Below are positions 1-64,000 of a stretch of 64,000 nt of DNA, in pieces; position 1 is the stretch's first letter, and every line of letters starts with the position of its first letter. Source of the stretch: Candidatus Kaiserbacteria bacterium (lineage in GTDB: Bacteria; Patescibacteriota; Minisyncoccia; Phycocordibacterales; JABAAK01); the NCBI GenBank assembly GCA_026713605.1, contig JAPOOC010000010.1:10556-74555 (forward strand), written 5' to 3'. The position numbers were made by a program, and so were the translations under genes. The notes beneath the pieces were generated by a model. That model saw nothing but the letters and a program-made list of their open reading frames with translations. It had not been told where the DNA came from and made no database searches.

Positions 1-81
1 TGACCCGAGTGATGTACACTGTTTTTGGCGTGTTCATTTTTATACAGCACATTTAATCTCTGTCTAAGGAGGCATTATCTG

Positions 82-255
82 ATGAAGTATTTTCTGCCGT
101 TCATGGGAATGATTGTCGTAGTGGTGGTGTCTATAGTGTTGATTTGTATCTCACCGATGGTGCGAATGATATTTGTGGTGGGAGTTTTTATCCTGTCAAC
201 CGTATTTGCAATTCATGAAAGTTTCACCATCTATAGAAAGCATAGGGGCGGGTGA
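82..255 (+). CDS. small hydrophobic membrane protein, hypothetical
   Basis: ATG at 82 is preceded by AGGAGG 8 nt upstream; the ~57 aa product is almost entirely hydrophobic (two predicted TM helices). The track ORF starts at a TTG at 25. Confidence 0.4.
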   Translation: MKYFLPFMGMIVVVVVSIVLICISPMVRMIFVVGVFILSTVFAIHESFTIYRKHRGG

Positions 256-638
256 TTGATATGTATCATTTTGCGCCGATGGAGTTATATGTTCTATTTG
301 GAGTCGGAGTTGCCTGTTATGCTATCTCGTCCTCAAGATCAGCGTCAAGGCATCCGCCCTCCAAGATTAGTCGTCTCGTTGAGTGGATGGTTCCTCTTCT
401 TTTTTATGCATCTTGGGTTCCGTTGCTATTGCATTATATAGTAATACTTTTCTGGTTACCGCCTACCATATTTATTAACCTGAGCGGTGTACTGAGTGAT
501 CCGAATGGCCTTCATGAAGTTGGTCAGTACATTGCTTACTATGTTCACATAGGAGCGGTTGCCCTATTCTTTCTCTGGATACTTTTCTTATTGCGGGTAA
601 GGCGTGATGATCAAGACGGTTCGTCCGATGGGGATTGA
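252..638 (+). CDS. hypothetical polytopic membrane protein
   Basis: 128-aa ORF with several hydrophobic stretches; start is uncertain (GTG at 252 or ATG at 261); a terminator hairpin follows. Confidence 0.35.
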   Translation: MIDMYHFAPMELYVLFGVGVACYAISSSRSASRHPPSKISRLVEWMVPLLFYASWVPLLLHYIVILFWLPPTIFINLSGVLSDPNGLHEVGQYIAYYVHIGAVALFFLWILFLLRVRRDDQDGSSDGD

Positions 639-665
639 AATCTCCTCCCATATGAGGTTTTTGTG

Positions 666-699
666 CAGAGACAGCCGTTGGCTGTCTCTGTTATGTTTT
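666..699 (+). terminator. rho-independent terminator
   Basis: Perfect 11-bp stem CAGAGACAGCC/GGCTGTCTCTG with loop GTT, followed by a T-rich run. Confidence 0.55.
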
Positions 700-762
700 A
701 GCGTAGGGAGTATTGAACTCCTTACCTGTAATGAGAAATAAAAAATATTTTTACAGAAATTC

Positions 763-780
763 AATGTTTGGTGAAACATT
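763..780. promoter_or_regulatory. palindromic GTGAAACA-type site upstream of rdgB
   Basis: AATGTTTggtgAAACATT inverted repeat containing GTGAAACA; the same half-site family occurs at 8.1-8.36 kb and 16.98-17.02 kb. Confidence 0.4.
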
Positions 781-810
781 GGTATACTTGAGGTATACGG
801 GTGGTCTTGT

Positions 811-1365
811 ATGTATCCCAACTTTTTTGCAACAGGTAATGAGGATAAGATTCGTGAGGTTCGCGCTATTCTTGGATATGCTGTGCAGCAGGTGTCTATT
901 GATCTTTTTGAGCCGCAAGGTATCAAGGTGGAAGAGGTCGTGCGCAAAAAAGCTGAGGACGCCTTTCAACAGATTGGCAAACCTGTGCTGGTTGAGGATA
1001 CTGGCTTGGAGTTTGCTGCGTGGAATGGGCTCCCCGGTGCGCTTATGAAGTGGTTTCTTGATACTGTTGGTAATGAGGGGATTCTTAAGATGCTATCTGG
1101 TGAGGCAGATCGCGTGGCAGTTGCTAAAACGGTGGTTGGATTTTTTGATGGCGATGCTGTTCATTTTTTTGTTGGAAAGGTTCATGGGACTATTTCAGAA
1201 ACAGTTCGAGGTGTCGGTGGCTTTGGTTGGGATCCCTTATTTGTTCCTGACGGTTATGATAAAAGTTTTGCCGAAATGACTCAATCTGAGAAGAACGCTG
1301 TTTCAATGCGCAGAATCGCGCTTGAGCAGATGAAGTCCTGTTTTTCTTGTGGTGGCAAGGATTAG
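811..1365 (+). CDS. rdgB: non-canonical purine NTP pyrophosphatase (RdgB/Ham1/ITPase family)
   Basis: 184 aa; N-terminal FATGNEDKIREV; GWDPLFVP and SFAEM..EKN..SMR motifs typical of the Ham1/RdgB family. Confidence 0.8.
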   Translation: MYPNFFATGNEDKIREVRAILGYAVQQVSIDLFEPQGIKVEEVVRKKAEDAFQQIGKPVLVEDTGLEFAAWNGLPGALMKWFLDTVGNEGILKMLSGEADRVAVAKTVVGFFDGDAVHFFVGKVHGTISETVRGVGGFGWDPLFVPDGYDKSFAEMTQSEKNAVSMRRIALEQMKSCFSCGGKD

Positions 1366-1382
1366 TGTGTCTGTCGGGAGGT

Positions 1383-1479
1383 GGTACACTTTCTTTATCT
1401 TGTATGATTACTCTTATATCCCGTGTGCAGAGGTGGTTGGATGGTATTACCATGTATCGTGTCGTGACGGGTGGACTTT
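1383..1479. repeat. 97-bp direct repeat, copy 1 (identical to 2035..2131)
   Basis: Base-for-base identical 97 nt (GGTACACTTTCTTTATCTTGTATGATTACTCTTATATCCCGTGTGCAGAGGTGGTTGGATGGTATTACCATGTATCGTGTCGTGACGGGTGGACTTT) to 2035..2131; it encodes the same peptide (TLSLSCMITLISRVQRWLDGITMYRVVTGGL) in both copies. Confidence 0.9.
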
Positions 1480-1480
1480 T

Positions 1481-1930
1481 TCACTCTTTTACGAGCCACA
1501 AAGTGGCTTGTGCAGTTGAGGAAAAAAGCATTGCTTTTGGTTCGTGTGGAGGGTATTTATTACGCTCATTGTATTTCTTTACCATTCCTGGCGATTCTAA
1601 AATGCTCCGCAATTGAGATTCTGGGTAACGAGACCCGAATTCGGTTAAAAATTGAGTGAGGGATTCGTGGTTGTTGCAGTCGTCCTCAATGCTAATAGCG
1701 GAAAGGTCATCGGCGTCATCTGGTTTGACTGGTCTTGCATTTTCATCGTTTTTTGTTATTACCAACTTTGAGTACCCCATTTCTTTAATTTCCGCAATCT
1801 TTTCTGAAAGATATCTCTTTTCTTTCTGAGATATCTCATTTATTTTTTCCTGTTTTTTTGGTGGTTTTTGCTCTTTGCTATTAAACTTTTCTGGCTTCAT
1901 GCTTGTATTATAACATCCTAATTTTGCCAC
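1481..1930 (-). CDS. hypothetical Lys/Glu-rich protein encoded on the insertion between the 97-bp repeats
   Basis: 149-aa ORF that exactly fills the 555-bp segment between the two repeat copies; charged, low-complexity N-terminus (KPEKFNSKEQKPPKKQEKINE); no recognisable domain. Confidence 0.4.
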   Translation of the reverse strand: MAKLGCYNTSMKPEKFNSKEQKPPKKQEKINEISQKEKRYLSEKIAEIKEMGYSKLVITKNDENARPVKPDDADDLSAISIEDDCNNHESLTQFLTEFGSRYPESQLRSILESPGMVKKYNERNKYPPHEPKAMLFSSTAQATLWLVKE

Positions 1931-3573
1931 ACTTCAATCGGTACTCCATGATATGTGTGGAAAACATGGAAAGATCAATGGACAAGCGGTATTTCTGTCT
2001 GTTGTGTGGCTGTTATTCTTTTCGGCTGTCAAATGGTACACTTTCTTTATCTTGTATGATTACTCTTATATCCCGTGTGCAGAGGTGGTTGGATGGTATT
2101 ACCATGTATCGTGTCGTGACGGGTGGACTTTGTTTTTTGGTGGTGGTGAGTTTTTTGTTGGGGTCTGTAGGATTGGTGTCGTACAGTTTTTCTGATCAGG
2201 TTACTTCGTTAGTTGTTGCGCTTGGTGTTGCTGTAGTGAGTAATGTGGTGTTTGCGCGACTGTTTCGGGTTTCTGCTCAGCATGAGTCGGCAGTTATTAC
2301 GGCGTTGATTATTTTCTTTCTTGTTATTCCCGCGACTTCGTTTTCCGGACAGTGGGTTGTTGCTGTCGTTGCTTTTGCTGCTGTCGCTTCAAAGTTCCTT
2401 TTTGTGTGGAGGCAGCAGCACATTGTTAATCCTGCTGCGTTTGGCGTGCTTGTACTCAGCGCACCCGGTTTGGTTGAAGCAGCGTGGTGGATTGGGAGCT
2501 TTTGGTTGTTTGTACCACTTGTTATCGTCGGATTTCTCGTTGTGATGAAAATACGGCGATGGCCACTTGTGTTGTGGTGCATCGGCACTGCGTTTATTGT
2601 GTATGTGTTTGAGGCGTGGCGACTCGATCTTTCTATCTCTTCTTCTGTACCCACCTTTTTCTTGTCGTGGCCTATATTGTTCCTTGCGTTTTTTATGCTC
2701 ACCGAACCGTTCACTACCCCACCAACAAAAAAAATGCAGATGTATTACGGCGCGCTGGTCGGCGGTCTTTCAAGTGCTGTTTTTTTCGCACCATATATTG
2801 CGATGTCTCCTGAACTTGCGCTGATCATTGGTAATCTTACCTTCTTCTCCTTTTCTTTGCGTAGAAAATTGCACCTCACTCTTATTAGAGCAAAGGAGGT
2901 TGCTAAAAATACCCGAGAGTTTGTTTTCACAAAACCGGAAGATGTGCGGTTTCGCGCTGGGCAGTATCTCGAATGGATGTTGCCGCACAGGAAGCCAGAC
3001 AACCGAGGGGTGCGACGATATTTTACTATTGCTTCCGCGCCGCACGAGGATGTGTTGCGGATTGCGGTTCGATTTTCTGAGGGTGGGAGCACCTATAAGC
3101 AGGCATTGCGGCAACTTGCACCTGGTGATTGTATTATTGCCAGTCAACGAGCTGGAGATTTTTTGCTACCGGATGACCCGACAAAAAAACTTGGATTTGT
3201 TGCCGGCGGGATTGGTGTTACCCCGTTCTTGAGTCACTTCGGAGACATCGCACGGCAGGGTGTGCCGCGGGATATTGCTCTGTTCTACTGTAATAACACA
3301 AGTGAGGAGATTGCGTATAGGGACATGCTTGATGCGCTTACTGATTCCGGTCAGTGTACTGTGGTGCATATCTTGGCGGAGGAGAAAGTGGTGGGGTGTG
3401 AGTATGGCTTGTTGACTGAAGATGGTATTAAAAAGTACACGCCTGATTATCAGGATCGGCTTTGGTATCTCTCTGGTCCTCCGGGGATGGTGTATGCCTA
3501 CACCACGCTATTGCAAGGCGTGGGTGTGCCAAACCGCAATATTGTTCGTGACTTCTTTCCCGGATTAGCGTGA
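1903..3573 (+). CDS. polytopic membrane protein fused to a C-terminal FNR-like FAD/NAD(P)H-binding oxidoreductase domain
   Basis: About 8 predicted TM helices in the first ~330 aa. C-terminal RRYFTIAS (RxYS FAD motif) and GGIGVTPF (GGxGxxP NAD(P) motif). The start is ambiguous (ATGs at 1903, 1966 and 2056); the 5' end is duplicated upstream at 1383. Confidence 0.7.
   Translation: MYYNILILPHFNRYSMICVENMERSMDKRYFCLLCGCYSFRLSNGTLSLSCMITLISRVQRWLDGITMYRVVTGGLCFLVVVSFLLGSVGLVSYSFSDQVTSLVVALGVAVVSNVVFARLFRVSAQHESAVITALIIFFLVIPATSFSGQWVVAVVAFAAVASKFLFVWRQQHIVNPAAFGVLVLSAPGLVEAAWWIGSFWLFVPLVIVGFLVVMKIRRWPLVLWCIGTAFIVYVFEAWRLDLSISSSVPTFFLSWPILFLAFFMLTEPFTTPPTKKMQMYYGALVGGLSSAVFFAPYIAMSPELALIIGNLTFFSFSLRRKLHLTLIRAKEVAKNTREFVFTKPEDVRFRAGQYLEWMLPHRKPDNRGVRRYFTIASAPHEDVLRIAVRFSEGGSTYKQALRQLAPGDCIIASQRAGDFLLPDDPTKKLGFVAGGIGVTPFLSHFGDIARQGVPRDIALFYCNNTSEEIAYRDMLDALTDSGQCTVVHILAEEKVVGCEYGLLTEDGIKKYTPDYQDRLWYLSGPPGMVYAYTTLLQGVGVPNRNIVRDFFPGLA
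2035..2131. repeat. 97-bp direct repeat, copy 2
   Basis: Identical to 1383..1479; it lies inside the 5' end of the membrane oxidoreductase gene. Confidence 0.9.
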
Positions 3574-3582
3574 GTTTTTACC

Positions 3583-4098
3583 TTGCTCTCGTGGTATAGT
3601 GATATTTATATGCCTCTCATTCCCATTGTTCTTATTATTGGTGTCGTTGTGATTGCGGGTTTTGTTTTTTTTATGCTCCCGAGCAGGCAGTCGCCGGAGC
3701 CACCAGCACCATCCGCGGCAACGACGGTTACTGATGTTGCTCTCCCCCTTACCCCATCATTGGAGCGTCGCATAGAGGATGTTGTGTTGTTGCAAACGAA
3801 CACCTATCGCAACGGCACTTATACCACTCATGCATCGTACTACACACCGAAGCGGCAAAAGCATGTTATTTCTGTTACCCTTTCGTTGCAGGACGATGTG
3901 ATTACTGCCGCTGATGTGCAGTATGACAGTGCTGCGGCAAAAACACCGAGCCACACACGGTTTGACGGTGCGTACGAGTCGCTCGTTCTTGGTGTGGAGA
4001 TGGATGACCTTGATCTTTCGCGGGTCGGCGGCGCATCTCTTACCACGACCGCCTTTAATGAAACACTGGCGGACATTGCCTCAGATGCATCTTTATAA
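3583..4098 (+). CDS. membrane-anchored protein with a putative FMN-binding (FMN_bind-like) domain; possible flavinylation substrate
   Basis: N-terminal TM helix, then a Pro/Ala-rich linker. C-terminal DLSRVGGASLTTT resembles the Dxx(S/T)GA(T/S) flavin-attachment motif of NqrC/RnfG-type FMN_bind domains. It sits between a flavoprotein gene and apbE. Confidence 0.45.
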   Translation: MLSWYSDIYMPLIPIVLIIGVVVIAGFVFFMLPSRQSPEPPAPSAATTVTDVALPLTPSLERRIEDVVLLQTNTYRNGTYTTHASYYTPKRQKHVISVTLSLQDDVITAADVQYDSAAAKTPSHTRFDGAYESLVLGVEMDDLDLSRVGGASLTTTAFNETLADIASDASL

Positions 4099-4985
4099 TG
4101 GTACAGATTAAGGAAATCCCCGCACTCGGTACCCACTGGTGGTTTGACTTGTTTGCCGTGCCAGCGTCACGAGAAAAAGAGATTGCTGATCGGCTTGTCA
4201 GTCGCCTCAACACCTTTGAGCAACAGTATTCGCGCTTTTTAGATACTTCTTGTGTGGGTGTGTTGAACAAAACTGGCATACTTAAAAACCCGTCTGATGA
4301 ATGCATCTCTCTGCTGCAGTTCGGGCAAAAACTGTACCGAGATACCGGCGGGATGTTTAACTTTCTCTCCGCTCATACGCAAGTTGCGCGTGGCTACGGC
4401 TCTCCTGATAGTGTGCGTGCTGGTGACAGTATGGCGCCCGCGAATCCCACACTTGATCTCGTTATTGATAAGCAGTGCGTTACGCTCCGTCGTGGTGCCG
4501 TTGACCTTGGTGGCTTTGGGAAGGGGTGGCTTATTGATGACTTGGCTGCTCTGTTGCGAACTTCTTTTGGCGTGCAGTATTTTCTTATAAACGGGGGTGG
4601 TGATATCTATGCGAGTACCCTCCCCGACAACTCGCCTGTTGTTATTTTTGTTGAGCATCCAACTGATCAAAAGCGTATTATCGCAAAAGTGCCGCTTGCC
4701 AATCAAGGGTTTGCTGGCTCTGGCACTTACAAGCGTCGGTGGCGACACGCTGATACAATGCACCACCACATCATAGCTGATCATACCGCTGCTATGACGG
4801 CTCACATCATCGCTGACACCGCGCTTACTGCTGATGTCTTCGCGACCCTCGCATGTGCGGTTGCTCCCGCAAGAGTGCCGAAGCTACTCTACGATAACAA
4901 TCTTGAACACCTCCTTATTCAGCGCGATCGTGTTATCTGTTCTGAATATTTTTCGCGGTTCCTCTTTTCATCAGTGGATAAATAA
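4098..4985 (+). CDS. apbE: FAD:protein FMN transferase (ApbE family)
   Basis: 295 aa; ApbE-like blocks DTGGMFN, VDLGGFGKGWLIDD and INGGGDIYA. Confidence 0.8.
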   Translation: MVQIKEIPALGTHWWFDLFAVPASREKEIADRLVSRLNTFEQQYSRFLDTSCVGVLNKTGILKNPSDECISLLQFGQKLYRDTGGMFNFLSAHTQVARGYGSPDSVRAGDSMAPANPTLDLVIDKQCVTLRRGAVDLGGFGKGWLIDDLAALLRTSFGVQYFLINGGGDIYASTLPDNSPVVIFVEHPTDQKRIIAKVPLANQGFAGSGTYKRRWRHADTMHHHIIADHTAAMTAHIIADTALTADVFATLACAVAPARVPKLLYDNNLEHLLIQRDRVICSEYFSRFLFSSVDK

Positions 4986-5048
4986 CGGCGAATCGGCTGT
5001 CGCGTATATGCGACAGCCGATTGTGTTGTGAGATGTCTGTTGGCAAAT

Positions 5049-5777
5049 TTACTGTGTGCTTTCAGTGTCGGATTCGGCTGTGTCGGTTTCTACCATATCC
5101 ATTTCAGTGGTTGTATCTGTTCGTGTCTTTTTGTCTGCACCCATTCTGTGGTTGCCCATGCGCTTGTAATCTTTACCCTGATGTCCCCCGCATGCACCGT
5201 GCCCGTGCCAATTAAAGCCACGGTCATCCGTTGAAGCAATTTTAGTGGCGCGTGTGTTGAACTCTTCTTGTGTCATGTCGTCGTAACGGCTCTTGTATTC
5301 GTCACCGAGCAGTGTTTTCAATTCCTGCACCTTTCCAGTGAATGCCGTAAAATCTTTATCCTCTGCCGCCTGTTTGATTGCCTGTTTGATGGCGATCATC
5401 TGCGCTTTCTTTGTGAAAGCACTTTCTGAGAGCTGGTGCATACTTCCTTCGGTCAGAGTTTTGTATGCCTCGTAATCGTTTGCGGAGAATGTGTCGCTGA
5501 TTTGTTTTTTCTTCGCAATTTTTTTCGCCTGTTCTGCAAATTCATCTTGTGTCAAAACAGTTTCCTCGTGTTTTTGATCCATCGCGGCAGTGTATGCATT
5601 GTAGTCCGCGCTTTCAAATGCTTTGTGTATCGCACTCTTGGTCTCTTCAGATACGCCACCGTGTCCGTGATGCCCTCTTTCAGCGAATACGCTTACTGCA
5701 TAGATGCTCACAAGCACTGCAATCAATAGGGCAGTTAGCATTACCATGCTTTTTGTGTTGTATATTTTTTTCATATC
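5049..5777 (-). CDS. secreted His-rich helical-repeat protein, hypothetical
   Basis: Signal peptide MKKIYNTKSMVMLTALLIAVLVSIYAVSVFA. His clusters ERGHHGHGG and NWHGHGACGGHQG. Repeated QEEF/QDEFAEQAKKIA helical segments. The start is moved from the track ORF (5885) to the signal-peptide Met. Confidence 0.5.
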   Translation of the reverse strand, partial: DMKKIYNTKSMVMLTALLIAVLVSIYAVSVFAERGHHGHGGVSEETKSAIHKAFESADYNAYTAAMDQKHEETVLTQDEFAEQAKKIAKKKQISDTFSANDYEAYKTLTEGSMHQLSESAFTKKAQMIAIKQAIKQAAEDKDFTAFTGKVQELKTLLGDEYKSRYDDMTQEEFNTRATKIASTDDRGFNWHGHGACGGHQGKDYKRMGNHRMGADKKTRTDTTTEMDMVETDTAESDTESTQ

Positions 5778-5878
5778 GGTTTTTTTATTTTTTAGCAATA
5801 CATACGATGTGTTTTCGTATGTATTTGTAGTGTAGCATGCGATATGTTTTCTTTGTTGCGTTTTAGGTAGGTATTCTT

Positions 5879-7801
5879 CTACCATTCAAATGCATTCTTT
5901 AGGTGATGGAGCATGCTTCGCGTGTCGGTGAATGCATCTTCTGATTTGAGTATGACGGTTATGATGTGCCCCTTTTGTGAAGGCGTTTTAGCGACGATGG
6001 TGAGATTGTTTTTTGCCCTCGGCGTTGTGCCGGTCTTGCCACCTAATACCTGTAACACGATTTCCTTGTCGGTGAGTAAATCGTTGGTTGTTGCTATCGG
6101 TATTGTTCGCTTCGTGGTTATTTCTGTTATGGTGTGATTGGTTTTTTGGAGGATGGCAAAAACATCTTTCTTGTTTTCAAAAATGTGTTTTAACAGTAGC
6201 GTGATGTCTGATGCGGTTGTGTAGTTTATGTTTTCACTTCCCTCTTTTGGATCAAGTCCGGTTGTGTTGAAGAAATGTGTGTTGAACATTTTTAATTGGT
6301 GGGCGCGGTCGTTCATTTTTTGTATGAATTTTTCTCTGCCGACTGTTTCTGCGATTGCAATTGCTATTTCGTTGTTTGATTCAATGAGGATTGCATGGAG
6401 TGCGTCATTGAGCAATATAGATTCTCCTGTGATAAACCTTCCTGACACACCCTTGCCGTTTAGTGCGCTTTGATTGATGCTAATACTCCTGTCCGACCGC
6501 AGTGTTTCAGACGCAACCAGTGCGGTCATCAATTTTGTTATACTTGCCATCGGTAGTTTTTTTTCTTTATTCTTTTGGAATAGCGTTTGATCTCCTCCGT
6601 TTGTGCTTGTGATTACTGCTACAGCACTGTTTGCAGATAGGATGGGTTCTTCACTACTAGTACTCTTCGGATTAGGATACCGTGTTGTTCTTTGTTGTGC
6701 CATTGGTGTTACTAGCTGCGCCTGCCAAACATCATTTCGCCAACGCCATTCAGCATCCATACCACCAAAAATCCACACCCTGTCTTTGAATACCGCTGAA
6801 AAGAAATCCTCCCTACCCTTCCACTGTGGATCAGTTACTGTTTTTTTCCACCTTATCCCATCTTCTGAATACCATACATTATTCGGTCCTTTGTTTTTTT
6901 TGTCGTTAAACCTTCCGATGAGCCACATCTTTCCTTTATACACCTCCATTGCGTGACCTTGTCGTTGCCCCCATGGCGGGCTGTTGGTTACTAGTCGCCA
7001 GTGCAATCCGTTTTCTGTTACCCACACATCGTTAAAAATCCCTCCGGTTAAATTCATACCGCCTGTCAGGTACATTTTTCCTTTGAATACTGCCGTTGCA
7101 TGATCCCACCGTGATTCCCATGGCATATTCTCTGCCTCCACCCAAGTTATCCCGTCTTCGGAATACCAAACATCGTTTTTTGTCTCTCGATTGTCATAAT
7201 TCACACCACCGATGAGCCAAATTTTATCTTGGAAAATTTCTACCATCTGCCCTTCCCGCGCAGGCCATTCTGCCTGTTTGGTTGCCTGTGTCCAGTGTAT
7301 CCCATCAGTGGATGACCAAATATCATTTGTGTAACCGGTCACCGGACTCCACCCTCCGAACATCCACAACTTGTCTTTGAAAAGTACCACCGACATAGAC
7401 CGTCTCGGTGGCCACTCTGCCGCTGCTACTGCCTGATGCCACCCCATACCATCTTCGGAATACCATATGTCGTTGAAGTGTGGTGCTTTCCAGTAGTCAA
7501 TGGTGTCGTCCCCTCTGATAGTGCTATTGCCGTTGATTCCACCCATCATCCAGAGTTTGTTTTGGAATAGAAATGCTTCACCAGAATCTCGCGTTTCCCA
7601 TGGCGCCGCTGCAGTCACCTCTGTCCAGCGCATGTCATGCCGTCTTACTATCGGTGTCTTTTTTGTGGTGTCGGTTGCTGCTGTATTTTTTTTCTCACCA
7701 TCTTTTTCGCCTACTCCCGCCAATGGGTCAAACATGGTATACATACCAAAAATAAAGAGGGCGAACATACTTGCGAGAATGACAAATTCTAACCACTTCA
7801 T
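5879..7801 (-). CDS. membrane-anchored Kelch-like beta-propeller fused to a D-alanyl-D-alanine carboxypeptidase (peptidase S11) domain
   Basis: N-terminal TM helix. About six repeats of W..(S/T)EDG..W....(L/I)W(M/L)(F/I)GG type. C-terminal SxxK (ASITK) and SNN (ESNNE) motifs of PBP5/DacA-type DD-carboxypeptidases. Confidence 0.7.
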   Translation of the reverse strand: MKWLEFVILASMFALFIFGMYTMFDPLAGVGEKDGEKKNTAATDTTKKTPIVRRHDMRWTEVTAAAPWETRDSGEAFLFQNKLWMMGGINGNSTIRGDDTIDYWKAPHFNDIWYSEDGMGWHQAVAAAEWPPRRSMSVVLFKDKLWMFGGWSPVTGYTNDIWSSTDGIHWTQATKQAEWPAREGQMVEIFQDKIWLIGGVNYDNRETKNDVWYSEDGITWVEAENMPWESRWDHATAVFKGKMYLTGGMNLTGGIFNDVWVTENGLHWRLVTNSPPWGQRQGHAMEVYKGKMWLIGRFNDKKNKGPNNVWYSEDGIRWKKTVTDPQWKGREDFFSAVFKDRVWIFGGMDAEWRWRNDVWQAQLVTPMAQQRTTRYPNPKSTSSEEPILSANSAVAVITSTNGGDQTLFQKNKEKKLPMASITKLMTALVASETLRSDRSISINQSALNGKGVSGRFITGESILLNDALHAILIESNNEIAIAIAETVGREKFIQKMNDRAHQLKMFNTHFFNTTGLDPKEGSENINYTTASDITLLLKHIFENKKDVFAILQKTNHTITEITTKRTIPIATTNDLLTDKEIVLQVLGGKTGTTPRAKNNLTIVAKTPSQKGHIITVILKSEDAFTDTRSMLHHLKNAFEW

Positions 7802-7826
7802 TTCTGTAGTGTAGCATTATATACTA

Positions 7827-8111
7827 ATGAGTGTGTTTAGAGAAAGTGTACTTACTGTTGTTTCTCGCATCCCAAAAGGGTCGGTCATGTCATACGGCGA
7901 GGTTGCAAGGCGGGCAGGGTCGCCAGGTGCCTCCCGGGCAGTTGGTCGCATCATGGCAAGCAATGTTGATCCGTTAATTCCTTGTCATAGGGTTGTCCGT
8001 TCTGATGGAGGTCTTGGGGGCTACAACCGAGGCGGCATTTCTCAAAAAAAGAAACTTTTACAGTCCGAAGGGGTTTTGATGCATGGTGGGCGTCTTGCTG
8101 TTTCTATGTGA
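7827..8111 (+). CDS. methylated-DNA-protein-cysteine methyltransferase family, DNA-binding domain (Ogt/MGMT C-terminal-like)
   Basis: 94 aa; IPCHRVVRSDGGLGGY matches the PCHRV active-site motif of MGMT. Confidence 0.7.
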   Translation: MSVFRESVLTVVSRIPKGSVMSYGEVARRAGSPGASRAVGRIMASNVDPLIPCHRVVRSDGGLGGYNRGGISQKKKLLQSEGVLMHGGRLAVSM

Positions 8112-8361
8112 AACACTTATGAAAACCCCTTTCCTTTTCCTTGTGTTTCTATGTGAAACATGTTTCACGTGAAACGATTTTTAGTTTTTTTGCCAGAATT
8201 GTTTCATGTGAAACACTTTTTTTGTAAAAGTTTATAAAAAACCCTTATTTTGTGTTGAGTGTTTCACACTGTAACATGTTTCACATGAAACTTTTTTGAT
8301 CTTTTTTCAGGATTGTTTCACGTGAAACACTTTTCCGTGAAACGCGTGAAACACTTTTTAT
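8101..8361. repeat. cluster of GTTTCA(C/T)GTGAAAC / GTGAAACATGTTTCAC palindromic repeats, each followed by a T-tract
   Basis: At least 8 copies of the GTGAAAC/GTTTCAC half-site form perfect 14-16 bp palindromes; several are followed by TTTTT (terminator-like); the cluster sits in the 300-bp intergenic region between the MGMT and yraN-like genes. Confidence 0.75.
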
Positions 8362-8374
8362 AAAATTTCATGAT

Positions 8375-8428
8375 TTGACTTTTTGTCAAGTTATTTTATT
8401 ATTTAATCATTGTTTGACTTTTTGTCAA
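8375..8428. promoter_or_regulatory. two copies of the palindrome TTGACTTTTTGTCAA (8375..8389 and 8414..8428), putative promoter/operator of the yraN-like gene
   Basis: Exact 15-bp inverted repeat present twice, 39 bp apart, containing -35-like TTGACT/TTGACA hexamers on both strands. Confidence 0.45.
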
Positions 8429-8477
8429 ATTATGATTTTACTATATTCTGTTTATCATGTTGTATAGTGCGTATAAT

Positions 8478-8844
8478 TATGTCTACATTGAGTAAATTTT
8501 TTGGAAATATTGGGGAGAAGTATGCTGAAAAATATCTAACATCTCGTGGGTACTCCATTATAGCAACGCAATGCAACGCAAAATTTGTGGAGATTGATAT
8601 TCTAGCTCGGCAGGAGAAAACATTGTATTTGTTTGAGGTGAAAAGTGTTTCACATAGAAACATTGATTCTTCAGCATTTCACCCTGTGCATCGCGTCAAT
8701 CATCGTAAAATCAAAAAAATGGATGCCTTCGCCACCTTCTATTTGAATGATCACCCTGAATACACTGGTGCCGCAATGGGAATTATTACCGTTTCTCTTG
8801 CTGAGGAGTTGCAGTATCCAGATATTCAGATTGTTTGGATTTGA
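8478..8844 (+). CDS. YraN/UPF0102 family predicted endonuclease
   Basis: GEKYAEKYLTSRGYSIIATQCNAKFVEIDILARQEKTLYLFEVKS matches the UPF0102 pattern (GE..A..YL...G..I...N.R...GEIDLIA....LVFVEVK). The start is placed at MSTLSKFF rather than the track ORF start 8410. Confidence 0.6.
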
Positions 8845-8902
8845 GTGAGTAGGGTGAGCGTTTCATTTTGTGTTACAATTTTGGTTGTGATAGTTTCGTT
8901 TA

Positions 8903-8975
8903 CGGGGAATGGTGTAACGGCTAACATGCCCGCTTTGGGAGCGGGTGATTCCGGGTTCGAATCCCGGTTCCCCGA
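8903..8975 (+). tRNA. tRNA-Pro (anticodon TGG), no encoded CCA
   Basis: Cloverleaf with acceptor CGGGGAA/TTCCCCG, anticodon stem CCCGC/GCGGG, loop TTTGGGA, T-arm GGTTCGAATCC. Confidence 0.8.
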
Positions 8976-9057
8976 CTGATTGTTTGAGTGATCATTGAGC
9001 ATTTTTTGACTTATGGGCGTTTGCTGGTTGGGTTTGGTTGTATGGTGTTGGTGTGGG

Positions 9058-9129
9058 CGGAGAGTGGTGTAACGGTAACATACACGATTCGGGTTCGTGT
9101 GACTCCGGGTTCGAATCCCGGCTCTCCGA
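9058..9129 (+). tRNA. tRNA-Pro (anticodon CGG), no encoded CCA
   Basis: Acceptor CGGAGAG/CTCTCCG, anticodon stem CACGA/TCGTG, loop TTCGGGT, T-arm GGTTCGAATCC. Confidence 0.75.
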
Positions 9130-9327
9130 TGCCTGGCAAGGTTCAGATTCATACCATATGTTGTTGTTTGTATCGTTCCGCTGTATACCCTTTTGTTTTT
9201 GTGATTTTTTATATAATTTATTTATATTTTTGTCAAGTTTTTTCACCCCTTGCACTATTGAGGAAAATTGGTGTACTATATAGGTGTCGCCTGTAGGCGA
9301 CTGATTATCAACTAAACGAAACATTTT

Positions 9328-9405
9328 ATGTTTACTATCATGAACCAGGCACCTGGTGGAGACGACAGCGAAGACAACAACAAGATGCCAAGTGACAACA
9401 GCTAG
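9328..9405 (+). CDS. possible 25-aa acidic micropeptide (MFTIMNQAPGGDDSEDNNKMPSDNS), speculative
   Basis: Short ORF in an otherwise gene-free 390-bp spacer; a strong terminator follows; no homology is recognised. Confidence 0.2.
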   Translation: MFTIMNQAPGGDDSEDNNKMPSDNS

Positions 9406-9437
9406 TTTAATTCGACCTACAGAATAGTTTATTCACA

Positions 9438-9470
9438 AAAGCGGAGCGCAATGCTCCGCTTTTGTGTTTT
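9438..9470 (+). terminator. rho-independent terminator
   Basis: Stem GCGGAGC/GCTCCGC, loop GCAAT, flanked by AAA and a TTTTGTGTTTT tail. Confidence 0.65.
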
Positions 9471-9516
9471 AAGTATTCTCTGTATACGCTATACTGCTTA
9501 TGTTCAGTTATGTTCA

Positions 9517-9587
9517 GCGGGCGTAGTTTAGTGGTAGAACATCCGCCTTCCAAGCGGAAAACGAGAGTTCGATTCTCTCCGCCCGCA
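9517..9587 (+). tRNA. tRNA-Gly (anticodon TCC), no encoded CCA
   Basis: Acceptor GCGGGCG/CGCCCGC, anticodon stem TCCGC/GCGGA, loop CTTCCAA, T-arm GAGAGTTCGATTCTCTC. Confidence 0.85.
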
Positions 9588-9692
9588 CATCAGAAAATAT
9601 CTTGCGGTATGCTCCTTTGCTTGTGCAGACCTCTTTGTCTGCAACGCGATTTATCATGTACCCCTCCCTTGACTGTGTGGGTTTGAGGCACT

Positions 9693-11144
9693 TTGAAACT
9701 TTTGTTGACAGTGGCGGTGTTTGGCGGGTATACTGGCACATACATGCGTGTGGTTACAAAACAATTACAACCAGAAAGTCCAGAAGTGATTGTCTATTCG
9801 TTTCATGAGAACAATTTTTTGAGTGGATTGAAGATGCTTAATGCGTCCCTGGCAGTAGTCGCAGAGCGGAAAGGGCTGCAGGGAGAGGTCGGTGATGTTG
9901 TTATCGGCATGAATTCTGATAATGTTTATATCTATTGTGTTGTTGCTGGCTCTGGTGGCGCGAAAACAAGGAGTGCTGGTGGCTCTTGCGCTGCGTGGGC
10001 AATGGAGGAGCGGATAAAAACAGTGGAAATGGTGGAAGGAGTGCCTGAGGATTTTGTGGAAGGATTTATGTTGCGTAACTATGTGTTTTCTGAGTATAAA
10101 ACAGTCGCTAAGACAAAGAAGGTGCCGGTGCGAGTGGTTTTGACAGCGCAGTCGTTTCCACAGGGGCGGGTATATGGCGTGCAAGCTAATCACATCGCAC
10201 GCGACCTCATGAATGAACCACCTAATACTCTACATCCCCCTCGGTACGCCGAAAGAATACAGACACTTTTTGCTGATACAGCGGTTTCTGTTGAGGTGCT
10301 CGGAGAAGAAACCTTGAGGCAGATTGGCATGTGTGCACTACTTGCGGTTGGGCAAGGGTCATCGCAAGAGAGTAAGGTTGTCATTATGCGCTGGAACGGT
10401 GGGCAGGACACTCGTACTGTTGATCTCGCGCTCGTTGGGAAGGGGATTACCTTTGATACGGGGGGCATATCTCTCAAGCCGAGTGATAGGATGGATGAGA
10501 TGCGGTGGGATATGGGTGGATCGGCGGCGGTTGTCAGTGCCTTGCATGCTGCGGCGAAGAGTGGGATGCAGCAAAACATTGTTGGGGTGGTTGGCTTGGT
10601 TGAGAACATGCCGGATGGAAACTCCTATAGGCCTGGGGATATTGTTACCAGTATGTCAGGGAAAACAATAGAAATTATTAATACGGATGCTGAGGGACGG
10701 ATGGTGCTTGCTGATGCGCTTTGGTATGTGCAGGAACAATTCTCACCTCGTGAAATTATTGATTTTGCCACGCTCACCGGTGCGGTCGTTGTTGCACTTG
10801 GTACCGAGTATGGTGGGCTTTTTTCAAACAATTCTGCGTTTGCGGAGCGATTGGTGCGTGCTGGTGAAAAATCTGGTGAGTTGGTGTGGCAGATGCCGAT
10901 TCACGACAATTATCTGGAGCGCATGCAATCACGCACTGCTGATTTGCGTAATACGAGCATCTTGCGAGGTGACTCGGGTGCCGGGACTGCGGCGGCGTTT
11001 CTCCGTGCATTTGTGAAAAAGGAATCTGTATGGGCGCACATTGATATTGCTGGCTGTGCACTTCCTTCTAAGCATAACAAGCTCGCAGGAGGAGATCCGA
11101 GTGGTTTTGGCGCTCGTTTTGTTCACGCCTACCTCACTGGGTAG
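9693..11144 (+). CDS. pepA: leucyl aminopeptidase (peptidase M17)
   Basis: NTDAEGRMVLADAL M17 signature; the track ORF starts at 9693, but an internal Met at 9744 is an alternative start. Confidence 0.85.
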   Translation: MKLLLTVAVFGGYTGTYMRVVTKQLQPESPEVIVYSFHENNFLSGLKMLNASLAVVAERKGLQGEVGDVVIGMNSDNVYIYCVVAGSGGAKTRSAGGSCAAWAMEERIKTVEMVEGVPEDFVEGFMLRNYVFSEYKTVAKTKKVPVRVVLTAQSFPQGRVYGVQANHIARDLMNEPPNTLHPPRYAERIQTLFADTAVSVEVLGEETLRQIGMCALLAVGQGSSQESKVVIMRWNGGQDTRTVDLALVGKGITFDTGGISLKPSDRMDEMRWDMGGSAAVVSALHAAAKSGMQQNIVGVVGLVENMPDGNSYRPGDIVTSMSGKTIEIINTDAEGRMVLADALWYVQEQFSPREIIDFATLTGAVVVALGTEYGGLFSNNSAFAERLVRAGEKSGELVWQMPIHDNYLERMQSRTADLRNTSILRGDSGAGTAAAFLRAFVKKESVWAHIDIAGCALPSKHNKLAGGDPSGFGARFVHAYLTG

Positions 11145-11165
11145 TGGTGTGCTGCCGCGCTTCTG

Positions 11166-12839
11166 CTACTTCGGCTCAATGAGAAGGTGTAGTGTTGTTT
11201 CTTTTGGGAGTGCCCAGAGGAAAGTGCTGAGGCGAGGACCGCTGTTTTGGGTAATGAGGAGTTGGTAGAGGTGTTTAAAAAAGGATCGTTGCGCTTTTTT
11301 GAGTTCCTTTTCGTCGGTGTGTTCTTTTTTTGGTAGGGAATAGAGGTGTTCTTCCAGATTGTGTACTGTTGCCTTTGGATTTTCTTGTAGGTAGGTATAG
11401 AGGTTTTTTATGTGCCCCCTGTTTTCGTTATCCACTGCTTTCCAATGCGTGGTGTTTGGTTCTTTGCGGACGGTGATAACTGCCTCTCTGTTGTATTCGG
11501 TCAACCACGCCCTTGCTTTTGGAAGGCGGGACTGTATTGATTGCGTATCAAAAAAGAGCTGTGATGCTTTGAGTATCATCTGCAGCTTACTCTTGTCCCA
11601 CTGCGCTATCTGCGCCAGTCCAGTAAGGTTGCGAAAGGATATAGGGTTTTTGTAGGCGCTGCGTGCGCATATGTCTTTGACCGCCTTGACAATTTGTTCT
11701 TCTGTGTTATTTTCTTTTGTGTTTCTCTGAAATAATTTTATAAAGAAGTTTTTTTGCTGCTTTGTAAACACGCTGTCCATCTCGTCATACTGGCGGTATA
11801 CCTCGGTGTCAAAGGCGAGTGAGAAGGTTTGAGAGGGAAGTCGGCGAAGATACATCCAGAGGAGCAGTGCTGGCTCGTAGATAGCAAGAAGAGTGTTGGG
11901 GGTAATTGCTACACCCTTTGAGCCGGACATTTTGGTTGAGCCGCCTTGTATGCCGACAAAGCCGTATTCGGTAAATACCGGCGGCTCAATATTAAATATC
12001 TTCTTTGCGATTGTTGCGGACACATCGTAGCTGCCGCCTGGTGCTGCGTGGTCGCTACCACCTGGCTCAAAACAGACCTCTTCATATTTCCAGCGCATTG
12101 CCCAATCTACCTTCCAGTTGAGCTTTGCGATTCGTGTTTCTGCAAGATTTACTGCCTCCTCTTTTTTGGTTATTTTGCAGCGGTAACGAACTGTTTGTTT
12201 GCCATCGTAACTGAGTATCTCAGTTGCGTCTTTGCTGGTGAAGCGGGAATAGAGTGAGATAGGGAAGTACGATTCTCGGTACTCGCTATCCACAATACCC
12301 TTGTTCTTCTTTCCCTTTTCGGTCATAAAAGAAAGTAGTATATCAGCTATCTCTTTTCTTTTGCGGAGTGCATCAAAGAGGTGTTCGTCGTAAGTTCCTT
12401 CCTGATACAACTTTGTTTGATATTTATAGATTGGTTTGATGTTGAATGCCTCTAACCCTTTTTCAAACTCCTGCTGATAATATTCGGCGTATGATTTATT
12501 TTTTTCGTGTGGTGAGGGTATGTTTGAAAGTGCTTTGCCGATGTGTTCTTCGTATACAGGATCAATGTCTGCCGGCACCTTTCTGAAACGATCAAAGTCA
12601 TCCCACGAATAGATGAATTCCGCCCGCTTTCCCTTGTTTTGCAGTGCTTTTACTACTGCAAAGGTGGTAATAACCTCACGAAAGTTGCCGAAGTGAATTG
12701 GTCCGGATGGACTGATACCAGAGGCGCAGACGAATTTCTTCCTGTTTGGGTATTTTTTTATTAGATAGTCAGCAATACCGTCTGCCCAATACGCTGCTTT
12801 TCCGTATTCTTCTCCACTTATTCTGGTGCCATGCTTCAT
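11166..12839 (-). CDS. lysK: lysine--tRNA ligase, class I (archaeal-type LysRS)
   Basis: 557 aa; SPSGPIHFGNFRE (HxGN HIGH-type motif of class I LysRS) and STKMSGSKG (KMSKS-like). Confidence 0.7.
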   Translation of the reverse strand: MKHGTRISGEEYGKAAYWADGIADYLIKKYPNRKKFVCASGISPSGPIHFGNFREVITTFAVVKALQNKGKRAEFIYSWDDFDRFRKVPADIDPVYEEHIGKALSNIPSPHEKNKSYAEYYQQEFEKGLEAFNIKPIYKYQTKLYQEGTYDEHLFDALRKRKEIADILLSFMTEKGKKNKGIVDSEYRESYFPISLYSRFTSKDATEILSYDGKQTVRYRCKITKKEEAVNLAETRIAKLNWKVDWAMRWKYEEVCFEPGGSDHAAPGGSYDVSATIAKKIFNIEPPVFTEYGFVGIQGGSTKMSGSKGVAITPNTLLAIYEPALLLWMYLRRLPSQTFSLAFDTEVYRQYDEMDSVFTKQQKNFFIKLFQRNTKENNTEEQIVKAVKDICARSAYKNPISFRNLTGLAQIAQWDKSKLQMILKASQLFFDTQSIQSRLPKARAWLTEYNREAVITVRKEPNTTHWKAVDNENRGHIKNLYTYLQENPKATVHNLEEHLYSLPKKEHTDEKELKKAQRSFFKHLYQLLITQNSGPRLSTFLWALPKETTLHLLIEPK

Positions 12840-12916
12840 ATAGGTAGTGTATCACGGTGGATTTGTTTGTGCATACAAAAAGATTGCCCCGAGCAGATGC
12901 TCGGGGCGTAGTTAGG

Positions 12917-13321
12917 TTAGCGACGGCGCTTGGTCCGTCGCGTTGTCCGCTCCTCCACCCGTTCGGTGGCGGTGGAGCGGGAGCGGACAGTGCGACGATC
13001 TGGGGCTTGCCGCACCGTTCGGCTCACCCGCTTCCGGCGGGTGATTTCGGACGACCAACCATTGGTCGTCTGCACCCGCCGCGGGGCGGCGGGTGCATAT
13101 TGGGTGTGGTGGTGGTTGGAGGAATAATTCCTCTCCACCACCACTGTCCGATAGTACGAACGATGGTGGTGGTAACCACAGCCGTAGCTGTGGCAGTGGC
13201 CACACCACACCTCGGCGGTGTGGTGATGACGGTACGGGCTCTCCCGTATTACCACCGTACATCCCGATAGTAGCGGCAGCATAACTACCGCCACTGCGGT
13301 TAGGAAAAATCTTACTTTCAT
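12917..13321 (-). CDS. His-rich lipoprotein, hypothetical (possible metal-binding)
   Basis: AGGAGG SD then MKVRFFLTAVAVVMLPLLSGC lipobox. Mature region is His/Tyr/Cys-rich (HHHTAEVWCGHCHSYGCGYHHHRSYY...SSNHHHT). The start is moved from the track ORF (13363) to the lipoprotein-signal Met. Confidence 0.5.
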   Translation of the reverse strand: MKVRFFLTAVAVVMLPLLSGCTVVIRESPYRHHHTAEVWCGHCHSYGCGYHHHRSYYRTVVVERNYSSNHHHTQYAPAAPRRVQTTNGWSSEITRRKRVSRTVRQAPDRRTVRSRSTATERVEERTTRRTKRRR

Positions 13322-13402
13322 GATTTTTCCTCCTTTTTTTTTTAGATTTTGGTGCAAGAGCACCTATTCTAAATTATACAATATAACTATAATTTTGTCA
13401 AT

Positions 13403-13477
13403 GCACGCCCGGTAGGACTTGAACCCACAACCTCCCGGTCCGAAGCCGGACGCTCTATCCAATTGAGCTACGGGCGC
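13403..13477 (-). tRNA. tRNA-Arg (anticodon TCG), no encoded CCA
   Basis: Minus-strand cloverleaf: acceptor GCGCCCG (G1-U72 wobble), anticodon stem TCCGG/CCGGG, loop CTTCGGA, T-arm GTGGGTTCAAGTCCTAC. Confidence 0.65.
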
Positions 13478-13529
13478 TTGGTAGAATTGTAGCACGGAGA
13501 TAGGTTGCTACTGACTACTGATCGTTTCA

Positions 13530-13612
13530 GTGGCGGAATTGGCTGTGCCCAGAAGAGGGCTTGAACCTCCACGAGATTGCTCTCATACGCTCCTGAAGCG
13601 TACGCGTCTACC
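13530..13612 (-). pseudogene. partial tandem duplicate of the tRNA-Leu 3' two-thirds (from the D-loop GGTAGACGCG to the 3' end, plus ~17 nt downstream)
   Basis: 83-bp unit 97% identical to 13656..13738. It lacks the 5' acceptor/D-stem half, so it cannot fold into a complete tRNA. Confidence 0.6.
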
Positions 13613-13671
13613 CGTGCCGGCAATCTCTGATTGACGCTGACTATCAGACGCCACGGTGGCGGAATTGGCTG

Positions 13672-13755
13672 TGCCCAGAAGAGGACTTGAACCTCCACGA
13701 GATTACTCTCATACGCTCCTGAAGCGTACGCGTCTACCAATTCCGCCACCTGGGC
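13672..13755 (-). tRNA. tRNA-Leu (anticodon CAG), long variable arm, no encoded CCA
   Basis: Minus strand GCCCAGGTGGCGGAATTGGTAGACGCG...TTCAGGA...GGTTCAAGTCCTCTTCTGGGCA; strong similarity to canonical bacterial tRNA-Leu. Confidence 0.8.
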
Positions 13756-13829
13756 TACACAGGAAGTATACCGTATTGGCACTTTTGCCTTATCTTTTGA
13801 CGACAGCGGGGTATATACTGTTGGTAAGT

Positions 13830-15320
13830 ATGGCTGAAAAAAATACGCTTTCTTTGTCGGTGCCCGAATTCGCTGTGGAAGTTGCACAAACTCTGCACAG
13901 TGCCGGGTTTGAAGTGTACCTTGTTGGTGGCTGTGTTCGCGGGTTGATTATGGGGCGAGAAGTTGCTGATTGGGATTTTACGACGAATGCCACACCGGGG
14001 CAGATACAAGGTCTTTTTGAACACACCGTATATGAAAACGATTTTGGTACGGTTGGGGTTGTATTGGATGGTGTGCCTGATGGCGACAGCGAGCATACAG
14101 TCGTTGAGGTTACTCCGTATCGCAAGGAAAAAGGGTATAGCGATAATCGGCGTCCGGATGCAGTGGTATTTTGTGACTCTCTTGATGAGGATCTGTCACG
14201 ACGAGATTTCACCATTAATGCGCTGGCGTACAATCCGGTAACAGAGGAGTTGGTTGACCGGTACGGTGGCATTGCTGATCTCCACCTCGGTGTCATACGG
14301 ACTGTCGGTGATCCCGCAGAGCGGTTTGAGGAGGATGCGTTGCGACTGATGCGCGCAGTGCGAATTGCTACACAGCTGCATGGCAGTGTTGAGGAGAGAA
14401 CCCTACAGGTTATACAGGAGAAATCTGACGCCCTTACCTCTGTCGCACCTGAACGAATACGGGATGAGTTTCTGAAGCTTATTATGGCTGATGTGCCTGA
14501 TACTGGTATACGATTGCTCCTACAGACCGGACTGTTGACACATATCATTCCTGAACTTCTACAAGGGGATGGCGTCGAGCAAAGCCAGGCGCACCGGTAT
14601 GATGTGTTAGAGCACAACATTCGGACACTTGCGCACAGTGGAGTGAAGCAATTTCGTCTTGAGGTTCGACTTGCTGCACTGCTGCATGACATCGGCAAGC
14701 CAAAGACCCGGGAATGGCATGAAGAACGAGGGGATTGGTCATTTCATGCGCACGAGGTCGTTGGCGCACGGATGGTGAAGAAGATATTGCAGCGACTGAA
14801 ATTCTCAAAAGAAGTTGTTGACACCGTTACACTGTTTGTCCGGTGGCACATGTTTTTCTCTGACCCTGACAAGGTTTCCCTCTCTGGAGTGCGGCGGATG
14901 GTTGCGCGAGTTGGCGAGCAGCATATTTGGGATTTGATTGATTTGCGGATGTGTGACCGTATTGGTACTGGCAGGCCAAAGGAGCAACCATATCGTTTGC
15001 GAAAGTATGTTTCGTTGGTGGAGGAAGTGTTGCGGGAGCCCGTTACCCCCGGCACACTTGTTATAAATGGTACGATGTTGATGCAAGGGATTGGTCTGAA
15101 ACCCGGACCAAAGATTGGGCATGTTCTCCACATCCTGCTTGCAGAAGTGCTGGATGACCCTGAGAAAAATGTTGTGGATATATTGCTTGCGCGTGCAAAA
15201 GAGTTGTTGCAACTGTCTGAAAAAGATCTCGCCATACTTGGCAAGAAGGGGAAGGTGCGTCGGTTTGAGGAGGAGGAAGGGCAGGTGGCAGAGATACGAA
15301 GGAAATATAGAGTTGACTGA
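13830..15320 (+). CDS. cca: CCA-adding tRNA nucleotidyltransferase with HD domain
   Basis: GGCVRG...DWDFTT pol-beta NT motif, the following RRDFTINA block and HDIGK HD motif; an N-terminal start at MAEKNT fits the downstream tRNA; all tRNAs in the window lack an encoded CCA. Confidence 0.8.
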   Translation: MAEKNTLSLSVPEFAVEVAQTLHSAGFEVYLVGGCVRGLIMGREVADWDFTTNATPGQIQGLFEHTVYENDFGTVGVVLDGVPDGDSEHTVVEVTPYRKEKGYSDNRRPDAVVFCDSLDEDLSRRDFTINALAYNPVTEELVDRYGGIADLHLGVIRTVGDPAERFEEDALRLMRAVRIATQLHGSVEERTLQVIQEKSDALTSVAPERIRDEFLKLIMADVPDTGIRLLLQTGLLTHIIPELLQGDGVEQSQAHRYDVLEHNIRTLAHSGVKQFRLEVRLAALLHDIGKPKTREWHEERGDWSFHAHEVVGARMVKKILQRLKFSKEVVDTVTLFVRWHMFFSDPDKVSLSGVRRMVARVGEQHIWDLIDLRMCDRIGTGRPKEQPYRLRKYVSLVEEVLREPVTPGTLVINGTMLMQGIGLKPGPKIGHVLHILLAEVLDDPEKNVVDILLARAKELLQLSEKDLAILGKKGKVRRFEEEEGQVAEIRRKYRVD

Positions 15321-15367
15321 CTTTTGTTTTATGTGGGGTGGTGCGGGTGTGTTGTATACTGCCCTTG

Positions 15368-15778
15368 ATGGAGGAAACTATTTTTCAGAAAATTATTTCA
15401 GGAGAAGTGCCAGCTGATACGGTGTATGAGACGGATCGGGTGTTGGCGTTTTTGGATATTAAGCCGGTGCACAAAGGCCACACTTTGGTGATACCGAAAA
15501 CGGCGGTGCAGGATATTTTTACACTCGGTGATGAAGATGCGGGTTACCTTATGCGGGCAATTGTGGTGGTAGCGAATGCGGTCAAGCAGGTGACTGCTGC
15601 GCAAGGAATAAATGTTATTGCCAACAATGGTTCAGCGGCGGGGCAAGAGGGCTTTCATTTGCATTTTCATATCATTCCACGCTTTGCAAGAGGGGAGTTT
15701 CACCCATTACCACACACGGCGTATGCAAGTGACGACGAGCGAGTTGAGTTTGCACAAAAAATTGCATCGGTGATGTAG
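15368..15778 (+). CDS. HIT family (histidine triad) nucleotide hydrolase
   Basis: GFHLHFHIIPR HxHxHxx motif. The start is moved from the track ORF (15338) to the internal MEETIF Met. Confidence 0.75.
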   Translation: MEETIFQKIISGEVPADTVYETDRVLAFLDIKPVHKGHTLVIPKTAVQDIFTLGDEDAGYLMRAIVVVANAVKQVTAAQGINVIANNGSAAGQEGFHLHFHIIPRFARGEFHPLPHTAYASDDERVEFAQKIASVM

Positions 15779-15784
15779 TAACCC

Positions 15785-16351
15785 TCATATCGTTACTGCG
15801 CCTTGTCGCAGTATTTTTATCGTATCCCCGCGAGCATCAACCACCGTGCTTGCCGGTCCGTGTAACACCCCACCATCAATCGCCAGTGCGATACCGTTCG
15901 ATAGTTGTTGCAGGATGTCACTGATTGTGTTCGGATCTTTTTCTCCACTGATGTTTGCGCTTGTTGCGGTGATTGGTCCGTATGTGGTGGCTAGTGTTCG
16001 GCAAAACTCGTTGTCCGGTATGCGTACGCCAATTGTTTCTCCTGTGTTTTTTTTGCTTTCCAAAATAATAGTGAGTTTACCCGGTAGATATTTCACTAAT
16101 GATTTGGCAACATCTGTTATCTTGGCATGGTGGCTCACTTGCTCAAGGTCGGAAAAAATATATGCTATCTTTTTTTCTTGTGACCGCTGCTTCAATGTGA
16201 ATAATTTTTCTATCGCTTTCGACTGCTGTGGATCAGCGCCGAGTGCGTAGAGGGTGTCAGTTGGGTATACGATTACCTTACCCGCAGCAAGTGTTTCGCA
16301 TATTTCCTCAATTGGTGCCTCTTGCTCAGTATAGATAATTGGTTCGCTCAT
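15785..16351 (-). CDS. tsaC: L-threonylcarbamoyladenylate synthase (YrdC/TsaC family)
   Basis: VIVYPTDTLYALGADP YrdC signature; 188 aa. Confidence 0.75.
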   Translation of the reverse strand: MSEPIIYTEQEAPIEEICETLAAGKVIVYPTDTLYALGADPQQSKAIEKLFTLKQRSQEKKIAYIFSDLEQVSHHAKITDVAKSLVKYLPGKLTIILESKKNTGETIGVRIPDNEFCRTLATTYGPITATSANISGEKDPNTISDILQQLSNGIALAIDGGVLHGPASTVVDARGDTIKILRQGAVTI

Positions 16352-16359
16352 ACTTTGTG

Positions 16360-16905
16360 CTATGCGTTGCTGTCGGCAATTCCTGCGATTGGCTTCCGTG
16401 GTGTTCGCTCTTCTGTTTTACCCGCCTCTTGTGTTGGCTTGCCAACAGCTATGGCAGCAAAAATCTCATACTCCTTTCTATCTATACTCAACTCATCGTA
16501 TGCGCGCCCTTCATCAAAGCCACCCATCGCATGTGCGCTGAGTCCAACGAGGTGTGCTTGTAGAGCGAGTGCCATCCACGCCGCACCTGTGTCAAATGCA
16601 TAGTGTCGGTTTTGTTCTCCTGTTTCACTGAGTGTTCGTTTTGCCGCTATAAAAAACAGTGTCCCGGTGTTTTTTGCCCATTCTTGGTTGCCATCAAAAA
16701 GTAGGTTAAGAAATTTCTTTCGCTGATTGTCGGTTTTCGGGTAGAAAAACTTCCACGGCTGCTCGTTATAGCTGGACGGTGTCCAGCGGGCTGCCTCAAG
16801 GAGGATGTTTATTTGCTCCTGCGTGAGGAGGGTGCCGTCGTACTCTCGACTGCTCCACCTGTCAACGAACTGTGGTGCAACCCCTTCTGTTTCAGTTTTT
16901 CTCAT
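16360..16905 (-). CDS. nitroreductase family protein
   Basis: FVDRWSSREY (RxSxRxF-like) and SSYNEQPWKFFY nitroreductase hallmark; the start is moved to MRKTETEG so that the palindromic operator-like site falls upstream. Confidence 0.7.
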   Translation of the reverse strand: MRKTETEGVAPQFVDRWSSREYDGTLLTQEQINILLEAARWTPSSYNEQPWKFFYPKTDNQRKKFLNLLFDGNQEWAKNTGTLFFIAAKRTLSETGEQNRHYAFDTGAAWMALALQAHLVGLSAHAMGGFDEGRAYDELSIDRKEYEIFAAIAVGKPTQEAGKTEERTPRKPIAGIADSNA

Positions 16906-16982
16906 TGCTTGTAGTATAGCAATGGTATTTGTTTCTGTGAAACAGGTGCATTGAAAACCTTGAAAGATGGCGTGGACTACCT

Positions 16983-17021
16983 CCGTGAAACGCGTGAAAC
17001 AGTGTTTCACGCGTTTCACGG
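16983..17021. promoter_or_regulatory. 39-bp near-perfect palindrome CCGTGAAACGCGTGAAACAgTGTTTCACGCGTTTCACGG in the divergent promoter region
   Basis: 19-bp arms are exact reverse complements. The arm CCGTGAAACGCGTGAAACA is identical to 8335..8353. It lies upstream of the nitroreductase gene. Confidence 0.7.
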
Positions 17022-17139
17022 AGTATTCCACAAACGCACCTTTGGTGGATTCAATAGGGGGTGCTTCTTACCTGCTATAGTGTTATTAGGATGTGGTGTG
17101 TTTTTTATCGTTTTTTTATGCTTTTGGGAGGGTTTTTAC

Positions 17140-17496
17140 ATGTATGTACTCATCAAATCAGAGGAGGGCTCTGAAGGGAGATTTGGGTTTTTCTTTTCCT
17201 CGAAGCCAAGTGGGCTGTTTCGGCGCGCTATGTATGAAATAAGGTTTCTTCTTTCCCGCTTTAGGTTTAGATATTACTGTGTACAGAAGGAAATTTATGC
17301 ATCGATGCGATCTCCGAGATTTCCAGTCCTGGTGTTGGAACGACCTATCCAAAAAAAAATCGGGGAAATGCTTCAAGGTTTTCATCAAGGGTGTGAAGCA
17401 GTTGTCGGGAGGTGGGACGATGAGTACTTTGTTATGTGCTCCAATGACAGCTCGCCGTGGAACCCTGGTGATATGGTCTCTGTGGAAAACTTGTAG
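17140..17496 (+). CDS. hypothetical protein (weak call)
   Basis: ORF downstream of the palindrome; the track ORF (16951..17496) starts inside the repeat; no domain is recognised. Confidence 0.2.
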   Translation: MYVLIKSEEGSEGRFGFFFSSKPSGLFRRAMYEIRFLLSRFRFRYYCVQKEIYASMRSPRFPVLVLERPIQKKIGEMLQGFHQGCEAVVGRWDDEYFVMCSNDSSPWNPGDMVSVENL

Positions 17497-17533
17497 TTGG
17501 TGAGCCGTGGATTTTTATATCTGCGGCTCTTTT

Positions 17534-18697
17534 TCATTGCGCAACAGGAACTGATTTTGGTCGTTTTATTTTTTTCTTAAACGCTTCAATCACCGGTAGC
17601 GTCCCCTCCGCAAGATAGGTGAGTAGCGATCCGCCACCAGTTGAGATAAACCTCCAGTCATCTAGAAGATCATGTTGTTCTAGTAGTGCAACTGTTTCAC
17701 CACCTCCAACAAATGAATATGCCTGTGTGTTGGCAACTAATCCTGATATCTCGGTTGTTTGTGTACAAAATCCTTTTTCACACCAACCAAGTGGCCCGTT
17801 CAATAGGATTGTTTTTGCATTTTCAAAATGGTGTTGCATCGCCTTGAGTGTTTTGCTTCCAACATCAACGATTATTTCATCAGGTTGCATTTCTTGTAAT
17901 GGTATCATTCTCGTTTCTGAAAAATCTTTTTTAGTAGCGATGACATCGTGCGGTGTTATGACATTTCTGCTGTTCAAAATGTTTTCTGCGATGGGTGTAC
18001 CATCCACCTTTGACGCACCGATCTGAAATCCTCGTTGTTTGAGGATGGCGTTCGCTATGACGCCGCCGACAAACACTGTTTCATACGATTCCAACAGTTG
18101 TTCGATGAGCGGTATTTTTGTTTCACACTTTGCGCCACTGATAATCGCAACAGCAGGTTTTTCTAATCGCTCTGTGAGGCGAAGAACTGCAGTCACCTCT
18201 TCGTAGAAGAGTATGCCTGCGTATGATGGTAGCTCGTTGATGAGTCCTACCGTTGACGCGTGCTCTCTGTGTGCTGCGGAGAAATCATCAAAAACAAATA
18301 TATCAGTTTGTGCTGCCACCTCTTCCACAAATAAATCATCGTTTTCTGTTTCTCTTGGGTCTGTCCTGGTGTTCTCGAGGAGTAGTGCTTCGCCGGGTTC
18401 TATATTTTTTCTTGCCTTGTATGCCATTTCTCCAACTAGCGCTGGGATGAAGGTGAGTGGTGTGATTTGACTCAGCGCACGGTGTACTGGTGCAAGTGAC
18501 TCTCCTTTTCTGCCAAGGTGCCCGATTACGGTGATCCGTGCGCCTTTTTCTTTGAGGAGTTTAATTGTTCGTGCAGTTTGCTGTAGACGGAATGCGCCCG
18601 TAACCTCTCCACCTTGCACTGGCACGTTGAGTGATGCGCGAAGCAGAACTCGTGCACCGTGTGGAATCTGTGCTTGCTGTATTGATGGGAATAGCAT
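17534..18697 (-). CDS. pgk: phosphoglycerate kinase
   Basis: 387 aa; R.SLNVP N-terminal motif and FISTGGGSLLTYLAEG C-terminal motif. Confidence 0.85.
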   Translation of the reverse strand: MLFPSIQQAQIPHGARVLLRASLNVPVQGGEVTGAFRLQQTARTIKLLKEKGARITVIGHLGRKGESLAPVHRALSQITPLTFIPALVGEMAYKARKNIEPGEALLLENTRTDPRETENDDLFVEEVAAQTDIFVFDDFSAAHREHASTVGLINELPSYAGILFYEEVTAVLRLTERLEKPAVAIISGAKCETKIPLIEQLLESYETVFVGGVIANAILKQRGFQIGASKVDGTPIAENILNSRNVITPHDVIATKKDFSETRMIPLQEMQPDEIIVDVGSKTLKAMQHHFENAKTILLNGPLGWCEKGFCTQTTEISGLVANTQAYSFVGGGETVALLEQHDLLDDWRFISTGGGSLLTYLAEGTLPVIEAFKKKIKRPKSVPVAQ

Positions 18698-18698
18698 A

Positions 18699-19433
18699 TT
18701 ACAAAGAGTGAAGGATGGCGTTGGCAGTGTCTGCGTTTGTGCTTGCTCTGCCGAGTAGGAAGCCGTTTACACCTGCGATCTCTAGTATGCCTTCCGCGTT
18801 TTCTGGGTTTACTGCGCCACCATACAGTATTGGGGTGTTTGGCATGGCGTGCTGGGAAAGTGTTGTGCGAATATGCTCTGTTACTTGTTTTATTTTTTCT
18901 GGTGCGAGCGCGTCTCGTGCGCCGATGTGTTGTGTTGGCTCATACGCTATGATGCAATGCTGTCTACTACCGTTTTTCTGTAATCCTTCCTTGTTTTGCT
19001 GTATAATTTCTTCTAATTGTTGTGCGACCTCTTCGCCATCTCCTTGTTCGTTTTCATCTTGTTCGCTCAGACATACTATTGGTATCAGATCAGACATTAG
19101 TGCGTGACTCACCTTGTCAGCGACCATTGCGTTCGTCACGCCGGCAGCGCGGGTTTCCGCATGCCCAACGATGACATGAGACACACCTGCCTCGTGTAGC
19201 TGTGCTCCTGCTATGTTTCCGGTTCTTGGGTTTTCAGCAGAGGTTGATATATCTTGCGCACCGAGTGCGATTTTTTTCCTGCGGACACTTTCTGCAATGG
19301 TGAGTGTGTGGAGTGCGGAAGGGCATACTACCACCTCCGCAGTGTCAGTTTCACTGAGTGCATCGGCAAGTGCCACTGCGTCACCAGCACTGATAATGTA
19401 GGTCTTCCAGTTATGGATAAGAAAAGGTTTCAT
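18699..19433 (-). CDS. tpiA: triosephosphate isomerase
   Basis: IHNWK, GHAETR, AYEPTQHIG and YGGAV motifs; 244 aa; 1-bp spacing from pgk. Confidence 0.85.
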   Translation of the reverse strand: MKPFLIHNWKTYIISAGDAVALADALSETDTAEVVVCPSALHTLTIAESVRRKKIALGAQDISTSAENPRTGNIAGAQLHEAGVSHVIVGHAETRAAGVTNAMVADKVSHALMSDLIPIVCLSEQDENEQGDGEEVAQQLEEIIQQNKEGLQKNGSRQHCIIAYEPTQHIGARDALAPEKIKQVTEHIRTTLSQHAMPNTPILYGGAVNPENAEGILEIAGVNGFLLGRASTNADTANAILHSL

Positions 19434-19507
19434 ATATATAATTGTACACCGAATATGCTCTGTTTTTCAGTTTGCTTATAATTAGATTTTGCGGTACAGT
19501 GTAGGTA

Positions 19508-19753
19508 ATGGCTAAAAAATGTCCAATTACGCAAAAAACAAGTTCCGTCGGTGGCGGGTATAGTAACCGTACTCGAGCAACAAAGTATAACCCAACTGGC
19601 AAGGTGCGAAAACAGACAAATATTCATACAAAAAAGGTGTTTGTGCCGTCGCTTGGTAAGACCATTAAAGTTGCGCTTACCACAAAAGGGCTTCGTGTTT
19701 TGAAAAAGAAAGGAGTTGAGAAGACATTGCGCAATGCGGGAGTTGTCTCATAA
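19508..19753 (+). CDS. rpmB: ribosomal protein L28
   Basis: MAKKCPITQK...G..YSN...TKGLRVLKKKG pattern of bL28. Confidence 0.7.
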   Translation: MAKKCPITQKTSSVGGGYSNRTRATKYNPTGKVRKQTNIHTKKVFVPSLGKTIKVALTTKGLRVLKKKGVEKTLRNAGVVS

Positions 19754-19765
19754 TGCACAGCGTTA

Positions 19766-20446
19766 CTACCATACGATTGGCTTTTTGTTGTGTTGCTTGA
19801 GGTATTCGTTCGCCTGACTGAAGTGCTTGCAGCCAAAAAAACCACTTGTAGCTGAATACGGGGAAGGGTGTGGCGCAGTGAGGATGCGATGTTTGCTTTC
19901 ATCTATGAGTGCCTGTTTTTGCTTTGCAAAATTGCCCCAGAGCATAAAGATGAGGTTCTCTTGTCTGTCTGAAAGCAGTTTGATGACATCATCAGTAAAC
20001 TGCTCCCAACCGATATTGCGGTGCGATGCGGGTTTGCGAGCTTCTACTGTGAGGATTGCGTTGAGGAGGAACACCCCCTGTGTTGCCCAACGCGTGAGAT
20101 CGCCGTCTGATGGTGGCGGTGTGCCGATGTCATCCTGTATTTCTTTGAAGATGTTCTGCAAGGACGGCGGGGAATGCACCCCTTCCGGGACCGAGAAGCA
20201 GAGTCCGTGTGCTTGCCCAGTGCCATGATAGGGGTCTTGCCCAAGTATGACGATCGCCACTTTATTAAATGGGCAGGAGTCAAAAGCGTTGAAGAGATTT
20301 TTTGGTTCCGGGTAAATTGTTTTGCTCAGGTTTTGATAGTGTTGTCGCACGGTATTCCGCAGATCTTGCACATACGGTTTGGTTAGTATCGGTGTTAGGT
20401 TTTCCTTCCACGACTGTTCAATTTTTATGTCTAATTTCTCGGTCAT
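19766..20446 (-). CDS. ung: uracil-DNA glycosylase (family 1)
   Basis: GQDPYHGTGQAHGLCFSV and HPSPYS motifs; the start is probably at MTEKL. Confidence 0.8.
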   Translation of the reverse strand: MTEKLDIKIEQSWKENLTPILTKPYVQDLRNTVRQHYQNLSKTIYPEPKNLFNAFDSCPFNKVAIVILGQDPYHGTGQAHGLCFSVPEGVHSPPSLQNIFKEIQDDIGTPPPSDGDLTRWATQGVFLLNAILTVEARKPASHRNIGWEQFTDDVIKLLSDRQENLIFMLWGNFAKQKQALIDESKHRILTAPHPSPYSATSGFFGCKHFSQANEYLKQHNKKPIVW

Positions 20447-21092
20447 TGTACATTTTTGGCAACATTGATTTTGGGTCCCACTGTCGCACCATTTCTTCAA
20501 GGTTCTCGGTGGTTTGGTATTTACTGCCTTGTTGTATATAATTATCCAGTTTTATTTCCCCCGTGTCAAAAAATACAATTTGGGCGATGCGTCTTCCTAC
20601 AATGATGGGGATGCGATGGTGCCTTGAGTTGTTTGTTACTTCCATTGTCCATCGGTTGGTATAGCCAACATCACCCCAGCCGGCGCACTTGCATACTTCA
20701 ATAAAGTTTCTTCCCCATGATGAGCGAGCTTTCATCATGGTGGTGATGTGGATTCTCCCCCCAACAAACTCTTCGGTGTGTGCCAGCACGGTCTCTCCCG
20801 GCTCTAAGACGATTACTTTATCATCTTCGGCAATGCCGGTGAACTCAAATGGCTCATTCTTAAACGCTTCTTTTGCCGGTTTTGCCTGTTGCGGTTCGGT
20901 ACCCCATACTTGTTCCACATCTTTTTGATTGCATGGATTGTATATGTCGTGTGTGTTGTTTTTTTCGGAAAAATAGTACTCCCCAAGCGTTACATCGTAG
21001 CTTGCGGTTGAGAGGTTTTCCTCCTTGAATGGAGTGATAACGATATGCCCTTTTTCCATCTCGTCAAGAATTCTCTTGTCTGATAATGCCAT
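20418..21092 (-). CDS. dcd: dCTP deaminase
   Basis: MALSDKRILDEMEKGHIVITPF...SYDVTLGEYY and ARSSWGRNFIEVCKCAGWGDVGY match Dcd; 29-nt overlap with ung. Confidence 0.75.
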   Translation of the reverse strand: MALSDKRILDEMEKGHIVITPFKEENLSTASYDVTLGEYYFSEKNNTHDIYNPCNQKDVEQVWGTEPQQAKPAKEAFKNEPFEFTGIAEDDKVIVLEPGETVLAHTEEFVGGRIHITTMMKARSSWGRNFIEVCKCAGWGDVGYTNRWTMEVTNNSRHHRIPIIVGRRIAQIVFFDTGEIKLDNYIQQGSKYQTTENLEEMVRQWDPKSMLPKMYNDREIRHKN

Positions 21093-21175
21093 ACTGTAGT
21101 ATACAATATGTTCAGTGCCGGTGAAAAATATATGGCTATCTGTGTTGCCAAAGAAACGCACCGACACTCTACTTG

Positions 21176-21248
21176 CCACCTGTAGCTCAATTGGTAGAGC
21201 ACTCGTCTTATACACGGGCGGTTCCTGGTTCGAGTCCAGGCGGGTGGA
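21176..21248 (+). tRNA. tRNA-Ile (anticodon TAT/UAU), C1:G72, no encoded CCA
   Basis: Acceptor CCACCTG/CGGGTGG, D-arm GCTCAATTGGTAGAGC, anticodon stem CTCGT/ACGGG with loop CTTATAC, T-arm CCTGGTTCGAGTCCAGG. Confidence 0.6.
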
Positions 21249-21319
21249 CTGAAGAGGTTGATGAGGTCATCTTTTCCGTAAAGGGATATTGTGTTTGTGA
21301 GGCATGCTATACTTTGCAT

Positions 21320-21898
21320 ATGATTACTCGTTATCCCTGTCTTGCAACTTACTTTTTCCTCACCCTGTGCATTGCTTTCAGTTTGTTTGTTGGGCAGGTG
21401 TTTGCATGTGAGGTTTCGTCTCATTATCTTCCACCAGAAGGCGACCTGCAACCCTCTGATGAAGTGCCGAGGGTGCTCCCTCGAGCGCCTTTCGGCGAGG
21501 GCGCACGGACAGAAAATGAGGTTGTTGAAGGGAAGAAGAGGTTTTTCACCTATCGGATTACCTATGATGCGTTTGACAATGTTGTTGCGATGGAGGCGGA
21601 TCTGCCGTTTGGATATACCCTTTCGGAACGGTTTGTATATCATGACAACCAGCACCCGTTTTATCATACGCCCACTGAAGAATGGCGCTGGTTTTCTAAC
21701 GAGCGAGAGTCCAGTGTTTCCTTGGTAGATAAAAATGGGAAGGAGATTGCTTCTGAGCGCAGGGTGTGTGGTACTGACGGTGCATTGATTGAGAAGACAC
21801 ACGGTGGCTCACGAATAGCGGCATATACTATACTTGTTATGCTCTCTGGCATCATTGGCATTGACCCACCTGAACGAAGTGAGGTTGTTGATTCATAG
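21320..21898 (+). CDS. secreted hypothetical protein
   Basis: Start at MITRYPCLATYFFLTLCIAFSLFVGQVFA (signal-peptide-like). The track ORF 21173..21898 overlaps the tRNA. Native GC content. Confidence 0.4.
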   Translation: MITRYPCLATYFFLTLCIAFSLFVGQVFACEVSSHYLPPEGDLQPSDEVPRVLPRAPFGEGARTENEVVEGKKRFFTYRITYDAFDNVVAMEADLPFGYTLSERFVYHDNQHPFYHTPTEEWRWFSNERESSVSLVDKNGKEIASERRVCGTDGALIEKTHGGSRIAAYTILVMLSGIIGIDPPERSEVVDS

Positions 21899-22051
21899 GG
21901 TTGTCGCGAAGGTAACTGCAAGTGGGGGGTGTTCCTGCCAATTGGGTTAAAAAGTTGTGATGGCGAGGGAAAACTCCTGTGATTTGCCTGTATACCTTAT
22001 TTTCAATGTTTTTACTGGTGAATTCCCTATAACCTTGCCAAGTTAAGAAAT

Positions 22052-23251
22052 TTGACAACTAAAGTAAAATTAGTACACTATACTTATATGTATGATAACA
22101 GCACACATAGAGGAAGCGAGGAGCGTCAACAGGGGTGTGAGATATTTTTTCTACAGGTAGGGGAAAATGATTCAGAGAGTAGTCAGAGTGGGGATGCTAT
22201 TGTTCTGACAATGGGCAATCGTTTCAGTAATAATAGGGATGATTATAAAATCATTGTGATTGATGGTGCGTTTACTCATGATGCGCAAACCGTTAAGAAG
22301 CACTTAAATCTTTTGGATGCAAAAAATGAAAATGACAAGTTACAGATTGATTTAATGGTTTCTACACATTCTGATCAGGATCACATAAGTGGTTTGATTA
22401 AGTTGGTGGAAGACGATGATGTTGAGATTAAAAAATTGTGGGTTCATGACTGTAATAAAATTACAGGCAATATTACATGCAGCGTTGATCAGGTAAAAAA
22501 TTTAATTTGGATTGCAGGAAAGAGGGGCATACCTATGGAAGAGCCATTTGCTGGTCTGTCATACAATCCTGATGATATAGATGCTTGTATAGAGGTATTA
22601 GGACCAACAGGAGAATACTATGAGGAATTAATGTGTTCTGTAGATAAGGTATATGTAAAAGGTAAGAGAAAGAACGCTTTTAGTGTTTTAGGAAGAGCTT
22701 GTGACGCATTGCGCAATAGTGTTGGCTCAATGCTTGAGCATGTATTTGATACAGAATTACTGAAAGACCCTGATGAAAATGCAACATCTAATAGTAATAA
22801 TTCTTCAGCAATTTTATTATTAAAATTTTTCAAAAATGATCAAGTGAGTGATCTTGCATTATTCACTGCTGATGCCGGTGTTCCAGCATTGGAGAAGGTT
22901 TTTCCGGCGCTTGAGGAGCATGGTTGGTCTGAATACAGTGTTAAAAGGTTTTTACAAATTCCACACCACGGGAGCAGAAGGAATGTTGGTCCAACACTTT
23001 TAGATGAGTTACTCGGCGAAAAGGAATTTAATTGTAGAAGAGGCTCCTGCTTTGTTTCTGCGCACGAGAAGGATGAGAGCCATCCGAAAGTGCAGGTACT
23101 CAATGCGTTTACAAGAAGAGGTTATAGAGATATTGAAGATATATATCCTGCTAAACGACATCATATGGGTGATACCCCATCAATTAATGGATGGGAGACT
23201 GCTGAGAAGATTGATTTACTGTTAGGAGAGGAGGAGGAAGAACACGATTAA
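22052..23251 (+). CDS. standalone ComEC-C-like metallo-beta-lactamase-fold hydrolase, first gene of the AT-rich island
   Basis: GDAIVLTMGN...YKIIVIDGAF; STHSDQDHISG (TH.D.DHI.G, as in the ComEC MBL domain at 41388..42263); IPHHGSRRN (HHGS motif). Confidence 0.55.
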   Translation: MTTKVKLVHYTYMYDNSTHRGSEERQQGCEIFFLQVGENDSESSQSGDAIVLTMGNRFSNNRDDYKIIVIDGAFTHDAQTVKKHLNLLDAKNENDKLQIDLMVSTHSDQDHISGLIKLVEDDDVEIKKLWVHDCNKITGNITCSVDQVKNLIWIAGKRGIPMEEPFAGLSYNPDDIDACIEVLGPTGEYYEELMCSVDKVYVKGKRKNAFSVLGRACDALRNSVGSMLEHVFDTELLKDPDENATSNSNNSSAILLLKFFKNDQVSDLALFTADAGVPALEKVFPALEEHGWSEYSVKRFLQIPHHGSRRNVGPTLLDELLGEKEFNCRRGSCFVSAHEKDESHPKVQVLNAFTRRGYRDIEDIYPAKRHHMGDTPSINGWETAEKIDLLLGEEEEEHD

Positions 23252-23253
23252 TT

Positions 23254-23754
23254 ATGAAAAGATTAATACAAATAATGACAACTTATAATTTATTAAATTA
23301 TCTATTGCCGGGCATCTTGTTTGTCATTTTTGCAAATCATTTTACCTCGTATTCCTTTTTACAAGAGAATTTGATAATAGGGGGTTTTTTGTACTATTTT
23401 ATAGGTATGGTAATTAGTCGAATAGGGTCGTTATTTATTGAGCCATTCTTAAAAAAAATTCGTTTTTTAAATTTTGCTAATTACAAAGATTTTATTTATG
23501 CTGGCAATAAGGATGAAAAAATAGGAGTTCTTTCTGAACAAAATAATCAATATAGAACCATTGTGGCATTTCTAGTATCAATTGGTTTACTGAAAGTGTG
23601 GGAATTATTTTCTGATTATTTGAACTTAAGCCAATTTGCGGAAGCGGTGATTATTTATGTGGTTCTTTTGATAATATTTTTAGTTTCGTATAGGAAACAA
23701 ACAAATTATATAAGGTCAAGGGTTGAGGCAAACAAAAAAGAGGGCGGGTCATAA
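23254..23754 (+). CDS. small 4-TM membrane protein, hypothetical (island gene)
   Basis: 166 aa with four hydrophobic helices; starts 3 nt after the MBL gene stop; AT-rich. Confidence 0.5.
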   Translation: MKRLIQIMTTYNLLNYLLPGILFVIFANHFTSYSFLQENLIIGGFLYYFIGMVISRIGSLFIEPFLKKIRFLNFANYKDFIYAGNKDEKIGVLSEQNNQYRTIVAFLVSIGLLKVWELFSDYLNLSQFAEAVIIYVVLLIIFLVSYRKQTNYIRSRVEANKKEGGS

Positions 23755-23886
23755 AATAAACATTACAGCCCACCTTGCTAAATTAAGAAAATCCACATAT
23801 TTTGATATAATTCAATATTTTTACCTTATACTATTAGTGTATGTGGTGTGCTATGTGCCGTTTTCTTTCTTCAGGTTTCTTTACTT

Positions 23887-25779
23887 GCTATGGTTGAGAA
23901 AAGTTACAAGATTGGCGAAGTGGCAGAGATGTTGGGGGTGCATGAGGACACCTTGCGAAATTGGGACGCGCATGGGTTGGTGGTGGCAGACAGAGTAGGG
24001 ACGAGGAAAGATAGGAGGTATACAGTGGAACACATAAAGCAGATAAAGGAGAAAGGGCTTGTGTCTGATCTTGCGAGGCGGCAGCCGAGCGGTCGGGATT
24101 ATTCGGATTATTCAAAGGAACAGTTGATTAAGGAGTTGCAAATATTGAAAGAACAGAGAAAGTACGGACTTGTGTGGGAAGATAAGCCGGAAGAGGTTGT
24201 TGAGATGTGTAAGACACAGGCACCCATCTTAAAATCAGTTCCAAAAATGAATGTTGCTGGAAGAAAAGGTGAGCAACGAAATATTATGATAGAGGGAGAT
24301 AACTACCATGCTTTGCAAGTTTTAAACTATACGCACAAAGGAAAGATTGATGTGATATATATTGATCCACCGTATAACACGGGAGCGAAAGATTGGAAAT
24401 ATAACAATGATTATGTTGAGAAAGAAGATGCCTTTCGGCACAGTAAGTGGATTTCAATGCTGTACAAAAGAATGTTATTGGCAAAGTCTTTATTAAAAAG
24501 TGATGGCGTAATGATAGTTACGATTGACGACCACGAATTATTTAGTCTTCTTGGGATTATTGAAGATCTTGATGCTACAACATTGGGTAGAGTTACCGTG
24601 TCAATTAAGCCAGAAGGCAGGCAACAAAGTAGATATGTGATGGAGTCCCATGAATATATTATATTTATGTCTTGGGGTGTACCTAAAATTAGAGGTCTAA
24701 ATATAAATTTCGGCTCAGATTTTACTGAGGAAGATGAAATTTCTAAATTTAAGTGGGAAGGGTTTATGCGTAGGGATGCTGGTCGTGAGGATAGAAGTTC
24801 AAATACTTGGTATCCAATTTATGTAGATCAGCAAGGCAATGTTAGTCTTAAGGAAAAACCAAACACGATTAAAGTGTTGCCTATAAATACAAAAGGCATT
24901 GAACGAGTCTGGCTTTGGTCAGAAGAAAGAGCACAAAAAGATATAAGTGAATTAAAAGCAGTGATCAGAAATAATCGAGCTACTGTTTACTACAAAAGGA
25001 GAGAGCAAGAGCGAGTTAAACCAACCTCAATATGGTTTGGTAGTAAATATAATGCAAATGCATACGGCACAAGACTCTTATCAAGAATCTTGCCGGAGAA
25101 CAATTTCGATTACCCAAAAAGCCTTTATTCTGTGCTGGATGCAATAGATTTATTTTTACCAAAAGATGGGTTGGTATTGGATTTCTTCGCTGGATCAGGA
25201 ACAGCAGGACACGCAGTGATGGAATTAAACAAGGAAGATAGCGGAAGTAGGCGATTTATCCTCTGCACAAATAACGAAAACAACAATGGTAACGGACATG
25301 GTGGGATTGCTGAGAGCGTGTGTCAGCCGAGGATTAAAAAGGTGATGAAGGGATATAAGAAAAATGGGAATGGAGAGAGGGTTGAGGGGCTTGGCGGCAG
25401 TTTGGAATACTTTAAAACAGAGTTTATTGATGTGGAGAATGTGAGTGATGTTCCAGACAAGAAAAGGTTGCGATTTACCCATGAAGCCGGACATGTGGTC
25501 GCTTTGAAAGAAAACGCGTTTACTGAGTTGGAGAAAAATAATTGGTATCAGATATTTACTGATGGATTAGATAAATATGTGGGTCTTTATTTTAGAGAAA
25601 ACATTGAAAAATTAGAGGATTTGGAACAAAAGATTTTAAACAGGGGAGAGGTAAAATTATATATATTTTCACATGGCGGCAGTGATGACTGGAAAAATGA
25701 CTATACAGAGCATGAAAATGTGATAGTTGAAGATATACCAGAGCCGATATTAAAGGTGTATAAAATTTTAAATAGTTAG
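23887..25779 (+). CDS. MerR-type HTH fused to an N6-adenine/N4-cytosine DNA methyltransferase (beta class; Type III Mod-like)
   Basis: YKIGEVAEMLGVHEDTLRNWDAHGLV MerR HTH; IYIDPPYNTG (motif IV) upstream of LDFFAGSGTAGHAV (motif I), the order typical of Type III Mod/beta-class MTases. Confidence 0.8.
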   Translation, partial: AMVEKSYKIGEVAEMLGVHEDTLRNWDAHGLVVADRVGTRKDRRYTVEHIKQIKEKGLVSDLARRQPSGRDYSDYSKEQLIKELQILKEQRKYGLVWEDKPEEVVEMCKTQAPILKSVPKMNVAGRKGEQRNIMIEGDNYHALQVLNYTHKGKIDVIYIDPPYNTGAKDWKYNNDYVEKEDAFRHSKWISMLYKRMLLAKSLLKSDGVMIVTIDDHELFSLLGIIEDLDATTLGRVTVSIKPEGRQQSRYVMESHEYIIFMSWGVPKIRGLNINFGSDFTEEDEISKFKWEGFMRRDAGREDRSSNTWYPIYVDQQGNVSLKEKPNTIKVLPINTKGIERVWLWSEERAQKDISELKAVIRNNRATVYYKRREQERVKPTSIWFGSKYNANAYGTRLLSRILPENNFDYPKSLYSVLDAIDLFLPKDGLVLDFFAGSGTAGHAVMELNKEDSGSRRFILCTNNENNNGNGHGGIAESVCQPRIKKVMKGYKKNGNGERVEGLGGSLEYFKTEFIDVENVSDVPDKKRLRFTHEAGHVVALKENAFTELEKNNWYQIFTDGLDKYVGLYFRENIEKLEDLEQKILNRGEVKLYIFSHGGSDDWKNDYTEHENVIVEDIPEPILKVYKILNS

Positions 25780-25780
25780 T

Positions 25781-26869
25781 ATGAAAAAAATAACATTAAA
25801 ACCATTTCAGATTAATATAATCAAAAGATTGGAAAATTTTTCTTTTCGGAAGTTTGTTGATCTTGATAATTTTTTCAATGTAAAAAATATCGTTTTATTA
25901 TTTGTATTTATCTGGCTTATTGTTGCTTTTTTGTTTATGCATAAAATCGAGATGGAATTATTATCACCTTTGATCAGGATTCTTAGTATTATTGGTTGGG
26001 GAACCATCGGATACTTTGTTATTTGTCATACTGCTGGCTATGGCCTGTATAAGAAAATAATTCCTTGGGGAGAACGAGGAGCGGTAATAAAAATTATTGG
26101 CGTGTGTGTTGGATTATCCATCGGTTGGGTTTTTACATTTTTTGTAAGATGGATGCATGCGCTGCTCTTGAGTGAGGTGCTCGTCATTAGTATTGCTACG
26201 GTATTTGCGATGTTATTTTCTTACCTCGTATTTAGATTTTTCAGATACAGTAATCAAAATATCAAGGGAGGTGTTGCTTACATAGATGGCAATAATTTGC
26301 ATAAGGGGAGTAGGCAATTGGGTTGGGTGTTGGATTATCAAAGATTCAGGCAGTGGTTGAAGGATAAGTATGATATAGAACGGGCAGTAATTTTTATTGG
26401 GTATTTGAAAAAAAATGAGAAATTGTATTCGGATTTGAGAAGTCAAGGTTACGAGCTTTGCTTTAAAGAAGTTTCTTATGGCAGAAGAGGAGAAATCAAG
26501 GGAAATGTAGATTCAGATTTGGTGCAGAAAGTAATGGAAGATTACTCGGAGGAAAAGTTAGGAGAAAATAGTGTTGTTATAGTTTCTGGTGATGGTGATT
26601 ATGCACCGAATATACGATTTTTAAAAAAGAAAGGATTATTTAGAGCGTTGCTTGCTCCATGTAATGAAAGTCAAATGAATAATGGTAAAAGATCTGGAGT
26701 TTCTGTGTTGCTAAAAAAATTAAATATACGAATTGATTACATTGGTAACCATAAAAATGTATTAGAGAAAAAGAAAAGGCGCCCAGCGAAGACGATACAT
26801 CGCAAGGCCCCAATTCATCGTGATAATAAAATTGTATCTAATAATGAGAAAAATGTCAATATTTCATAA
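25781..26869 (+). CDS. membrane-anchored NYN-domain (LabA/PIN-like) predicted ribonuclease
   Basis: About 4 TM helices in the N-terminal 170 aa, then AYIDGNNL...GNVDSDL...VIVSGDGDY NYN motifs. The first 11 aa (MKKITLKPFQIN) are shared with the next gene. Confidence 0.65.
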   Translation: MKKITLKPFQINIIKRLENFSFRKFVDLDNFFNVKNIVLLFVFIWLIVAFLFMHKIEMELLSPLIRILSIIGWGTIGYFVICHTAGYGLYKKIIPWGERGAVIKIIGVCVGLSIGWVFTFFVRWMHALLLSEVLVISIATVFAMLFSYLVFRFFRYSNQNIKGGVAYIDGNNLHKGSRQLGWVLDYQRFRQWLKDKYDIERAVIFIGYLKKNEKLYSDLRSQGYELCFKEVSYGRRGEIKGNVDSDLVQKVMEDYSEEKLGENSVVIVSGDGDYAPNIRFLKKKGLFRALLAPCNESQMNNGKRSGVSVLLKKLNIRIDYIGNHKNVLEKKKRRPAKTIHRKAPIHRDNKIVSNNEKNVNIS

Positions 26870-26880
26870 AGGAGAATAAT

Positions 26881-29112
26881 ATGAAAAAAATAACACTAAA
26901 ACCATTTCAAGTTAATGCGATTGAAGGCCTGAAGAAGGAGGTGTTGCATCGATGGAGGAGAGATACACGGCAGGATATAAAGTTTCAGTCGCCGACAGGA
27001 TCGGGTAAGACGGTGATGATGGCTCAATTTGTGCGTGACTTGGTGAATGCGCCGGAATTATCAAATGCAGATTTTGCCTTTTTATGGGTGAGTATTGGCG
27101 GATCAAGTGATGGGGATCTGGCATATCAGAGCAGGAATAAGTTTGATGAGTACTATGGTGGCGCGTCTGAAGTTGCTGTTACCGGACTGGACAGCTTGAG
27201 TAGAGAGAAAAAAATGGAGCAAAACGAAATACTGTTTTTTAACTGGTCAAAGATTAAAACGAGAAATAAGGATGGCAGGAAACTGAGAAGGGAAAACGAA
27301 CAGGAGATAACGTGGGACGGCATGATACAGAGAACGCACGCAGAAGAGCGAGATATTATCCTCATCATTGACGAGGCGCACAACAGCAGCTCAACACTTC
27401 TTGCTGAGGAAGAGATAAGGTTGATCAATCCAAAGATGGTGATACACATCACCGCAACGCACCGGGATCAAAGTAATATAGATGTGCATGTCACTCCTCA
27501 GGAAGTAGTACAAGCTGGGCTTATAAAAGAGTTAATCAAATCACAAACACAGCAGGATTTTAAGGATAAGCGAGTGAAAGATTTAGACAAACATGTTCTC
27601 AAACTATCTCTCAAAAAGAGAAAAGAGATTGCATCTTTGTATAAAAAAGAAAAAGTGGATGTAAATCCGCTACTTATGATTCAGTTGCCAAATGATGATC
27701 GGGCAAATCAGGAAGAAGAAACAAAAAAAGAATCTGTGCTGCGATGGCTGAAAGAAGAAGGTGTTGATGAAAACACTGTTGCGATATGGCTTGATAAAGA
27801 GAAAACACGATTAGAGAACATAACGATGCATAATAACGGTATCGATATTCTGCTATTCAAGCAGGCACCGGCTACTGGCTGGGATTGTCCAAGGGCACAG
27901 GTATTGTTGATGTATCGTGAAACAAAGGATCCCGTCTTTCAAGTGCAGGTGTTGGGGAGGATTTTGCGCATGCCGGAAGGAAAGCATTACACAAAATCAA
28001 AATTAAACAGTTCGTACCTCTACACCACCTACACAAAAAATGAGATTATTGACAATTACGGTAATTACCAAGGAGAAAATCAATTAGCAATCTTTCGTGC
28101 ATCTATTAAAAAAGCTATTGAGCAAATTAAACTCAAAACATTTGTTTCTCAAAGAACCAGTTACAACGACCTTGGAAAAACATTTCAGTTCACCTTTATC
28201 AAAACTGCCAACAAAGCATTTGATAAAAAGAAATCCTTTCAGTCCTGCTTTACCTTCGGCGAAGAGGTTGAGTTAGATTTGATAGTTGATCAGGATATAC
28301 GAGATTACGATGGCTTTATACAAGCAATTAAAGAGGCGGACAGTTTGGGGCAAAAAATGTCTCGCAATGATATAGAGAAGTTGTATAAGAAATTGTGTAT
28401 TGAGATTTTACATAAACAGGAAGAAGAAACAAAATTTAAAAACATCGCCAGGTCATACGGAAAATTAAAATCTGCTATTAATGTGTGGTTTGAAAAATAT
28501 GTTGGTATTAGAGATAAAAATGAATACTACCCTTGTGTTGTGAATGACCTTAACAGAGGGGCAAACAGCATCCTGCTCCCAGTGATAAATAAGGCATTGG
28601 AACAATATGTTTCTGTAAGAAGTAAGGAGGAGGAGGAGCGAGACAAAAAAAAGGTTGATACCAAGGAAATTCTAATACCCCTAAGTGATTTCTCTTATAC
28701 AAGCAACTATGAAGAAATATCAAGTACCAAATGCGCCATGTCGCCGTGTTATGTAAACAAGAATAATGAAAACGAGAGAAAGTTCATAGAATATCTTGAG
28801 AATAATGCATCTGTTGAGTGGTGGTATAAAAATGGGGAAAACGGATCAGAACATTTCTCTATAAGAAGGGATAGTGGTAATTTATTTTTTCCCGACTGGT
28901 TTATTAAAACAAAAAAAGACATTTGGGTGGTAGACACGAAAGGAGGGTTCACTGCTGAAGGAGAAAGTGCTGTTTCTCGGGCAAAAGCATTAGACATATG
29001 GTTGAAAGAAAACAAAAACTTTAAGGGAGGTCTTGTAAAGGAAGTTTCTGGTCTTTGGAAGATTGCAAAAGATACAAAGTTGGAAAAGTGGGTTGATTGG
29101 AATTTTGAATAA
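26881..29112 (+). CDS. Type III restriction enzyme Res-like DEAH-box helicase with C-terminal PD-(D/E)xK-type nuclease region
   Basis: LKPFQ Q-motif, SPTGSGKT Walker A, IIDEAHN DEAH box; C-terminal FFPDWFIK...VVDTKGG nuclease-like motif. Confidence 0.75.
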   Translation: MKKITLKPFQVNAIEGLKKEVLHRWRRDTRQDIKFQSPTGSGKTVMMAQFVRDLVNAPELSNADFAFLWVSIGGSSDGDLAYQSRNKFDEYYGGASEVAVTGLDSLSREKKMEQNEILFFNWSKIKTRNKDGRKLRRENEQEITWDGMIQRTHAEERDIILIIDEAHNSSSTLLAEEEIRLINPKMVIHITATHRDQSNIDVHVTPQEVVQAGLIKELIKSQTQQDFKDKRVKDLDKHVLKLSLKKRKEIASLYKKEKVDVNPLLMIQLPNDDRANQEEETKKESVLRWLKEEGVDENTVAIWLDKEKTRLENITMHNNGIDILLFKQAPATGWDCPRAQVLLMYRETKDPVFQVQVLGRILRMPEGKHYTKSKLNSSYLYTTYTKNEIIDNYGNYQGENQLAIFRASIKKAIEQIKLKTFVSQRTSYNDLGKTFQFTFIKTANKAFDKKKSFQSCFTFGEEVELDLIVDQDIRDYDGFIQAIKEADSLGQKMSRNDIEKLYKKLCIEILHKQEEETKFKNIARSYGKLKSAINVWFEKYVGIRDKNEYYPCVVNDLNRGANSILLPVINKALEQYVSVRSKEEEERDKKKVDTKEILIPLSDFSYTSNYEEISSTKCAMSPCYVNKNNENERKFIEYLENNASVEWWYKNGENGSEHFSIRRDSGNLFFPDWFIKTKKDIWVVDTKGGFTAEGESAVSRAKALDIWLKENKNFKGGLVKEVSGLWKIAKDTKLEKWVDWNFE

Positions 29113-29223
29113 AAGTTATTTTTCCCATGTGATAATCATGTTCTTGTTCCCTGTCTGGATACCCCTCTTTTTTATAAAATTTATAAAACTGTTAAGTGAG
29201 TAGATGGCGGGAAACATTTTAAA

Positions 29224-29256
29224 AGGGGCGGTCAATGACCGCCCCTTTATTGTTTT
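29224..29256 (+). terminator. rho-independent terminator closing the island operon
   Basis: 9-bp stem GGGGCGGTC/GACCGCCCC, loop AAT, followed by TTTATTGTTTTT. Confidence 0.65.
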
Positions 29257-29367
29257 TATGTATTCTAGTCCGCTCTTGGGAAGTTGTACTTGAAATGAAG
29301 GAGTGTTTTGAAAGTAACTTGCACGATATGTACAATCCTTTGCTTACTAAGTATATACTGTTGGTGT

Positions 29368-30504
29368 ATGCGTTTTTCTCGGTTGTTTTTGCTTCTTGTG
29401 GTGATATTTGGTGTTGTGTTGTATGTGTATTTTCCACTCCATGAATCGGCGGTTGATACTGCCGCTCGTGATGTTTCTGTTGTGACCTCAGATATCGGTT
29501 CGGATGTCGCCGGGTATGAGGTTGTGGCGGACAATTTTGTGATTCCGTGGGACATTGCATTTCTTCCTGATGGTGGCTTGCTCGTAACTGAACGGGGCGG
29601 CGCGCTCATTCGTGTGCGAGAGAATGGTGTTCGGCACCGCATCATGTTTGATGACACATATCATGTTGGGGAGGGAGGGTTGCTCGGTGTTGCGCTGCAC
29701 CCCCTGTTTAAAGAAAATGGATTTGTTTATCTCTACAGCACACAGCATTCCAGTGGTGGCACGGTCAATCGGGTGGAGCGGTTTGTGTTTCGGGATGCGA
29801 ATTCTTCTACTCCAGAGATCACTGACCGAACTGTTATTATTGATGCTATTCCAGGTGCTGTGTATCACGATGGCGGACGAATTGCATTTGGTCCTGATGG
29901 TTATCTTTATATCACTACAGGTGACGCAACAGATCCTGACCTGGCACAGGATAAAACTTCTTTGGCGGGGAAAATTTTGCGGGTAACTGATGATGGTGGT
30001 ATTCCGCCGGACAATCCGTTCGGCACGGCGGTGTATTCCCTTGGACATCGCAATCCACAAGGGATTGCGTGGGATGAGCGTGGTGCGCTTTGGAGTACTG
30101 AGCATGGTCGCTCTGGTGTCCGCTCCGGATTGGATGAGATAAACAAGATTGAACGGGGTGGTAACTATGGTTGGCCGCTCCTGCAGGGAGATGACAAGCG
30201 AGACGGATTTGTGGCGCCGGCATTGCATTCTGGGCAAAATACTTGGGCGCCTGCGAGCGCGGTTTTTGTTGGGAGTACACTTTTCTTCGGTGGCTTGCGA
30301 GGTGAGACATTGTATGCGTATGAGCCGGACACTGGCATACTTCGCTCTTTTTACACCAGCGCCTTTGGTAGGATTCGCACTGTCCGTTACCGATCGCAGG
30401 AAAACGCGCTCTACATAACAACGAGTAATCGTGACGGTCGTGGTACACCACACCTTGGTGATGACAAAATCATCCGCATTCTCGTTGAGGATTTGAGGAT
30501 GTAG
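29368..30504 (+). CDS. PQQ-dependent sugar (glucose/sorbosone) dehydrogenase, beta-propeller, membrane-anchored
   Basis: FVIPWDIAFLPDGGLLVTERGGALIRV, GGLLGVALHP and HDGGRIAFGPDGYLYITTGDA match the soluble GDH/YliI family. Confidence 0.75.
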   Translation: MRFSRLFLLLVVIFGVVLYVYFPLHESAVDTAARDVSVVTSDIGSDVAGYEVVADNFVIPWDIAFLPDGGLLVTERGGALIRVRENGVRHRIMFDDTYHVGEGGLLGVALHPLFKENGFVYLYSTQHSSGGTVNRVERFVFRDANSSTPEITDRTVIIDAIPGAVYHDGGRIAFGPDGYLYITTGDATDPDLAQDKTSLAGKILRVTDDGGIPPDNPFGTAVYSLGHRNPQGIAWDERGALWSTEHGRSGVRSGLDEINKIERGGNYGWPLLQGDDKRDGFVAPALHSGQNTWAPASAVFVGSTLFFGGLRGETLYAYEPDTGILRSFYTSAFGRIRTVRYRSQENALYITTSNRDGRGTPHLGDDKIIRILVEDLRM

Positions 30505-30651
30505 CGGTCTGTGTATATACAGAAGGGTTGTGTGGGCAATAGTTGGATACTCTCCTTATCTTTGCTGTGTATTTTTTATTGAGAAAACATTTACACTGGA
30601 TGCTGCGTTGGTTGCGCTGTGTATTATTTTTTATTGGTATAGTGTGTTTGT

Positions 30652-31029
30652 ATGTATGTTAGGAAAAATATAGGGGAAATAGTGAAGGTCAGTACGGTCC
30701 CGGCGCTTATTGCATCACTGTGCTGTTTTTCTCCGATACTGCTTGTTTCGCTTGGGGTTATTTCAGTTAGTGTTGCTGGTGATCTTGCTCACATGCTGTA
30801 TGGTGAGCTCAAATGGCTGTTTCGCTTGGCTGGGTTTATTGCGCTTGTTGTTTTTCTTGTTTCTTATCTCAGAAGAAAGAAAGGTATCTGCACCTTGAAT
30901 GATGTGAAGAAACGGAGAAATGAGATTATCAATATCGCTGCGCTGGTGCTTATTGCTGGTGCTGTGTTGTATGTAATCTTTTTGTACGGCGTTGCTGAGG
31001 TGATTGGGAAGGCACTGGGTATCTGGTAG
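30652..31029 (+). CDS. hypothetical membrane protein (3-4 TM)
   Basis: 125-aa hydrophobic ORF. Confidence 0.35.
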   Translation: MYVRKNIGEIVKVSTVPALIASLCCFSPILLVSLGVISVSVAGDLAHMLYGELKWLFRLAGFIALVVFLVSYLRRKKGICTLNDVKKRRNEIINIAALVLIAGAVLYVIFLYGVAEVIGKALGIW

Positions 31030-31072
31030 GTTTTTGTAGCACTCTTATGGTATTTCTGATTTTTGTGTTTCT

Positions 31073-31360
31073 CTACTGTGCAATCTGTTGGAGTGTTGCT
31101 TCTATGTCATCTACTGTTTTGAGACAGAAGCGGTAGACATCTGCAAAGAGTGCTTCGTCTTGTGTTAGTGTTTCTATCTTGATACTCTCACTGCCGGTTA
31201 TTTTTGTAATACACTCCTTTATTTGCGTTATGTCGGTTGCTGGCTCGTAGGTATGGTTTATCTTTTTTGGCTGTGCTATCATTATTGTCGCCACGACTAT
31301 TATGCCAACACCCGCAATCACTATCCCTATCATTTTGTTCTTCTTTACCTCTTTGCTCAT
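31073..31360 (-). CDS. small N-terminally anchored hypothetical protein
   Basis: 95 aa; TM helix MIGIVIAGVGIIVVATIMIA then a soluble domain. Confidence 0.35.
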   Translation of the reverse strand: MSKEVKKNKMIGIVIAGVGIIVVATIMIAQPKKINHTYEPATDITQIKECITKITGSESIKIETLTQDEALFADVYRFCLKTVDDIEATLQQIAQ

Positions 31361-31432
31361 TATTATTAATTATACAGCAGGGTTCTTGCGTTGTGTGTAT
31401 TCTTTAGTGTTACGGTGTATAATTGAAATTAT

Positions 31433-31505
31433 GGTGCCTATGGTGTAATGGTTAGCACTTGGGCTTGTGGAGCCCACAGAGAGGGTTCGAATCCCTCTAG
31501 GCACC
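31433..31505 (+). tRNA. tRNA-His (anticodon GTG) with genome-encoded G-1, no encoded CCA
   Basis: G-1 (31433) pairs with discriminator C; acceptor GTGCCTA/TAGGCAC; anticodon stem TGGGC/GCCCA, loop TTGTGGA; T-arm GAGGGTTCGAATCCCTC. Confidence 0.85.
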
Positions 31506-31679
31506 CCTTCTCTCTGTTTTAGTGTTTTTTGTACCTATTCTTATTTTTTTTGACAAAATTGTTATTATATCGTATGGTTTTTGTCAAGATTGCAAGGATT
31601 GGCGACTGTAGGTATACTATCCAAGATGGTGTGTGGTTTGTAAGTAGATTATTACCAATAATTAACTTACAACTATAGC

Positions 31680-32111
31680 ATGATTACAATACAAAAAAAC
31701 AGGCGACTGGCAATACTGAGTGTCATCTGTGCCTTTGCTTTTGTGACTTTTTTGGGGGTTACTACTGATGTAACCGCTGATGGTGTTGTTCAGTCATTGA
31801 CAAATGCGTTTGTCGGTGCTTCTGTAACCACCTCTCCTCATCAGTCATATGGGCAAGGTGTGGCATTGATACCACATCAGGTACACCCACTGCACCGCGA
31901 TCGTAACCTGCACATAACGCAGGTAGACGAGGTGTTTACGGATTCTGCTGTGGCTGGTTCAGTGGCACCTACCTCTGTTGACTCGGCGGATCAGCGGTCA
32001 GATTTGACCACCGTTGAGACACAATATGTCGGGCAAGGGGTTGCACTGATACCGGATCACAATTACTCTTCTGTGCGTCGCAATCGATCTTGGAAGATAT
32101 CACATCTTTAA
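31680..32111 (+). CDS. secreted protein with internal (Y)GQGVALIP(H/D) repeats, hypothetical
   Basis: Signal peptide MITIQKNRRLAILSVICAFAFVTFLGVTTDVTA; two copies of the QGVALIP motif. Confidence 0.45.
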   Translation: MITIQKNRRLAILSVICAFAFVTFLGVTTDVTADGVVQSLTNAFVGASVTTSPHQSYGQGVALIPHQVHPLHRDRNLHITQVDEVFTDSAVAGSVAPTSVDSADQRSDLTTVETQYVGQGVALIPDHNYSSVRRNRSWKISHL

Positions 32112-32136
32112 TCACTTAGATGTCTGAAAAATAAAA

Positions 32137-32177
32137 CCACCCGTGCGTGAATAAACGCATGGGTGGTTTTGTTTTTT
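32137..32177 (+). terminator. rho-independent terminator
   Basis: Stem CCACCCGTGCG/CGCATGGGTGG (one G-U), loop TGAATAAA, T-tract. Confidence 0.6.
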
Positions 32178-32192
32178 GCATGATGGTCTGTT

Positions 32193-33755
32193 TTGCGTGA
32201 TATACTTTTGGTAGGTATGCGTTTTCTTTCCCGCAGGAATGTTAGTATTGTGTTAGCTATAATTGTGGTGGTGGTGGGTGCATATCTTTTTGTGATACAA
32301 CCTATGTCAGAACAGAAAAATCGTACGCAAGTTATGCTCGCCCGACACCAGGATTTCGTGATTGCGACTGGTCGTGTTGAGGCGCGGGATGATGTTACCC
32401 TCTCGTTTGAAGGTGGGGGATCTGTTTCTCGTGTTGTGTACCAGGCAGGTGATACCGTCTCTGATGGATCTGTCATCGCTTCGTTGGATGCAGACACCCT
32501 GCAGGCAGATGTGGAGGCACAGCGGTTGCGAGTGCAGCAGGCGTCTACTCGTTTGGGTGGGCTTGTTGACGGACCTGAGGATGCTGAGCGGATGCGGGTT
32601 GAGGCGGATGTTGCTGTTGCCGAAAAAATGATGGATCAGGAAGTGCATCTTGCTTTGGTCTCAGCACAGAAAATTGCTGGTGGCGTTGAGCATGTGGTAC
32701 GCACAGAATTTGATACACTCTTTGGTCGATCAGGGGAAGATTTTCGCTTCAAGATGAATATCCCCTCTACTGATAAACAGCGTATCGGGGCGATTCGTGA
32801 AGGTTTTGAAGAAGTGTTTGATCGTTGGCGCATCTGGCTGAATAACAGCGAATTTACCTACCACCAGTCCATTATTATTTCAAAACAATTAGAGAGTGAT
32901 TTACGGTTACTGCACGGTGGTCTTGTTGAGATATATGACTTTGTGCTGCCGTTTCGTACTTCTCAGGCGGAAGGGGAGAATGTGTTCTTGCTTTCCTCAA
33001 AGTTGCGTGAAACATTTGTTTCAGCGATTGTTGATGTGGTGCGACATATTAATACTGTTGAGGTTTCCCGAGCAAGGTACCAACTGGCTGTTGCTCAATC
33101 AAAGGAGGTCTTTGCTGGTGGCACAAAATCGGATCAAGAGGCGCAGGAGGCGCAAATTGATATTGAACGAAAGAATCTGCGACGGCTTGAGTTGCAGTTG
33201 GCGAAAACGGAAATTAAAGCACCCTTTGACGGCGTGGTTGGTGAAATTTTTGTTACTGAGGGTGAGGTTATCTCCGCAGGAGCTGATGCGGTTCGGTTTA
33301 TCTCTCAAAAGGGATTCAGTTTGTCGGTTGATGTGACGGAAGTTGAGATACAAGATGTTGTTCTTAATCAGGAAATGCAGGCGTATGTTGAGGTGACTGG
33401 CGATGAGATAGCGGTGCGGGTACGAACTATTGACGCAACTGAAAAGCGGGTGAATGATGTGCCGGTGTATACCGTTGTATTAGATGTCAGTGAGGAGCAC
33501 CCTTCACTTCGTCCCGGCATGACGGTGGATGTGTACATCCCTTCTGGTGAGGCAACCGATGTGTTTTCTGTGCCGCGGACAGCTATCACTAAAAGGGATG
33601 GGAAAGATTTTGTACTGATTGAACGAGGTGGCGACTCTATGTTAATACCGGTTGTGGTAGGTGCATCTCTTGATGATGGTTTCGTTGCAGTAACTGGAGA
33701 ATTGTTTAAGGACGATGTCGTCGTATTTAAGGATCATGGCAATACAAAGAAATGA
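32193..33755 (+). CDS. HlyD-family membrane fusion / periplasmic adaptor protein
   Basis: N-terminal TM anchor, long coiled-coil (LQADVEAQRLRVQQ...), and EIKAPFDGVVGEIFVTEGEVIS lipoyl/beta-barrel hairpin typical of MFPs. Confidence 0.7.
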   Translation: MRDILLVGMRFLSRRNVSIVLAIIVVVVGAYLFVIQPMSEQKNRTQVMLARHQDFVIATGRVEARDDVTLSFEGGGSVSRVVYQAGDTVSDGSVIASLDADTLQADVEAQRLRVQQASTRLGGLVDGPEDAERMRVEADVAVAEKMMDQEVHLALVSAQKIAGGVEHVVRTEFDTLFGRSGEDFRFKMNIPSTDKQRIGAIREGFEEVFDRWRIWLNNSEFTYHQSIIISKQLESDLRLLHGGLVEIYDFVLPFRTSQAEGENVFLLSSKLRETFVSAIVDVVRHINTVEVSRARYQLAVAQSKEVFAGGTKSDQEAQEAQIDIERKNLRRLELQLAKTEIKAPFDGVVGEIFVTEGEVISAGADAVRFISQKGFSLSVDVTEVEIQDVVLNQEMQAYVEVTGDEIAVRVRTIDATEKRVNDVPVYTVVLDVSEEHPSLRPGMTVDVYIPSGEATDVFSVPRTAITKRDGKDFVLIERGGDSMLIPVVVGASLDDGFVAVTGELFKDDVVVFKDHGNTKK

Positions 33756-35076
33756 TTTTTCTGTTGGCTCTTTTTTGACGCTGCGGTACATTCGCGGTGC
33801 TAATCGGTGGACAACTGCGCTTATTGTGTTCGTGATGGTGCTCACATTTTTGAATTTGACCGTTATTGGTGGGCTATTGGAAGGCATTGTGGTCGGTTCG
33901 TTTGTTGGGTTGCGAGACCGTGCGATTGGGGATGTGTTTATTTCTGCAAAGGAAGGTGAATCTTCGGTTGGTAGAACGCAATATATACTGCGTGACCTGC
34001 GAGGTGATGCGCGTATTGTGTCATTTTCACCACGGTATAGTACGCGGGTTGAGGTGATTACTGAGGACGATGTGTACATGGTTACCAATGCAAATGAGCA
34101 ACGGAAGTCGGTGACTGCGACCGCTCTTGGTATTGATCCTGAGGCGGAACAGCGAACGACAAATTTGCCCGCCAGCTTGCTTGAAGGGAGTTATTTCAGT
34201 CCATCTGGATCGCGTCGGGAAATTTTGATTGGTAGCGCACTGTTGGAGCGATACTCACCGTTCGGCGCTGATGTGCTTTCCGGTGTGCACCCAGGAGATT
34301 TTGTTTTTCTTCGTATGGGTGGTGTAGGTGGTAGTGGTTTTGGCTATGACACAGACGATGATCGATTGAGTAACAATGCTTTGTCTGGAGGTCGTAGTGC
34401 TGTTTCTGAAACGACTTTGCAGAAATATCGAGTGCGCGGTGTCTACCGCACAAAAGCAGGTGAGCTTGATCTGGCAATCATCATGCACGATGATGAGGTC
34501 CGTGCTAATAATCCTATTCCTGGCAATAATGCTAACAGTATTGCAATTCGCCTCTCTGATCCTGACAGTGCTGTTCTGGTACGAGATGATTTACTTAGTT
34601 CGTTTGGACGGTATGCGAAAATTGAAACTGTTGATGACGCAATTGGCCCTTTTCTCGGTGATATTCGGACCGTGTTTAAGATGCTTGGTTCTGTGGTCGG
34701 TGCTATTGGGTTAGCGGTTGCATCAGTAACTATTTTTATTATTATTTTTGTTACCGCAGTTTCTCGAAGTCGGTTCATTGGTATTCTAAAAGCAATTGGT
34801 ATTACCCCACATGCGATCCGGATATCATATGTGTTGTATGCTCTTTCATTTGCGGTGGTTGGTTCGCTGGTTGGCGCATCAATTCTTTACTTTGTGTTAG
34901 TGCCATTTTTTGCGGCAAATCCCATACCATTCCCTTTCAGTGATGGCATTTTGTATATTACACCGACTGGTGTTGCATTACAGATCGCCCTTCTTTTTGT
35001 TGCAACCTTTGTCGCAGGGTTGATTCCGGCACACCGGGTGGTACGCCGACCGGCGATAGAGGCAATCAGAGGGTAG
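33715..35076 (+). CDS. ABC transporter permease, FtsX/MacB-like
   Basis: N-terminal TM, large extracytoplasmic domain, C-terminal FtsX-type 3-TM bundle (FVTAVSRSRFIGILKAIGITP...). Confidence 0.7.
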   Translation: MSSYLRIMAIQRNDFSVGSFLTLRYIRGANRWTTALIVFVMVLTFLNLTVIGGLLEGIVVGSFVGLRDRAIGDVFISAKEGESSVGRTQYILRDLRGDARIVSFSPRYSTRVEVITEDDVYMVTNANEQRKSVTATALGIDPEAEQRTTNLPASLLEGSYFSPSGSRREILIGSALLERYSPFGADVLSGVHPGDFVFLRMGGVGGSGFGYDTDDDRLSNNALSGGRSAVSETTLQKYRVRGVYRTKAGELDLAIIMHDDEVRANNPIPGNNANSIAIRLSDPDSAVLVRDDLLSSFGRYAKIETVDDAIGPFLGDIRTVFKMLGSVVGAIGLAVASVTIFIIIFVTAVSRSRFIGILKAIGITPHAIRISYVLYALSFAVVGSLVGASILYFVLVPFFAANPIPFPFSDGILYITPTGVALQIALLFVATFVAGLIPAHRVVRRPAIEAIRG

Positions 35077-35217
35077 CGTGCGTTTTTGTTTCTGATGCGT
35101 GATCGACAAGATTTTTTTATACTATCAGTTTATATGCTTTACCCTGTTTGACGGTATGCGGTGGTACTATGTGAGTGTATGTGTGCAAGAAAGGCAGGTA
35201 GAAAAAAGGTTTCGAAA

Positions 35218-35883
35218 ATGGTGGCAGTTCGGGTGAGTAATCTGGTGAAGTCGTTTGTTGATGGTGACCGGGAGATACAGGTTTTGCGAGGGATTGACTT
35301 TTCTATTGCTCAAGGTGATTTTGTTGCTATCACTGGTGCATCTGGTACAGGTAAGAGTACCTTAGTGTACCAGATGGGTCTGCTGGATGAGCCGACGAGT
35401 GGTTCGGTATTTGTCGGGAATAAAAATGCTGGAAAGATGACGGTTTTGGAGCGAACAGCGTATCGCCTCAACCATTTTGGCTTTGTGTTTCAGGATTACG
35501 CACTCATTCCTGAGTTACGAGCGTGGGAAAATGTCGCCTTGCCGGTATTAATGCGTGGTGCCAGCCGACAGAAGGCACGAAAACAGGCGTCTGTGGTGTT
35601 GGATCGGTTTGGTATGGCTGATCGGATCAACCATTTTCCGAATCAGTTATCCGGCGGGGAAGGGCAACGGGTTTCTATCGCTCGGGCGATTGTGCATCAG
35701 CCGAAAGTGTTGTTTGCTGATGAGCCGACTGCCAATCTTGATTCTGATCGGTCACGACAGATTATAGATATTTTTCACGAACTCCATCGTGACGGGCAGA
35801 CCATTGTGATGGTAACGCATGAGATGGAGTACGCGAAAGAGGCAGTGCAGGTGGTGGTTATGCACGACGGAAGCATTGCCTGA
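35218..35883 (+). CDS. ABC transporter ATP-binding protein (MacB/LolD-like)
   Basis: GASGTGKST Walker A, LSGGEGQRVSIARA signature, LFADEPT Walker B. Confidence 0.85.
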   Translation: MVAVRVSNLVKSFVDGDREIQVLRGIDFSIAQGDFVAITGASGTGKSTLVYQMGLLDEPTSGSVFVGNKNAGKMTVLERTAYRLNHFGFVFQDYALIPELRAWENVALPVLMRGASRQKARKQASVVLDRFGMADRINHFPNQLSGGEGQRVSIARAIVHQPKVLFADEPTANLDSDRSRQIIDIFHELHRDGQTIVMVTHEMEYAKEAVQVVVMHDGSIA

Positions 35884-35922
35884 TTTTCTGTAGAATTATA
35901 TTTCAGTCATAGGCGGTTTGTC

Positions 35923-36171
35923 TTGTTATACTATATCTGTATGGTGTACGGAGTTCTTATTATGTTTTTCATCATTGTGGTGATGGGTATTTTCTTTATT
36001 GTTGTCAGTGGTGGGGTGAGTGATATGTGGGATACCGTGAAGGATGTTTTCCAGTATAAGCAGACGAGTGCACTGCTGGGGGCTGGGATCTTGTTGACAA
36101 TTCTTATTGTTGTCGGTGGTGGTGTTGCGCGGGAAGGGTTGACAATTATGGATATTCTGTTATGGCTGTAA
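35923..36171 (+). CDS. small 2-TM membrane protein, hypothetical
   Basis: 82-aa hydrophobic ORF. Confidence 0.3.
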   Translation: MLYYICMVYGVLIMFFIIVVMGIFFIVVSGGVSDMWDTVKDVFQYKQTSALLGAGILLTILIVVGGGVAREGLTIMDILLWL

Positions 36172-36245
36172 TACCTTTACTTTTTGGGCTATTTATGGTA
36201 TTTTGTCAGTAGTTTCTTGGAAAAAAATCTTTAGGAGGTATTGAA

Positions 36246-37208
36246 ATGTTTAAGGTATTGACAGGTGTATTTTTTTGTTGCGTTGTTTTTTTGGGATTCG
36301 CAGACGCTTCCACAGATCAGTTGCCGGTGGGTGAGGGGGTGTTGATCTCTCAACCAACACCTGTGGAACCTGAAGGTGTTGAGGAAGTTGAAGATGTAGG
36401 TGTTAGTGAAGATGAGGCACCTGAGGTGAGTGATGAGGAAGAAAGTCAGGAAGGTACCACCTCTGATCCAGTTGATGACGACCCCTCCTCGGCAGAACAA
36501 CAGCTGTCAGAGCGGATTCAGCAAATCGCTGATGAGGTAAGGGCAGATGAGGTCGGGTCTGGTCTCACCTTCTCCAGCACGATTGGTTATGCCGATCAGG
36601 GGGTGGACGCAGTACTCCCCGAGCACTTCTTCCGCGGACACATCGTTTCCCAAGGCATCTCTGCCTTCCACCCGGCAGGGTTCCGCCTTGCTGTTGAAAA
36701 CTTAACAAGTGTTTCGGGTGGTGCGTTCAGTGACTTGGGTGATAGGACGATATTGTCTGTTGAGGTGTGGAGAACCTTTGGTTCATTCTACGCCTCGCTC
36801 CAGCACCGGTGGGTGCATACGAATTGTGGTATGGAGTCAGATTTTTTCTATGCTGATCGGCATAGAACAAAATTGCAATCTGGGTTTTCACTCGGACCAC
36901 TGCAACTGTATGCACATGTTTCGTCCGATGTGCCGGCATATACGCCAGTCCATGAGATGGTGGTTTATGGTGGTGGAGGAGTTGACTTGAACATACCCCT
37001 CAGTCCCTTGAACACCGAGCTGTGCTTCGGCGCTTCAATTGCTGGGACAGCGTTCTGGTACCACCAAAGTCCCAGAGCTCTGTGCCGGTTCCGCGCTGGC
37101 ATTATCACCGATTTCGGTGGTTTTTCGGTCAACCCGGAAGCCACCCTCATAGTCGACCCCATCAGTGAGGAACATCTTCCCACTTTTTCTTTCAACATTG
37201 CTTTTTAG
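36246..37208 (+). CDS. secreted protein with acidic N-terminal region and beta-rich C-terminal domain ending in Phe
   Basis: Signal peptide MFKVLTGVFFCCVVFLGFADA; EEVEDVGVSEDEAPEVSDEEESQEG acidic tract; C-terminal ...FSFNIAF. Confidence 0.45.
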   Translation: MFKVLTGVFFCCVVFLGFADASTDQLPVGEGVLISQPTPVEPEGVEEVEDVGVSEDEAPEVSDEEESQEGTTSDPVDDDPSSAEQQLSERIQQIADEVRADEVGSGLTFSSTIGYADQGVDAVLPEHFFRGHIVSQGISAFHPAGFRLAVENLTSVSGGAFSDLGDRTILSVEVWRTFGSFYASLQHRWVHTNCGMESDFFYADRHRTKLQSGFSLGPLQLYAHVSSDVPAYTPVHEMVVYGGGGVDLNIPLSPLNTELCFGASIAGTAFWYHQSPRALCRFRAGIITDFGGFSVNPEATLIVDPISEEHLPTFSFNIAF

Positions 37209-37326
37209 CTTTCACTATTAGACACTTTCCTTGTTTGAGGAGGTGTCTAATTTTTTTGTTTTATATTGGTGGCTATTTCACCTTAACCATATGGATTGCT
37301 ACCAGTGACTCACATTTATTCCTTTG

Positions 37327-37401
37327 CCTCCTCGGTAGGATTCGAACCTACGGCCTACTCCTTAGAAGGGAGTTGCTCTATCCAACTGAGCTACGAGGAG
37401 G
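37327..37401 (-). tRNA. tRNA-Arg (anticodon TCT), no encoded CCA
   Basis: Minus strand: acceptor CTCCTCG/CGAGGAG, D-arm GCTCAGTTGGATAGAGC, anticodon stem ACTCC/GGAGT with loop CTTCTAA, T-arm GTAGGTTCGAATCCTAC. Confidence 0.8.
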
Positions 37402-37454
37402 TTATGTATAGTATATACTTAGTGTGTATATGATCTTTTTCTTGGAGGTTTTGT

Positions 37455-38264
37455 ATGGTCCGTGACTTTTCTTCTTTATTGAAAAAGCGGGAGGGCGAAG
37501 GGAAACACATCTGCGTTGGTCTTGAATCTGTCCTCAACTTAGATTCTGCAACCTTCCCACTTATTCGTGATGTTGCTGACTCTGTTTCTGATCTGGTTTG
37601 TGCGTTTAAGATTAACCCTGCTTTGTTTTTTGGGCGCGGTGACATTGGTTTTGAGTGGTTGTTATCACTTGTTTCTCACATCACCTCCTCCACTGATGTT
37701 CCGGTTATTTTGGATATAAAATGTGGCGATATTGATGTCATGAACGATGCGTGGAAAACATTTGCTTTTGACACCGTTGCTGCTGATGCGGTAACCGTGA
37801 ATCCGTGGGGAGGATTTGATTCTCTGAATTGCTTTTTTCGTGACACCCCCTCAAAGGGTGTTTTTATTTGGTGTCGCTCGTCCGCCTCTGGACATGGCGG
37901 ACCCCAGACATTTTCAACAAACATGATTCATTCGGTATATGAGAGAGTTCTCCACACCGCCTTTAAGCGGTGGGGGTCATATCCTGGTTTTGGTGTTGTT
38001 CTGGGTGCGAACGATGCTCGAGCACTCGCTTTATCTCGCCACATTGTTGGCGATAAAGTGCCCATTCTTGTTCCTGGTGTCGGACATCAGGGCGGCAAGA
38101 TTTCAGAGGTGGTTCCCGCTATTGCGGGTGATGATGGTCGTTTTATCATCAATGTCGGCCGATCCATTATTGACCTCTCTCGCAGTCACAATCTTGCGGA
38201 GGTGGTTCGGCAGAATGTTGAAAACCTTAACCATGCGGTTGTGCATGCGCTCGCACATTGTTAG
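37455..38264 (+). CDS. pyrF: orotidine 5'-phosphate decarboxylase (type 2)
   Basis: 269 aa; ICVGLES and ILDIKCGDI (DxKxxDI) motifs. Confidence 0.7.
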   Translation: MVRDFSSLLKKREGEGKHICVGLESVLNLDSATFPLIRDVADSVSDLVCAFKINPALFFGRGDIGFEWLLSLVSHITSSTDVPVILDIKCGDIDVMNDAWKTFAFDTVAADAVTVNPWGGFDSLNCFFRDTPSKGVFIWCRSSASGHGGPQTFSTNMIHSVYERVLHTAFKRWGSYPGFGVVLGANDARALALSRHIVGDKVPILVPGVGHQGGKISEVVPAIAGDDGRFIINVGRSIIDLSRSHNLAEVVRQNVENLNHAVVHALAHC

Positions 38265-38304
38265 ATTGTGTGGTGCCACTTTGCGGTGGCACTATTTTTA
38301 TACG

Positions 38305-38339
38305 CAAGAACGCCTTCGGCTCTGCCGAAGGCGTTCTTG
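38305..38339. terminator. bidirectional rho-independent terminator between pyrF and ssrA
   Basis: Perfect 15-16 bp stem CAAGAACGCCTTCGGC/CCGAAGGCGTTCTTG with loop TCTG; T-runs on both sides. Confidence 0.7.
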
Positions 38340-38355
38340 TTTGTGTCGGTTTTAG

Positions 38356-38744
38356 TGGAGGTGGCGGGAATTGAGCCCGCGTCCATGTCAACTGTCCTCT
38401 AAAGGTGTTTTACATAGCATCTGCACATGATAGGTTCTGTGCCGACCAATGTCTCTGCTTTTTTTGATGCTCCGGTTATAGCAGGGGATAGAGCCGAAGT
38501 CACTTTTTCTCGCTTTCTTACACCCGTACGGATTAGCGAGAATCATCCGTGGGATGGCTCATACCTTATTTGGATGAGCGAGGCATTTGCGTCGCCTAAG
38601 CGAACGCAGGTGCTGAGCTATTGATAAACTCAGTAAATGCCCGTGCAAATTTGTTTTTGTTTGCAACTTGTGGATGTTTTAGATGATCTCTCATCACTAT
38701 GCACCTATGGGGGACTGTGTTAACTGTCAAGGCCTGACACCCCC
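38356..38744 (-). ncRNA. ssrA: tmRNA (SsrA); proposed tag reading frame 38664..38596 encodes ANKNKFARAFTEFINSSAPAFA*
   Basis: 5' GGGGGTGTCAGGCCTTGACAG... acceptor pairs with 3' ...GCGGGCTCAATTCCCGCCACCTCCA (tRNA-Ala-like T-arm and acceptor). Internal ORF begins with the GCA resume codon and ends ...AFA-TAG. smpB is directly adjacent. Confidence 0.75.
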
Positions 38745-38791
38745 AAAGGGGAGCACCTCGGGTGGGGCTGAGATGCCCCCCTTTCGGAGTG

Positions 38792-39238
38792 TCAGATGCT
38801 TTGGCGCATTAGCCGTCGTATGGATCGATCACTGTCTCGTTTTTTAATTTCCTCTCTTTTGTCTCTTTTTGTTTTCTTGTTTGCAACTCCAATATCCAAC
38901 TTCAACTTCCGATTACAATTATATATCGTAAGCGGCACTAATGTCAACTGTTTCTCCTCACTGGATGTGTATAACCTCCTGATTTCGTTTTTGTTGAGTA
39001 GTAGCCGTCTTGGGCGATCCTCTTCGTACGCTATGATGATGTTCTTCGGTTGGTATGCTGGTATAGTCGCCCCTATTAAGAACGCTTCGTCGCCACGGAT
39101 GAATATTTTTGCCCCGGCAAGTGACCCTTGCCCCGTCCTAATACTCTTGACTTCTGTGCCCAATAATGATAGTCCTGCCCGCAAGGTATCAAGGATTTCG
39201 TAATGTTGCCGTATGTTACGGTTGGTAATGTACGCCAT
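38792..39238 (-). CDS. smpB: SsrA-binding protein SmpB
   Basis: RAGLSLLGTEVKSIR, GDEAFLIGATIPAY, RRLLLNKNEI and the C-terminal basic tail match SmpB. Confidence 0.9.
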   Translation of the reverse strand: MAYITNRNIRQHYEILDTLRAGLSLLGTEVKSIRTGQGSLAGAKIFIRGDEAFLIGATIPAYQPKNIIIAYEEDRPRRLLLNKNEIRRLYTSSEEKQLTLVPLTIYNCNRKLKLDIGVANKKTKRDKREEIKKRDSDRSIRRLMRQSI

Positions 39239-39275
39239 ATGTGTGTATAATACATCGTATATCTATGGTTCAAGT

Positions 39276-41360
39276 ATGCGTGGTGTAAATCCTAAAAATG
39301 GGGATGGTGCTGAGGGTGAAAAAACAGATTCATCCCATACAAAACCTACAAAGCGTAGGTGGTTTTTGCGTGGAAAGAAAGATCGTGATGCCCAGCGCAC
39401 TGGTGAGAGGCGTACTATTTTTAAAAAACTCTTTCAGAAAAAATCAACTACCAGTAAGAACAAGAAGGGGTCTCGTCGTCGTTGGGCGAACACTCTGTTT
39501 TGGATTTTACTCATTTACCTTGTCTTGTCGTTTGGTGTCGGAGGGTTAGGTAATCAGGAGGTGTTGAATCCAACAATCTCTGAGGTGGTTTCCTCAATTC
39601 AAGCGGAGAAGGTTGCAAGTATTGAAGTGAGCGGTAAAAGAGTTACTGTTACCTATGCGGATGATACTGTTGGTGAATTGCAGAAGGACTCTGTTGCTTC
39701 GTTTGATGAAACCTTGGCTAACCTCGGGGTGACTACTGGTGAGTTTGCCCGATTGAAGTATAGTGTTGTGAAGGAGGGCGGCTTTGGGTACTGGATGAAA
39801 CAGATCTTGCCGTTTTTGTTTCCACTTCTTATTTTTGGTGTTTTTTTGTGGTTTATTATGCGGCAAAGTAAGGGGATGGGTGGGATGCAGGTGTTCCAGT
39901 TTGGGCGGTCGCGAGCCCGATTTGTTAACCCTGATGATGAGCATGGGAAGGTTTCATTTAAAGATGTTGCAGGATTGGTGGAGGCAAAGCAAGAGTTGCA
40001 GGAATTTGTTGAATTTCTCAAACAACCGGATCGGTTTTTAAGTATTGGTGCAAAGGTTCCGAAAGGAGTGATGCTTACTGGTGCCCCTGGAACCGGGAAA
40101 ACTCTCCTTGCCCGGGCGGTCGCTGGTGAGGCGAGAGTGCCATTTTTCTCTATTTCTGGCTCTGAGTTTGTGGAGATGTTTGTTGGGGTTGGGGCATCCC
40201 GAGTGCGGGACCTGTTTTCTATGGCAAAGAAATCTGCGCCTTCTATTGTTTTCATTGATGAAATAGATGCGGTCGGGCGGGCGCGAGGTACTGGACTTGG
40301 TGGTGGTAATGATGAGCGGGAGCAGGCGTTGAATCAGATATTAGTTGAAATGGATGGTTTTGAGCAAACGGACAAGGTGATCGTGCTTGCCTCTACGAAT
40401 CGGCCGGATATTTTGGACAATGCGTTGTTGCGTCCAGGGCGCTTTGATCGAAAAATTGTCATTGACCTTCCTGATATAAAGGAGCGTACGGAAATTTTAC
40501 AAGTACACGCAAGAGGGAAGAAGATGGAAGAAGATGTTAGTTTTGAAACTATTGCTCGACGAACGCCTGGGCTATCTGGTGCTGACCTTGCATCTGTGGT
40601 AAATGAAGGGGCCATTTTTGCCGTTCGTGATTCCCGAAAGAGTCTTTGTCAGAAAGATTTACTTGCAGCTATTGAGAAGGTTATGCTTGGGCCTGAGCGG
40701 AAGGGACGCGTGATCACAAAACGGGAGAAACGAATGATCGCCTACCACGAAGCAGGGCATGCACTGTTGGCATCACTCCTTCCGTACGCTGATCCGGTGC
40801 AGAAGATTACTATTGTTTCTCGCGGACATGCCGGTGGTTATGTGCTTTCACTACCTGATTTTGAGCGACGGCTGAAAACACGAAAAGAGTTTGTTGATAC
40901 GATTATTATGGCACTTGGTGGCTATTCCGCGGAACAGTTGGTGTTTGGCGATGTGTCTACTGGGCCTTCCAGCGATCTGGTTGAGGTTTCACGACTGGCA
41001 CATGATATGGTTACCCGGTTTGGTATGAGTGATGTGGTTGGTCCTGTGGCGGTACGGCAGCCGAATTATTATGGTGTTGTAGGTGGTCGAGAAGGGCATT
41101 CGCAAGACCTTGAGAAACAAATTGATGCTGAGGTTGATAAAATTATCAAGCACTCGTATGATAGTGCCTTCTCGTTGCTGAAAAAAAATCGTGAGTCGCT
41201 GGATTCAATTGTTAAAAAACTACTGGAAGAGGAAACCTTAGAGCGAGAGGAATTTGAAGCACTCTTGCAGGAGCGAGGGGTTGAGGTGCAAAATGCGTTT
41301 AAAGATGATGAGGAGGAAAGGCGGGTGCAGGATCAGCAGGTGTCGGAAGCGAAAAAATAA
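39276..41360 (+). CDS. ftsH: ATP-dependent zinc metalloprotease FtsH
   Basis: [18 protein letters not shown] Walker A, AAA SRH, HEAGHAL zinc motif; the start is uncertain (the track ORF begins at 39213). Confidence 0.9.
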
Positions 41361-41387
41361 TCAACAGTCCTGCCATGGGTGTTACTG

Positions 41388-42263
41388 TTAGTTACACACA
41401 CTGAACTGTGTTGGCGTTATGCAGAATGATACCGTGCCGTTTGCGGTGTAGTATTCGGTGAGGTTTTCTGTTGGGTTTTTCTCGGCGTACACCCTGACGC
41501 GGCTGAGGACTATGTCGTGCGGGTGCCCATACGGATTATCTTTTCCTGCGGAGTATACAATTGCATTTGGCTTGGTGTGCTGTAGAAAAGTTGCTGTCGT
41601 TGCGGTTTTTGATCCGTGATGTCCTGCTTTGAGTATCTCTATGTCATCCAGTTTTTCTGGAAAAGATTCTATGAGGAAATTTTCTATTTCGGTGGGCGCG
41701 TCACCGGTGAGTACTATTTCCGTATTGCCGTATGTTACCAGTAGTGCAACTGATGCGGCGTTTGTTTCGGTTACCTCCGTACTCAGTGGCCACAGAATAT
41801 CAAATTGCACACCATCAAGGAGGAACGAGCGTGGTTGCTGTATGGTGTGTACCCCTGCTTTTTCCTTCTCTATCGCCTCCATGACTTGCTTATACACACT
41901 ACTTTCTGACACTGCAAATGACTGCAGTATTGTTCCGACTGTGTATCGCTCCAATATTGGTATGAAACCGCCGATGTGATCCTCATCTGGGTGTGTCATT
42001 ACCACAACATCAATGTTTCTGTTTCTTGTTGACACTATATCATCAAGCGCACTGAGTACCTGTATCCCCCTACCTGCATCAATTACTACTCGATGGCTAT
42101 TTGGTGTCTCAAGTACTATGGCATCTCCTTGCCCGACATCGAGGAAGTGTACACGGAGTGGTTCTTCTTCTGTGAACAGCATGTGCCATACCAGCGCATA
42201 CCACCAGTAACCAATTATGAGTATGGTGGCGGTGAGTACAGTGATTGCTGTTTTTTTGTTCAT
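41388..42263 (-). CDS. ComEC/Rec2-type metallo-beta-lactamase domain protein (separately encoded C-terminal domain of ComEC)
   Basis: N-terminal [30 protein letters not shown] and [12 protein letters not shown] motifs of the ComEC MBL domain. Confidence 0.7.
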
Positions 42264-42308
42264 TTCAGTTGTACTATAGCACTGTGTGATGCTATACTAT
42301 GGGAAATT

Positions 42309-42941
42309 ATGCAGTTGCTTTTTTTAGTTGTCCTTGTGTTTGCGATTATTGTGCATGAAGTTGCGCATGGGTATGTGGCATTATTACTTGGTGATCCGAC
42401 CGCGGAGCAAGAGGGGCGGCTGACCCTGAATCCCATTCCACACATTGACATACTTGGTACCCTCATTATTCCTGGCATATTACTCCTGAGTGGCTCAGGT
42501 ATTTTGTTTGGCTGGGCAAAGCCAGTTCCGTATAATCCATATAACCTGAAAGGGCGGTACGGTGAGGCGATGGTTGCCGCTGCAGGACCAGGAATCAATA
42601 TTGCCTTTGCGGTTGTGTTTGGTCTCCTATTTCGTTTTGGTGGCACCGTCCTCCCCGAGTCCCTACTCTATCTATGTTTGGCTGTGGTGCCAGTTAATCT
42701 TTTTCTTGCGTTCTTTAATTTGATACCCATTCCACCGCTTGATGGCTCAAAAATTCTGATGACTTTTTTACCAACACACCTTCGATTGCGATTTGAGCAA
42801 TGGCTTGCGTCGTTCACTGGTCGGCAGAATATCATCGCGCTTCTTCTTCTGTTGCTGTTTTTGTCATGGTTTGCTCTTGATTATGTGGTGATGTTGGTTG
42901 TTTTCTTGACTGAACACCTTACTGGTTCGGCAATTTTTTGA
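42309..42941 (+). CDS. site-2 protease family (M50) membrane zinc metalloprotease
   Basis: HEVAHGY (HExxH in a TM helix) and [13 protein letters not shown] (LDG motif); the start is at MQLLF rather than the track ORF start 42093. Confidence 0.6.
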
Positions 42942-42982
42942 TGTTGCGTACTGCTTGGAAAATATGGTAGGATATAGGGTAT

Positions 42983-43393
42983 ATGCCGACAATGAATCAG
43001 TTGACCCGCAAGAAGCGGGCGAAACGCATAAAGAAAATCAAGACGGCTGCGTTGCGGCGTGGTTTTAATGCTGGTACAAACCGGACAACTTACTATTTGT
43101 CACCATTTAAGCGGGGTGTGTGTACCAAGGTTAGCACCTTGAATCCACGGAAACCAAACTCTGCAATGCGGAAGATTGCGCGGGTACGCCTTACAAATGG
43201 TATGGAGGTTACTGCGTATATCCCCGGTGAAGGGCACACTCTGCAAGAGCACTCAGTGGTTTTGGTTCGTGGTGGACGGGTAAAAGATATTGGTGTGAAC
43301 TATACCGTTGTCCGTGGCAAATTAAATACTGAAGGAGTTGAAGGTCGGAAACGAGCGCGCAGTCGATATGGCACGAAAAAACCAAAGGAATAG
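42983..43393 (+). CDS. rpsL: ribosomal protein S12
   Basis: [45 protein letters not shown] is a near-canonical uS12. Confidence 0.9.
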
Positions 43394-43396
43394 TGT

Positions 43397-43864
43397 ATGA
43401 GGAGGCCGTTAAAGAAAAAAAGGGTTATGGTGCCGGATGCGAAGTATGGTTCTGCAAAAGTCGGGCGACTTATTAATTATGTTATGGAGCGTGGGCAGAA
43501 GCAGGTTGCGCGGAAGATTGTGTATCAAGCATTTGATGAAATCCAGAAAGCGGAGAACAAGGATCCGCAACTCGTGTTTGAGGAGGCACTTCAAAATGTC
43601 GGACCGTTGACAGAACTGCGATCTCGCAGAGTTGGTGGGGCAAATTATCAAATACCGCAAGAGGTTTCTCCTGATCGACGGCTTGTGTTGGCACTGCGTT
43701 GGATATTGCAGGCAGCAAAGAGTCGGAAAGGTATCCCGATGTATAAAAAATTATCCCGAGAAATTATTGATGCGAGTAAAAATGAAGGGGCCGCGATAAC
43801 TCGTAGGGAAAACACACAAAAGATGGCAGAAGCAAACCGAGCCTTCGCGCATTTAGCGTGGTAA
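43397..43864 (+). CDS. rpsG: ribosomal protein S7
   Basis: GGANYQIPQEVSPDRRLVLALRWIL matches uS7; classic rpsL-rpsG-fusA order. Confidence 0.9.
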   Translation: MRRPLKKKRVMVPDAKYGSAKVGRLINYVMERGQKQVARKIVYQAFDEIQKAENKDPQLVFEEALQNVGPLTELRSRRVGGANYQIPQEVSPDRRLVLALRWILQAAKSRKGIPMYKKLSREIIDASKNEGAAITRRENTQKMAEANRAFAHLAW

Positions 43865-43897
43865 ACTATTATACATTCGTTACTTATATTTTATTGT

Positions 43898-46060
43898 ATG
43901 TCTGACACGAGAGATTATCCGCTGGAAAAAGTAAGAAACTTTGGTATTATTGCGCATATTGATGCGGGTAAAACCACCACGACTGAGCGAGTGCTTTTTT
44001 ATACTGGTGTGTCACATAAAATAGGAGAGGTGCACGACGGTGCGGCAGTTATGGACTGGATGGAGCAGGAGCGAGAACGCGGTATTACCATTACCTCTGC
44101 TGCAACGACTTGTTTTTGGGTGCCAACCCAGTTCGCAGGGAATAAGGAGCACAGTTATCGTTTTAATATCATTGACACCCCCGGACATGTGGACTTTACT
44201 GCGGAGGTTGAGCGATCACTCAAGGTGCTTGACGGTGGCGTGGTGGTATTTGATGGTGTTGCAGGGGTTGAGCCGCAGTCGGAAACTGTGTGGCGACAGG
44301 CGGATAAGTATGTTGTGCCGCGGATATGTTTTATCAATAAGCTGGATCGAACTGGTGCAAGTTTTGATCGGTCTTTTCAGAGTATTCTTGATCGTCTTTC
44401 GCCGAATGCGGTGCGTATGCAGCTGCCAATCGGTGAGGAGGATCAGATGGAGGGAGTAGTTGACCTGGTGGTCATGCGCGCATACTACTTTGAGGGTGAG
44501 ATGGGGTCAGTTATCCGTGATGAGGAGGTGCCGGAATCTATGAAGCAGGCGGCGGAAGAGGCGCGGGAACAGATTGTTGAGAAGGCGGCAGATGTTGATG
44601 ATACAATTGCAGAGAAATATCTTGGCGGTCAAGATATTAGTGTCGCAGAGTTGCAAAAAGCTCTGCGTGAAGGTGTTATTGCTAATAAGATTTTTCCTGT
44701 CTTTACTGGTTCAGCATTAAAGAATATGGGAGTGCAACTGGTGCTTGATGCAGTTGTTTCATACCTACCATCTCCGACAGATGTGCCACCAGTGCAGGGA
44801 ACCCATCCAAAAGATGAAAGTGTGACGCTTGAGCGAAAAGCATCTGATGATGAGCCATTCGCCGCACTGATATTTAAACTGCAAACCGACCCATTTGTCG
44901 GACAATTAGCATTTTTCCGGGTATATTCTGGCACACTGCATGCAGGTTCATATATTTTGAACTCTCGAACAGGGGATAAGGAGCGGATTGGTCGAATTGT
45001 GCGATTGCATGCAGATGAGCGAGAAGAGGTGAAGACGGTGTATGCCGGAGAGATTGCCGCAGCTGTTGGCTTGAAAGATGCGATTACTTCTGACACTATC
45101 TGTGACGAGAAGGAGCCCATTGAGTTGGAAAAGATCGTGTTCCCGGAACCAGTGATCCAGTTGCGTATTGAGCCGAAAACCAAGGCGGATCAGGAAAAGA
45201 TGGGGGTTGCGCTTTCTAAGCTTTCCGGTGAAGATCCGACTTTTCGTGCGTATACCGACGAAGAAACCGCTGAGACCATTATTGCTGGTATGGGGGAGTT
45301 GCACTTGGATATCATTGTTGATCGTATGAAGCGAGAGTTTAATGTTGAAGCGTCGGTTGGACAACCGCAAGTTGCGTATCGTGAAACTATACGCAAGGAG
45401 GCGGATGTTGAGGAGAAGTATATTCGTCAGACCGGTGGTCGCGGACAGTATGGACATGTGAAACTGAGGGTTGCGCCACTACCAGAGATGACCGATGAGG
45501 AAGTTGCGAATTTGCCGAAAAATGCGAAGCACACACCGTCGTTTATGTTTACAAACAATATCAAAGGAGGTGTTATTCCGCAGGAATACATACCAGCTAT
45601 TGAAAAAGGGTTGAAGGAGGTGATGGATAAAGGAGTGTATGCCGGTTATCCGATGGTGAACATTTCCGTTGATCTGTATGACGGATCCTATCACGAAGTT
45701 GATTCGTCTGAAATTGCCTTTAAGATTGCGGCGTCAGCGGCATTTCAAACAGGGGTGAAACAGGCAAACCCCGCTCTCCTTGAGCCAGTGATGAGTTTGG
45801 AGGTAACAACGCCGGAGGATAGTGTTGGTGATGTCAACGGTGACCTCTCCTCCCGTCGTGGACATGTTGAAGAGATGGAGGATCGTGGGAATCTGAAAGT
45901 CATTAAAGCAAAAGCACCGCTCGCTGAACTGTTCGGCTACACCACCAACCTTCGCTCTATCACCAACGGTCGCGGTACTTCTACGATGGAATTTTCCCAC
46001 TACGCGGAGGTACCACAAAATGTCGCTGAGGAAGTTGTTGCTAAACGAACTGGTAAGTAA
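43898..46060 (+). CDS. fusA: elongation factor G
   Basis: [25 protein letters not shown]1 motif, [13 protein letters not shown]. Confidence 0.9.
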
Positions 46061-46131
46061 CTTAGATTCCTACACAGAACAGTAACTCGTTCTCTTAGTG
46101 GGGTGTTTGACCCCTCGTAGCTGAGCGAAGA

Positions 46132-48807
46132 TTATTCTTCTGCTTGGTATACTCGCTGTCTTTCTGTTCTCGTGTGTGGTTGCGCTGTGTCTTGTGCGTT
46201 GTTGTGGCGTGGCAATGCTGTTTGCGGTCTCCGTCTTGGGTGGCGAGCTGGTGGTCGGGAAGGTGTTTCTTCGTCCCTACTGTTATCTGCTCGGCCTCTC
46301 CGATGGGGTTGCTGGAATGGTGGTGTGTCATCCTTGTCATCTGGCACATACCTTGGAACTCTTGGCGGGCGAGGTGGTGTGCTGTTTTGTGGTGATTCGG
46401 TCTTTCTTGGTGATGTCGGCATTTTAAAACTTTCTCTTTCTTTTGGTTTTTGTGCTTGCTTTGGTCTGGTGGCATGTTTGAGGGCGGAATACTGGATGAT
46501 TTTTTCCTTAATTTCTTTTGAGCCACGAGGTGCAAAGCGAATTTTCATTGTGAAAGGAGAGAGTGGCTTACTGTTTGAGAGCATGCCGATAACGCAGTTA
46601 AGGTTTTCTGTTTCGGTGAGCTCTATTGCTGAAAATTGTGGCGTGAATTTCTTTTCCAGTATTTCCGCATCTTCTACACCAACTCGGAATGAAATGGTGG
46701 TGCCGACATTACCGAGTACCGCACCACGAATAGAGTCGGTGAGTTGCGCCATATATTGATGGGCAATGTTCAGGCTGAGTTTGTACTTTCGCGCCTCTGA
46801 AAGAATTTGTTCAATACTGTCGCTGGTGAAGTTCTGAAACTCATCAATGTAGAAGTAGAACGGACGACGGTCATCTTCGGCGACATCATCTCGCGAGAAT
46901 GCTGCGAGTGCGAGTTTACCACTGATGATCATGCCGAGCAGTCGTGCGTTTATTTCACCAATTTTTCCTTTTGGGAGACGGACAAACAAGAGTTTACCGC
47001 TATCCATTACTTCTCGGAATGAGAATGAGGAACGAGGTTGGCTAATGATCGGGCGAACATAGTCGTTTGAGATGAAGTTACTGAATTTTGAGGTGATATA
47101 TGGTGCGATATTTTCCAGCGCAGCATCCCCACCTGCTTTTTGTGCCTCTTCCTCCCAGAATTTTTTCACTGGTTCGTTGTGGCAATTTTTTAACATCTCT
47201 GCCCTGAAATTTTCATCGGTTAGTACTGTTGGCACTTCCATGAGTGTTGCCGGCTCATCTGTTTTACCTTCCATAAGGAGGAGGAGTGCGTTGCGCATAT
47301 ACTGCTCAAACACCGGCCCCATGGTTTCCGCATCAAATAAACTGTAAAAAATAGACAGGATTTCGTTTACAATAAAGGTTTTTTCTTGTGGGCGGGATCG
47401 GTCATACTCCAACATGTTGAGGGCGAGCGGGTATTCGATATTGCTTGGATCAAATACGATCACATCGTCTATTCGTTTCTCTGGCACCGTCGCAAGCATA
47501 TCATCAACCAAATCACCATGCGGATCAATGATACATACCCCCCTTCCTTCTTGGATATCCTGATACGCCATTGATTTAATGATTGCTGTTTTACCGGTAC
47601 CTGTTTGCCCAACGATGTAGAGGTGTCGCATTCGGTCTTTTTCCGGCATATACACCGGTGTTTCTTGTCCGTGGAAAACATTGTCGCCCAGCAAGAGCCC
47701 TTCTGACGCAATCTCAGTCGGAGCTGCCACACGCTTGGTCTTCATCCACTGCAGGTTTGCAACTTCCATGGATTGGTTGAGGAGGTGAAATATGCTGCTG
47801 ATTTCTTGTGCGTTCATTGCCATTGCGCTTTTTTCGTCTGGTAGACGGAATGCGAGGTCAAGTGCTGCTTTTCTATCTTTCTTCTTGGTGAAAACGAAAC
47901 TGTTGTGTCCTGCGGAGCCGAATTGGTCAAATCTTCCTTTCAAGTTATCAAGTAGGAGGTCTGCTTTTTCTTGTGTTTGTGCTGAAACCCCCACTCTAAT
48001 ATTAACCTGATATAACTGCTCCTGTGTTTTCTCCTCAACCTTTTCTGCCTCTGATGATGGTTCAGTGTTTTCATCTGTTTTTTCTGCAATCATCTTTTCT
48101 ACAAATTGATCTACTTTTTCCGTTGTTTTTCTTGGCTTTAATTCTTTCAGTTTTTTTCCTTTTTTTAACCCTTTTAGTACACCCTTTATCTCATCGGTTT
48201 GTTTTTTTGTTGCTTTCTGTAGCACCAACTGCATTGCCATACCGGTTCGTTTTTCTTTTGCGTTCGCAAATGCGGTGAGGATTGGGGCGAATGAATCAGT
48301 TTCGGTTTTTCTGTACGACCGGATGGGGAGCGCGTGGAATTCCTTTAGTGTGAGTGTTGAAAGAATGCTCGGGTTTTGGGCATAGAAAATCGTGTAATCT
48401 GAAACTTCTTGCACTTGTGCACGCTCAAACACCCGTCGCACCTGTGTCTTGACAGTTTCCGCATACGCAGTAGGCGTGGCGATAAAAAACTGTATATCGG
48501 ACCCTTCGTTTGTTATGGCAACCTCAAAGATTATTGGCTTTTTTTCTGGGATGATGGAGTGTAGCAGGTCTTCAAAGAGGCGAATCTGCTCCATCTCTGA
48601 CATCTGTGTGTCTGTGTGTGGTGTTTGGGTGATTTGGAGTAAGATATATTCCGCCGACTCTTTCAAGGTTTTCTTTTTTTTCTTTTTGTTTATATAACGC
48701 GTAAAAAGCATTGTGATGACCCAAAGGGAGAGGATGACTGCGATCAGTATGATTACCTGTGCATTTCTGCCTGCAAGCATGCTCTGTATCTCTGGTGTTA
48801 GTATCAT
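46132..48807 (-). CDS. VirB4/TraG-family conjugation/T4SS-like P-loop ATPase with disordered Pro/Arg-rich C-terminal tail
   Basis: Single N-terminal TM; ~400-aa N-domain; HLYIVGQTGTGKTA Walker A; FYFYIDEFQNF Walker B; AHQYMAQL TraG-D_C-like motif; C-terminal 120 aa low complexity (PRPPRVPRYVPDDKDD...). Confidence 0.55.
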   Translation of the reverse strand: MILTPEIQSMLAGRNAQVIILIAVILSLWVITMLFTRYINKKKKKKTLKESAEYILLQITQTPHTDTQMSEMEQIRLFEDLLHSIIPEKKPIIFEVAITNEGSDIQFFIATPTAYAETVKTQVRRVFERAQVQEVSDYTIFYAQNPSILSTLTLKEFHALPIRSYRKTETDSFAPILTAFANAKEKRTGMAMQLVLQKATKKQTDEIKGVLKGLKKGKKLKELKPRKTTEKVDQFVEKMIAEKTDENTEPSSEAEKVEEKTQEQLYQVNIRVGVSAQTQEKADLLLDNLKGRFDQFGSAGHNSFVFTKKKDRKAALDLAFRLPDEKSAMAMNAQEISSIFHLLNQSMEVANLQWMKTKRVAAPTEIASEGLLLGDNVFHGQETPVYMPEKDRMRHLYIVGQTGTGKTAIIKSMAYQDIQEGRGVCIIDPHGDLVDDMLATVPEKRIDDVIVFDPSNIEYPLALNMLEYDRSRPQEKTFIVNEILSIFYSLFDAETMGPVFEQYMRNALLLLMEGKTDEPATLMEVPTVLTDENFRAEMLKNCHNEPVKKFWEEEAQKAGGDAALENIAPYITSKFSNFISNDYVRPIISQPRSSFSFREVMDSGKLLFVRLPKGKIGEINARLLGMIISGKLALAAFSRDDVAEDDRRPFYFYIDEFQNFTSDSIEQILSEARKYKLSLNIAHQYMAQLTDSIRGAVLGNVGTTISFRVGVEDAEILEKKFTPQFSAIELTETENLNCVIGMLSNSKPLSPFTMKIRFAPRGSKEIKEKIIQYSALKHATRPKQAQKPKERESFKMPTSPRKTESPQNSTPPRPPRVPRYVPDDKDDTPPFQQPHRRGRADNSRDEETPSRPPARHPRRRPQTALPRHNNAQDTAQPHTRTERQRVYQAEE

Positions 48808-49292
48808 AGTAGTCCTTGGTCATGCATTTTTTGATGCAGTAGTTGCGCCAATGAGTCGTGAAATATGTCTATGAGGTATGGATCATTTTTTTTCTGCGCT
48901 TTTTTTACCGCTCCGACTATGCCGTTGTGTACTGCCCCTTGTACCAATTCAGTTACTGGCTCTCTGTATTTTTCCGGCACCTTTTCAAGGTAATTTTCCA
49001 CTTTCGTGCCCTCAAGATTTGCCGGCTGTAGTGTTGCGGTGCTGTCAAACTCTTCCTCGTCTCCGTCATCATCGTCTCCGTCATCATCACTGCCACCTCC
49101 TCCACCGATGTCACCATATGATTCCTGTAATTCGGTGCGAATTTTTTCTAATTCTGCTTCCCGCTGTTGTTCAATGGCATTGCCTTCTTGCTGTTCTGCG
49201 GCATTTTCCCGCGCTTTCTCCCCCCGCACCTTTTCAGCGATAGTACTTACACTTTCTTCAAATGATTCTAATTTTGATTCTTCTGTTGGCAT
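48804..49292 (-). CDS. acidic coiled-coil hypothetical protein
   Basis: GGAG SD before MPTEESKLESF; GGGGSDDDGDDDDGDEEEFD poly-acidic tract. The start is moved from the track ORF (49397) to the SD-preceded Met. Confidence 0.35.
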   Translation of the reverse strand: MPTEESKLESFEESVSTIAEKVRGEKARENAAEQQEGNAIEQQREAELEKIRTELQESYGDIGGGGGSDDDGDDDDGDEEEFDSTATLQPANLEGTKVENYLEKVPEKYREPVTELVQGAVHNGIVGAVKKAQKKNDPYLIDIFHDSLAQLLHQKMHDQGLL

Positions 49293-49379
49293 GTGTACAG
49301 TATACTCCAGTGAAATGTGTACAACTTTCCTGTGTGATAAAAGGTGGTATTCTATAGGTATATGGTAAACCCAAAGGAG

Positions 49380-52300
49380 ATGTGGAGGCGCGTGCAAGAA
49401 GGCACGACGAAGCGAACAAAGAAGAATGAGGAGGTGCTGACCTCACAACCAGCGGATGCGGAAGTTCAAGAAGGCATCCCTCAAGAGACACAGGAGCAAG
49501 GTGGTCAAGAGGGTACGCGCGATACGACGCCCACTGAAACCGTACAGCCGGCAGTGGAATCTGACACACTATCGGATGAGCAGGAAGGGTCTGTTGCTGA
49601 ACAGTATGTCCGTCTTGCGTATGATCTTGATCAAGTTGTTTTTGATTGGAGTGACAAGGTGGCTCACCCCATAAAAACGGCAAAGCAGGGTTTGCGTAAG
49701 GCGATAGATGAGGCGTTTGAAGATCCGAAAGGGCAGGTTTCTACTGACGAGTTGTGGGTTAAGATGTTTTTGTTGGGATTTGGTGTATTATCTAGCAATG
49801 TACGCCAGAGAGACATTGAGACGATTCAGCGTTATGTGGCAGCAAAAGAGAAGGTTGATGAGGAGGTGGAATCTCGTTTAGTCGCTCTGCAGGAAAAGAT
49901 GGGTTCTGATACTGTTGACCCCGATGCTGTTGAGGGGGCGTTGGAGATGATTGCCCACTTTGAGCATCAACTGTTGCATGAAGAGGTTCGTTTGCGTGAG
50001 AGTATGAAAAATGACACTCGGTCGGTGGAGAAGGTGCTGGAGTGGTGGAAATGGTTGGGGGACAAAAATTTGGCATCGTGGTGGTTTTCAGAAGAGAAAG
50101 GGGGAAAGCCGAAAAATACTCTTGGTGGTAAGATTGGTTATGCCGCATTGCGCGCAGCGTCACTTCGAACACTACTACTGGGTTTTTTGGTGCCAGTTGC
50201 TGGGTTCGCCGCTGGCGGCACTGGTGTCGCCGCCGCGTTTACTTTGCGACGAGGGATATCAACGCTGACGGGTTCATCTGCCGGTGCACACGCAGGGCAT
50301 GCGTTCACAAAAGCTTTCTTGGAAAAGAGTTTGAAAGGAAGGATTGATGCTGTGGTTTCTCAGAAAACCTTTGAGCAGGAGGATTATGAGCAGATTATAA
50401 CACTGAAAAAAGAGTACGATGCATTTATTCAGCAATATCACCCCGATACCGCTGAGGAGATGCGAAGTGGAGCGGAATATGAGAACATACAGAATGCATA
50501 CCTTGAAGCGATTAAGTTTTTTTGTGCAGACGCTAAAGATGTGGAAAATCTTCGTATGAAGCAGAATCTTGGTGAAGCGCGCGCGCGGAACACTGTTAGG
50601 AAGAATAAAATTTTACTGTTTGGTGCTGGTGCTGGTGGCGCTCTTGTCGGTGGGGCATTTTCTGCTTTTGCTATGCCGAAGCTCTTTGATTGGGGGCGCG
50701 ATTTGGTTGGTAAGATATTCCCCGACTCACACCCGCTTGATTTAAAAAACATGTCGCAAAAACTGCGTAATCTATATGGAGGTGTGGCACCCTCATATGG
50801 CGCTGAATCTGTTCCACAGGATGCATTGGTAGATTCTCAGGACACTGTGAGTGGTGATGCGGAAGGCCCCACCTCAAAAGAAGATGTTGAGAAAAAACGC
50901 ACTGAACCTGCAGGTAAGGACACACAGACAGTTGATTTGTCGGATATTACTTCAGAAGATGGTGAAAAGGTGGTGCCATCAGAAGTGGTGTTAGATGCAG
51001 GTGCCAAGGAGCGCAGTTTCAGCTTGCAAGACACCCCTGATGCGGCATCACCGGAGCGTGTGCAGCAGGATTCTTCTGCAAATGATGGTCCGGAATCAGC
51101 GAATACCACTGCCGATGTCGACTCGTCGGGAGTGGAGCAATCACCAGTAGAAGATTCTGCGGATTTTGTGGTGGAAAATGGCTTTTACACCGTGCGAGAA
51201 GGAGATTCGTTGTCAAAGATATGGCTGGAAAAAGTGCAGCGTGATGGTGGATCCATGACATCGGGGGAGTTAGCCGCTATGATGGAAGAGTTGGGGAATC
51301 TGGATGATGCGACGCTGCGAGATTTCGGCATTCGCAGCGGTACCATAGATCTCATTTATCCTGATGACAAAATTAATATTGATGCAATACAGACACACTT
51401 GGATTCGAGTGAGGTGCCTGCTGCTACTGAAAAAAGTGCCGACACTTCTTCAGATTGGAGGGACAGGCAATCAGAGCTTGATGAGCGTTTTTCAAAAAGA
51501 TCTGTTCCAAGTCCGGATTCAGGTGTGCCTGACGCAGACACCGCTAATGCTTCTGCGGATGCCCTTGACAACGAGGTGGAAGCAGCGGAGGTACCGATCA
51601 CCTTGACACCGGAAGCGAGGCAAGCAGTTCTGGAGAATCTTTCTAAAAACATTCCATCAGAAATAAATTTGAATGAAATGACGGTTGACGAAATGCTTGG
51701 TGCACACGCAGTGCCTGAGCATCTTGTTACTATTGCTGTTGCAGGTTCCGACTCCGAACCTTTGCCATACACTGTTTTGCAGAAGTACAACCCTGCTGTA
51801 CTGGAAAAAACTTTTCCCCTTGGCTCTTCGGGCGATATTGAGGTTGCTATGGAAAAAGGTGTGGTGATGCATTTGGATGTGGGTGAGGTGAAAGACGGCT
51901 ATACCACCTCCATTCGCAAAGATGACCTTGACACTGGTGACCTTGAGCGCCACCTCCAGAAACCGAGAAAAAATAAGGAGTACTTATTGCAAGAATTGCA
52001 CACCCTTGTGCAGGCATGGTCAATAGACATGTTACCTGGCGACAATGCAGATGGTTTTCAGGCCGCAAAGGAGTTGCTGGTGAGTGATCTTGCAAAGAAA
52101 GATTTTGCAGGATTGAAACAACTGCTGTCAACATATGAAATGCTCTATGATGGGAATAGGGATTCCTTGCGGTTTGCGTATTCCCACGATGGTGATGTGA
52201 CCTCCTTGTCTGTCGACGGAGTGTTCAGGGGTGACACTATTGCAGTTGCAGATGTTTCGTTTCGTGAGGTGCCTGCTACTACTGAAAAAAGTGCCGACAC

Positions 52301-52415
52301 TTATTCAGATTGGAAGAACAGGCAGCCAGAACTTGATGAGCGTTTTTCAAAAAGATCTGTTCCAAGTCCGGATTCAGGCATGCGTGGCGATGATACGGTT
52401 GATGGTGAAAAATAA
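49380..52415 (+). CDS. large (~1010 aa) membrane protein with LysM-like motif and an internal 113-bp duplicated segment; possible T4SS/competence-associated surface or channel protein
   Basis: AAAGGAG SD before MWRRVQEG; two Gly/Ala-rich TM segments mid-protein; FYTVREGDSLSKIW LysM-like motif; two copies of a ~38-aa repeat (EVPA(A/T)TEKSADT(S/Y)SDW(R/K)(D/N)RQ(S/P)ELDERFSKRSVPSPDSG). Confidence 0.45.
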   Translation: MWRRVQEGTTKRTKKNEEVLTSQPADAEVQEGIPQETQEQGGQEGTRDTTPTETVQPAVESDTLSDEQEGSVAEQYVRLAYDLDQVVFDWSDKVAHPIKTAKQGLRKAIDEAFEDPKGQVSTDELWVKMFLLGFGVLSSNVRQRDIETIQRYVAAKEKVDEEVESRLVALQEKMGSDTVDPDAVEGALEMIAHFEHQLLHEEVRLRESMKNDTRSVEKVLEWWKWLGDKNLASWWFSEEKGGKPKNTLGGKIGYAALRAASLRTLLLGFLVPVAGFAAGGTGVAAAFTLRRGISTLTGSSAGAHAGHAFTKAFLEKSLKGRIDAVVSQKTFEQEDYEQIITLKKEYDAFIQQYHPDTAEEMRSGAEYENIQNAYLEAIKFFCADAKDVENLRMKQNLGEARARNTVRKNKILLFGAGAGGALVGGAFSAFAMPKLFDWGRDLVGKIFPDSHPLDLKNMSQKLRNLYGGVAPSYGAESVPQDALVDSQDTVSGDAEGPTSKEDVEKKRTEPAGKDTQTVDLSDITSEDGEKVVPSEVVLDAGAKERSFSLQDTPDAASPERVQQDSSANDGPESANTTADVDSSGVEQSPVEDSADFVVENGFYTVREGDSLSKIWLEKVQRDGGSMTSGELAAMMEELGNLDDATLRDFGIRSGTIDLIYPDDKINIDAIQTHLDSSEVPAATEKSADTSSDWRDRQSELDERFSKRSVPSPDSGVPDADTANASADALDNEVEAAEVPITLTPEARQAVLENLSKNIPSEINLNEMTVDEMLGAHAVPEHLVTIAVAGSDSEPLPYTVLQKYNPAVLEKTFPLGSSGDIEVAMEKGVVMHLDVGEVKDGYTTSIRKDDLDTGDLERHLQKPRKNKEYLLQELHTLVQAWSIDMLPGDNADGFQAAKELLVSDLAKKDFAGLKQLLSTYEMLYDGNRDSLRFAYSHDGDVTSLSVDGVFRGDTIAVADVSFREVPATTEKSADTYSDWKNRQPELDERFSKRSVPSPDSGMRGDDTVDGEK
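51411..51523 (+). repeat. intragenic direct repeat copy 1 (pairs with 52266..52378, ~93% identical)
   Basis: GAGGTGCCTGCTGCTACTGAAAAAAGTGCCGACACTTCTTCAGATTGG...GTCCGGATTCAGG repeated 855 bp downstream in the same frame. Confidence 0.85.
52266..52378 (+). repeat. intragenic direct repeat copy 2
   Basis: See copy 1. Confidence 0.85.
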
Positions 52416-52430
52416 TGGTATAGTAATAGT

Positions 52431-52733
52431 ATGTTGAAAAAAGAGATTAAGAAAAAAAATTTAATTGAAATTTTAGAACTGGAGTCGCTTCCACCTGAAG
52501 CGCAGGTTGAAGTTGTTGACTCTGCGGTGGATGTGATAGAGATGCGGTGTCTGAATGAGGTGCTTGAATCGCTTGATACCCGAGGAAAAAAGCGATTTGT
52601 GAAGCTTATGGATGCCGGTGATGCGGAGGAGGTTGGTATTTTTTTGAAAGACAAATCTATAGATTTGATGCAGATTCTTGATGAGGAGGTGTTGCGTTTC
52701 AAAACAGAGGCGGCAACTGCGTTTAGTAGGTAA
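52431..52733 (+). CDS. small acidic hypothetical protein
   Basis: 100-aa ORF starting 16 nt after the previous gene's stop. Confidence 0.3.
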   Translation: MLKKEIKKKNLIEILELESLPPEAQVEVVDSAVDVIEMRCLNEVLESLDTRGKKRFVKLMDAGDAEEVGIFLKDKSIDLMQILDEEVLRFKTEAATAFSR

Positions 52734-52738
52734 TTTTT

Positions 52739-53026
52739 ATGATGAATGAACGAGGACACAGACAAAACAGTCATTACAAACATGCAGAGCGGGCGTATAA
52801 AGATAAGGTGGCAAAGCGTGATGAAGTGTATGCTCAAGAGGTGGTGAGCAAGGTGCGAACACGGGAGGAGGGTGTTGTCGCCATACAGGAGGTTGAGCGA
52901 TATACCGAAGGAGCCGATGCCAAGCGATTCTTTCGGGAGGTGGCGTACGCTGCGCTTGATAAACGGTTTCCCCACATCACCCCACTGGATGATGTTGGTG
53001 ATGCCTCTCAGAAAAAAGCGGCGTAG
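52739..53026 (+). CDS. small basic hypothetical protein
   Basis: 95-aa ORF starting 6 nt after the previous gene's stop. Confidence 0.3.
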   Translation: MMNERGHRQNSHYKHAERAYKDKVAKRDEVYAQEVVSKVRTREEGVVAIQEVERYTEGADAKRFFREVAYAALDKRFPHITPLDDVGDASQKKAA

Positions 53027-53138
53027 GTTTTTTGTTGTTGTATACTATATAGTATATGTTTGAAGGGAAATCATGGTTACTTCCATTAGTGATTGTTCTT
53101 GTTCTTGTTGCGTTTTTAGGGAAACCGTCAGCACTTCT

Positions 53139-54617
53139 TTAATTTTCATTTTCTCTTTCTTCTTTTTTCCCTTGCGATTGTTGGTATCCGATGTATATGA
53201 GTGTTGCCGTTACTATGAGCGTTACAAACACCCCTATTTCTGGCAGTGGTAGCGTTGCGTGTGGCACCCTTGCCAATATTTCAGTTATGGCAGTTATTAA
53301 TTTCAACGGCAGGTAAGCGATTGGAGACACTATGGTTGCTACCGGTGGTGCTATGGTCGCGATGAGTGTAGTTGCCGCACCGAAGAGCATTGCAACCGGT
53401 ATGATCGGTAAAACGAGTATGTTCGCTGGTATTCCTACCACAGATATTTCTCCTATTGCGTATGCCAGGTAGGGGAATAGGAGTATGTGCGTTGCTAGTG
53501 TCGCTGCCACAATGCTACGCATTTCATATTTTTGAGGTATTTTTTTCATTTTTTTCTCGATACTTTCTGAAAAAAGCAAGAGTCCAAGTGTTGCGAGGAA
53601 CGACAGGTGGAATGCTGTGCTGAACAGTACTTGTGCTGGGTTGTATACCATCATGGCGAGTGCCACAAATGTCAACGCACGGATACCGTCGTATTCACGG
53701 TGTGTTGCTCGGGCGACAAGTGCTATTACTGCCATGCTTCCCGCTCGTATCGCTGCCATTTGTGCCCCCGCAAACAGAACGAATAGTACTATCACTGCTA
53801 AAGATACTGTGAAGCTGACTGTGGTAGGTGTTTTCCTGAGTATTTTTCGTACCCCTTCTGCAATCAAGGTTATATTGTGTCCTGATAACACAATGATATG
53901 TATCAATCCAGTTGCCCTAAATGCCTCCATAAGATCTGCCGGCAGTGTCCCGCGTAGTCCGAGCAATAATCCTCCCAGCAGTGTTGCTTCTTTTGTTGGT
54001 AAAAATGTATGCATTGCTTTTACAAAGTGTGTACGCATCCTCTCAAAAATTGCATACTGTTTTCTCTGACCGACACACCCACTTTCTTGTATGTACGATA
54101 TCGCAGATATGCCCATCTGTTGCAAGTACCGCTTGTATGCGAACACTCTCCCCGCATTAGTCATAAAATCTTCCGCTTCGCTTAATTTTGCCTCAAATGA
54201 TACCTCCTCGCCACTCACACACCGGGATGGGTATGGTTCGTAGACCAGTATCTTCTTTTCTTCTACCACCTCGTTGTTGATTTTGTGTATTACTACGGTA
54301 TACCTGCTCTTTGTGTTCTTATCCTCTATATCGCCCTTTATAACTCCCTCTATGTGTACCTGTTTTTTGTACTGCTCTGTTATAGATATGTCTTGGTTTT
54401 TCATTGGCAGTAGTACCCGCATTATCCCAAGTAGCACAATAATACCACACACGCAAACCAGCATTGCCTTTTCTCTCTTTTGTAATAGCAATACTGCCAC
54501 CGCTAGTCCAACAACACTATACGCGATGTATGGTGCCGCATTCCATGTGATGTGTTGCGCTATGGTGCAACCGAGCGCGAACGCTGCTGTGATTGCGATG
54601 ATAAAAAATCTTGGCAT
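53139..54617 (-). CDS. comEC: ComEC/Rec2 DNA-uptake channel, membrane portion only (no MBL domain)
   Basis: N-terminal DUF4131-like OB region then the competence domain ATLLGGLLLGLRGTLPADLMEAFRATGLIHIIVLSGHNITL; ends after the last TM without an MBL domain. Confidence 0.75.
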   Translation of the reverse strand: MPRFFIIAITAAFALGCTIAQHITWNAAPYIAYSVVGLAVAVLLLQKREKAMLVCVCGIIVLLGIMRVLLPMKNQDISITEQYKKQVHIEGVIKGDIEDKNTKSRYTVVIHKINNEVVEEKKILVYEPYPSRCVSGEEVSFEAKLSEAEDFMTNAGRVFAYKRYLQQMGISAISYIQESGCVGQRKQYAIFERMRTHFVKAMHTFLPTKEATLLGGLLLGLRGTLPADLMEAFRATGLIHIIVLSGHNITLIAEGVRKILRKTPTTVSFTVSLAVIVLFVLFAGAQMAAIRAGSMAVIALVARATHREYDGIRALTFVALAMMVYNPAQVLFSTAFHLSFLATLGLLLFSESIEKKMKKIPQKYEMRSIVAATLATHILLFPYLAYAIGEISVVGIPANILVLPIIPVAMLFGAATTLIATIAPPVATIVSPIAYLPLKLITAITEILARVPHATLPLPEIGVFVTLIVTATLIYIGYQQSQGKKEERENEN

Positions 54618-54624
54618 ACCCCTT

Positions 54625-56319
54625 TTATGGTATACACCGTATTACTCTGATTTGTATTTTTCTTCGGTAGGTGTCCATTTCAACACACCCCACGACTGCG
54701 CGTAGCGTTTGACCTGGCTCTGCGTGCACCTCTTTATTTTCCTTAGCGAAAAAAGCGATGCCATCTAGATATCCCGTCCCGTCAGTGAGTGTGTACCGCA
54801 CATGCTCTTTCTTTTTTCCAAACATTGATTTTTTGTGTATCGTGCATTGTGGTATGGCAATGCGAATCACCTCGTTTTGTACACCAAATGGCGCAAATTG
54901 CTCATAGAGTTTATAGACATCTGCCACCTCACTGATGGTGCATTCGTTATCTACCACCATCTCATGCGCCGACACCTCTTGCTCCTGCTTGCTTGCTGTT
55001 TGGTTGAGAGCATCTTCAAGAGACACCTCTGCTCCGTGTGCTAGTGTGAACCCTCCCGCCTGTTTGTGTCCCCCTGCCTCAGTGAACACCTCTGGTGTGT
55101 TTTTCATCAGTGAGAATACATTGTGTTCTTTTGACCTGCATGAACCCTTTATAACCGCTTTCTCTTCTGTCCCACCCTGTCCCCACACAAACACTGTTTT
55201 TCTATAGGTTTCTGCAATCTTCTGTGCCACCAACCCCACCAGTGATGGTTTCCACTCGCGATTTCCAAATACCCACACCGCTTTTTCTTTACCCTTGCTT
55301 TCTGCTTGTTTTTGTGCCGCTTTTGTCATTGTCGCGACCGCTGTTTTTCTTTTGTTGTTGAGTTCTGTCAAGGTTCTCGCAAGTTGTGCCGCTTCAGTGG
55401 TGCTACTAGTTGTCAGTAATTTGAACGCAGTTTCTGCTCCCCCCATCCTTGATGCCGCATTTATTCTTGGGATGATCAAAAATGAAAGGTCGTCTTGTGT
55501 GACTTTCTGTTGATCAAGGCGCAGTACATCGCAAAGTGCTTGTATACCAGGTCTCGGGCTTTTTCTCAACACCTGTAACCCGTAATGTGCCAACTGTCTG
55601 TTTATGCCGCGGAGTGGCACCATATCAGATAGTGTTGCCAACCCCACAATATCTAATTGCCATTTTTCCCACCCTATTGGCGGTTTTTGTATATTTTCCC
55701 TCCTTTGTGCTTCTCGTATTATCTCCTGTATGACTATGTAGGTTACTCCCGCGGCGCATGGGTGTGGCTGCTCAACCCCTTCTACTGTCGGATTTATCAT
55801 TGCAAATGCGTTTGGCTCTGTTTCGTCGGCAAGGTGGTGGTCTATGATGATGGTGTGCATCCCTTTCTGCTCCATGTCTGCCACCTCTTCTGGACTCGCT
55901 GTGCCGCAGTCAAGCACACACACCACCGATGCATTGTTGGCGGCCATTTTTTTGATTCCTTTTTTATTGAGACCAAACCCTTCACTGTTTCTGTCTGGCA
56001 CATAGTAGGTGATGCGACGGTGTCCGAGCGCATGTAGTGTCGTATACAGTGCTGCCGCTGCCGGTATGCCATCGCAGTCGTAGTCGCTGAATATACCAAT
56101 CATTTCTTCCTTTTCTACGGCATCAAGTATCCTCCCCACTGCCTTTTTTATATTTTTGTACTGCTGTGTCTCAATCGCAATCCATTCTTTTTTGAAAAAG
56201 GCTTCCGCTTCTTCCTGTGTAGTTATGTTTCGCGCATACAGTAATCGTTGTGTTCGGATATCATATTTTTGTAGTGCGTTCTGTACTTCTTTCGGTGGAT
56301 TTTTGCGAACTGTGTACAT
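54625..56319 (-). CDS. recJ: single-stranded-DNA-specific exonuclease RecJ
   Basis: IGIFSDYDCDGIPAAA (DHH motif I), IIIDHH (motif III), DHHA1 C-terminal region. Confidence 0.8.
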   Translation of the reverse strand: MYTVRKNPPKEVQNALQKYDIRTQRLLYARNITTQEEAEAFFKKEWIAIETQQYKNIKKAVGRILDAVEKEEMIGIFSDYDCDGIPAAAALYTTLHALGHRRITYYVPDRNSEGFGLNKKGIKKMAANNASVVCVLDCGTASPEEVADMEQKGMHTIIIDHHLADETEPNAFAMINPTVEGVEQPHPCAAGVTYIVIQEIIREAQRRENIQKPPIGWEKWQLDIVGLATLSDMVPLRGINRQLAHYGLQVLRKSPRPGIQALCDVLRLDQQKVTQDDLSFLIIPRINAASRMGGAETAFKLLTTSSTTEAAQLARTLTELNNKRKTAVATMTKAAQKQAESKGKEKAVWVFGNREWKPSLVGLVAQKIAETYRKTVFVWGQGGTEEKAVIKGSCRSKEHNVFSLMKNTPEVFTEAGGHKQAGGFTLAHGAEVSLEDALNQTASKQEQEVSAHEMVVDNECTISEVADVYKLYEQFAPFGVQNEVIRIAIPQCTIHKKSMFGKKKEHVRYTLTDGTGYLDGIAFFAKENKEVHAEPGQTLRAVVGCVEMDTYRRKIQIRVIRCIP

Positions 56320-56369
56320 GGCACCATGCTACCACCACTATTCCCGTGCCACTCTTTTGTTATTTTTCT

Positions 56370-56378
56370 TTATCCACA
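56370..56378 (+). promoter_or_regulatory. perfect DnaA box TTATCCACA upstream of dnaA
   Basis: Exact consensus 9-mer, 60 bp upstream of the dnaA start, in an AT-rich spacer. Confidence 0.6.
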
Positions 56379-56438
56379 AAAAACACACTCCTCACACCCT
56401 TGCTTTTTACTACTACAGTAGGGAATAATAAATGATAT

Positions 56439-57803
56439 ATGGAAATTACTCAGGAGGCAGACATTCAAACACTCTGGGATGACGCTTCTAAGGTTGTGAA
56501 AGAATATATATCAGCAAACAGTTTTAACACATGGCTCTCGGGAGTGTACCCACTTAAAATTGATGACGGTGGGAGGACTATTGTTCTTGGTGTGCCGAAC
56601 GAGTTGACCCGAAGTTGGATACAAAAAAACTATCAAGGTATCCTTGCGTCTGAGTTTGTTAAAATTAATCCAAGTATACGCAATGTGAAACTCATTATTT
56701 CGCGCAGAGTTTCAAAAAAACCTCCAAGGTCAGTACCGTCACAAAAAACCGTTCCTCTTGATTTGAAAAGTTTTGATCGCGAAACCAACCTTAACCCTGA
56801 TTTGGTATTTGAGAATTTTATTGTTGCGCCGTACAATCGGTTTGCACACACTGCTGCGCAGGCAATTATGGAAAAGTTTGGCACTTTGTATAATCCGTTT
56901 TATGTGTACGGTCCAACCGGTGTTGGGAAGACCCACCTACTTCAAGCGATTGGCAACAAGATTAAGCGGGTGAACCCGTCAATGAATGTGTTTTACACAA
57001 CAACCGAAGCGTTTATGGAAAACTATATTAACGCTATTAAAAAAGATCGTATCAAGGAGTTTAGAAACACTTACCAGAATTACCAACTCTTTATTATTGA
57101 TGATGTCCATTTCTTGCAGAAAAGTGAATCCACCCTTATTGAGGTGTTTCACTTGTTTAATGCCCTGGTAAACAAAAATGCGCAGATAGTGCTTTCTTCT
57201 GATCAACCACCTGCAGACCTTGAAAAAATGGAGGATAGGATACGAACCCGCCTCAATTCTGGTGTTGTCATAGATATTGAAAAACCGAAGTATGAGGATA
57301 TGCGTATTGTGTGTACTGAAAAAGCAGGTAAAATGGGTATAGATATCACTCAAGATGCGATTGATTATGTTGTTGAGAATATATCGCAGAATATACGGGA
57401 GATTAATGGTGCGCTGAAGAGCATCCATCTGCACATTGTAAACCAAGGAAGCGGGAAAGTTGATATTGTTGATGTTAAAAAATATATCAAGAATCATGTT
57501 CGTGCGAAAACAACCATGTCACATGAGAAAATGATTCAGGTTGTATGTGACTTTTACCAAATAAAGCCCGAGTTGCTGGGAACAAAACTGAGAAAGAAAG
57601 AGGTGGTGCATGCGCGGCAAATTATTATGTATGTCTTTCGAGAGCATTTGAACTTGTCATACTCATTTATTGGCAAGCAGTTTGGTAACCGAGATCACAC
57701 AACCGTTATGCACGCATGCACGAAGATAACAAAAGAGTTGCAGGACAATTCAACCATTCAAAGAGATTTTGAAGTTTTGGTGAAGCGTTTAGATATTGTA
57801 TAG
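56439..57803 (+). CDS. dnaA: chromosomal replication initiator DnaA
   Basis: GPTGVGKTHLLQAIGN Walker A, and C-terminal HTTVMHACTKI DnaA signature. Confidence 0.9.
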   Translation: MEITQEADIQTLWDDASKVVKEYISANSFNTWLSGVYPLKIDDGGRTIVLGVPNELTRSWIQKNYQGILASEFVKINPSIRNVKLIISRRVSKKPPRSVPSQKTVPLDLKSFDRETNLNPDLVFENFIVAPYNRFAHTAAQAIMEKFGTLYNPFYVYGPTGVGKTHLLQAIGNKIKRVNPSMNVFYTTTEAFMENYINAIKKDRIKEFRNTYQNYQLFIIDDVHFLQKSESTLIEVFHLFNALVNKNAQIVLSSDQPPADLEKMEDRIRTRLNSGVVIDIEKPKYEDMRIVCTEKAGKMGIDITQDAIDYVVENISQNIREINGALKSIHLHIVNQGSGKVDIVDVKKYIKNHVRAKTTMSHEKMIQVVCDFYQIKPELLGTKLRKKEVVHARQIIMYVFREHLNLSYSFIGKQFGNRDHTTVMHACTKITKELQDNSTIQRDFEVLVKRLDIV

Positions 57804-58039
57804 CGTAGTGGAAACCGTGTGGATATTGTGGTTATCTTTTCTTTGGTTTTGTGTGTATAACAAGTGTACTGTCGAAATGTTTCCACAGTGGAAATTTTTT
57901 GAGATGTGTTTTTCACAACTTTTTAAAAGTTGTACACACCTTTATACCAATTCATAATTGAAAAAATGTTTTGTATGTCCTGCGCATTTTTTGCTTATAC
58001 ACTTTTGCACATTATTAGTAGTACTAGTATACTTTATAT
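57804..58039. promoter_or_regulatory. putative oriC (dnaA-dnaN intergenic): degenerate DnaA boxes plus AT-rich unwinding region
   Basis: TGTGGATAT (57818..57826) and TGTGGTTAT in tandem, TTCCACAGTGGAAA, TTTTCACAA; strongly AT-rich 57940..58039. Gene-strand polarity switches here. Confidence 0.6.
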
Positions 58040-59149
58040 ATGAAATTAAAAATAAAAACAGATGTATTAAAAAATATAACGAGTACCCTTGCCAAGGTGA
58101 CCGCGAAAGATGGACTCGGGTCTGTGTTCAATGGTGTGCATGTAGAAGTTGCGCAAGAAAAAGTTTTTTTGCAAGCACAGCAGATTGGTTTTGGTGTGCA
58201 GTATGTGTCCGAGGTTGAAGGTGCGGAGGGTGGTTCGATGTTTGTTCCAATACAGGTTCTTGATGGTGTGGTTGGCTCACTTGTTGATACGACCACCACT
58301 GCTGCTTTGCGTGAAAAAAAATTGACCGTCACCACGCATGCCAGCTCTTCTGATGTGTATATTCTTGAAGAAGGGGAGAAGCCGACGATTGGGAAGCCGA
58401 ATGGATCCCCCTTGTTTTCAATACGGCGAGAAGTTTTGGTGCAAGGTTTTAAAGATGTGCAGCATGCTGCCGCTGAGAGTGTTGTTAAGCCGGAAATTGC
58501 CAGTGTGTATATGTACACAAAAGATAACTCTATTTACTTTGTCTCTACCGATGCTTTTCGATTAGCTGAATCTCGTTTTCTTTCTGATGATTCAGTCGAT
58601 ACTGACTTTGAGGTTATCATGCCTATTAAGAATGTTATGAAAGTGCTTCGTATTTTAGAGAGTGTTTCGGATACGATGGTTCACTTGTTTGTACAGGAAG
58701 GGGTGGTGCATTTTCAGACGGACAATGTTTTGATTCAGACAAATAGCGTAAAGGGTTCTTTTCCTGACTATAAGAATATTATGCCGACCGATTTTGATGT
58801 TACTATCACTGCTTTGCGTGGTGATGTTGCAAATTTTCTCAAGAAGGCACGCCTGTTTGCTGACAAGTTGAATAAACTATCGCTGTCTGTTGAGGATGAA
58901 AAAACCATAGCCCTTGAGTTTAGTAATGAGGCCGTTGGTGTTACAAAGAATACCATTCCTGTTGTTATGAAAGGGTCTGTTGATGCACTTCCTTCGTTTA
59001 ATTACAAGTTTGTTACTGATGCGTTGTCAGTTATTACTGATGATCGTGTCGTTCTTAGTGCAGTTAATGATAAAACAAAGCCAATGATGATTCGTGGGGC
59101 AGAGGATACCTCGTTTACTGCTATACTTTCCCCGTTATTGGATAAGTGA
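58040..59149 (+). CDS. dnaN: DNA polymerase III beta sliding clamp
   Basis: 369 aa directly after dnaA and oriC; three-domain clamp-like pattern, N-terminal [12 protein letters not shown]... Confidence 0.8.
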
Positions 59150-59184
59150 TTGTATTCCTTGGTGCTATACGGTATACTTGTGCT

Positions 59185-59319
59185 ATGAAGATAAATAGGA
59201 AAAAAAGGGTTAGGAAGCACGGTTTTTTAGCGCGAAGCAGTACGCCATCAGGGCGGCGAGTGCTTGCGCGTCGGCGAGCAAAAGGGAGGAAGCGAGTTGC
59301 TGTTTCGCAATCTCGTTAA
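59185..59319 (+). CDS. rpmH: ribosomal protein L34 (not in the ORF track)
   Basis: Translation [44 protein letters not shown] matches the bL34 consensus (MKRTFQP..KRKR.HGFRAR..T..GR.VL.RRR.KGRKRL); directly upstream of rnpA. Confidence 0.8.
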
Positions 59320-59335
59320 GTACGCAAATTGTCTG

Positions 59336-59650
59336 ATGAAACTATCATTACGCCGTGAGGAGGTGCAACATATTCTCAAACATGGGAAGCGGTATACCTG
59401 CGATGGTTTTGTTGTCTGTGTGTTGCGATCTGATGCTAGTTCTGGGAGGTTCTCAATACTCATTCCTAAAAAAGTAGCGAAAGGTGCTGTTGCAAGGAAT
59501 AGGGTGCGACGAGTGTTGCGTGATGTGATCTCATGTGTCGGCTATACTGGCAGCGATTTTGTGGTGTTGCATAATAAAAAGCAAGATTCCGAAGAGGTTT
59601 CTAAGGAACACTTGAGAACACTTCTGACAACCATTGCACATACAGTGTGA
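59336..59650 (+). CDS. rnpA: ribonuclease P protein component
   Basis: KHGKRY...FSILIPKKVAKGAVARNRVRRVLRDVI (RNR motif); position after rpmH. Confidence 0.75.
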   Translation: MKLSLRREEVQHILKHGKRYTCDGFVVCVLRSDASSGRFSILIPKKVAKGAVARNRVRRVLRDVISCVGYTGSDFVVLHNKKQDSEEVSKEHLRTLLTTIAHTV

Positions 59651-59662
59651 TGCTGGTGTGGT

Positions 59663-60430
59663 ATGCTGTATATGTTTTTTATGAACATCCTCTTTATCGT
59701 TTTTTATCAACCCATAGCAAACTTGCTGTTTTTTTTGATGGATGTGGTGCGTACTGACAGTATTGTTGTTGGTGTTCTTTTGCTCGTTGTTGTGGTGAAA
59801 CTCATCTTACTACCGAGTTCAATAAAAAATTCAAAAATACAGCAGAAATTGAGTGAAATATCGGGTGACCTGAAGGATATAAAAGAGAACATTAAGGATA
59901 AAAAACAGCAAATGGAAAAAACGCTTGAGGTGTATAAGAGGGTTGGAGTGAATCCGTTTAGCCCAATCGTTTTTTTGTTGCTACAGATTCCTTTTTTTAT
60001 CAGTATATTTTTTGTTACGAAAGATTTGGGTACTATGGGGAATGATTTTTTTGCTACCAAAAATGTGCTGTATGATTTTGTTGCACAACCGGCGCATATT
60101 GATTTTACCCTCAGTTTTGGCTCTTTTTTCCTTGATACTATGCAGAGTGGTGCAATCATTATTGCGGTATTGATAGGTGTTTCGCAATTTGTACTGATGC
60201 ACCAGACGCAGAAGAAGGCCGTTACTACACAGAAAAATATGAAGGCATTGGTGTATGTTCTCCCTATTTTTATTGCTTTTCTGTCTCTCAGTATTGCGGC
60301 GACTATCGGAGTGTATTGGCTGTTCAATAATCTCATATCAATACTGCAGGAGGTTTTTATTAATCGATTCAGCAACGGTGGTGATGTTGCCCCCTCACTC
60401 ACTCCAACTGATCAGGGTGGTACACTGTGA
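59663..60430 (+). CDS. yidC: membrane protein insertase YidC (short, Oxa1-like form)
   Basis: 5 TM helices; conserved NPFSPIVFLLLQIPFFISIF motif; synteny rnpA-yidC. Confidence 0.7.
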   Translation: MLYMFFMNILFIVFYQPIANLLFFLMDVVRTDSIVVGVLLLVVVVKLILLPSSIKNSKIQQKLSEISGDLKDIKENIKDKKQQMEKTLEVYKRVGVNPFSPIVFLLLQIPFFISIFFVTKDLGTMGNDFFATKNVLYDFVAQPAHIDFTLSFGSFFLDTMQSGAIIIAVLIGVSQFVLMHQTQKKAVTTQKNMKALVYVLPIFIAFLSLSIAATIGVYWLFNNLISILQEVFINRFSNGGDVAPSLTPTDQGGTL

Positions 60431-60433
60431 TCG

Positions 60434-60886
60434 ATGGATACTGTTGTGCGATCTCTTGGTGATACGCAAGCATTTGCTGATCGGGCGGTCACCTTTTTGC
60501 GTTCAGTTGAGTGGGCATCTGATCGGGCGGTAGTGGTGGGGTTGTCGGGCAATCTTGGGGCAGGGAAGACGGCATTTGTGCAGTGTGTTGCGAAATCGTT
60601 AGGAATTACTGATGCTGTGACCAGTCCAACTTTCGTATTGCGTGTTGATTACGCTACCACTGATATTGTTTTTAAGAAACTTATTCATATTGATGCGTAT
60701 CGCATAGAGCGTGTTGATGAACTTACTACTATCGGTTGGGACGACATTCTTGCAGAACCAAATACCCTTGTTGTTGTTGAGTGGGCTGATGCGGTCTCTG
60801 ATCGCATGCCCGCCGATGCATGCTCTGTCTCCGTCACGGTTCGTGGTGATGAACGGATTTTTACTACCAGCATGTTTGCTGATTAG
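60434..60886 (+). CDS. tsaE: tRNA threonylcarbamoyladenosine biosynthesis ATPase TsaE
   Basis: GLSGNLGAGKTAFVQ P-loop in a 150-aa protein; typical TsaE. Confidence 0.75.
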   Translation: MDTVVRSLGDTQAFADRAVTFLRSVEWASDRAVVVGLSGNLGAGKTAFVQCVAKSLGITDAVTSPTFVLRVDYATTDIVFKKLIHIDAYRIERVDELTTIGWDDILAEPNTLVVVEWADAVSDRMPADACSVSVTVRGDERIFTTSMFAD

Positions 60887-60957
60887 TGTGCTATCATAAG
60901 AGGTAGTTTGTTTTGATACGCCGTCTTTCAATCTTTTAGAATAAGGGGGATGGGGAA

Positions 60958-61482
60958 ATGAAGTGTGTTTATTCTTATACTTGTCACTCCTATTGCAGTG
61001 GGTATCGTTCTTCTTTTGAGTATCTTGATAAAGTTCCTCCTATCTTTTATGATCGTCATTTTTCTCACCGAATCATGATGTTGGAGAGGAAAAAGCGTTT
61101 TTATTTACTATCTACCTTGACGGGGCCACGAGGGTTTCTGAGAAAATGTGTGCGTCGTATTACGCGAGTGAATTCTTTGCAAGATTGGGAGGTGAAGATG
61201 TTCTTAATGCAGGAGTTTTACTATCAAACTGAGCGGGCAGTTAGTATTGGTTCTCAGTGGTCGTTTCGTTCGTTGGCAAAACCCATCATCAGAATACTCC
61301 AAGACATTTTCCCTTCTGATCATTTTGTTGGTGAAAGATACCTCTCGGAAGTTGAGTCAAGGATTGCTTTAATTGCAGATCGTATTCAGCGGATCAAAAT
61401 TGATCGTATGGAATACGAAAAAGATGTGTGTCGCGCGGTGTTTCCGAGGTTGGCATTGCCTCCAAAAATATTACATGTCTGA
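60958..61482 (+). CDS. hypothetical protein
   Basis: 174-aa ORF, no recognised domain. Confidence 0.3.
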   Translation: MKCVYSYTCHSYCSGYRSSFEYLDKVPPIFYDRHFSHRIMMLERKKRFYLLSTLTGPRGFLRKCVRRITRVNSLQDWEVKMFLMQEFYYQTERAVSIGSQWSFRSLAKPIIRILQDIFPSDHFVGERYLSEVESRIALIADRIQRIKIDRMEYEKDVCRAVFPRLALPPKILHV

Positions 61483-61576
61483 TTCGTATCACACCCTTGA
61501 AACGATTGTTTTGGGGGTGTGTTTTTTATGTCGGGTGGTATACTGAAGGTATTATGTGTGTCCTGCTTCCTTGTGT

Positions 61577-63916
61577 ATGATATTGTATGTTGACACTCTT
61601 GCTCTGTTGTATCGTGCGTACTATGCGGTGCAAGGGTTGGTAGCGAAGGATGGGACACCGACAGGGGCGTTGTTTGGTTTGACGAATTCTCTGTTTCGGA
61701 TTATTGCGGAGATGGAGCCGGAGCATGTTATTGCATGCTTTGATCGTCCAGAGGAGACCTTTCGGCAACAGTCGCACCAAGAGTATAAAGCGAATCGTGA
61801 GATCCCTGAGGAGGATATGATTACACAGATTGAGTTGTCTCGAGAGCTGTTGCAGGCGTACGGGGTACATATCGTTGAAGAGCCAGGGTATGAGGCGGAT
61901 GATCTGTTGGGAACCCTTGCTGTTTCTGATGCGCAGGACGGGAAAGAGGTGGTGATTGTATCGTGTGATGGAGATTTGTTGCAGTTGACGGTGCATGCAG
62001 GAGTGCGTGTGTATTTTTTGCGGAAAGGGATGGCTGATTTTGTGCTCTATGACGAGAAGGAGGTTGAGAAAAAGAATGGCTATCCTGCTGCGCGTATTGT
62101 TGATTATAAGGGGTTGGCGGGGGATAGTTCTGATAATATTGCTGGGGTGCCAGGTATTGGCGATGTGTATGCGAAGCGATTACTTGCTATGTTTGCTGAT
62201 CTTGATGGTGTGTATACAGCGCTTGATGCTGGTGAGGTTCAGGAAAAAGGATTTACGAAACGGGTGGTAACCCTTTTGACAGAAGGGCGGGAGAGTGCTT
62301 TTGTCTCCCGAGAATTGGCAACTATTCACACTGATGTTCCTATTACTGCCCCACACAAAGGGGCGGTGGTGTGGAGAGAGCGGGTTGTATATGCTGATGC
62401 GCGGGCTATGTTGGAGCGGTTTGATTTTTCCTCATTACTGTCGCGACTGGATACGATAGTGGGAGTGCAAGGGGGTGTTGATGGTTCTGCTGTTGAGGAG
62501 AAAGTGCTTCCCCCACCTGACCTTTCGGCAGTTCGAGCGGTTGCAGTTGCGCTGTGGGTACTTGATGCGACCCGGACAAATGCGAGTTTTGAGGATGTGT
62601 GTGCGTACACCGGCAAGCAATCTCTTGAGGAGTCGCTGATGTTTATAGAAAAAAAGTTGCAGGAGGAGAACCTGTTGTCGGTGTGGAGAGATATTGAGCA
62701 ACCACTACTGCCGGTCATTGAGAATATGGAGCAGGTCGGTGTGTGCTTTGATGTTGCTGGTGCGAAGAAGTTGAGTGTGCGGTATACAAAAAAGGTTGTT
62801 ACATTGACGAAAAAGATACATGCGCTTGCCGGGAAGGAGTTTAATATCAGCTCGCCAAAGCAGTTGGGAGAAGTGCTTTACAGCGATCTCGGACTGAAGC
62901 CGAAACGCGCATCCAAGACAGCGACTGGCGGGAAGACCACCAAAGAGGCCGTGCTGTTGCAAATGGTTACTGATCACCCTATTGTCCCTCTTGTTCTTGA
63001 GTATCGGCATTATGAGAAGTTGCGATCCACCTATGTTGATGCATTACCTGACTTTGTTGCTGCTGATGGGCGGATACACACAACCCTGCAGCAGAATGGG
63101 ACGGTGACCGGACGGTTTTCTTCACGAGATCCGAATTTGCAGAATATACCGATTGGTGGTGAAGATGGTACTGCCATTCGTGAACTCTTCATCGCTGCTG
63201 ATGGGTGGGATTTGGTGGCAATTGACTACTCACAAGTTGAGTTGCGGCTTGCAGCTCTTTTGTCGCAAGATAAAGCGTTGTTGGAAGTGTTTCGACAGGG
63301 GGTTGATGTTCATCAGGCGGTTGCATCACGGATGTTTTCTGTGGCACGGGATGTAGTTACGCCAGAACAGCGAAACAGTGCAAAAGCCATTAATTTTGGG
63401 GTGCTGTATGGTATGGGGTCGCAATCGTTGAGCCGCTCACTTAAGGTTTCATTGACAGAGGCAGATGCATTTCTTGCTGATTACAAAAAGGCATTTCCGG
63501 CACTGTTTGACTACCTCGCTGCCATCAAGAAAGAGGTGGCGGAGACCGGGTTTGTGACGACTGCGTTTGGACGAGTGCGCCCTATTGGTGGCATCTCATC
63601 CCCGCTTGCGTATGTGCGGGCACAAGCAGAGCGGACCGCCGCTAACACCGTGATACAGGGTACCGCCGCCGATATTATTAAGTTGGCGATGATTCGGGTT
63701 GCTGCTATGTTGCAAAAAGAGGGGTTAGAGAATGATGTTCGGATGTTGTTGCAAATTCACGACGAGCTGCTGTTTGAGGTTCGTCCGAAAGTCGCTGATG
63801 TGGCGATTCAAAAGATTGTGGAGGTGATGGAGTCAGTATACCCGGAGGATGGGGAGCCGATACGGTTACTGGCAAGTGTGGGGCGGGGCAAGAATTGGGG
63901 GTCGTTGAAAGGTTGA
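61577..63916 (+). CDS. polA: DNA polymerase I (5'-3' exonuclease plus polymerase domains)
   Basis: N-terminal 5'-nuclease (LYRAYYA, GDSSDNIAGVPGIG H3TH), DYSQVELRLAA motif A, KAINFGVLYG motif B, LLQIHDELLFE motif C. Confidence 0.85.
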   Translation: MILYVDTLALLYRAYYAVQGLVAKDGTPTGALFGLTNSLFRIIAEMEPEHVIACFDRPEETFRQQSHQEYKANREIPEEDMITQIELSRELLQAYGVHIVEEPGYEADDLLGTLAVSDAQDGKEVVIVSCDGDLLQLTVHAGVRVYFLRKGMADFVLYDEKEVEKKNGYPAARIVDYKGLAGDSSDNIAGVPGIGDVYAKRLLAMFADLDGVYTALDAGEVQEKGFTKRVVTLLTEGRESAFVSRELATIHTDVPITAPHKGAVVWRERVVYADARAMLERFDFSSLLSRLDTIVGVQGGVDGSAVEEKVLPPPDLSAVRAVAVALWVLDATRTNASFEDVCAYTGKQSLEESLMFIEKKLQEENLLSVWRDIEQPLLPVIENMEQVGVCFDVAGAKKLSVRYTKKVVTLTKKIHALAGKEFNISSPKQLGEVLYSDLGLKPKRASKTATGGKTTKEAVLLQMVTDHPIVPLVLEYRHYEKLRSTYVDALPDFVAADGRIHTTLQQNGTVTGRFSSRDPNLQNIPIGGEDGTAIRELFIAADGWDLVAIDYSQVELRLAALLSQDKALLEVFRQGVDVHQAVASRMFSVARDVVTPEQRNSAKAINFGVLYGMGSQSLSRSLKVSLTEADAFLADYKKAFPALFDYLAAIKKEVAETGFVTTAFGRVRPIGGISSPLAYVRAQAERTAANTVIQGTAADIIKLAMIRVAAMLQKEGLENDVRMLLQIHDELLFEVRPKVADVAIQKIVEVMESVYPEDGEPIRLLASVGRGKNWGSLKG

Positions 63917-64000
63917 GGTTTTTCTGTGGCATTTTGCCATTTTTTATTTACTGCAGCGATTTAAAAGATTTGACTGTGGTTTGGGAGGTGTGCGTTTGGT

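Follow-up and report, generated by a model that had tools for sequence, protein, structure and literature searches.

A transmembrane NYN nuclease gene between mod and res of a divergent Type III-like restriction-modification locus in a Kaiserbacteria genome

Results

Organization and composition of the locus

The window analyzed is a 64,000-nucleotide stretch from an uncultured Kaiserbacteria genome. Between positions 22052 and 29112 it contains five open reading frames on the same strand, designated g1 to g5, with gaps of 2, 135, 1 and 11 nt when the second gap is counted from the g3 ATG at 23890. The GC content of the block is 0.367, compared to a mean of 0.460 (sd 0.016, minimum 0.422) for 428 non-overlapping 7-kb windows of the same 64 kb. 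The individual block genes range from 0.29 to 0.39 and the flanking genes from 0.41 to 0.51; GC3 follows the same trend. A tRNA-Ile gene with the anticodon TAT, identified by ARAGORN on the forward strand (21176..21249), marks the upstream edge of a variable defence hotspot and is separated from the block by an ORF with a GC content of 0.48 (hyp_21320, 21320-21898). At the other end of the operon is a hairpin resembling an intrinsic terminator (29222..29258, + strand), composed of a 12-bp stem with eight G-C pairs (29222-29248) and a T-run. A preliminary description of this DNA had proposed five co-directional genes of low GC content, the same three landmarks and a defence character for the block, all of which are borne out by the ORF positions, the window calculation and the analyses that follow.

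The g1-g2 pair

The first gene, g1 (22052..23251, + strand), encodes a predicted MBL-fold hydrolase that matches the PADLOC model PDC-M48B (1.1e-45) and probably starts at the ATG at 22088. Other MBL modules of defence systems in PADLOC are also matched, namely LmuA (5e-22), RTasMBL (1.5e-16) and Avs1a (3.5e-11). The scores for the NCBIfam Avs1a and 6A-MBL models are far under their cut-offs, and the Pfam Lactamase_B match is sub-threshold at 0.006; the fold assignment is supported by the PADLOC and NCBIfam defence MBL models. Of the earlier proposal of a ComEC-C-like MBL nuclease, the MBL part stands while the resemblance to ComEC-C is faint, the best PDB sequence matches being ComEC MBL domains at E = 0.07-0.8.

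The second gene, g2 (23254..23754, + strand), starts 2 nt past g1 and encodes a small protein with hydrophobic segments, predicted to span the membrane several times. It matches PDC-M48A (2.4e-60) over residues 1-162, the profile itself having 164 positions. From these profile matches, g1 and g2 are assigned to PDC-M48, a two-gene PADLOC candidate that has already been catalogued and that appears to be a separate module from the restriction-modification (R-M) genes. Its activity in defence is a prediction.

The g2-g3 spacer contains a promoter-like site, TTAAGA-17-TATAAT with an upstream TG (23783..23811, + strand), which a consensus scan identified with 10 of 12 matches and which is a consensus match only. 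In relatives, the gene upstream of mod stops 2-3 nt before it. One relative, L010, carries orthologues of g1 and g2 (63% and 64% identical) in the order PDC-M48B-A-Mod-X-Res with gaps of 2-5 nt. Since all five L010 genes are tightly packed, PDC-M48 may be co-transcribed and functionally coupled with the R-M genes.

The Type III-like core

The reading frame of g3 (23890..25779, + strand) is open from 23848; however, the Mod proteins of relatives begin at the position that corresponds to the ATG at 23890, which suggests that this is the real start. The product is a MerR-type HTH (Pfam MerR_1, 4e-10) fused to a Type III beta-class N6-adenine DNA methyltransferase, or Mod (Pfam N6_N4_Mtase, 6e-26; PADLOC MTase_III, 1e-69). 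Sequence matches in the PDB include Mbo45V (3e-45), a Mod chain (9e-28) and EcoP15I Mod (1.5e-20), and the DPPY motif can be read ahead of FxGxG.

The last gene, g5 (26881..29112, + strand), encodes a Res-like SF2 DEAH helicase of 743 aa with a C-terminal PD-DxK nuclease motif (Pfam ResIII, 7e-17; PADLOC REase_III, 1e-15). REase_III is matched by all 20 aligned homologues, in which PTGSGKT, DEAH, QxxGRxxR and P671-D672...D685-T686-K687 are invariant. No significant sequence match of g5 to any solved Res was obtained, even with a 20-sequence profile, and the Foldseek match to EcoP15I Res (4zcf_C, E = 6e-8) is no better than those to other SF2 helicases. More than 2600 g5 homologues were found, and a Mod adjoins in nearly all of the sampled loci. 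Judged by Pfam, PADLOC and the motif alignment, g3 and g5 are Mod and Res of a large, divergent Type III-like family. The core that had been recognized in the preliminary description is real, and each of the domain assignments made there is correct.

A TM-NYN gene with an insertion signature

The fourth gene, g4 (25781..26869, + strand), is a chimeric ORF: about 12-16 Res-derived codons precede the part for a 4-TM domain and for an NYN (LabA-like) nuclease domain predicted to lie in the cytoplasm. The TM-NYN assignment is upheld by the Pfam NYN match (3e-13) and by four hydrophobic segments N-terminal to the NYN domain. In PADLOC, only the generic NYN model is matched (2.7e-6), and the HEC-09 profile gave no match. 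Residues D169, N172, D244 and D271-G-D273 show no variation among 16 family members, and the active site with its catalytic aspartates is intact. The protein is a predicted RNase with a putative role in defence.

The start of g4 lies 1 nt past the mod stop (TAG-T-ATG), within the left copy of a 40-nt direct repeat (D1). This copy of the "res 5' box" (25777..25816, + strand) contains the mod stop TAG, a T, and an ATG with 11 further codons that repeat the beginning of res exactly or almost exactly; the right copy (26877..26916, + strand) is the true res 5' end. The two copies are identical at 36 of 40 positions and spaced by exactly 1100 nt, and their alignment score of 60 was reached by none of about 2000 random windows and none of 1000 shuffles. 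Bounded by the two copies is an inserted segment of 1060 nt (25817..26876, + strand), which comprises a 12-nt leader, the coding sequence for TM-NYN and an AGGAG that provides res with a new ribosome-binding site; TAAAGGAGAATAATATG was found upstream of res. As had been proposed, g4 is an insertion between mod and res. Since the 1.1-kb insertion is bracketed by the res 5' repeat, g4 starts with Res codons and is coupled translationally to mod.

A free-standing 4-TM and NYN homologue, P0125 (9e-51), aligns from its own residue 3 to residues 19-333 of g4. It begins past the Res-derived part, showing that the native TM-NYN gene has no Res-derived N-terminus. The TM region is shared by both proteins, including an N-terminal FRKFVDLDNFFNVKN / LKKFIEFDKYFNKKN segment, and the neighbour of P0125 is an AIPR abortive-infection gene. 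The 40-nt duplication is clear in this genome only; as a result, the mechanism of insertion may not be general.

The mod-res junction across the family

Where Mod has no HTH, mod and res are adjacent in 62 of 64 loci, and a count by state of the junction gives 57 empty against two filled. Where Mod carries the HTH, it is filled in 12 of 17 loci and empty in five (raw counts that ignore kinship), and in the empty loci the ATG of res follows 2 nt after the mod stop. The genes found at the junction in relatives include an HNH nuclease (1e-12), a DUF3800 protein (2e-15), a second NYN protein (7e-12), a HEPN-like protein (2e-4) and, in L034, PDC-S46 (1e-251); L007-L010 have unrelated, uncharacterized genes. 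At least nine mutually unrelated types of cargo occupy this position. The middle gene differs between lineages or is absent, and Mod and Res are intact throughout. Because relatives hold other small nuclease genes or none, the junction resembles an exchangeable slot in which additional anti-phage genes can be carried. Upstream of mod, a second slot in L007-L009 holds PD-T7-4 (2e-66), an AriA/OLD-like ATPase (2e-24) and a PDC-S32-like gene.

Conservation of the locus in relatives

The four close relatives found (L007-L010) all have the HTH-Mod/Res core at the equivalent place in the chromosome: downstream of UDG-DCD-tRNA-Ile(TAT) in L008 and L010, where the tRNA gene is directly upstream of the island, and upstream of MerT-like/RND/FtsX/ABC genes in L007 and L009. 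Identities to the relatives are 64-72% for UDG, 67% for DCD and 73-82% for the MerT-like protein, compared to 78-83% for Res and 54-60% for Mod. The islands of the relatives are also low in GC. On whether the block is conserved in all relatives, the synteny comparison affirms the position of the Mod/Res core and finds that the accessory genes differ. The notion of an island private to this genome is not sustained.

Discussion

The locus is probably a conserved defence hotspot where accessory effectors are embedded in a Type III R-M system, and it would consist of separable modules in place of one system. The hotspot would lie downstream of tRNA-Ile(TAT) in Kaiserbacteria with a divergent Type III-like R-M system as its scaffold. 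By the Type III paradigm, Mod would methylate host sites, and the Mod-Res complex would cut incoming DNA that lacks the modification, once ATP-dependent communication along that DNA has taken place. The MerR-type HTH of Mod probably serves autoregulation of the operon, and PDC-M48 upstream would be an independent candidate pair. A pre-existing 4-TM and NYN gene probably entered res within its first codons, in a duplicative event that left the 40-nt direct repeat. The NYN protein would thereby have acquired 12 Res residues at its start and its coupling to mod, with res regenerated intact behind the new AGGAG site. In the HTH-Mod subfamily, the mod-res junction is a polymorphic slot, empty in some genomes and in others holding small genes that are unrelated to one another and include several nucleases. 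The TM-NYN protein would serve as an accessory effector in a second line of defence, an RNase anchored in the inner membrane, facing the cytoplasm and co-expressed with the R-M genes to which it may be functionally coupled.

Five co-directional and mostly tightly spaced genes, with g4 translationally coupled to mod and the same order kept in L010, could instead form one integrated, undescribed composite system, in which the MBL, 4-TM and TM-NYN proteins are obligate effector or sensor subunits of Mod/Res. Such a system, which the preliminary description had favored, is improbable. PDC-M48 is already catalogued, occurs in RefSeq as an independent cassette, is missing in 88 of 90 other Res-family loci examined and is replaced by other genes in L007-L009; here, the 135-nt spacer with its promoter-like site sets it apart from mod. 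Mod and Res also remain intact when the middle gene varies or is absent. It is less likely still that the block is a recent genomic island integrated at tRNA-Ile with an incidental or decaying NYN ORF that has no function. The low GC and GC3, the nearby tRNA gene and the absence of the flanking hyp_21320 and GSDH at this locus in the relatives compared would fit; however, there is no integrase gene in the block and no direct repeat of the tRNA-Ile 3' end was found within the window, and all four relatives, whose housekeeping proteins are about 65-80% identical, share the Mod/Res core at this locus. In the four contigs compared of seven recorded, which come from four samples, g4 is an unbroken ORF with no differences in sequence; its catalytic residues are intact and its TM region is conserved with P0125.

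A somewhat stronger, though still unlikely, alternative treats TM-NYN and the rest of the slot genes as selfish passengers, either free-standing mobile nuclease genes of an intron-less homing type or addiction-type toxins. They would take advantage of a junction that is permissive, well expressed and spread by horizontal transfer, and host immunity would gain nothing from them. At one exact site between two conserved genes, they are present in some loci and absent from others; the cargo includes an HNH nuclease, from a classic homing-endonuclease family, and the insertion seen here was duplicative with the host gene neatly restored. The closest NYN-only relatives lie in contexts unrelated to defence, for example inside an ATP-synthase operon or beside an rve integrase, and a few NYN relatives are on viral contigs. 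Conversely, with so many mutually unrelated cargo types in one slot, site-specific homing by each is unlikely; the NYN and HEPN folds belong to RNases and not to DNA-cleaving homing enzymes, and the cassette has no recombinase. PDC-S46, PD-T7-4 and the AriA-like ATPase, among the cargo and neighbours, are recognized defence genes, and mobility genes make up a minority of embedded genes (Payne et al. 2024, bioRxiv 10.1101/2024.01.29.577857).

Comparison with known systems

Like EcoP15I and EcoP1I, the core is a two-gene operon with mod first, a beta-class N6-adenine Mod, and a Res composed of an SF2 DEAH helicase and a C-terminal PD-(D/E)xK nuclease; Res is likewise conserved and Mod more variable. 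It differs in its shorter Res, which is too divergent from EcoP15I for searches with a single protein or a 20-sequence profile, in the N-terminal MerR-type HTH of Mod, and in the foreign gene that interrupts the mod-res junction. PDC-M48 is present in its usual form of two adjoining genes on one strand with g2 matched over its full length, but beside a Type III R-M system in a CPR bacterium and not embedded in BREX, DISARM or Type I.

PrrC is an ABC-ATPase anticodon nuclease embedded in EcoprrI. The role of TM-NYN may parallel that of PrrC and of genes embedded in Type I, BREX, DISARM and Hma systems. Here, too, an unrelated nuclease gene stands within an R-M operon of several genes and is read in their direction, and its product is a predicted RNase, as in EcoprrI. 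In contrast to PrrC, the cargo is a 4-TM and NYN protein. The occurrence of defence genes within defence operons has been described as "guilt-by-embedding", in a survey that mined Hma, BREX, DISARM and Type I R-M only (Payne et al. 2024, 10.1101/2024.01.29.577857). The architecture had been called non-canonical; instead, the HTH-Mod and the polymorphic slot recur in many loci as properties of a subfamily, and the embedding principle is published. The sole NYN-domain embedded candidate assayed is HEC-09, which failed to protect against the phages used (Payne et al. 2024, 10.1101/2024.01.29.577857). What g4 shares with HEC-09 and other NYN/LabA-like candidates in defence loci is the NYN nuclease fold, the conserved aspartates of the active site and a place in a defence operon of the methylase/helicase type; however, it has an N-terminal 4-TM domain where HEC-09 has an HTH-like domain, and does not match its profile. 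As in the survey, the embedded genes differ from one relative to another, and catalogued candidates such as PDC-S46 are among them; in the present case, the host system is Type III and the slot is confined to one exact position, the junction where res starts. The locus would thus extend guilt-by-embedding and the PrrC paradigm to a Type III-like R-M system.

Composition of the block and its surroundings

The five genes of the low-GC block are encoded on the forward strand in the order g1 (MBL-fold protein, 22052-23251), g2 (multi-TM protein, 23254-23754, beginning 2 nt after g1), g3 (HTH-Mod methyltransferase, ORF 23848-25779), g4 (TM-NYN protein, 25781-26869) and g5 (Res, 26881-29112). Upstream lie tRNA-Ile (anticodon TAT, 21176-21249) and a native-GC ORF of 192 aa that looks secreted, with a GC content of 0.48 and a signal-peptide-like amino terminus (21320-21898). 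A 12-bp hairpin with 8 GC and a T-run (29222-29248) closes the block ahead of a native-GC glucose/sorbosone dehydrogenase gene (29308-30504, GSDH 2e-73). The GC content of the block is 0.367, compared to a mean of 0.460 (sd 0.016, minimum 0.422) for 428 non-overlapping 7-kb windows of the same 64 kb. The individual genes range from 0.29 to 0.39 against 0.41 to 0.51 for the flanking genes, and GC3 behaves likewise. Within res, the stretch from 27001 to 28000 reaches 0.42, the rest of the block being near 0.35.

An AT-rich dip at 57-58 kb (GC 0.368) was considered as a second island and rejected, being the dnaA-dnaN region instead. The genes between 54625 and 60886 are recJ (minus strand), dnaA (56439-57803), dnaN (58040-59149), yidC and tsaE, and the local GC skew changes sign at 54-57 kb. 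Together, the dip and the skew change look like a replication-origin region. The window also carries 9 tRNA genes in total, including two tandem tRNA-Leu(CAG) genes that adjoin tRNA-Arg(TCG) at 13547-13755, and a tmRNA (38355-38744).

A candidate defence pair adjoining a Type III-like core

The first two genes match both PADLOC profiles of PDC-M48, g2 with PDC-M48A (2.4e-60, positions 1-162 of 164) and g1 with PDC-M48B (1.1e-45), and their adjacency agrees with the definition of that candidate. PDC-M48 (cassette CAS_00157) belongs to a set of 145 untested "phage defence candidates" that Payne et al. 2024 (bioRxiv 10.1101/2024.01.29.577857) encountered as genes embedded in BREX, DISARM or Type I R-M loci; in the literature searched, it is mentioned nowhere else. 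The MBL-fold protein also matches other defence-associated modules (LmuA 5e-22, RTasMBL 1.5e-16, Avs1a 3.5e-11), and it was considered as an AVAST Avs1a, 6A-MBL or Lamassu LmuA effector. Its NCBIfam scores fall far under the cut-offs, however (Avs1a 52.5 bits against 420; 6A-MBL 44.6 against 220), and neither a STAND NTPase nor LmuB is encoded alongside it. Thus, g1 has only the MBL effector fold in common with Avs1a, 6A-MBL and LmuA and does not belong to those systems. A sequence search of the PDB returned ComEC MBL domains as the best matches, which were not significant (E = 0.07-0.8). The pair g1 and g2 is an independent candidate system, PDC-M48, with a predicted defence function, adjoining the Type III-like R-M genes.

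The g3 protein contains a MerR-type HTH (Pfam 4e-10) fused to an N6_N4_Mtase domain (6e-26) and matches PADLOC MTase_III at 1e-69. Its translation places IDPPY before FFAGSGT (motif IV DPPY before motif I FxGxG), the order of beta-class N6-adenine methyltransferases, and it is homologous to solved Type III Mods (Mbo45V 3e-45; EcoP15I Mod 4zcf_A 1.5e-20), as is characteristic of a Type III Mod. Since the Mods of relatives start with M..K.EKYYKIGEV, ATG 23890 is probably the true start of g3. The resulting 135-nt spacer after g2 holds a promoter-like TTAAGA-17-TGATATAAT (consensus match).

The g5 protein is a putative Res, and a very divergent one. It carries a Pfam ResIII helicase N-domain (7e-17) and, in an alignment of 20 homologues (44-83% identity), both the SF2 helicase motifs (PTGSGKT, D164-E-x-H167, Q356/G359/R360/R363) and a carboxy-terminal PD-(D/E)xK nuclease motif (P671-D672...D685-T686-K687) are invariant. 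PADLOC REase_III matches g5 at 1e-15 and all 20 homologues (best 5e-23). Searches with the g5 sequence and with a profile recovered no solved Res at significance. An AF2 model of g5 (pLDDT 74.8) aligned to EcoP15I Res (4zcf_C, E = 6e-8, TMq 0.34) among generic SF2 helicases, over 633 columns, a length exceeded by only one other of the ten best matches. In the family as a whole, mod lies immediately upstream of res, as in the canonical operon. The pair g3/g5 is hence termed Type III-like: the membership of Mod is solid, and the predicted membership of Res rests on architecture, motifs, weak profile matches and obligatory linkage to Mod.

A conserved hotspot with changing contents

The preliminary description treated the five genes as one novel defence system on a recent island. 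Its account of the low GC content, the five same-strand ORFs, tRNA-Ile and the terminator was accurate, and its domain calls were right, with Pfam and PADLOC matches for g3, g4 and g5 and a PADLOC MBL match for g1. The proposal itself finds support only in part: the defence genes and their low GC content are in keeping with it; however, g1 and g2 are PDC-M48, and the Mod/Res core is shared with relatives. The core occupies the same locus in all four close relatives compared (L007-L010). Each of these encodes an HTH-Mod, an intervening segment and a Res 78-84% identical to that of the window; in the gene-by-gene protein comparison, Res is 78-83% and Mod 54-60% identical. Upstream, UDG (64-72% identity), DCD (67%) and tRNA-Ile(TAT) are kept in L008 and L010, and downstream, MerT-like (73-82%), RND, FtsX and ABC genes are kept in L007 and L009. 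The islands of the relatives likewise fall under their flanks in GC content. No integrase ORF or domain was found in the window, nor a second copy of the tRNA-Ile 3' end with up to 3 mismatches allowed. With the core also present in four relatives, a tRNA-integrated genomic island was rejected; the conserved position makes the R-M core a long-standing resident of a hotspot and not a private island.

What changes is the material around and between mod and res. Upstream of mod, PDC-M48 occurs in the window and L010, PD-T7-4 in L008 (2e-66), an AriA/OLD-like ATPase in L007 (2e-24) and a PDC-S32-like gene in L009 (4e-6). Between mod and res, the TM-NYN gene of the window is replaced by genes of 193 and 124 aa in L007, 313 and 310 aa in L008 and L010, and 239 aa in L009. 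These cargoes are mutually unrelated, save for L008 with L010, and those of the four relatives have no Pfam or PADLOC matches. Several defence systems share the hotspot, an island whose contents change from one genome to the next. None of the four relatives has the 192-aa protein or the GSDH gene at this locus; turnover here thus extends to non-defence genes.

Several further features of the relatives were seen in passing. Across L009 (988-6371) and L010 (2624-4233, 13024-14973), the hotspot further contains RloB with an AAA_15 ATPase, SocA_Panacea antitoxin-like genes, T5orf172, DUF5677 and Fic. The Mod of L007 (1851-3798) is split into ORFs of 259 and 385 aa with Res intact; a frameshift, pseudogene formation or faulty assembly could account for the split. 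The tRNA-Ile(TAT) gene is found at the matching position in L008 (5080-5153) and L010 (2387-2460). In most bacteria, AUA is read by a lysidine-modified CAT tRNA; the TAT gene is thus an unusual decoding arrangement.

The TM-NYN gene and its insertion at the mod-res junction

The g4 protein is composed of four hydrophobic segments followed by a NYN domain (Pfam 3e-13; PF01936 score of 50.8 bits against a gathering cut-off of 24.2). The acidic active-site residues are in place, with D169, N172, D244 and D271-G-D273 invariant across 16 diverse family members, and g4 is a predicted nuclease. Since its amino terminus and second loop are rich in lysine and arginine, the positive-inside rule would give an N-in/C-in topology with the NYN domain facing the cytoplasm. 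An exhaustive HMMER search recovered 1091 relatives, nearly all NYN-only. One relative of 309 aa, P0125, has the same 4-TM + NYN architecture (9e-51, 39% identity) and aligns from its own residue 3 to g4 residues 19-333.

The borders of g4 bear the marks of an insertion. A 40-nt direct repeat (25777-25816 and 26877-26916) is identical at 36 of 40 positions with a spacing of exactly 1100 nt, and its alignment score of 60 was never reached in about 2000 random windows or 1000 shuffles. The repeat unit takes in the stop codon of mod, a single base and the start of res (ATG and first 12 codons); g4 and g5 share the starting peptide MKKITLKPFQ(I/V)N. The repeat flanks a 1.1-kb insertion that interrupts the mod-res junction of the window, and it reconstructs the canonical TAG-T-ATG form of that junction. 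In the inserted segment (25817-26876), a 12-nt leader precedes the TM-NYN coding sequence, which is followed by an AGGAG now serving res; no recombinase is encoded. From this structure, g4 is translationally coupled to mod (TAG-T-ATG), carries 12 Res-derived residues and leaves res regenerated intact. The alignment with P0125 places the native start of the TM-NYN gene near codon 17 of g4, where a TTG persists. Judged from its sequence footprint, the insertion event is duplicative.

Outside the window, P0125 (L091 6538-8930) is the only free-standing 4-TM+NYN homologue found; it lies directly downstream of a gene for AIPR (abortive infection), and the pair is surrounded by housekeeping genes. 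This is a second, independent defence association of TM-NYN, from a single case. NYN-only relatives also occur in non-defence contexts, such as within an ATP-synthase operon, which keeps a "selfish passenger" reading of g4 alive. In that operon (L002 5261-6675), atpA and atpG are separated by an uncharacterised 246-aa ORF and a NYN-only homologue 45% identical to g4, an odd setting for a nuclease gene which suggests that the NYN clade is mobile. Transport by phages was rejected, as only 8 NYN-only relatives, none with a TM domain, were identified among 2.9 million viral contigs. By eye, the same clade appears fused in P0132, P0161, P0224, P0236, P0263 and P0262 to amino terminal domains that resemble P-loop kinase, CYTH, HD, NUDIX and MazG. 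Modular domain fusion of this kind is typical of conflict-system effectors. A relationship between the 4-TM half of g4 and the 4-TM PDC-M48A, by which g4 would be a fusion resembling PDC-M48, was rejected at the sensitivity of BLASTP, which returned nothing (best E = 4.9).

The mod-res slot across the family

More than 2600 Res homologues were identified; the one that is 100% identical to the Res of the window bears the NCBI name Candidatus Kaiserbacteria bacterium, which identifies the organism. The survey covered 80 reference-genome loci from many phyla, mostly CPR, and 11 metagenome loci retrieved by way of the res-5' box (the 40-nt repeat of the res start). A slot was scored as empty where mod and res abut or overlap and as filled where a gene-sized insert separates them. 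When Mod lacks the HTH, 57 surveyed slots are empty and 2 are filled; when it carries the HTH, 5 are empty and 12 are filled, counts that are not phylogenetically independent. Gaps of 12 nt or less were found at 62 of 64 non-HTH or undetermined loci and at 5 of 17 HTH loci; the exception is a locus with a gene-free 136-nt gap, scored as empty. In empty slots, the res ATG follows 2 nt after the mod stop, and in filled slots the cargo ATG is at exactly that position.

Without the HTH, the two cargoes are PDC-S46 (L034, 1e-251) and a 390-aa unknown (L069). HTH-Mod slots further contain an HNH protein (1e-12), DUF3800 (2e-15, at three loci) and a 155-aa zinc-ribbon protein. A second NYN, soluble and independent of g4, occurs as well (7e-12), as does a protein weakly resembling HEPN_Cthe2314 (2e-4, under the threshold). 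The slot NYN of locus L098 reaches 0.0047 against the HEC-09 profile. That nine distinct types of cargo occur at a single junction speaks for a genuine hot slot, though the loci are not phylogenetically independent.

The 40-nt duplication was also considered as a general signature of slot cargo and rejected, since it is seen clearly in the window only. A cargo beginning with a res-5' copy was significant in the window and not in L007, L009, L034 or L069. The copy in L008 is suggestive (equalled in none of some 2000 random windows and in 0.7% of shuffles), and that in its homologue L010 is not significant. In a clade of about 61% identity, the two junctions have only 4-7 nt in common (ATGA or ATTATGA).

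Comparison with embedded defence genes

The most economical reading is that the locus is a Type III-like instance of the published pattern of defence genes embedded in defence operons. The survey of Payne et al. 2024 was limited to Hma, BREX, DISARM and Type I R-M (bioRxiv 10.1101/2024.01.29.577857); embedding has been used systematically for these systems and not for Type III. The ordinary part of the locus is a Type III-like R-M that shares a defence hotspot with an already catalogued candidate system. What is new is that a rare 4-TM+NYN gene has been embedded, precisely and by duplication, in the mod-res junction, and that this junction is a polymorphic cargo slot across the HTH-Mod subfamily. 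Nothing specific turned up in the literature searched, either for genes located between mod and res or for TM-NYN proteins in defence. Here, one precisely defined Type III-like junction repeatedly captures small nuclease genes, which supplies new candidate effectors (4-TM+NYN and several families without known domains) and, in the 40-nt duplication, a concrete handle on cassette entry. The empty and filled alleles provide a natural series for asking whether the surrounding R-M controls embedded effectors, and the hotspot gives an initial view of the way immunity is arranged around one conserved locus in the small genomes of CPR bacteria.

Among embedded candidates, HEC-09 is the only NYN tested, and it gave no protection (bioRxiv 10.1101/2024.01.29.577857). 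An assignment of g4 to HEC-09 was rejected, as only the generic PADLOC NYN model matched (2.7e-6).

PrrC and RloC combine an amino terminal ABC-type ATPase with a carboxy terminal anticodon-nuclease domain and are embedded in a Type I hsd locus. Since g4 lacks an ATPase domain and lies in a host system of Type III, it was rejected as a member of this group, and its likeness to PrrC is confined to position and concept. By analogy with PrrC/EcoprrI, TM-NYN would serve as an RNase effector in a second line of defence, expressed together with the R-M. A bolder reading, which we hold to be improbable, is that the HTH-Mod junction may be a dedicated slot, translationally coupled to mod, swapping diverse nuclease effectors (TM-NYN, NYN, HEPN-like, HNH, DUF3800, PDC-S46 and unknowns), each checked or licensed by Mod-Res or by the Mod HTH in a PrrC-like manner. 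If so, the strategy in which R-M guards a suicide RNase would extend to Type III and to CPR bacteria, and the 40-nt res-5' box would be the trace left by the exchange mechanism.

What the first reader, a model, noticed from the sequence alone, without database searches (positions are those of the whole stretch)
22052..23251. Standalone ComEC-C-like MBL hydrolase paralog heads the defence island
The 399-aa protein shares the ComEC MBL-domain fingerprint (TH.D.DHI.G and HHGS) with the bona fide ComEC MBL protein at 41388..42263. It has no TM segment and is AT-rich like the rest of the island. A DNA-uptake nuclease domain recruited to a defence context would be notable.
Basis: partly seen in the sequence, partly recalled or inferred. 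Interest (0 to 1): 0.55.

Follow-up and report, generated by a model that had tools for sequence, protein, structure and literature searches.

The report
ComEC-like nuclease with membrane partner
The gene is a real relative of the DNA-uptake nuclease ComEC, but it is not standalone: it is one half of a widespread, catalogued but untested two-gene candidate anti-phage module whose other half is the small membrane protein encoded right after it.

Summary
The ORF exists; its likely start is ATG 22088 (387 aa), not TTG 22052. It has no TM segment, lies in a low-GC island, and carries the ComEC-type MBL fingerprint (HxDxDH and PHHGS). ComEC's MBL domain is its best match by sequence profile (E 2e-15, next hit 8e-4) and by predicted fold (Foldseek E 8e-14).

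Two parts of the interpretation need correcting.
- It is not standalone. A conserved 166-aa four-helix membrane protein (23254-23754) starts 2 nt after its stop. The pair matches PADLOC's unvalidated candidate PDC-M48 (B 1e-45, A 2e-60).
- It is not a recent paralog of the host ComEC-like gene (about 25% identity; different GC).

Relatives occur in at least 530 species genomes. A small multi-pass membrane protein followed the MBL in 74 of 80 sampled loci and is fused to it in one more. The pair sits in the E. coli P2-prophage defence hotspot and on small plasmids. In 20 of 80 loci a Type I R-M gene lies within 10 kb.

ComEC-like MBL DNases as defence effectors were published in 2025, but as protease-gated zymogens. 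This clade has no protease. Most likely it is a membrane-tethered latent DNase. It is a new member of a known, still uncharacterised kind. Interest is moderate.

The parts
22052..22079 (+). Promoter-like site TTGACA-16-TACACT. It overlaps the TTG that the ORF list takes as the start codon.
   Evidence: 10 of 12 consensus matches. This is a consensus match only. ATG 22088 follows the second hexamer by about 9 nt, so a leaderless transcript is possible (inference).
22088..23251 (+). ComEC-clade MBL-fold metallo-hydrolase (387 aa), the PDC-M48B subunit and predicted DNase. All MBL metal-site motifs are invariant across the family: H94-x-D96-x-D98-H99, H120, D262, H293-H294 (D96 is 90% or more). 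It has one ~50-aa insertion (residues ~175-230) relative to ComEC.
23224..23239 (+). Purine-rich SD-like run (AGGAGAGGAGGAGGAA) inside the 3' end of the MBL gene. The MBL stop is TAA 23249-23251 and the partner ATG is at 23254.
   Evidence: sequence read directly. Translational coupling is inferred.
23254..23754 (+). Small membrane protein (166 aa, four hydrophobic helices), the PDC-M48A subunit. The conserved loop (residues ~61-100) and the C-terminal tail are probably cytoplasmic. No Pfam family and no PDB fold match.
23848..25779 (+). Neighbour, not part of the module: MerR-HTH plus N6/N4 DNA methyltransferase (Type III Mod-like).
25781..26869 (+). Neighbour: NYN-domain protein with four N-terminal TM segments, sitting between mod and res.
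26881..29112 (+). Neighbour: ResIII/SF2 helicase (Type III Res-like). It has a C-terminal motif of PD-(D/E)xK type (FPDW...VVDTKGG).
   Evidence: The motif was read from the alignment and not tested.
29222..29248 (+). Strong terminator-like hairpin (12 pairs, 8 of them G-C) that closes the island.
41388..42263 (-). Comparator: the host's membrane-anchored ComEC-type MBL protein (291 aa). Its GC is typical of the host.

Best explanation
Genes 22088-23251 and 23254-23754 form one two-gene module of the PADLOC candidate type PDC-M48. It consists of a cytoplasmic ComEC-clade MBL metallo-nuclease and a small four-helix inner-membrane protein.

Most likely the membrane protein anchors the nuclease at the cytoplasmic face of the membrane and gates it. 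On infection, or on entry of foreign DNA, the nuclease becomes active and degrades DNA. It would either destroy the incoming genome at its entry site or cause abortive infection.

The module is an autonomous, mobile defence unit that tends to lodge in or beside R-M operons. Here it sits in front of a Type III-like mod / NYN / res operon.

Shown:
- homology to ComEC's nuclease domain;
- an intact metal site;
- a conserved membrane partner, with a fusion in one genome;
- membership of PDC-M48;
- location in defence hotspots and next to R-M genes.

Inferred:
- DNase activity, by analogy with ComEC and with HamM and the Avs-associated MBLs;
- cytoplasmic membrane tethering;
- the trigger;
- that the module defends at all.
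For: ComEC-type nuclease:
- Profile against PDB sequences: ComEC MBL domain 9ic4 E 2.1e-15 and ComEC 30bt E 3.1e-13. The next hit is 8e-4.
- Foldseek on an AF2 model (pLDDT 86, pTM 0.87): top hit 9ic4, E 8e-14, TMt 0.74.
- All MBL metal ligands are invariant or nearly so across 45 family members.
- Related defence MBLs are biochemically proven Zn-dependent DNases that do not cleave RNA, beta-lactam or choline esters.

Module:
- PADLOC PDC-M48B 1.1e-45 and PDC-M48A 2.4e-60.
- The gap between the genes is 2 nt, with an SD-like run upstream.
- The same pair occurs in Enterobacter (partner 41% identical), E. coli P2-like phage D8 and a 5.5-kb Citrobacter plasmid.
- Of 80 genome loci, 70 have a long-type 2TM-loop-2TM partner directly downstream, 1 has the short type, 3 have a third TM type, and L069 is an in-frame MBL::partner fusion.

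Defence context:
- The pair lies next to gpA in the P2 hotspot and occurs in 45 of 5426 E. coli genomes.
- Rousset et al. list 'hypothetical + Lactamase_B' among P2 hotspot loci.
- The most frequent Pfam families among the 116 nearest neighbours are Methylase_S, N6_Mtase and HsdM_N.
- 20 of 80 loci have a Type I R-M gene within 10 kb. L054 and L005 have the pair between hsdS and hsdR.

Topology:
- The MBL has no signal peptide or TM segment.
- In the fusion the MBL precedes TM1.
- Basic residues cluster in the partner's N-terminus, central loop and tail. By the positive-inside rule this places those parts in the cytoplasm (inference).
Against: No experiment exists for PDC-M48. PDC systems are explicitly described as unvalidated, and no paper mentions PDC-M48.

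Nuclease activity and substrate are inferred only. The next structural hits are phosphodiesterases that do not act on DNA: Pce/CbpE and yeast PDE1.

In known systems, small TM proteins are usually taken to be effectors rather than sensors or anchors (Rousset et al.).

The partner is more conserved than the MBL (50-58% against 35-39% identity across phyla). This does not say which of the two is the sensor.

The only other five-gene arrangement like this one (L004) lies at the same chromosomal locus, with the same UDG-DCD flank, in a related genome. It is therefore not independent evidence of linkage to the Type III operon.

The R-M enrichment has no computed background. The comparison rests on general knowledge of R-M density.
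Confidence: 0.6

Rival explanations
1. The roles are reversed. The membrane protein is the killing effector (pore or depolarisation), and the MBL is the sensor or processing enzyme that triggers it.
For: TM proteins in two-gene defence systems are usually interpreted as abortive-infection effectors (Rousset et al.). The partner is the more conserved of the two proteins. The MBL carries variable loops, as fast-evolving sensors often do.
Against: Every characterised relative of this MBL clade is the effector DNase. The MBL keeps a fully invariant catalytic site. The MBL is the constant component, while at least three different membrane-partner types are swapped in. The partner has no similarity to any known pore former.
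Confidence: 0.15
2. The module is not a defence system. It is a mobile-element addiction or exclusion cassette, or a minimal DNA-scavenging device: a split, inverted analogue of ComEC used by a reduced-genome CPR bacterium.
For: It is carried on a small plasmid next to ccdAB and on prophages. CPR bacteria have reduced genomes and may depend on scavenged nucleotides (own knowledge). ComEC also combines TM segments with this MBL.
Against: The MBL has no signal peptide, and in the fusion it lies on the cytoplasmic side. ComEC's nuclease domain is described as extracytoplasmic (own knowledge). The module occupies the P2 anti-phage hotspot and Type I R-M operons across many phyla with large genomes, including Streptomyces and Vibrio. 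The host already has its own ComEC-type MBL.
Confidence: 0.1
3. It is an accessory subunit of the adjacent R-M system, for example a degradative nuclease recruited by the Type III-like Mod/Res, and not an autonomous module.
For: It lies immediately upstream of mod here and in L004. It is frequently adjacent to or inside Type I R-M operons.
Against: The pair occurs with no R-M gene nearby in Enterobacter, in the E. coli P2 hotspot and on a 5.5-kb plasmid. It associates with both Type I and Type III systems. Res appears to carry its own PD-(D/E)xK-like motif. A separate promoter-like site precedes mod.
Confidence: 0.08
4. The MBL hydrolyses something other than DNA at the membrane: a phosphodiester such as a lipid head group, a teichoic-acid-like polymer or a cyclic nucleotide.
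For: The second and third ranked structural families are phosphorylcholine esterase Pce and cyclic-nucleotide phosphodiesterase PDE1. The enzyme is tied to a membrane protein.
Against: The sequence profile separates ComEC from everything else by 11 orders of magnitude. The HxDxDH and PHHGS fingerprint is shared with ComEC. The trypsin-associated defence MBL was tested and is inactive on a choline ester, beta-lactam and RNA.
Confidence: 0.07

Closest known systems
PADLOC phage defence candidate PDC-M48 (subunits A and B). PDC candidates are attributed to the guilt-by-embedding study, bioRxiv 10.1101/2024.01.29.577857.
   Same: Both genes hit the PDC-M48 models strongly: B at 1.1e-45 and A at 2.4e-60, full length for A. 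They are adjacent. The E. coli P2-hotspot pair hits the same models at 6e-99 and 6e-49.
   Different: None in architecture. The window's MBL is a divergent member: 154 bits here against 298-329 bits for other members, with a shorter first loop. PDC-M48 is itself only a prediction with no assigned mechanism.
Protease-gated MBL pro-nucleases of antiviral systems: HamM of Hachiman, Avs1a and the MBLs associated with Avs2 and Avs4, the MBL gene paired with protease-fused LmuA in Lamassu, the DRT-associated MBL, and CanC.
   Same: They belong to the same ComEC-like MBL clade. PADLOC LmuA scores 4.9e-22, RTasMBL 1.5e-16 and Avs1a 3.5e-11. They are separate soluble ~350-400-aa proteins encoded first in the locus. 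They carry large low-confidence insertions relative to ComEC at similar positions: here ~175-230, against loops at 107-129 and 184-203 in the Hachiman MBL.
   Different: No trypsin-, caspase- or subtilisin-like protease is encoded in the island, and none ranked among the 25 commonest neighbour families in 29 other loci. The partner is instead a small membrane protein. The NCBIfam Avs1a score is 52.5 against a cut-off of 420. The insertions carry no conserved candidate cut site. The first insertion is essentially absent from the window protein: 33 residues against a family median of 50.
ComEC/Rec2 DNA-uptake channel, C-terminal beta-lactamase-like nuclease domain
   Same: It is the best sequence-profile and fold match. 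It shares the HxDxDH, NxS and PHHGS motifs. Both combine this MBL with membrane-spanning helices.
   Different: There is no Competence (channel) domain or OB-fold domain, and no TIGR00361 hit. The MBL lacks a signal peptide or anchor and is predicted to be cytoplasmic. In the natural fusion the MBL is N-terminal to the TM helices, the reverse of ComEC. The protein has an extra ~50-aa insertion and a C-terminal extension.
Defence systems that pair a small multi-pass membrane protein with a DNA-targeting partner, such as Kiwa KwaA/KwaB (own knowledge, not tested here)
   Same: Two genes: a small multi-pass membrane protein plus a soluble protein that acts on DNA. The suggested logic is surveillance at the membrane.
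   Different: No sequence relationship was detected. PADLOC returned no Kiwa hit. The comparison is an analogy only.

Membership tests
PDC-M48 (PADLOC candidate two-gene system) | Protein matches a PDC-M48B (MBL) model | tested here: met
   PDLC04676 at E 1.1e-45, 154 bits, is the best of all PADLOC hits.
PDC-M48 (PADLOC candidate two-gene system) | Adjacent gene matches a PDC-M48A model | tested here: met
   PDLC04670 at E 2.4e-60, aligned 1-162 of 164. The gene starts 2 nt after the MBL stop.
PDC-M48 (PADLOC candidate two-gene system) | Anti-phage activity | not testable with these tools
   PDCs are described as unvalidated. No paper mentions PDC-M48.
ComEC/Rec2 competence protein | C-terminal MBL nuclease domain with the HxDxDH and HHGS motifs | tested here: met
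ComEC/Rec2 competence protein | Multi-pass Competence (channel) domain and N-terminal OB-fold domain in the same protein | tested here: not met
   Pfam finds only a weak Lactamase_B hit. There is no TIGR00361 hit and no TM segment.
Protease-gated MBL pro-nucleases (HamM, Avs1a, CanC type) | Adjacent trypsin-, caspase- or subtilisin-like protease, usually fused to a sensor | tested here: not met
   None of the five island genes has a protease domain. No protease family ranks among the 25 commonest families in the neighbours of 29 related loci.
Protease-gated MBL pro-nucleases (HamM, Avs1a, CanC type) | Equivalog-level match to Avs1a | tested here: not met
   NF041809 scores 52.5 bits against a cut-off of 420.
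Protease-gated MBL pro-nucleases (HamM, Avs1a, CanC type) | Two disordered insertions over the active site with conserved cleavage residues | tested here: inconclusive
   One large low-pLDDT insertion (189-210, within ~175-230) is present. The first insertion is short in the window protein. No conserved residue lies within the loops. Whether the loop covers the active site could not be examined.
6A-MBL anti-phage system | Equivalog match to the 6A-MBL enzyme and ubiquitin-like conjugation genes nearby | tested here: not met
   NF058524 scores 44.6 bits against a cut-off of 220. No E1, E2 or JAB domains are found in the island.
Rst_Hydrolase-3TM (Rousset et al. 2022) | HAD-like hydrolase plus a TM protein | tested here: not met
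   The paper describes a HAD-like hydrolase. The protein here has an MBL fold.

The most novel reading that the evidence does not exclude
The MBL-plus-membrane-protein module is a new activation logic for the ComEC-like defence nucleases. A dedicated four-helix membrane protein, rather than a sensor-fused protease, holds the DNase latent at the inner face of the membrane. It releases or activates the DNase when a phage perturbs the membrane or injects DNA. The family would then be a protease-independent sister, or precursor, of the HamM/Avs1a pro-nucleases, with at least three interchangeable membrane-partner types, only one of which PADLOC models.
Probability: 0.3. Interest if true: 0.6.

Novelty: new member of a known kind. 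Interest (0 to 1): 0.4.

Why it matters
ComEC-like MBL DNases have only recently been shown to be common immune effectors. In every characterised case a protease cuts two gating loops to activate them.

This clade is as widespread, with at least 530 species genomes, E. coli P2 prophages and plasmids. It has no protease and is paired with, or occasionally fused to, a small membrane protein. Showing how it is controlled would test two things: whether gating of these nucleases can be achieved without proteolysis, and whether bacteria station a DNase at the membrane to meet incoming DNA.

The E. coli P2-hotspot version makes this directly testable. For the window itself, the practical result is a corrected annotation: a two-gene PDC-M48 module in front of a Type III-like R-M operon in a Candidatus Kaiserbacteria genome.

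Tried and rejected
- **Rousset's 'Hydrolase-3TM' as the known identity.** Rejected, because that hydrolase is HAD-like.
- **PDC-M as 'Millman candidates'.** This was my recollection. It was corrected by the papers, which attribute PDCs to the guilt-by-embedding study. The Millman preprint has no MBL mention.
- **Literature searches** for 'PDC-M48' and for 'ComEC-like' with 'defense' gave nothing relevant; 'Hydrolase-3TM' returned only an unrelated Asgard-defence paper.
- **The partner as a membrane protease** that could replace the trypsin partner. There is no invariant His or Cys, no HExxH, and no Pfam, NCBIfam or PDB fold match. Not supported.
- **Homology between the short (166-aa) and long (about 240-aa) partner types.** BLASTP is negative. 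hhalign gives only 22% probability, E 9e-4, over 67 N-terminal columns. Left open.
- **Flanking direct repeats or an integrase** that would mark the island ends. None was found. Only tRNA-Ile lies about 800 nt upstream.
- **L004 as independent evidence** that the five genes travel together. Rejected, because it shares the UDG-DCD flank and so is the same locus in a related genome.

Full report
**1. The observation**

The ORF list gives 22052..23251 (+) as a 399-aa ORF starting at TTG. Its translation contains STHSDQDHISG and IPHHGSRR. The protein at 41388..42263 (-) contains [11 protein letters not shown] and AGHHGSK.

The two proteins align by BLASTP at E 2e-7, 31% over 95 residues. A 45-member family profile matches the 291-aa protein with hhalign probability 98.5%, E 2.3e-15, over 218 columns.

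The MBL protein has no hydrophobic segment; its maximum 19-residue Kyte-Doolittle mean is 1.01.

The island 22040-29250 has GC 0.367, against 0.46-0.48 on both sides.

One correction concerns the start codon. The NCBI protein for this gene (P0001, 'MAG: hypothetical protein, Candidatus Kaiserbacteria bacterium') is 387 aa and 100% identical, which puts the start at ATG 22088. The TTG at 22052 is the first hexamer of a promoter-like TTGACA-16-TACACT site. Family conservation only begins around residue 16 of the 387-aa form.

**2. What the enzyme is**

Pfam sees only a sub-threshold Lactamase_B match. More specific evidence is consistent:
- A phmmer search of PDB sequences returns only two hits, both ComEC MBL domains.
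- The family profile gives ComEC 9ic4 at E 2.1e-15 and ComEC 30bt at 3.1e-13. The next hit is a B3 beta-lactamase at 8e-4.
- An AlphaFold2 model (pLDDT 86, pTM 0.87) has the Moorella ComEC beta-lactamase-like domain as its top Foldseek hit (E 8e-14, TMt 0.74). Phosphorylcholine esterase Pce and yeast PDE1 follow.

The metal-site residues are invariant or nearly so in all 45 aligned relatives: H94, D96, D98, H99, H120, D262, H293 and H294. This points to an active enzyme.

That criterion is not met.

Relative to the host ComEC-type protein, the island protein has one large insertion, about residues 175-230, which includes the low-confidence loop 189-210. It also has a C-terminal extension. The first loop (H120..P153) is 33 residues here against a family median of 50.

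**3. It is not standalone**

A 166-aa ORF begins 2 nt after the MBL stop, behind a purine-rich SD-like run. It has four hydrophobic helices.

It has no Pfam or NCBIfam family and no PDB fold match. Yet it has at least 1906 database relatives at 50-58% identity across phyla, including Bacteroidota and Planctomycetota. This is higher than the 35-39% seen for the MBL at comparable distance.

PADLOC identifies the two proteins as the two subunits of candidate system PDC-M48: B at E 1.1e-45 and A at E 2.4e-60.

The same pair was found in four other settings:
- the Enterobacter roggenkampii chromosome, in convergent orientation, with the partner 41% identical;
- E. coli P2-like phage D8, right after replication gene A;
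- a 5.5-kb Citrobacter plasmid;
- two metagenomic contigs, L004 and L005; L004 looks CPR-like from its shared flank.

**4. How general the pairing is**

A scan of one genome per species found at least 530 genomes with a relative of the MBL. The phyla include Actinomycetota, Planctomycetota, Pseudomonadota, Bacteroidota, Acidobacteriota and Patescibacteria, plus one archaeal MAG.

In the 80 loci fetched:
- 70 have a co-directional 205-280-aa protein directly downstream, with two N-terminal and two C-terminal TM helices around a larger loop ('long type');
- one has the short PDC-M48A type;
- three have a third ~160-aa TM type;
- L069 (an Acidobacteriota MAG) encodes MBL and long-type partner as one reading frame. 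The MBL profile matches residues 65-424 and the partner profile matches 432-666.

The short and long partners share topology and position. Their homology is only suggestive: hhalign probability 22%, E 9e-4. The long type is not modelled in PADLOC.

The constant theme is therefore a ComEC-like MBL plus a small multi-pass membrane protein. The fusion is direct evidence that the two act together.

**5. Context**

The window island reads as follows:
- the MBL gene, 22088-23251;
- the 4TM partner, 23254-23754;
- a MerR-HTH N6/N4 methyltransferase, matching PADLOC Type III MTase at 1e-69;
- a NYN-domain protein;
- a ResIII helicase, matching Type III REase models at 1e-15;
- a strong terminator at 29222-29248.

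- In L005 and L054 the pair sits between hsdS and hsdR of a Type I system.
- Among the 116 nearest neighbours, two on each side in 29 loci, the commonest Pfam families are Methylase_S (7), N6_Mtase (6) and HsdM_N (6). ResIII, AAA_21, AAA_15, HEPN and Tn7-like TnsD/TniQ also occur. PADLOC agrees.
- A phmmer screen finds a Type I R-M component within 10 kb in 20 of 80 loci, and directly adjacent in at least 10.

I could not compute a background. From general knowledge, a random 20-kb window holds a Type I system in roughly 1% of cases, so the enrichment is large.

The pair also stands alone in the P2 prophage hotspot, in 45 of 5426 complete E. coli genomes. There PGAP calls the MBL 'ComEC/Rec2 family competence protein'. 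Rousset et al. list 'hypothetical + Lactamase_B' among P2-hotspot loci without testing it.

The module is therefore autonomous and mobile, and it tends to nest in R-M operons. PDC candidates are attributed to exactly this 'guilt-by-embedding' signature.

The identical five-gene layout in L004 is not independent evidence. L004 shares the UDG-DCD flank with the window, so it is the same locus in a related genome.

**6. Mechanism**

Three 2025 papers show that ComEC-like MBL proteins are effector DNases of Hachiman, AVAST, Lamassu, DRT, caspase-nuclease (canu) and other systems. They are made as zymogens, with two disordered insertions that block the active site. A sensor-fused trypsin- or caspase-like protease cuts both insertions to activate them. 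[quoted passage not shown]

The window protein hits the PADLOC models named LmuA (4.9e-22), RTasMBL (1.5e-16) and Avs1a (3.5e-11), far below family cut-offs. Its large insertion lies at a position similar to the second gating loop of those zymogens.

No protease is encoded in the island, and none ranks among the 25 commonest neighbour families. The loops also carry no conserved residue that could be a cut site.

My best reading is a membrane-tethered latent DNase:
- The MBL lacks a signal peptide.
- In the fusion it precedes TM1.
- The partner's basic, highly conserved central loop and C-terminal tail are predicted to be cytoplasmic.
- The nuclease would therefore dock on the inner face of the membrane, where it can meet injected DNA or be released to degrade DNA generally.

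Shown: the homology, the intact active site, the partner linkage and the defence-type context. Inferred: DNase activity, topology, the trigger and defence itself.

Rivals are a TM effector with an MBL sensor, a non-defence mobile-element or DNA-scavenging function, an accessory role for the neighbouring R-M system, and a non-DNA phosphodiester substrate. They are listed with their tests in the Rival explanations section.

**7. Comparison and novelty**

- The protein is not a ComEC. It has no Competence or OB domain and no TIGR00361 match.
- It is not a recent paralog of the host gene: identity is about 25% over the hhalign alignment, GC is 0.38 against 0.46, and the nearest relatives are island genes elsewhere.
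- It is a member of PDC-M48 by both subunit models and by adjacency.
- It fails the defining features of the protease-gated family, which are a protease partner and an equivalog-level score.
- It also fails those of 6A-MBL.

The specific module is already catalogued, but it is unvalidated and has no proposed mechanism.

I rate it a new member of a known kind, with moderate interest. The interest comes from the protease-less, membrane-partnered architecture, the natural fusion, and the partner types that PADLOC does not model.

Noticed in passing
window 25777-25816 and 26877-26916: A 40-nt direct repeat (90% identical). The NYN gene and the res helicase gene share the same upstream bases, and their first 17 residues are 76% identical (MKKITLKPFQ(I/V)N...). 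The NYN gene looks as if it was inserted between mod and res with a duplication of the res 5' end. The related locus L004 has a non-homologous 310-aa gene in the same slot, so this is a variable 'embedded' position inside a Type III-like operon.
   Followed up: partly
window 25781-26869 (+): The NYN-domain protein (NYN at residues 167-286) has four predicted N-terminal TM segments (starting near residues 30, 63, 99 and 121). It is therefore a membrane-anchored putative RNase within the R-M operon.
   Followed up: partly
window 23848-25779 vs L004 11629-13485: The Mod proteins are near-identical at both ends, but the central region of about 250 residues is unrelated. This is the pattern of a swapped target-recognition domain. 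Res is 78% identical. Its C-terminus has a motif of PD-(D/E)xK type (FPDW...VVDTKGG).
   Followed up: partly
L069 9806-11839 (Acidobacteriota MAG CAWBJU010000015.1): A single reading frame fuses the MBL to the long-type four-TM partner. An assembly or sequencing read-through was not excluded.
   Followed up: partly
L059, L072 and L076, downstream of the MBL: A third, unrelated ~160-aa membrane partner type, with the conserved motif CLRGVYLxxCVRKxWDxEWExWY. It has no PADLOC hit.
   Followed up: partly
L029 11071-12063, and weak second MBL hits in L019, L021, L023, L030, L032, L075, L082: Some loci carry a second, divergent ComEC-like MBL gene just after the MBL or after the MBL-partner pair. 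This hints at three-gene variants.
   Followed up: no
window 41388-42263 (-): The host 'ComEC' is only an N-terminally anchored MBL domain (291 aa). No Competence-domain ORF was found among its immediate neighbours, which are FtsH, an M50 peptidase and ribosomal protein S12. It scores better against the PADLOC LmuA and RTasMBL models (1.5e-25 and 2.9e-21) than the island MBL does.
   Followed up: partly
window 21176-21249 and 21250-22050: tRNA-Ile (anticodon tat) lies about 800 nt upstream of the island. The stretch between has no convincing gene and holds a 15-nt repeat (21514 and 21877). UDG and DCD genes lie upstream, as they do in L004, which suggests a conserved integration hotspot.
   Followed up: no
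PHROGs and phage record NC_049389.1: The MBL family is labelled 'tail protein' in phrog_7043 and in one Peduovirus record. This is probably an annotation error that has propagated from a fusion or a neighbouring gene.
   Followed up: no

Follow-up and report, generated by a model that had tools for sequence, protein, structure and literature searches.

In the canonical Type III restriction-modification (RM) operons of the EcoP1I/EcoP15I type, mod is followed immediately by res. The only additional Type III gene found in the literature searched was a helicase-like ATPase gene located 5' of mod (PMC8259958). Genes "embedded" in multi-gene defence systems were described by Payne et al. (10.1101/2024.01.29.577857), PrrC in Type I hsd loci being the classic case; that survey covered Hma, BREX, DISARM and Type I RM, with no Type III mod-res operons. 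PrrC is an anticodon nuclease (ACNase) held latent by the Type I enzyme. HEC-09, an NYN protein, displayed no defence in that study's tests (10.1101/2024.01.29.577857). Defence genes nested in RM/BREX-type operons have recently been recognised as a source of immune genes, and their entry is rarely visible.

We analysed a 64,000-nt stretch of DNA (the window) containing a Type III operon in which a gene for a predicted membrane-anchored NYN ribonuclease (TM-NYN) lies between mod and res, and in which the start of res is present twice. The features relevant to this arrangement, all on the + strand, are as follows.

23783..23811, +, sigma-70-like promoter match (TTAAGA-17-TATAAT with TG) upstream of mod (consensus scan)
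23848..25779, +, Type III mod with an N-terminal MerR-type HTH (Pfam, PADLOC)
25777..25816, +, left repeat copy: mod stop TAG, T, putative former res codons 1-12 (MKKITLKPFQIN)
25781..26869, +, apparently chimeric ORF, 362 aa: 16 res-derived or junction residues, native TM-NYN, frameshifted tail
25817..25828, +, junction codons 13-16 (IIKR): more diverged res sequence or the inserted gene's leader
25880..26250, +, membrane domain, four hydrophobic helices (Kyte-Doolittle, AlphaFold2 [AF2], homology)
26270..26770, +, NYN (PIN-like) nuclease domain (Pfam, AF2, Foldseek, family alignment)
26765..26778, +, frameshift site in A-runs (GAGAAAAAGAAAAG), one base missing relative to the family frame
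26774..26815, +, conserved stem-loop closing the NYN cassette on its 3' side (RNAfold, covariation)
26870..26874, +, Shine-Dalgarno (SD) AGGAG of res, 6 nt before the ATG (read from the sequence)
26877..26916, +, right repeat copy: TAAT (duplicated mod stop position), res codons 1-12
26881..29112, +, intact Type III res (SF2 helicase), 743 aa (Pfam, PADLOC)
29222..29248, +, strong hairpin resembling a terminator (12 pairs, T-run), closing the operon (pattern scan)

Both flanking genes were recognisable as Type III subunits. Mod is a Type III-type N6/N4 DNA methyltransferase (Pfam N6_N4_Mtase PF01555, E 6e-26; MerR_1, E 4e-10; PADLOC MTase_III, E 1e-69, aa 93-599); its true start is likely ATG 23890, because relatives begin M(A/G)KK(I/T)EKYYKIGEV, and its 3' end and stop are conserved among relatives. 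Res carries SF2 helicase/ATPase motifs (ResIII PF04851, E 7e-17, aa 4-194; GSGKT at aa 40-44), matched PADLOC REase_III (E 1e-15) and, when read by eye, showed a PD...DxK-like motif in its C-terminus (...FFPDWF...VVDTKGG..., near aa 690-710). It is 100% identical to P0004, which NCBI names as Candidatus Kaiserbacteria. The order and strand of the two genes are retained even though res does not directly follow mod, a 1101-nt gap with the NYN ORF lying between them. From pattern scans, mod, NYN and res appear to form one transcription unit, since no + strand terminator match was found between mod and res; the sole + match inside the operon lay within res (27654-27671). The promoter match upstream of mod is weak evidence, because promoter-like sites were fewer than in shuffles.

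Among direct repeats in the 7-kb region, a repeat finder ranked 25777-25816/26877-26916 first: the copies, 1100 nt apart, are 40 nt long and agree at 36/40 positions. The runner-up family was 28 nt at 71%. The first-pass annotation had claimed that the NYN and res genes share nearly identical 5' ends; the resemblance is real and slightly longer than claimed (40 nt, mod stop included), and both proteins do start MKKITLKPFQ(I/V)N. Each copy sits exactly on the ATG of its ORF, the ORFs being adjacent on the same strand. The repeat spans the mod stop codon to res codon 12, its onset lying 4 nt upstream of each ATG (TAGT on the left, TAAT on the right), and strong identity stops after codon 12 (33/36 bases match in codons 1-12, 7/15 in the following 15 nt). 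All four mismatches are transitions, three of them leave the encoded proteins unchanged, and unbroken identity extends over no more than 16 and 13 nt. The mismatches count somewhat against a simple duplication: either the copies diverged after the event or they came from two alleles.

Chance, or a common "MKKI" start, was ruled out as the source of the repeat: with up to 3 mismatches tolerated, the 29-nt core (ATGAAAAAAATAACAYTAAAACCATTTCA) occurred exactly twice in the window, with 0.00 copies expected (100 shuffles). Local alignment of the res 5' end with the mod-res gap scored 57 against a shuffle maximum of 25 (n = 200). Seven contigs carry the exact Res protein, and the four listed represent four samples (JGI twice, Logan, ENA). 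Since their DNA matched that of the window at 100% identity, an assembly artefact is unlikely; three of them span the full mod-NYN-res region, and contig L004 begins inside the NYN gene.

The ORF at 25781-26869 is predicted to encode an NYN (PIN-like) ribonuclease. The identities that the first-pass annotation had given to this ORF and to res were confirmed by Pfam (NYN PF01936, E 3e-13, aa 167-286; ResIII PF04851 from residue 4), the 50.8 bits of the NYN match exceeding the curated cutoff of 24.2. AF2 modelled the domain at pLDDT 83-92, and the top Foldseek matches of the model were 2qip and MARF1 NYN domains (2qip, 5yaa and 6fdl: prob 1.00, TMt 0.67-0.69); 2qip is VPA0982, solved and deposited as a protein of unknown function. 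The NYN fold is accompanied by conserved acidic active-site residues: D169, D244, D271 and D273 are invariant in the family alignment, as is N172. In PADLOC, the ORF matched the generic NYN model only (E 3e-6), with no match to a PrrC or HEC model.

The N-terminal half of the ORF is a membrane domain homologous to P0124 aa 1-147. Kyte-Doolittle scores in 19-residue windows (1.8-2.6) placed hydrophobic helices at roughly aa 34-52, 64-82, 102-120 and 133-151, and the AF2 model contained long helices at 34-87, 96-130 and 132-157. Both ends of the protein were modelled at low confidence (pLDDT about 56 for the N-terminal res-like peptide and about 40 for the tail, aa 335-358). At the C-terminal end, the frame from 26731 reads ...EKEKAPSEDDTSQGPNSS*, matching the conserved end of the family (KAPDGDKTP* in P0003; TPDGDKTP*, ALDGDETP* and KAPDEDNTS* in P0001, P0002 and P0124). 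The frameshifted tail counts against the explanation of the repeat as an insertion scar, in that the gene could be decaying.

Searched exhaustively with phmmer, aa 1-165 had a single relative among 1.84 billion representatives: P0124, the only full-length TM+NYN homologue (36% identity, E 1e-61, BLASTP). Because P0124 Met1 aligns to Leu17 of the window protein, the first 16 residues of the window ORF are evidently an add-on, the native start aligning to TTG 25829. The P0124 gene stands alone beside an AIPR/Abi gene, outside any RM system, and the 200-aa NYN relatives P0001-3 have neither the membrane domain nor the res start. Codons 13-17 match the window res at 7/15 bases and the res of L148 (AIERL) at 11/15, and because of the latter match the putative breakpoint is placed somewhere from nt 36 to 51 of the ORF. 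A profile search with three members found no further membrane-domain proteins, leaving three detectable members, and no close orthologues of the NYN gene were found. A word-index protein search missed the window's own NYN protein even though it is called on L002, L003 and L005; this is a sensitivity quirk of the index, not absence. A phage origin was rejected, there being no relative among viral contigs or GenBank phages; the hairpin motif described below was likewise absent from viral contigs.

The 3' end of the NYN cassette forms a stem-loop for which RNAfold predictions agree between the window, L147 and L001. It has 14 pairs, with 95% of cells paired, five compensatory pairs and no one-sided changes; this covariation was reached by 1/500 shuffles, and slid controls paired at 24-50%. 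The hairpin and its flank are homologous to L147 and L001 past their stop codons, so the insert would have arrived with a 3' end of its own. The hairpin was discarded as a general cassette boundary: the covariance model matched NYN gene ends only, namely the three used to build it, the window's included, and other matches were weak (22 and 16 bits) and look like ordinary terminators. No Rfam family matched at the junctions or hairpin. An integron-like cassette would end in a structured recombination site and depend on a cognate integrase. The NYN cassette has the covarying 3' hairpin, which the other middle genes do not share, but R'/R'' core sites could not be recognised in it, and neither Pfam nor PADLOC found an integrase or recombinase gene in the window island.

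We then compared the mod-res gap among relatives. Genome and metagenome scans with Res gave mostly relatives of about 30% identity, close ones being obtained via exact-protein look-ups. Mod and res overlapped or lay no more than 30 nt apart in 87 of the 102 related loci with both genes. In L144/L145 (Res 69-70% identical), which belong to the close clade, the junction reads ...TGA T ATG-res, the same geometry as TAG T ATG in the window. Among the nine clade relatives reached in this way and compared with the window, the gap was 972 (two ORFs), 939, 939, 732, 763, 720, 962, 4319 and 1 nt and held at least five mutually unrelated gene sets, from 0 to 4.3 kb; the window holds its 1101-nt TM-NYN insert. 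Of these homologous loci, which the first-pass annotation had proposed to check for res genes with or without the NYN gene, one has no insert and the other eight hold other cargo. Cargo does not follow the Res tree: L138 and L140 differ in cargo at 92% Res identity, whereas L139, L141 and L148 have cargo in common at 63-82%. A point against an insertion scar is that the nearest Res relatives (77-83% identity) all have a middle gene, so that the window lineage would have passed through an empty mod-res state or obtained its junction by recombination. With lower confidence, we suggest that the mod-res junction of this Kaiserbacteria/Paceibacteria clade may be a preferred slot whose cargo is repeatedly exchanged.

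The middle proteins themselves matched nothing convincing in Pfam or PADLOC. That they form one fast-evolving family was rejected (BLASTP/hhalign E about 0.14 or worse, with thin profiles), as were res 5'/mod 3' scars at other middle genes, none of the eight loci tested being significant. L139 gave a faint resemblance to a res scar (score 22-24) that was not robust; the N-terminus of its middle protein is a conserved protein feature common to L148.

Together, these results indicate that the repeat is probably an insertion scar, left when a gene entered a Type III RM operon at a junction where mod and res had ancestrally abutted. Part of what the first-pass annotation had surmised, insertion of the NYN gene with duplication of the res 5' end, agrees with the comparative data: mod and res abut in the family and one clade relative has the exact junction geometry, the right copy also duplicates the mod stop position (TAA-T-ATG), and the full-length homologue has its own N-terminus, from residue 17, outside RM. 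Roughly 1.06 kb of DNA would have landed just past res codon 12, possibly as far as codon 17, bringing along a self-contained gene for a membrane-anchored NYN RNase, complete with start, 3' hairpin and 3' flank. The 40 nt from the mod stop to res codon 12 would have been left on both sides of the insert, so that res stayed intact. By luck or selection the junction would be in frame, so that the RNase would now be translated from the old res start with 16 extra N-terminal residues. A template switch or illegitimate recombination re-entering upstream of the exit point fits best as the duplication route; recombination between two different res alleles is an alternative.

Expression of the two genes would differ accordingly in its upstream signals. 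The AGGAG of res is part of the insert's 3' flanking sequence and has no counterpart upstream of the left repeat copy, and res would be translated from the duplicated start via this element. The NYN ORF, which has no SD, begins 1 nt beyond the mod stop, pointing to coupling of its translation to that of mod. The idea of shared translation-initiation control thus gains only partial support: the first 36 coding bases are common to both genes, but the upstream signals differ (no SD versus a new AGGAG).

A second res-start fusion was detected in L007, a decayed syntenic locus of a related Paceibacterota genome. The first 30 nt of its ORF and 148 nt upstream are collinear with the L139 "middle gene 3' end + res 5' end"; the ORF continues into a membrane domain related to that of the window (55% identity over 31 aa, E 5e-9; 83% over 46 nt at the DNA level) and carries a PemK/MazF RNase domain (E 9e-8). 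This fusion counts against the insertion-scar explanation, since it hints that the choice of site, or the peptide, may be more than an accident. The first-pass annotation had mentioned neither this fusion nor the hydrophobic helices, the frameshifted 3' end and the variability of the mod-res gap among relatives.

Among the alternatives to an insertion scar, it is unlikely that the 362-aa ORF is a non-functional chimera heading to loss, the repeat being without a present role. The foreign N-terminal extension and the C-terminal tail, frameshifted against the family, would fit such decay, and L007 shows that the island can decay; yet a 362-codon open frame persists in 35% GC DNA, the conserved NYN acidic residues are all intact in a confident domain model, and the frameshift touches only the last 13 or so residues, overlapping the covarying hairpin.

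We likewise give only a small chance to the view that the res start is not accidental, that is, that modular cassettes of membrane domain, RNase (NYN or PemK/MazF) and hairpin specifically capture its first 10-17 codons, by targeted integration or as a Res peptide plugging the effector into Mod/Res. In the integration version, which is quite unlikely, membrane+RNase cassettes would integrate preferentially at the first 10-17 res codons, in a site-specific or homology-guided manner; the res start would in effect serve as their attachment site, and the repeat would have arisen through the integration itself. The L007 ORF, with its res start, related membrane domain and PemK/MazF, speaks for this: its junction (res nt 30) and that of the window (nt 36-51) are 6-21 nt apart in a 2.2-kb gene and both in frame, these are the only two non-Res ORFs with a res-like start among 148 loci, and both cassettes end in GC-rich hairpins. 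However, the cases number only two, and L007 was found via its res fragment, an ascertainment bias; the two junctions are not identical; P0124, the third family member, is not at a res gene; and no other middle gene is matched by the hairpin model. The window island has no recombinase gene, and the L007 resolvase fragment lies upstream, joined to what is left of a different gene. The same pattern could arise if in-frame, expressed insertions were selected.

The peptide version, in which the Res N-terminal peptide is kept on the RNase for a role there, is very unlikely. By analogy with PrrC and the Type I enzyme, the peptide might let the effector take the place of Res on Mod, or bring it under the same control; that embedded nucleases can be regulated by the host RM enzyme is an established idea (PrrC; discussed in 10.1101/2024.01.29.577857). 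The better conservation of the 12 codons than of the next 15 nt, the silence of three of the four repeat differences and the retention of the peptide in the second RNase fusion speak for it. On the other hand, P0124 and P0001-3 are without the peptide, the 10-12 helicase Q-motif residues have no known independent fold and a low pLDDT, and L007 has PKTFQ where LKPFQ is otherwise invariant. If true, this route would give CPR bacteria a Type III enzyme with a built-in backup nuclease comparable to PrrC.

Efficient RecA-dependent exchange usually needs roughly 20-30 bp. It is extremely improbable that the repeat is a switch for frequent, precise excision of NYN, making the RNase phase-variable, in line with the phase-variation-like loss or gain raised by the first-pass annotation: exchange anywhere in the repeat would restore an L144-like mod-stop-T-ATG-res with res intact, but the perfect blocks, 1.1 kb apart, are below that minimum and loss would be irreversible, no variant without 25781..26880 occurs among the four listed contigs (of seven with the exact Res), which all keep the insert with identical DNA, the Res 90% cluster is a single sequence, so that no V11I recombinant is on record, and long simple repeats were not observed, A-runs in the region measuring at most 7 nt (both repeat copies) and otherwise 5 nt.

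Beyond the origin of the repeat, and with lower confidence, TM-NYN may serve the operon as an accessory, "embedded" effector of defence: an RNase tethered to the membrane and expressed together with the RM enzyme. This role rests on genomic context: the island is low in GC, PDC-M48A/B lie upstream (PADLOC), and the homologue P0124 has the AIPR/Abi neighbour. The insertion preferred here as the source of the repeat would make the window a base-by-base record of the event, with its duplicated stop/start junction, an in-frame and apparently coupled capture of the host start, and a new ribosome-binding site for the displaced gene. In a chromosomally syntenic Type III operon of reduced-genome CPR bacteria, one slot appears to have had its cargo swapped faster than Res diverges, making the mod-res slot a cheap place to mine new effectors. 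Two testable objects emerge: a family of RNases tethered to the membrane, with interchangeable nuclease domains, and a covarying gene-end hairpin.

Compared with known systems, the window resembles EcoP1I/EcoP15I-type operons in its N6_N4 MTase Mod and ResIII Res, ordered mod-then-res on one strand. It differs in that Mod of this clade carries a MerR-type HTH, Res is short (about 743 aa), and the window and eight of nine distinct clade relatives hold one to several unrelated genes in the gap. The nuclease is like NYN/LabA-like PIN-superfamily proteins (MARF1) in its Pfam NYN match, fold (TM 0.67-0.69) and conserved Asp set, but has a rare N-terminal membrane domain and a 3' covarying hairpin. 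As in polymorphic or modular toxin families, the window and L007 join the same membrane module to alternative RNase domains (NYN, PemK/MazF), although no antitoxin partner was identified for TM+NYN/TM+PemK; in the PADLOC scan, which covered the window ORF, TM+NYN matched no specific model. The resemblance to PrrC is one of concept only, the domain being NYN rather than NTPase plus ACNase and the host Type III rather than Type I hsd. The closest parallel is with the embedded genes of Payne et al.: the window cargo is nested on the same strand between the subunit genes of one known RM system, is a predicted RNase, as are HEC-09 (NYN) and PrrC, and varies between otherwise orthologous host systems. 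Unlike those genes, it is fused in frame to the start codon of a host gene, has a four-helix membrane domain, and is flanked by a 40-nt duplication that appears to document its insertion.

The Type III RM operon lies in a low-GC island of the window (22.0-29.2 kb; about 35% GC versus about 46% in the flanks), and its Res is 100% identical to a protein assigned by NCBI to Candidatus Kaiserbacteria (Candidate Phyla Radiation, CPR). Its Mod and Res are those of a Type III system, but the two genes are not adjacent: they are separated by a 362-aa ORF encoding membrane helices and an NYN RNase domain (TM-NYN).

Features of the island (window coordinates)
22052-23754, PDC-M48B/PDC-M48A candidate defence pair directly upstream of mod (PADLOC candidate system PDC-M48)
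23848/23890-25779, Type III mod with an N-terminal MerR-type HTH
25781-26869, NYN ORF, 362 aa (left ORF)
26774-26815, conserved stem-loop over the last codons and stop of the NYN genes (also at loci L147, 8899-8940, and L001, 8578-8619)
26881-29112, Type III res, 743 aa (right ORF)
29222-29248, strong terminator-like hairpin 3' of res (pattern evidence only)

A promoter-like site was also recognized ahead of mod by pattern alone, and the pattern scan gave no '+' strand terminator match between mod and res. The PDC-M48 pair, with PADLOC matches at E 1e-45 for the metallo-beta-lactamase-like B and E 2e-60 for the small membrane protein A, also precedes mod in the related locus L142. The longest mod ORF begins at GTG 23848, but its first 14 codons are probably untranslated because relatives start at the position of ATG 23890 (MVEKSYKIGEV...). 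Mod proteins of the close clade (mod-res loci with Res at least 63% identical) have the MerR-type HTH, and most distant relatives appear to lack it, their alignments starting at about residue 70-97.

The first-pass annotation had described two near-identical stretches at the 5' ends of the NYN ORF and res. Both were present and somewhat longer than first described: 25777-25816 (left copy) and 26877-26916 (right copy) share 36 of 40 bases at a spacing of 1100 nt, and each runs from 4 nt upstream of the ATG to codon 12 of its respective ORF. The four differences are all transitions, and the longest perfect blocks are 16 and 13 nt. This was the strongest direct repeat of the surrounding 7 kb (the runner-up family being 28 nt at 71%). 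Its 29-nt core occurred only at these two sites in the 64-kb window with 3 mismatches tolerated and at none in 100 dinucleotide-preserving shuffles, and local alignment of the res 5' end with the whole mod-res gap scored 57, whereas shuffles reached at most 25. The repeat is unlikely to be an assembly artefact because the exact Res was found on seven contigs, and the four of these that were compared, from four samples and three sources, were 100% identical to the window in DNA (three span the full mod-NYN-res region, and L004 begins inside the NYN gene).

Residues 1-12 of the NYN ORF (MKKITLKPFQIN) are the Res start. They precede four hydrophobic helices (residues 17-160) and an NYN domain (residues ~164-330; Pfam E 3e-13), whose AlphaFold2 model was confident (pLDDT 83-92) and had as best structural matches 2qip, a protein of unknown function, and MARF1 NYN domains. 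Asp-169, Asn-172, Asp-244, Asp-271, and Asp-273 are invariant among NYN relatives, and by the positive-inside rule (K/R-rich N-terminus, four helices) the domain is expected on the cytoplasmic side. When residues 1-165 were searched exhaustively with phmmer against 1.84 billion cluster representatives, a single relative emerged, P0124, a 309-aa protein that shares the membrane-plus-NYN architecture and aligns over its full length (36% identity, E 1e-61). In the alignment, Met1 of P0124 falls opposite window residue 17 (codon TTG at 25829), so the TM-NYN family possesses a native N-terminus, to which residues 1-16 of the window ORF have been added. The P0124 gene stands alone behind a 198-nt upstream spacer, adjoins an AIPR (abortive-infection) gene, and is far from any RM system. 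The remaining detectable NYN relatives, P0001-P0003, are 200 aa long and without the membrane domain. In L001 (8001-9998), the gene for the closest NYN-domain relative, P0001 (55% identity), precedes an rve-family integrase gene by 170 nt, a hint that a mobile element may carry NYN genes in this clade.

In 87 of 102 loci that encode both a Mod and a Res relative, the gene pair is separated by at most 30 nt or overlaps, with a 4-nt overlap in 45. The junction in the close-clade loci L144/L145 reads ...TGA T ATG-res, and the window has the same geometry at the NYN ORF (...TAG T ATG). In the right copy the sequence is TAA T ATG, which means that the duplication took in the mod stop position too. 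Given this geometry and the duplicated stop position, the left copy probably represents the original mod/res junction and the DNA between the copies (~25817-26876) the insert. The insert came with its own 3' end: over its last 50-80 nt, the DNA is homologous to the P0124 and P0001 genes at their 3' ends and on into their downstream flanks. Codons 13-17 of the NYN ORF match the window res at 7 of 15 bases and the res allele of the close-clade locus L148 (AIERL) at 11 of 15; being nearer to the latter, they suggest that the breakpoint, placed after res codon 12, could extend as far as codon 17 and that the left copy may derive from a different res allele. The abutting ancestral junction and the native N-terminus of P0124 thus bear out the earlier proposal that the NYN gene was inserted with duplication of the res 5' end, and we consider it fairly probable that TM-NYN entered the mod-res junction in this way, with the scar preserved.

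A second fusion to the res start was found in L007 (4774-6678; OZ244939.1, a Paceibacterota chromosome), which is syntenic with the window and has a decayed island: the flanks are 68-70% identical to those of the window, no mod gene is present, and a leftover 600-nt res fragment is 86% identical. In L007, what remains of a middle protein of the type found in close-clade locus L139 is its C-terminal part, fused to a resolvase N-terminus. The 178 nt that follow are collinear with the middle gene 3' end and res nt 1-30 of L139, and an in-frame switch at res nt 30 leads into a 274-aa ORF starting MKQIIPKTFQ. This ORF carries a PemK/MazF toxin domain (Pfam E 9e-8) and a membrane domain related to that of the window (31 aa at 55% identity, E 5e-9; 46 nt at 83%), for which no further members were found. 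Among 148 loci, only the window and L007 had non-Res ORFs with a res-like start. A reading of these fusions as targeted capture, or of the res start as a functional tag, is kept alive mainly because both related cassettes have in-frame junctions with res that fall within 6-21 nt of one another. However, the two junctions are not the same and the route to L007 was its res fragment; this leaves accident, together with selection for insertions that are in frame and expressed, as the simpler account, and targeted capture and tag together seem unlikely. Phase-variation-like loss or gain of the NYN module, in which exchange between the copies would precisely restore the mod-res operon, is not supported: efficient homologous exchange usually needs perfect blocks longer than 16 nt, a length that the repeat does not exceed, the insert was kept in all four contigs compared (seven carry this exact Res), and the Res 90% cluster is one sequence; rare events of this kind may still occur.

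The suggestion of shared translation-initiation control is only loosely supported: it applies to the first 36 coding bases, which are common to both ORFs, and is restricted to them since the upstream signals differ. The left copy has no Shine-Dalgarno and its ATG lies 1 nt past the mod stop, which suggests that translation of the NYN ORF is coupled to mod. For the right copy, the flank of the insert supplies an AGGAG at 6 nt before the ATG.

The NYN ORF is frameshifted near its 3' end, in an A5-G-A4 run of the 26765-26823 region, with the shift mapping to the A-runs at 26768-26777; the catalytic core is unaffected. The annotated frame continues to 26869 through an unrelated tail of ~30 residues that is disordered in the AlphaFold2 model. 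The frame from 26731 ends in EKEKAPSEDDTSQGPNSS and a stop, matching the conserved C-terminal ends of relatives (KAPDGDKTP in P0003, TPDGDKTP in P0001, ALDGDETP in P0002, and KAPDEDNTS in P0124, each followed by the stop); the family end, KAP-D/S-G/E-D-x-T-S/P, is readable in this alternative frame up to the stop TGA at 26821-26823. Since the region was identical in all compared contigs spanning 26765-26823, the frameshift is not a one-off sequencing error. RNAfold gave one common stem-loop fold here in the window, L147, and L001. In the three-sequence alignment, the 14 pairs were 95% paired, versus 24-50% in slid controls; double changes that preserve pairing (compensatory) numbered five, and one-sided changes were absent. 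In one compensatory change, the TAA stop of the relatives is CAA in the window. The stem-loop DNA has 84% identity in genes whose proteins share 36%. It had no Rfam match, was confined to NYN gene ends in the DNA searched, and lies ~65 nt upstream of the res ATG in the window. From the compensatory changes, the constraint acts at least in part on the nucleic acid, and what looks like a "conserved peptide" may for the most part be this element in translation. Candidate roles are a terminator or processing site before res, a cassette-end recombination site, and a target of the RNase.

Content of the mod-res gap (mod stop to res ATG) in ten distinct close-clade loci (the window and nine relatives)
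Window, 1101 nt, TM-NYN
L138, 972 nt, two ORFs
L139, 939 nt, 313-aa protein
L141, 939 nt, 310-aa protein, L139 family
L148, 962 nt, 318-aa protein, L139 family
L140, 732 nt, 239-aa protein
L143, 720 nt, 238-aa protein, L140 family
L142, 763 nt, one ORF
L146, 4319 nt, about seven ORFs including RhuM, DUF3800, and a PDC-S32-like protein
L144/L145, 1 nt, none

The cargo families showed no relatedness to one another by BLASTP or hhalign and had no convincing Pfam or PADLOC match. Their distribution conflicts with the Res tree: L138 and L140 carry different cargo at 92% Res identity, and L139, L141, and L148 carry a common cargo at 63-82%. Several loci occupy one chromosomal position, between dCTP deaminase/UDG and MerT-like/FtsX genes, so the operon has the same location in several relatives, whereas its central part is exchanged. 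Only the window gave a res 5' duplicate within the gap, with no scar in the eight other loci tested. The largest cargo, 4.3 kb in L146 (2685-6997), includes a multi-TM protein along with the RhuM-family, weak PDC-S32-like, and DUF3800 proteins, and an IS110-family transposase lies directly downstream of res. In L138 (1851-3798), mod is split into two ORFs (259 and 385 aa), apparently frameshifted or a pseudogene, and res is intact. The only distant relative with a sizeable gap, a Pacearchaeota locus (L009 5153-6001; ~33% Res identity), has a 282-aa gap ORF with a 4-nt overlap with both neighbours, so embedding occasionally occurs outside the close clade too.

The interest of the locus comes from the variable slot, the L007 fusion, and the covarying hairpin, and is restrained by the small number of loci. 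The predicted RNase might work as an accessory defence effector, a role we propose tentatively, as possible rather than probable. For the NYN gene, the closest known concept is that of embedded defence genes, described by Payne et al. (10.1101/2024.01.29.577857) from within Hma, BREX, DISARM, and Type I RM systems. PrrC is the classic case for Type I, and the NYN protein HEC-09 is among their candidates; the window cargo is an NYN protein but not a PrrC family member. The only extra Type III gene in our literature search was a helicase-like ATPase 5' of mod (PMC8259958). The survey of Payne et al. did not cover Type III systems. Here, a predicted RNase is embedded in a Type III operon, the apparent insertion scar is preserved beside it, and the gene has taken over the start codon of its host.
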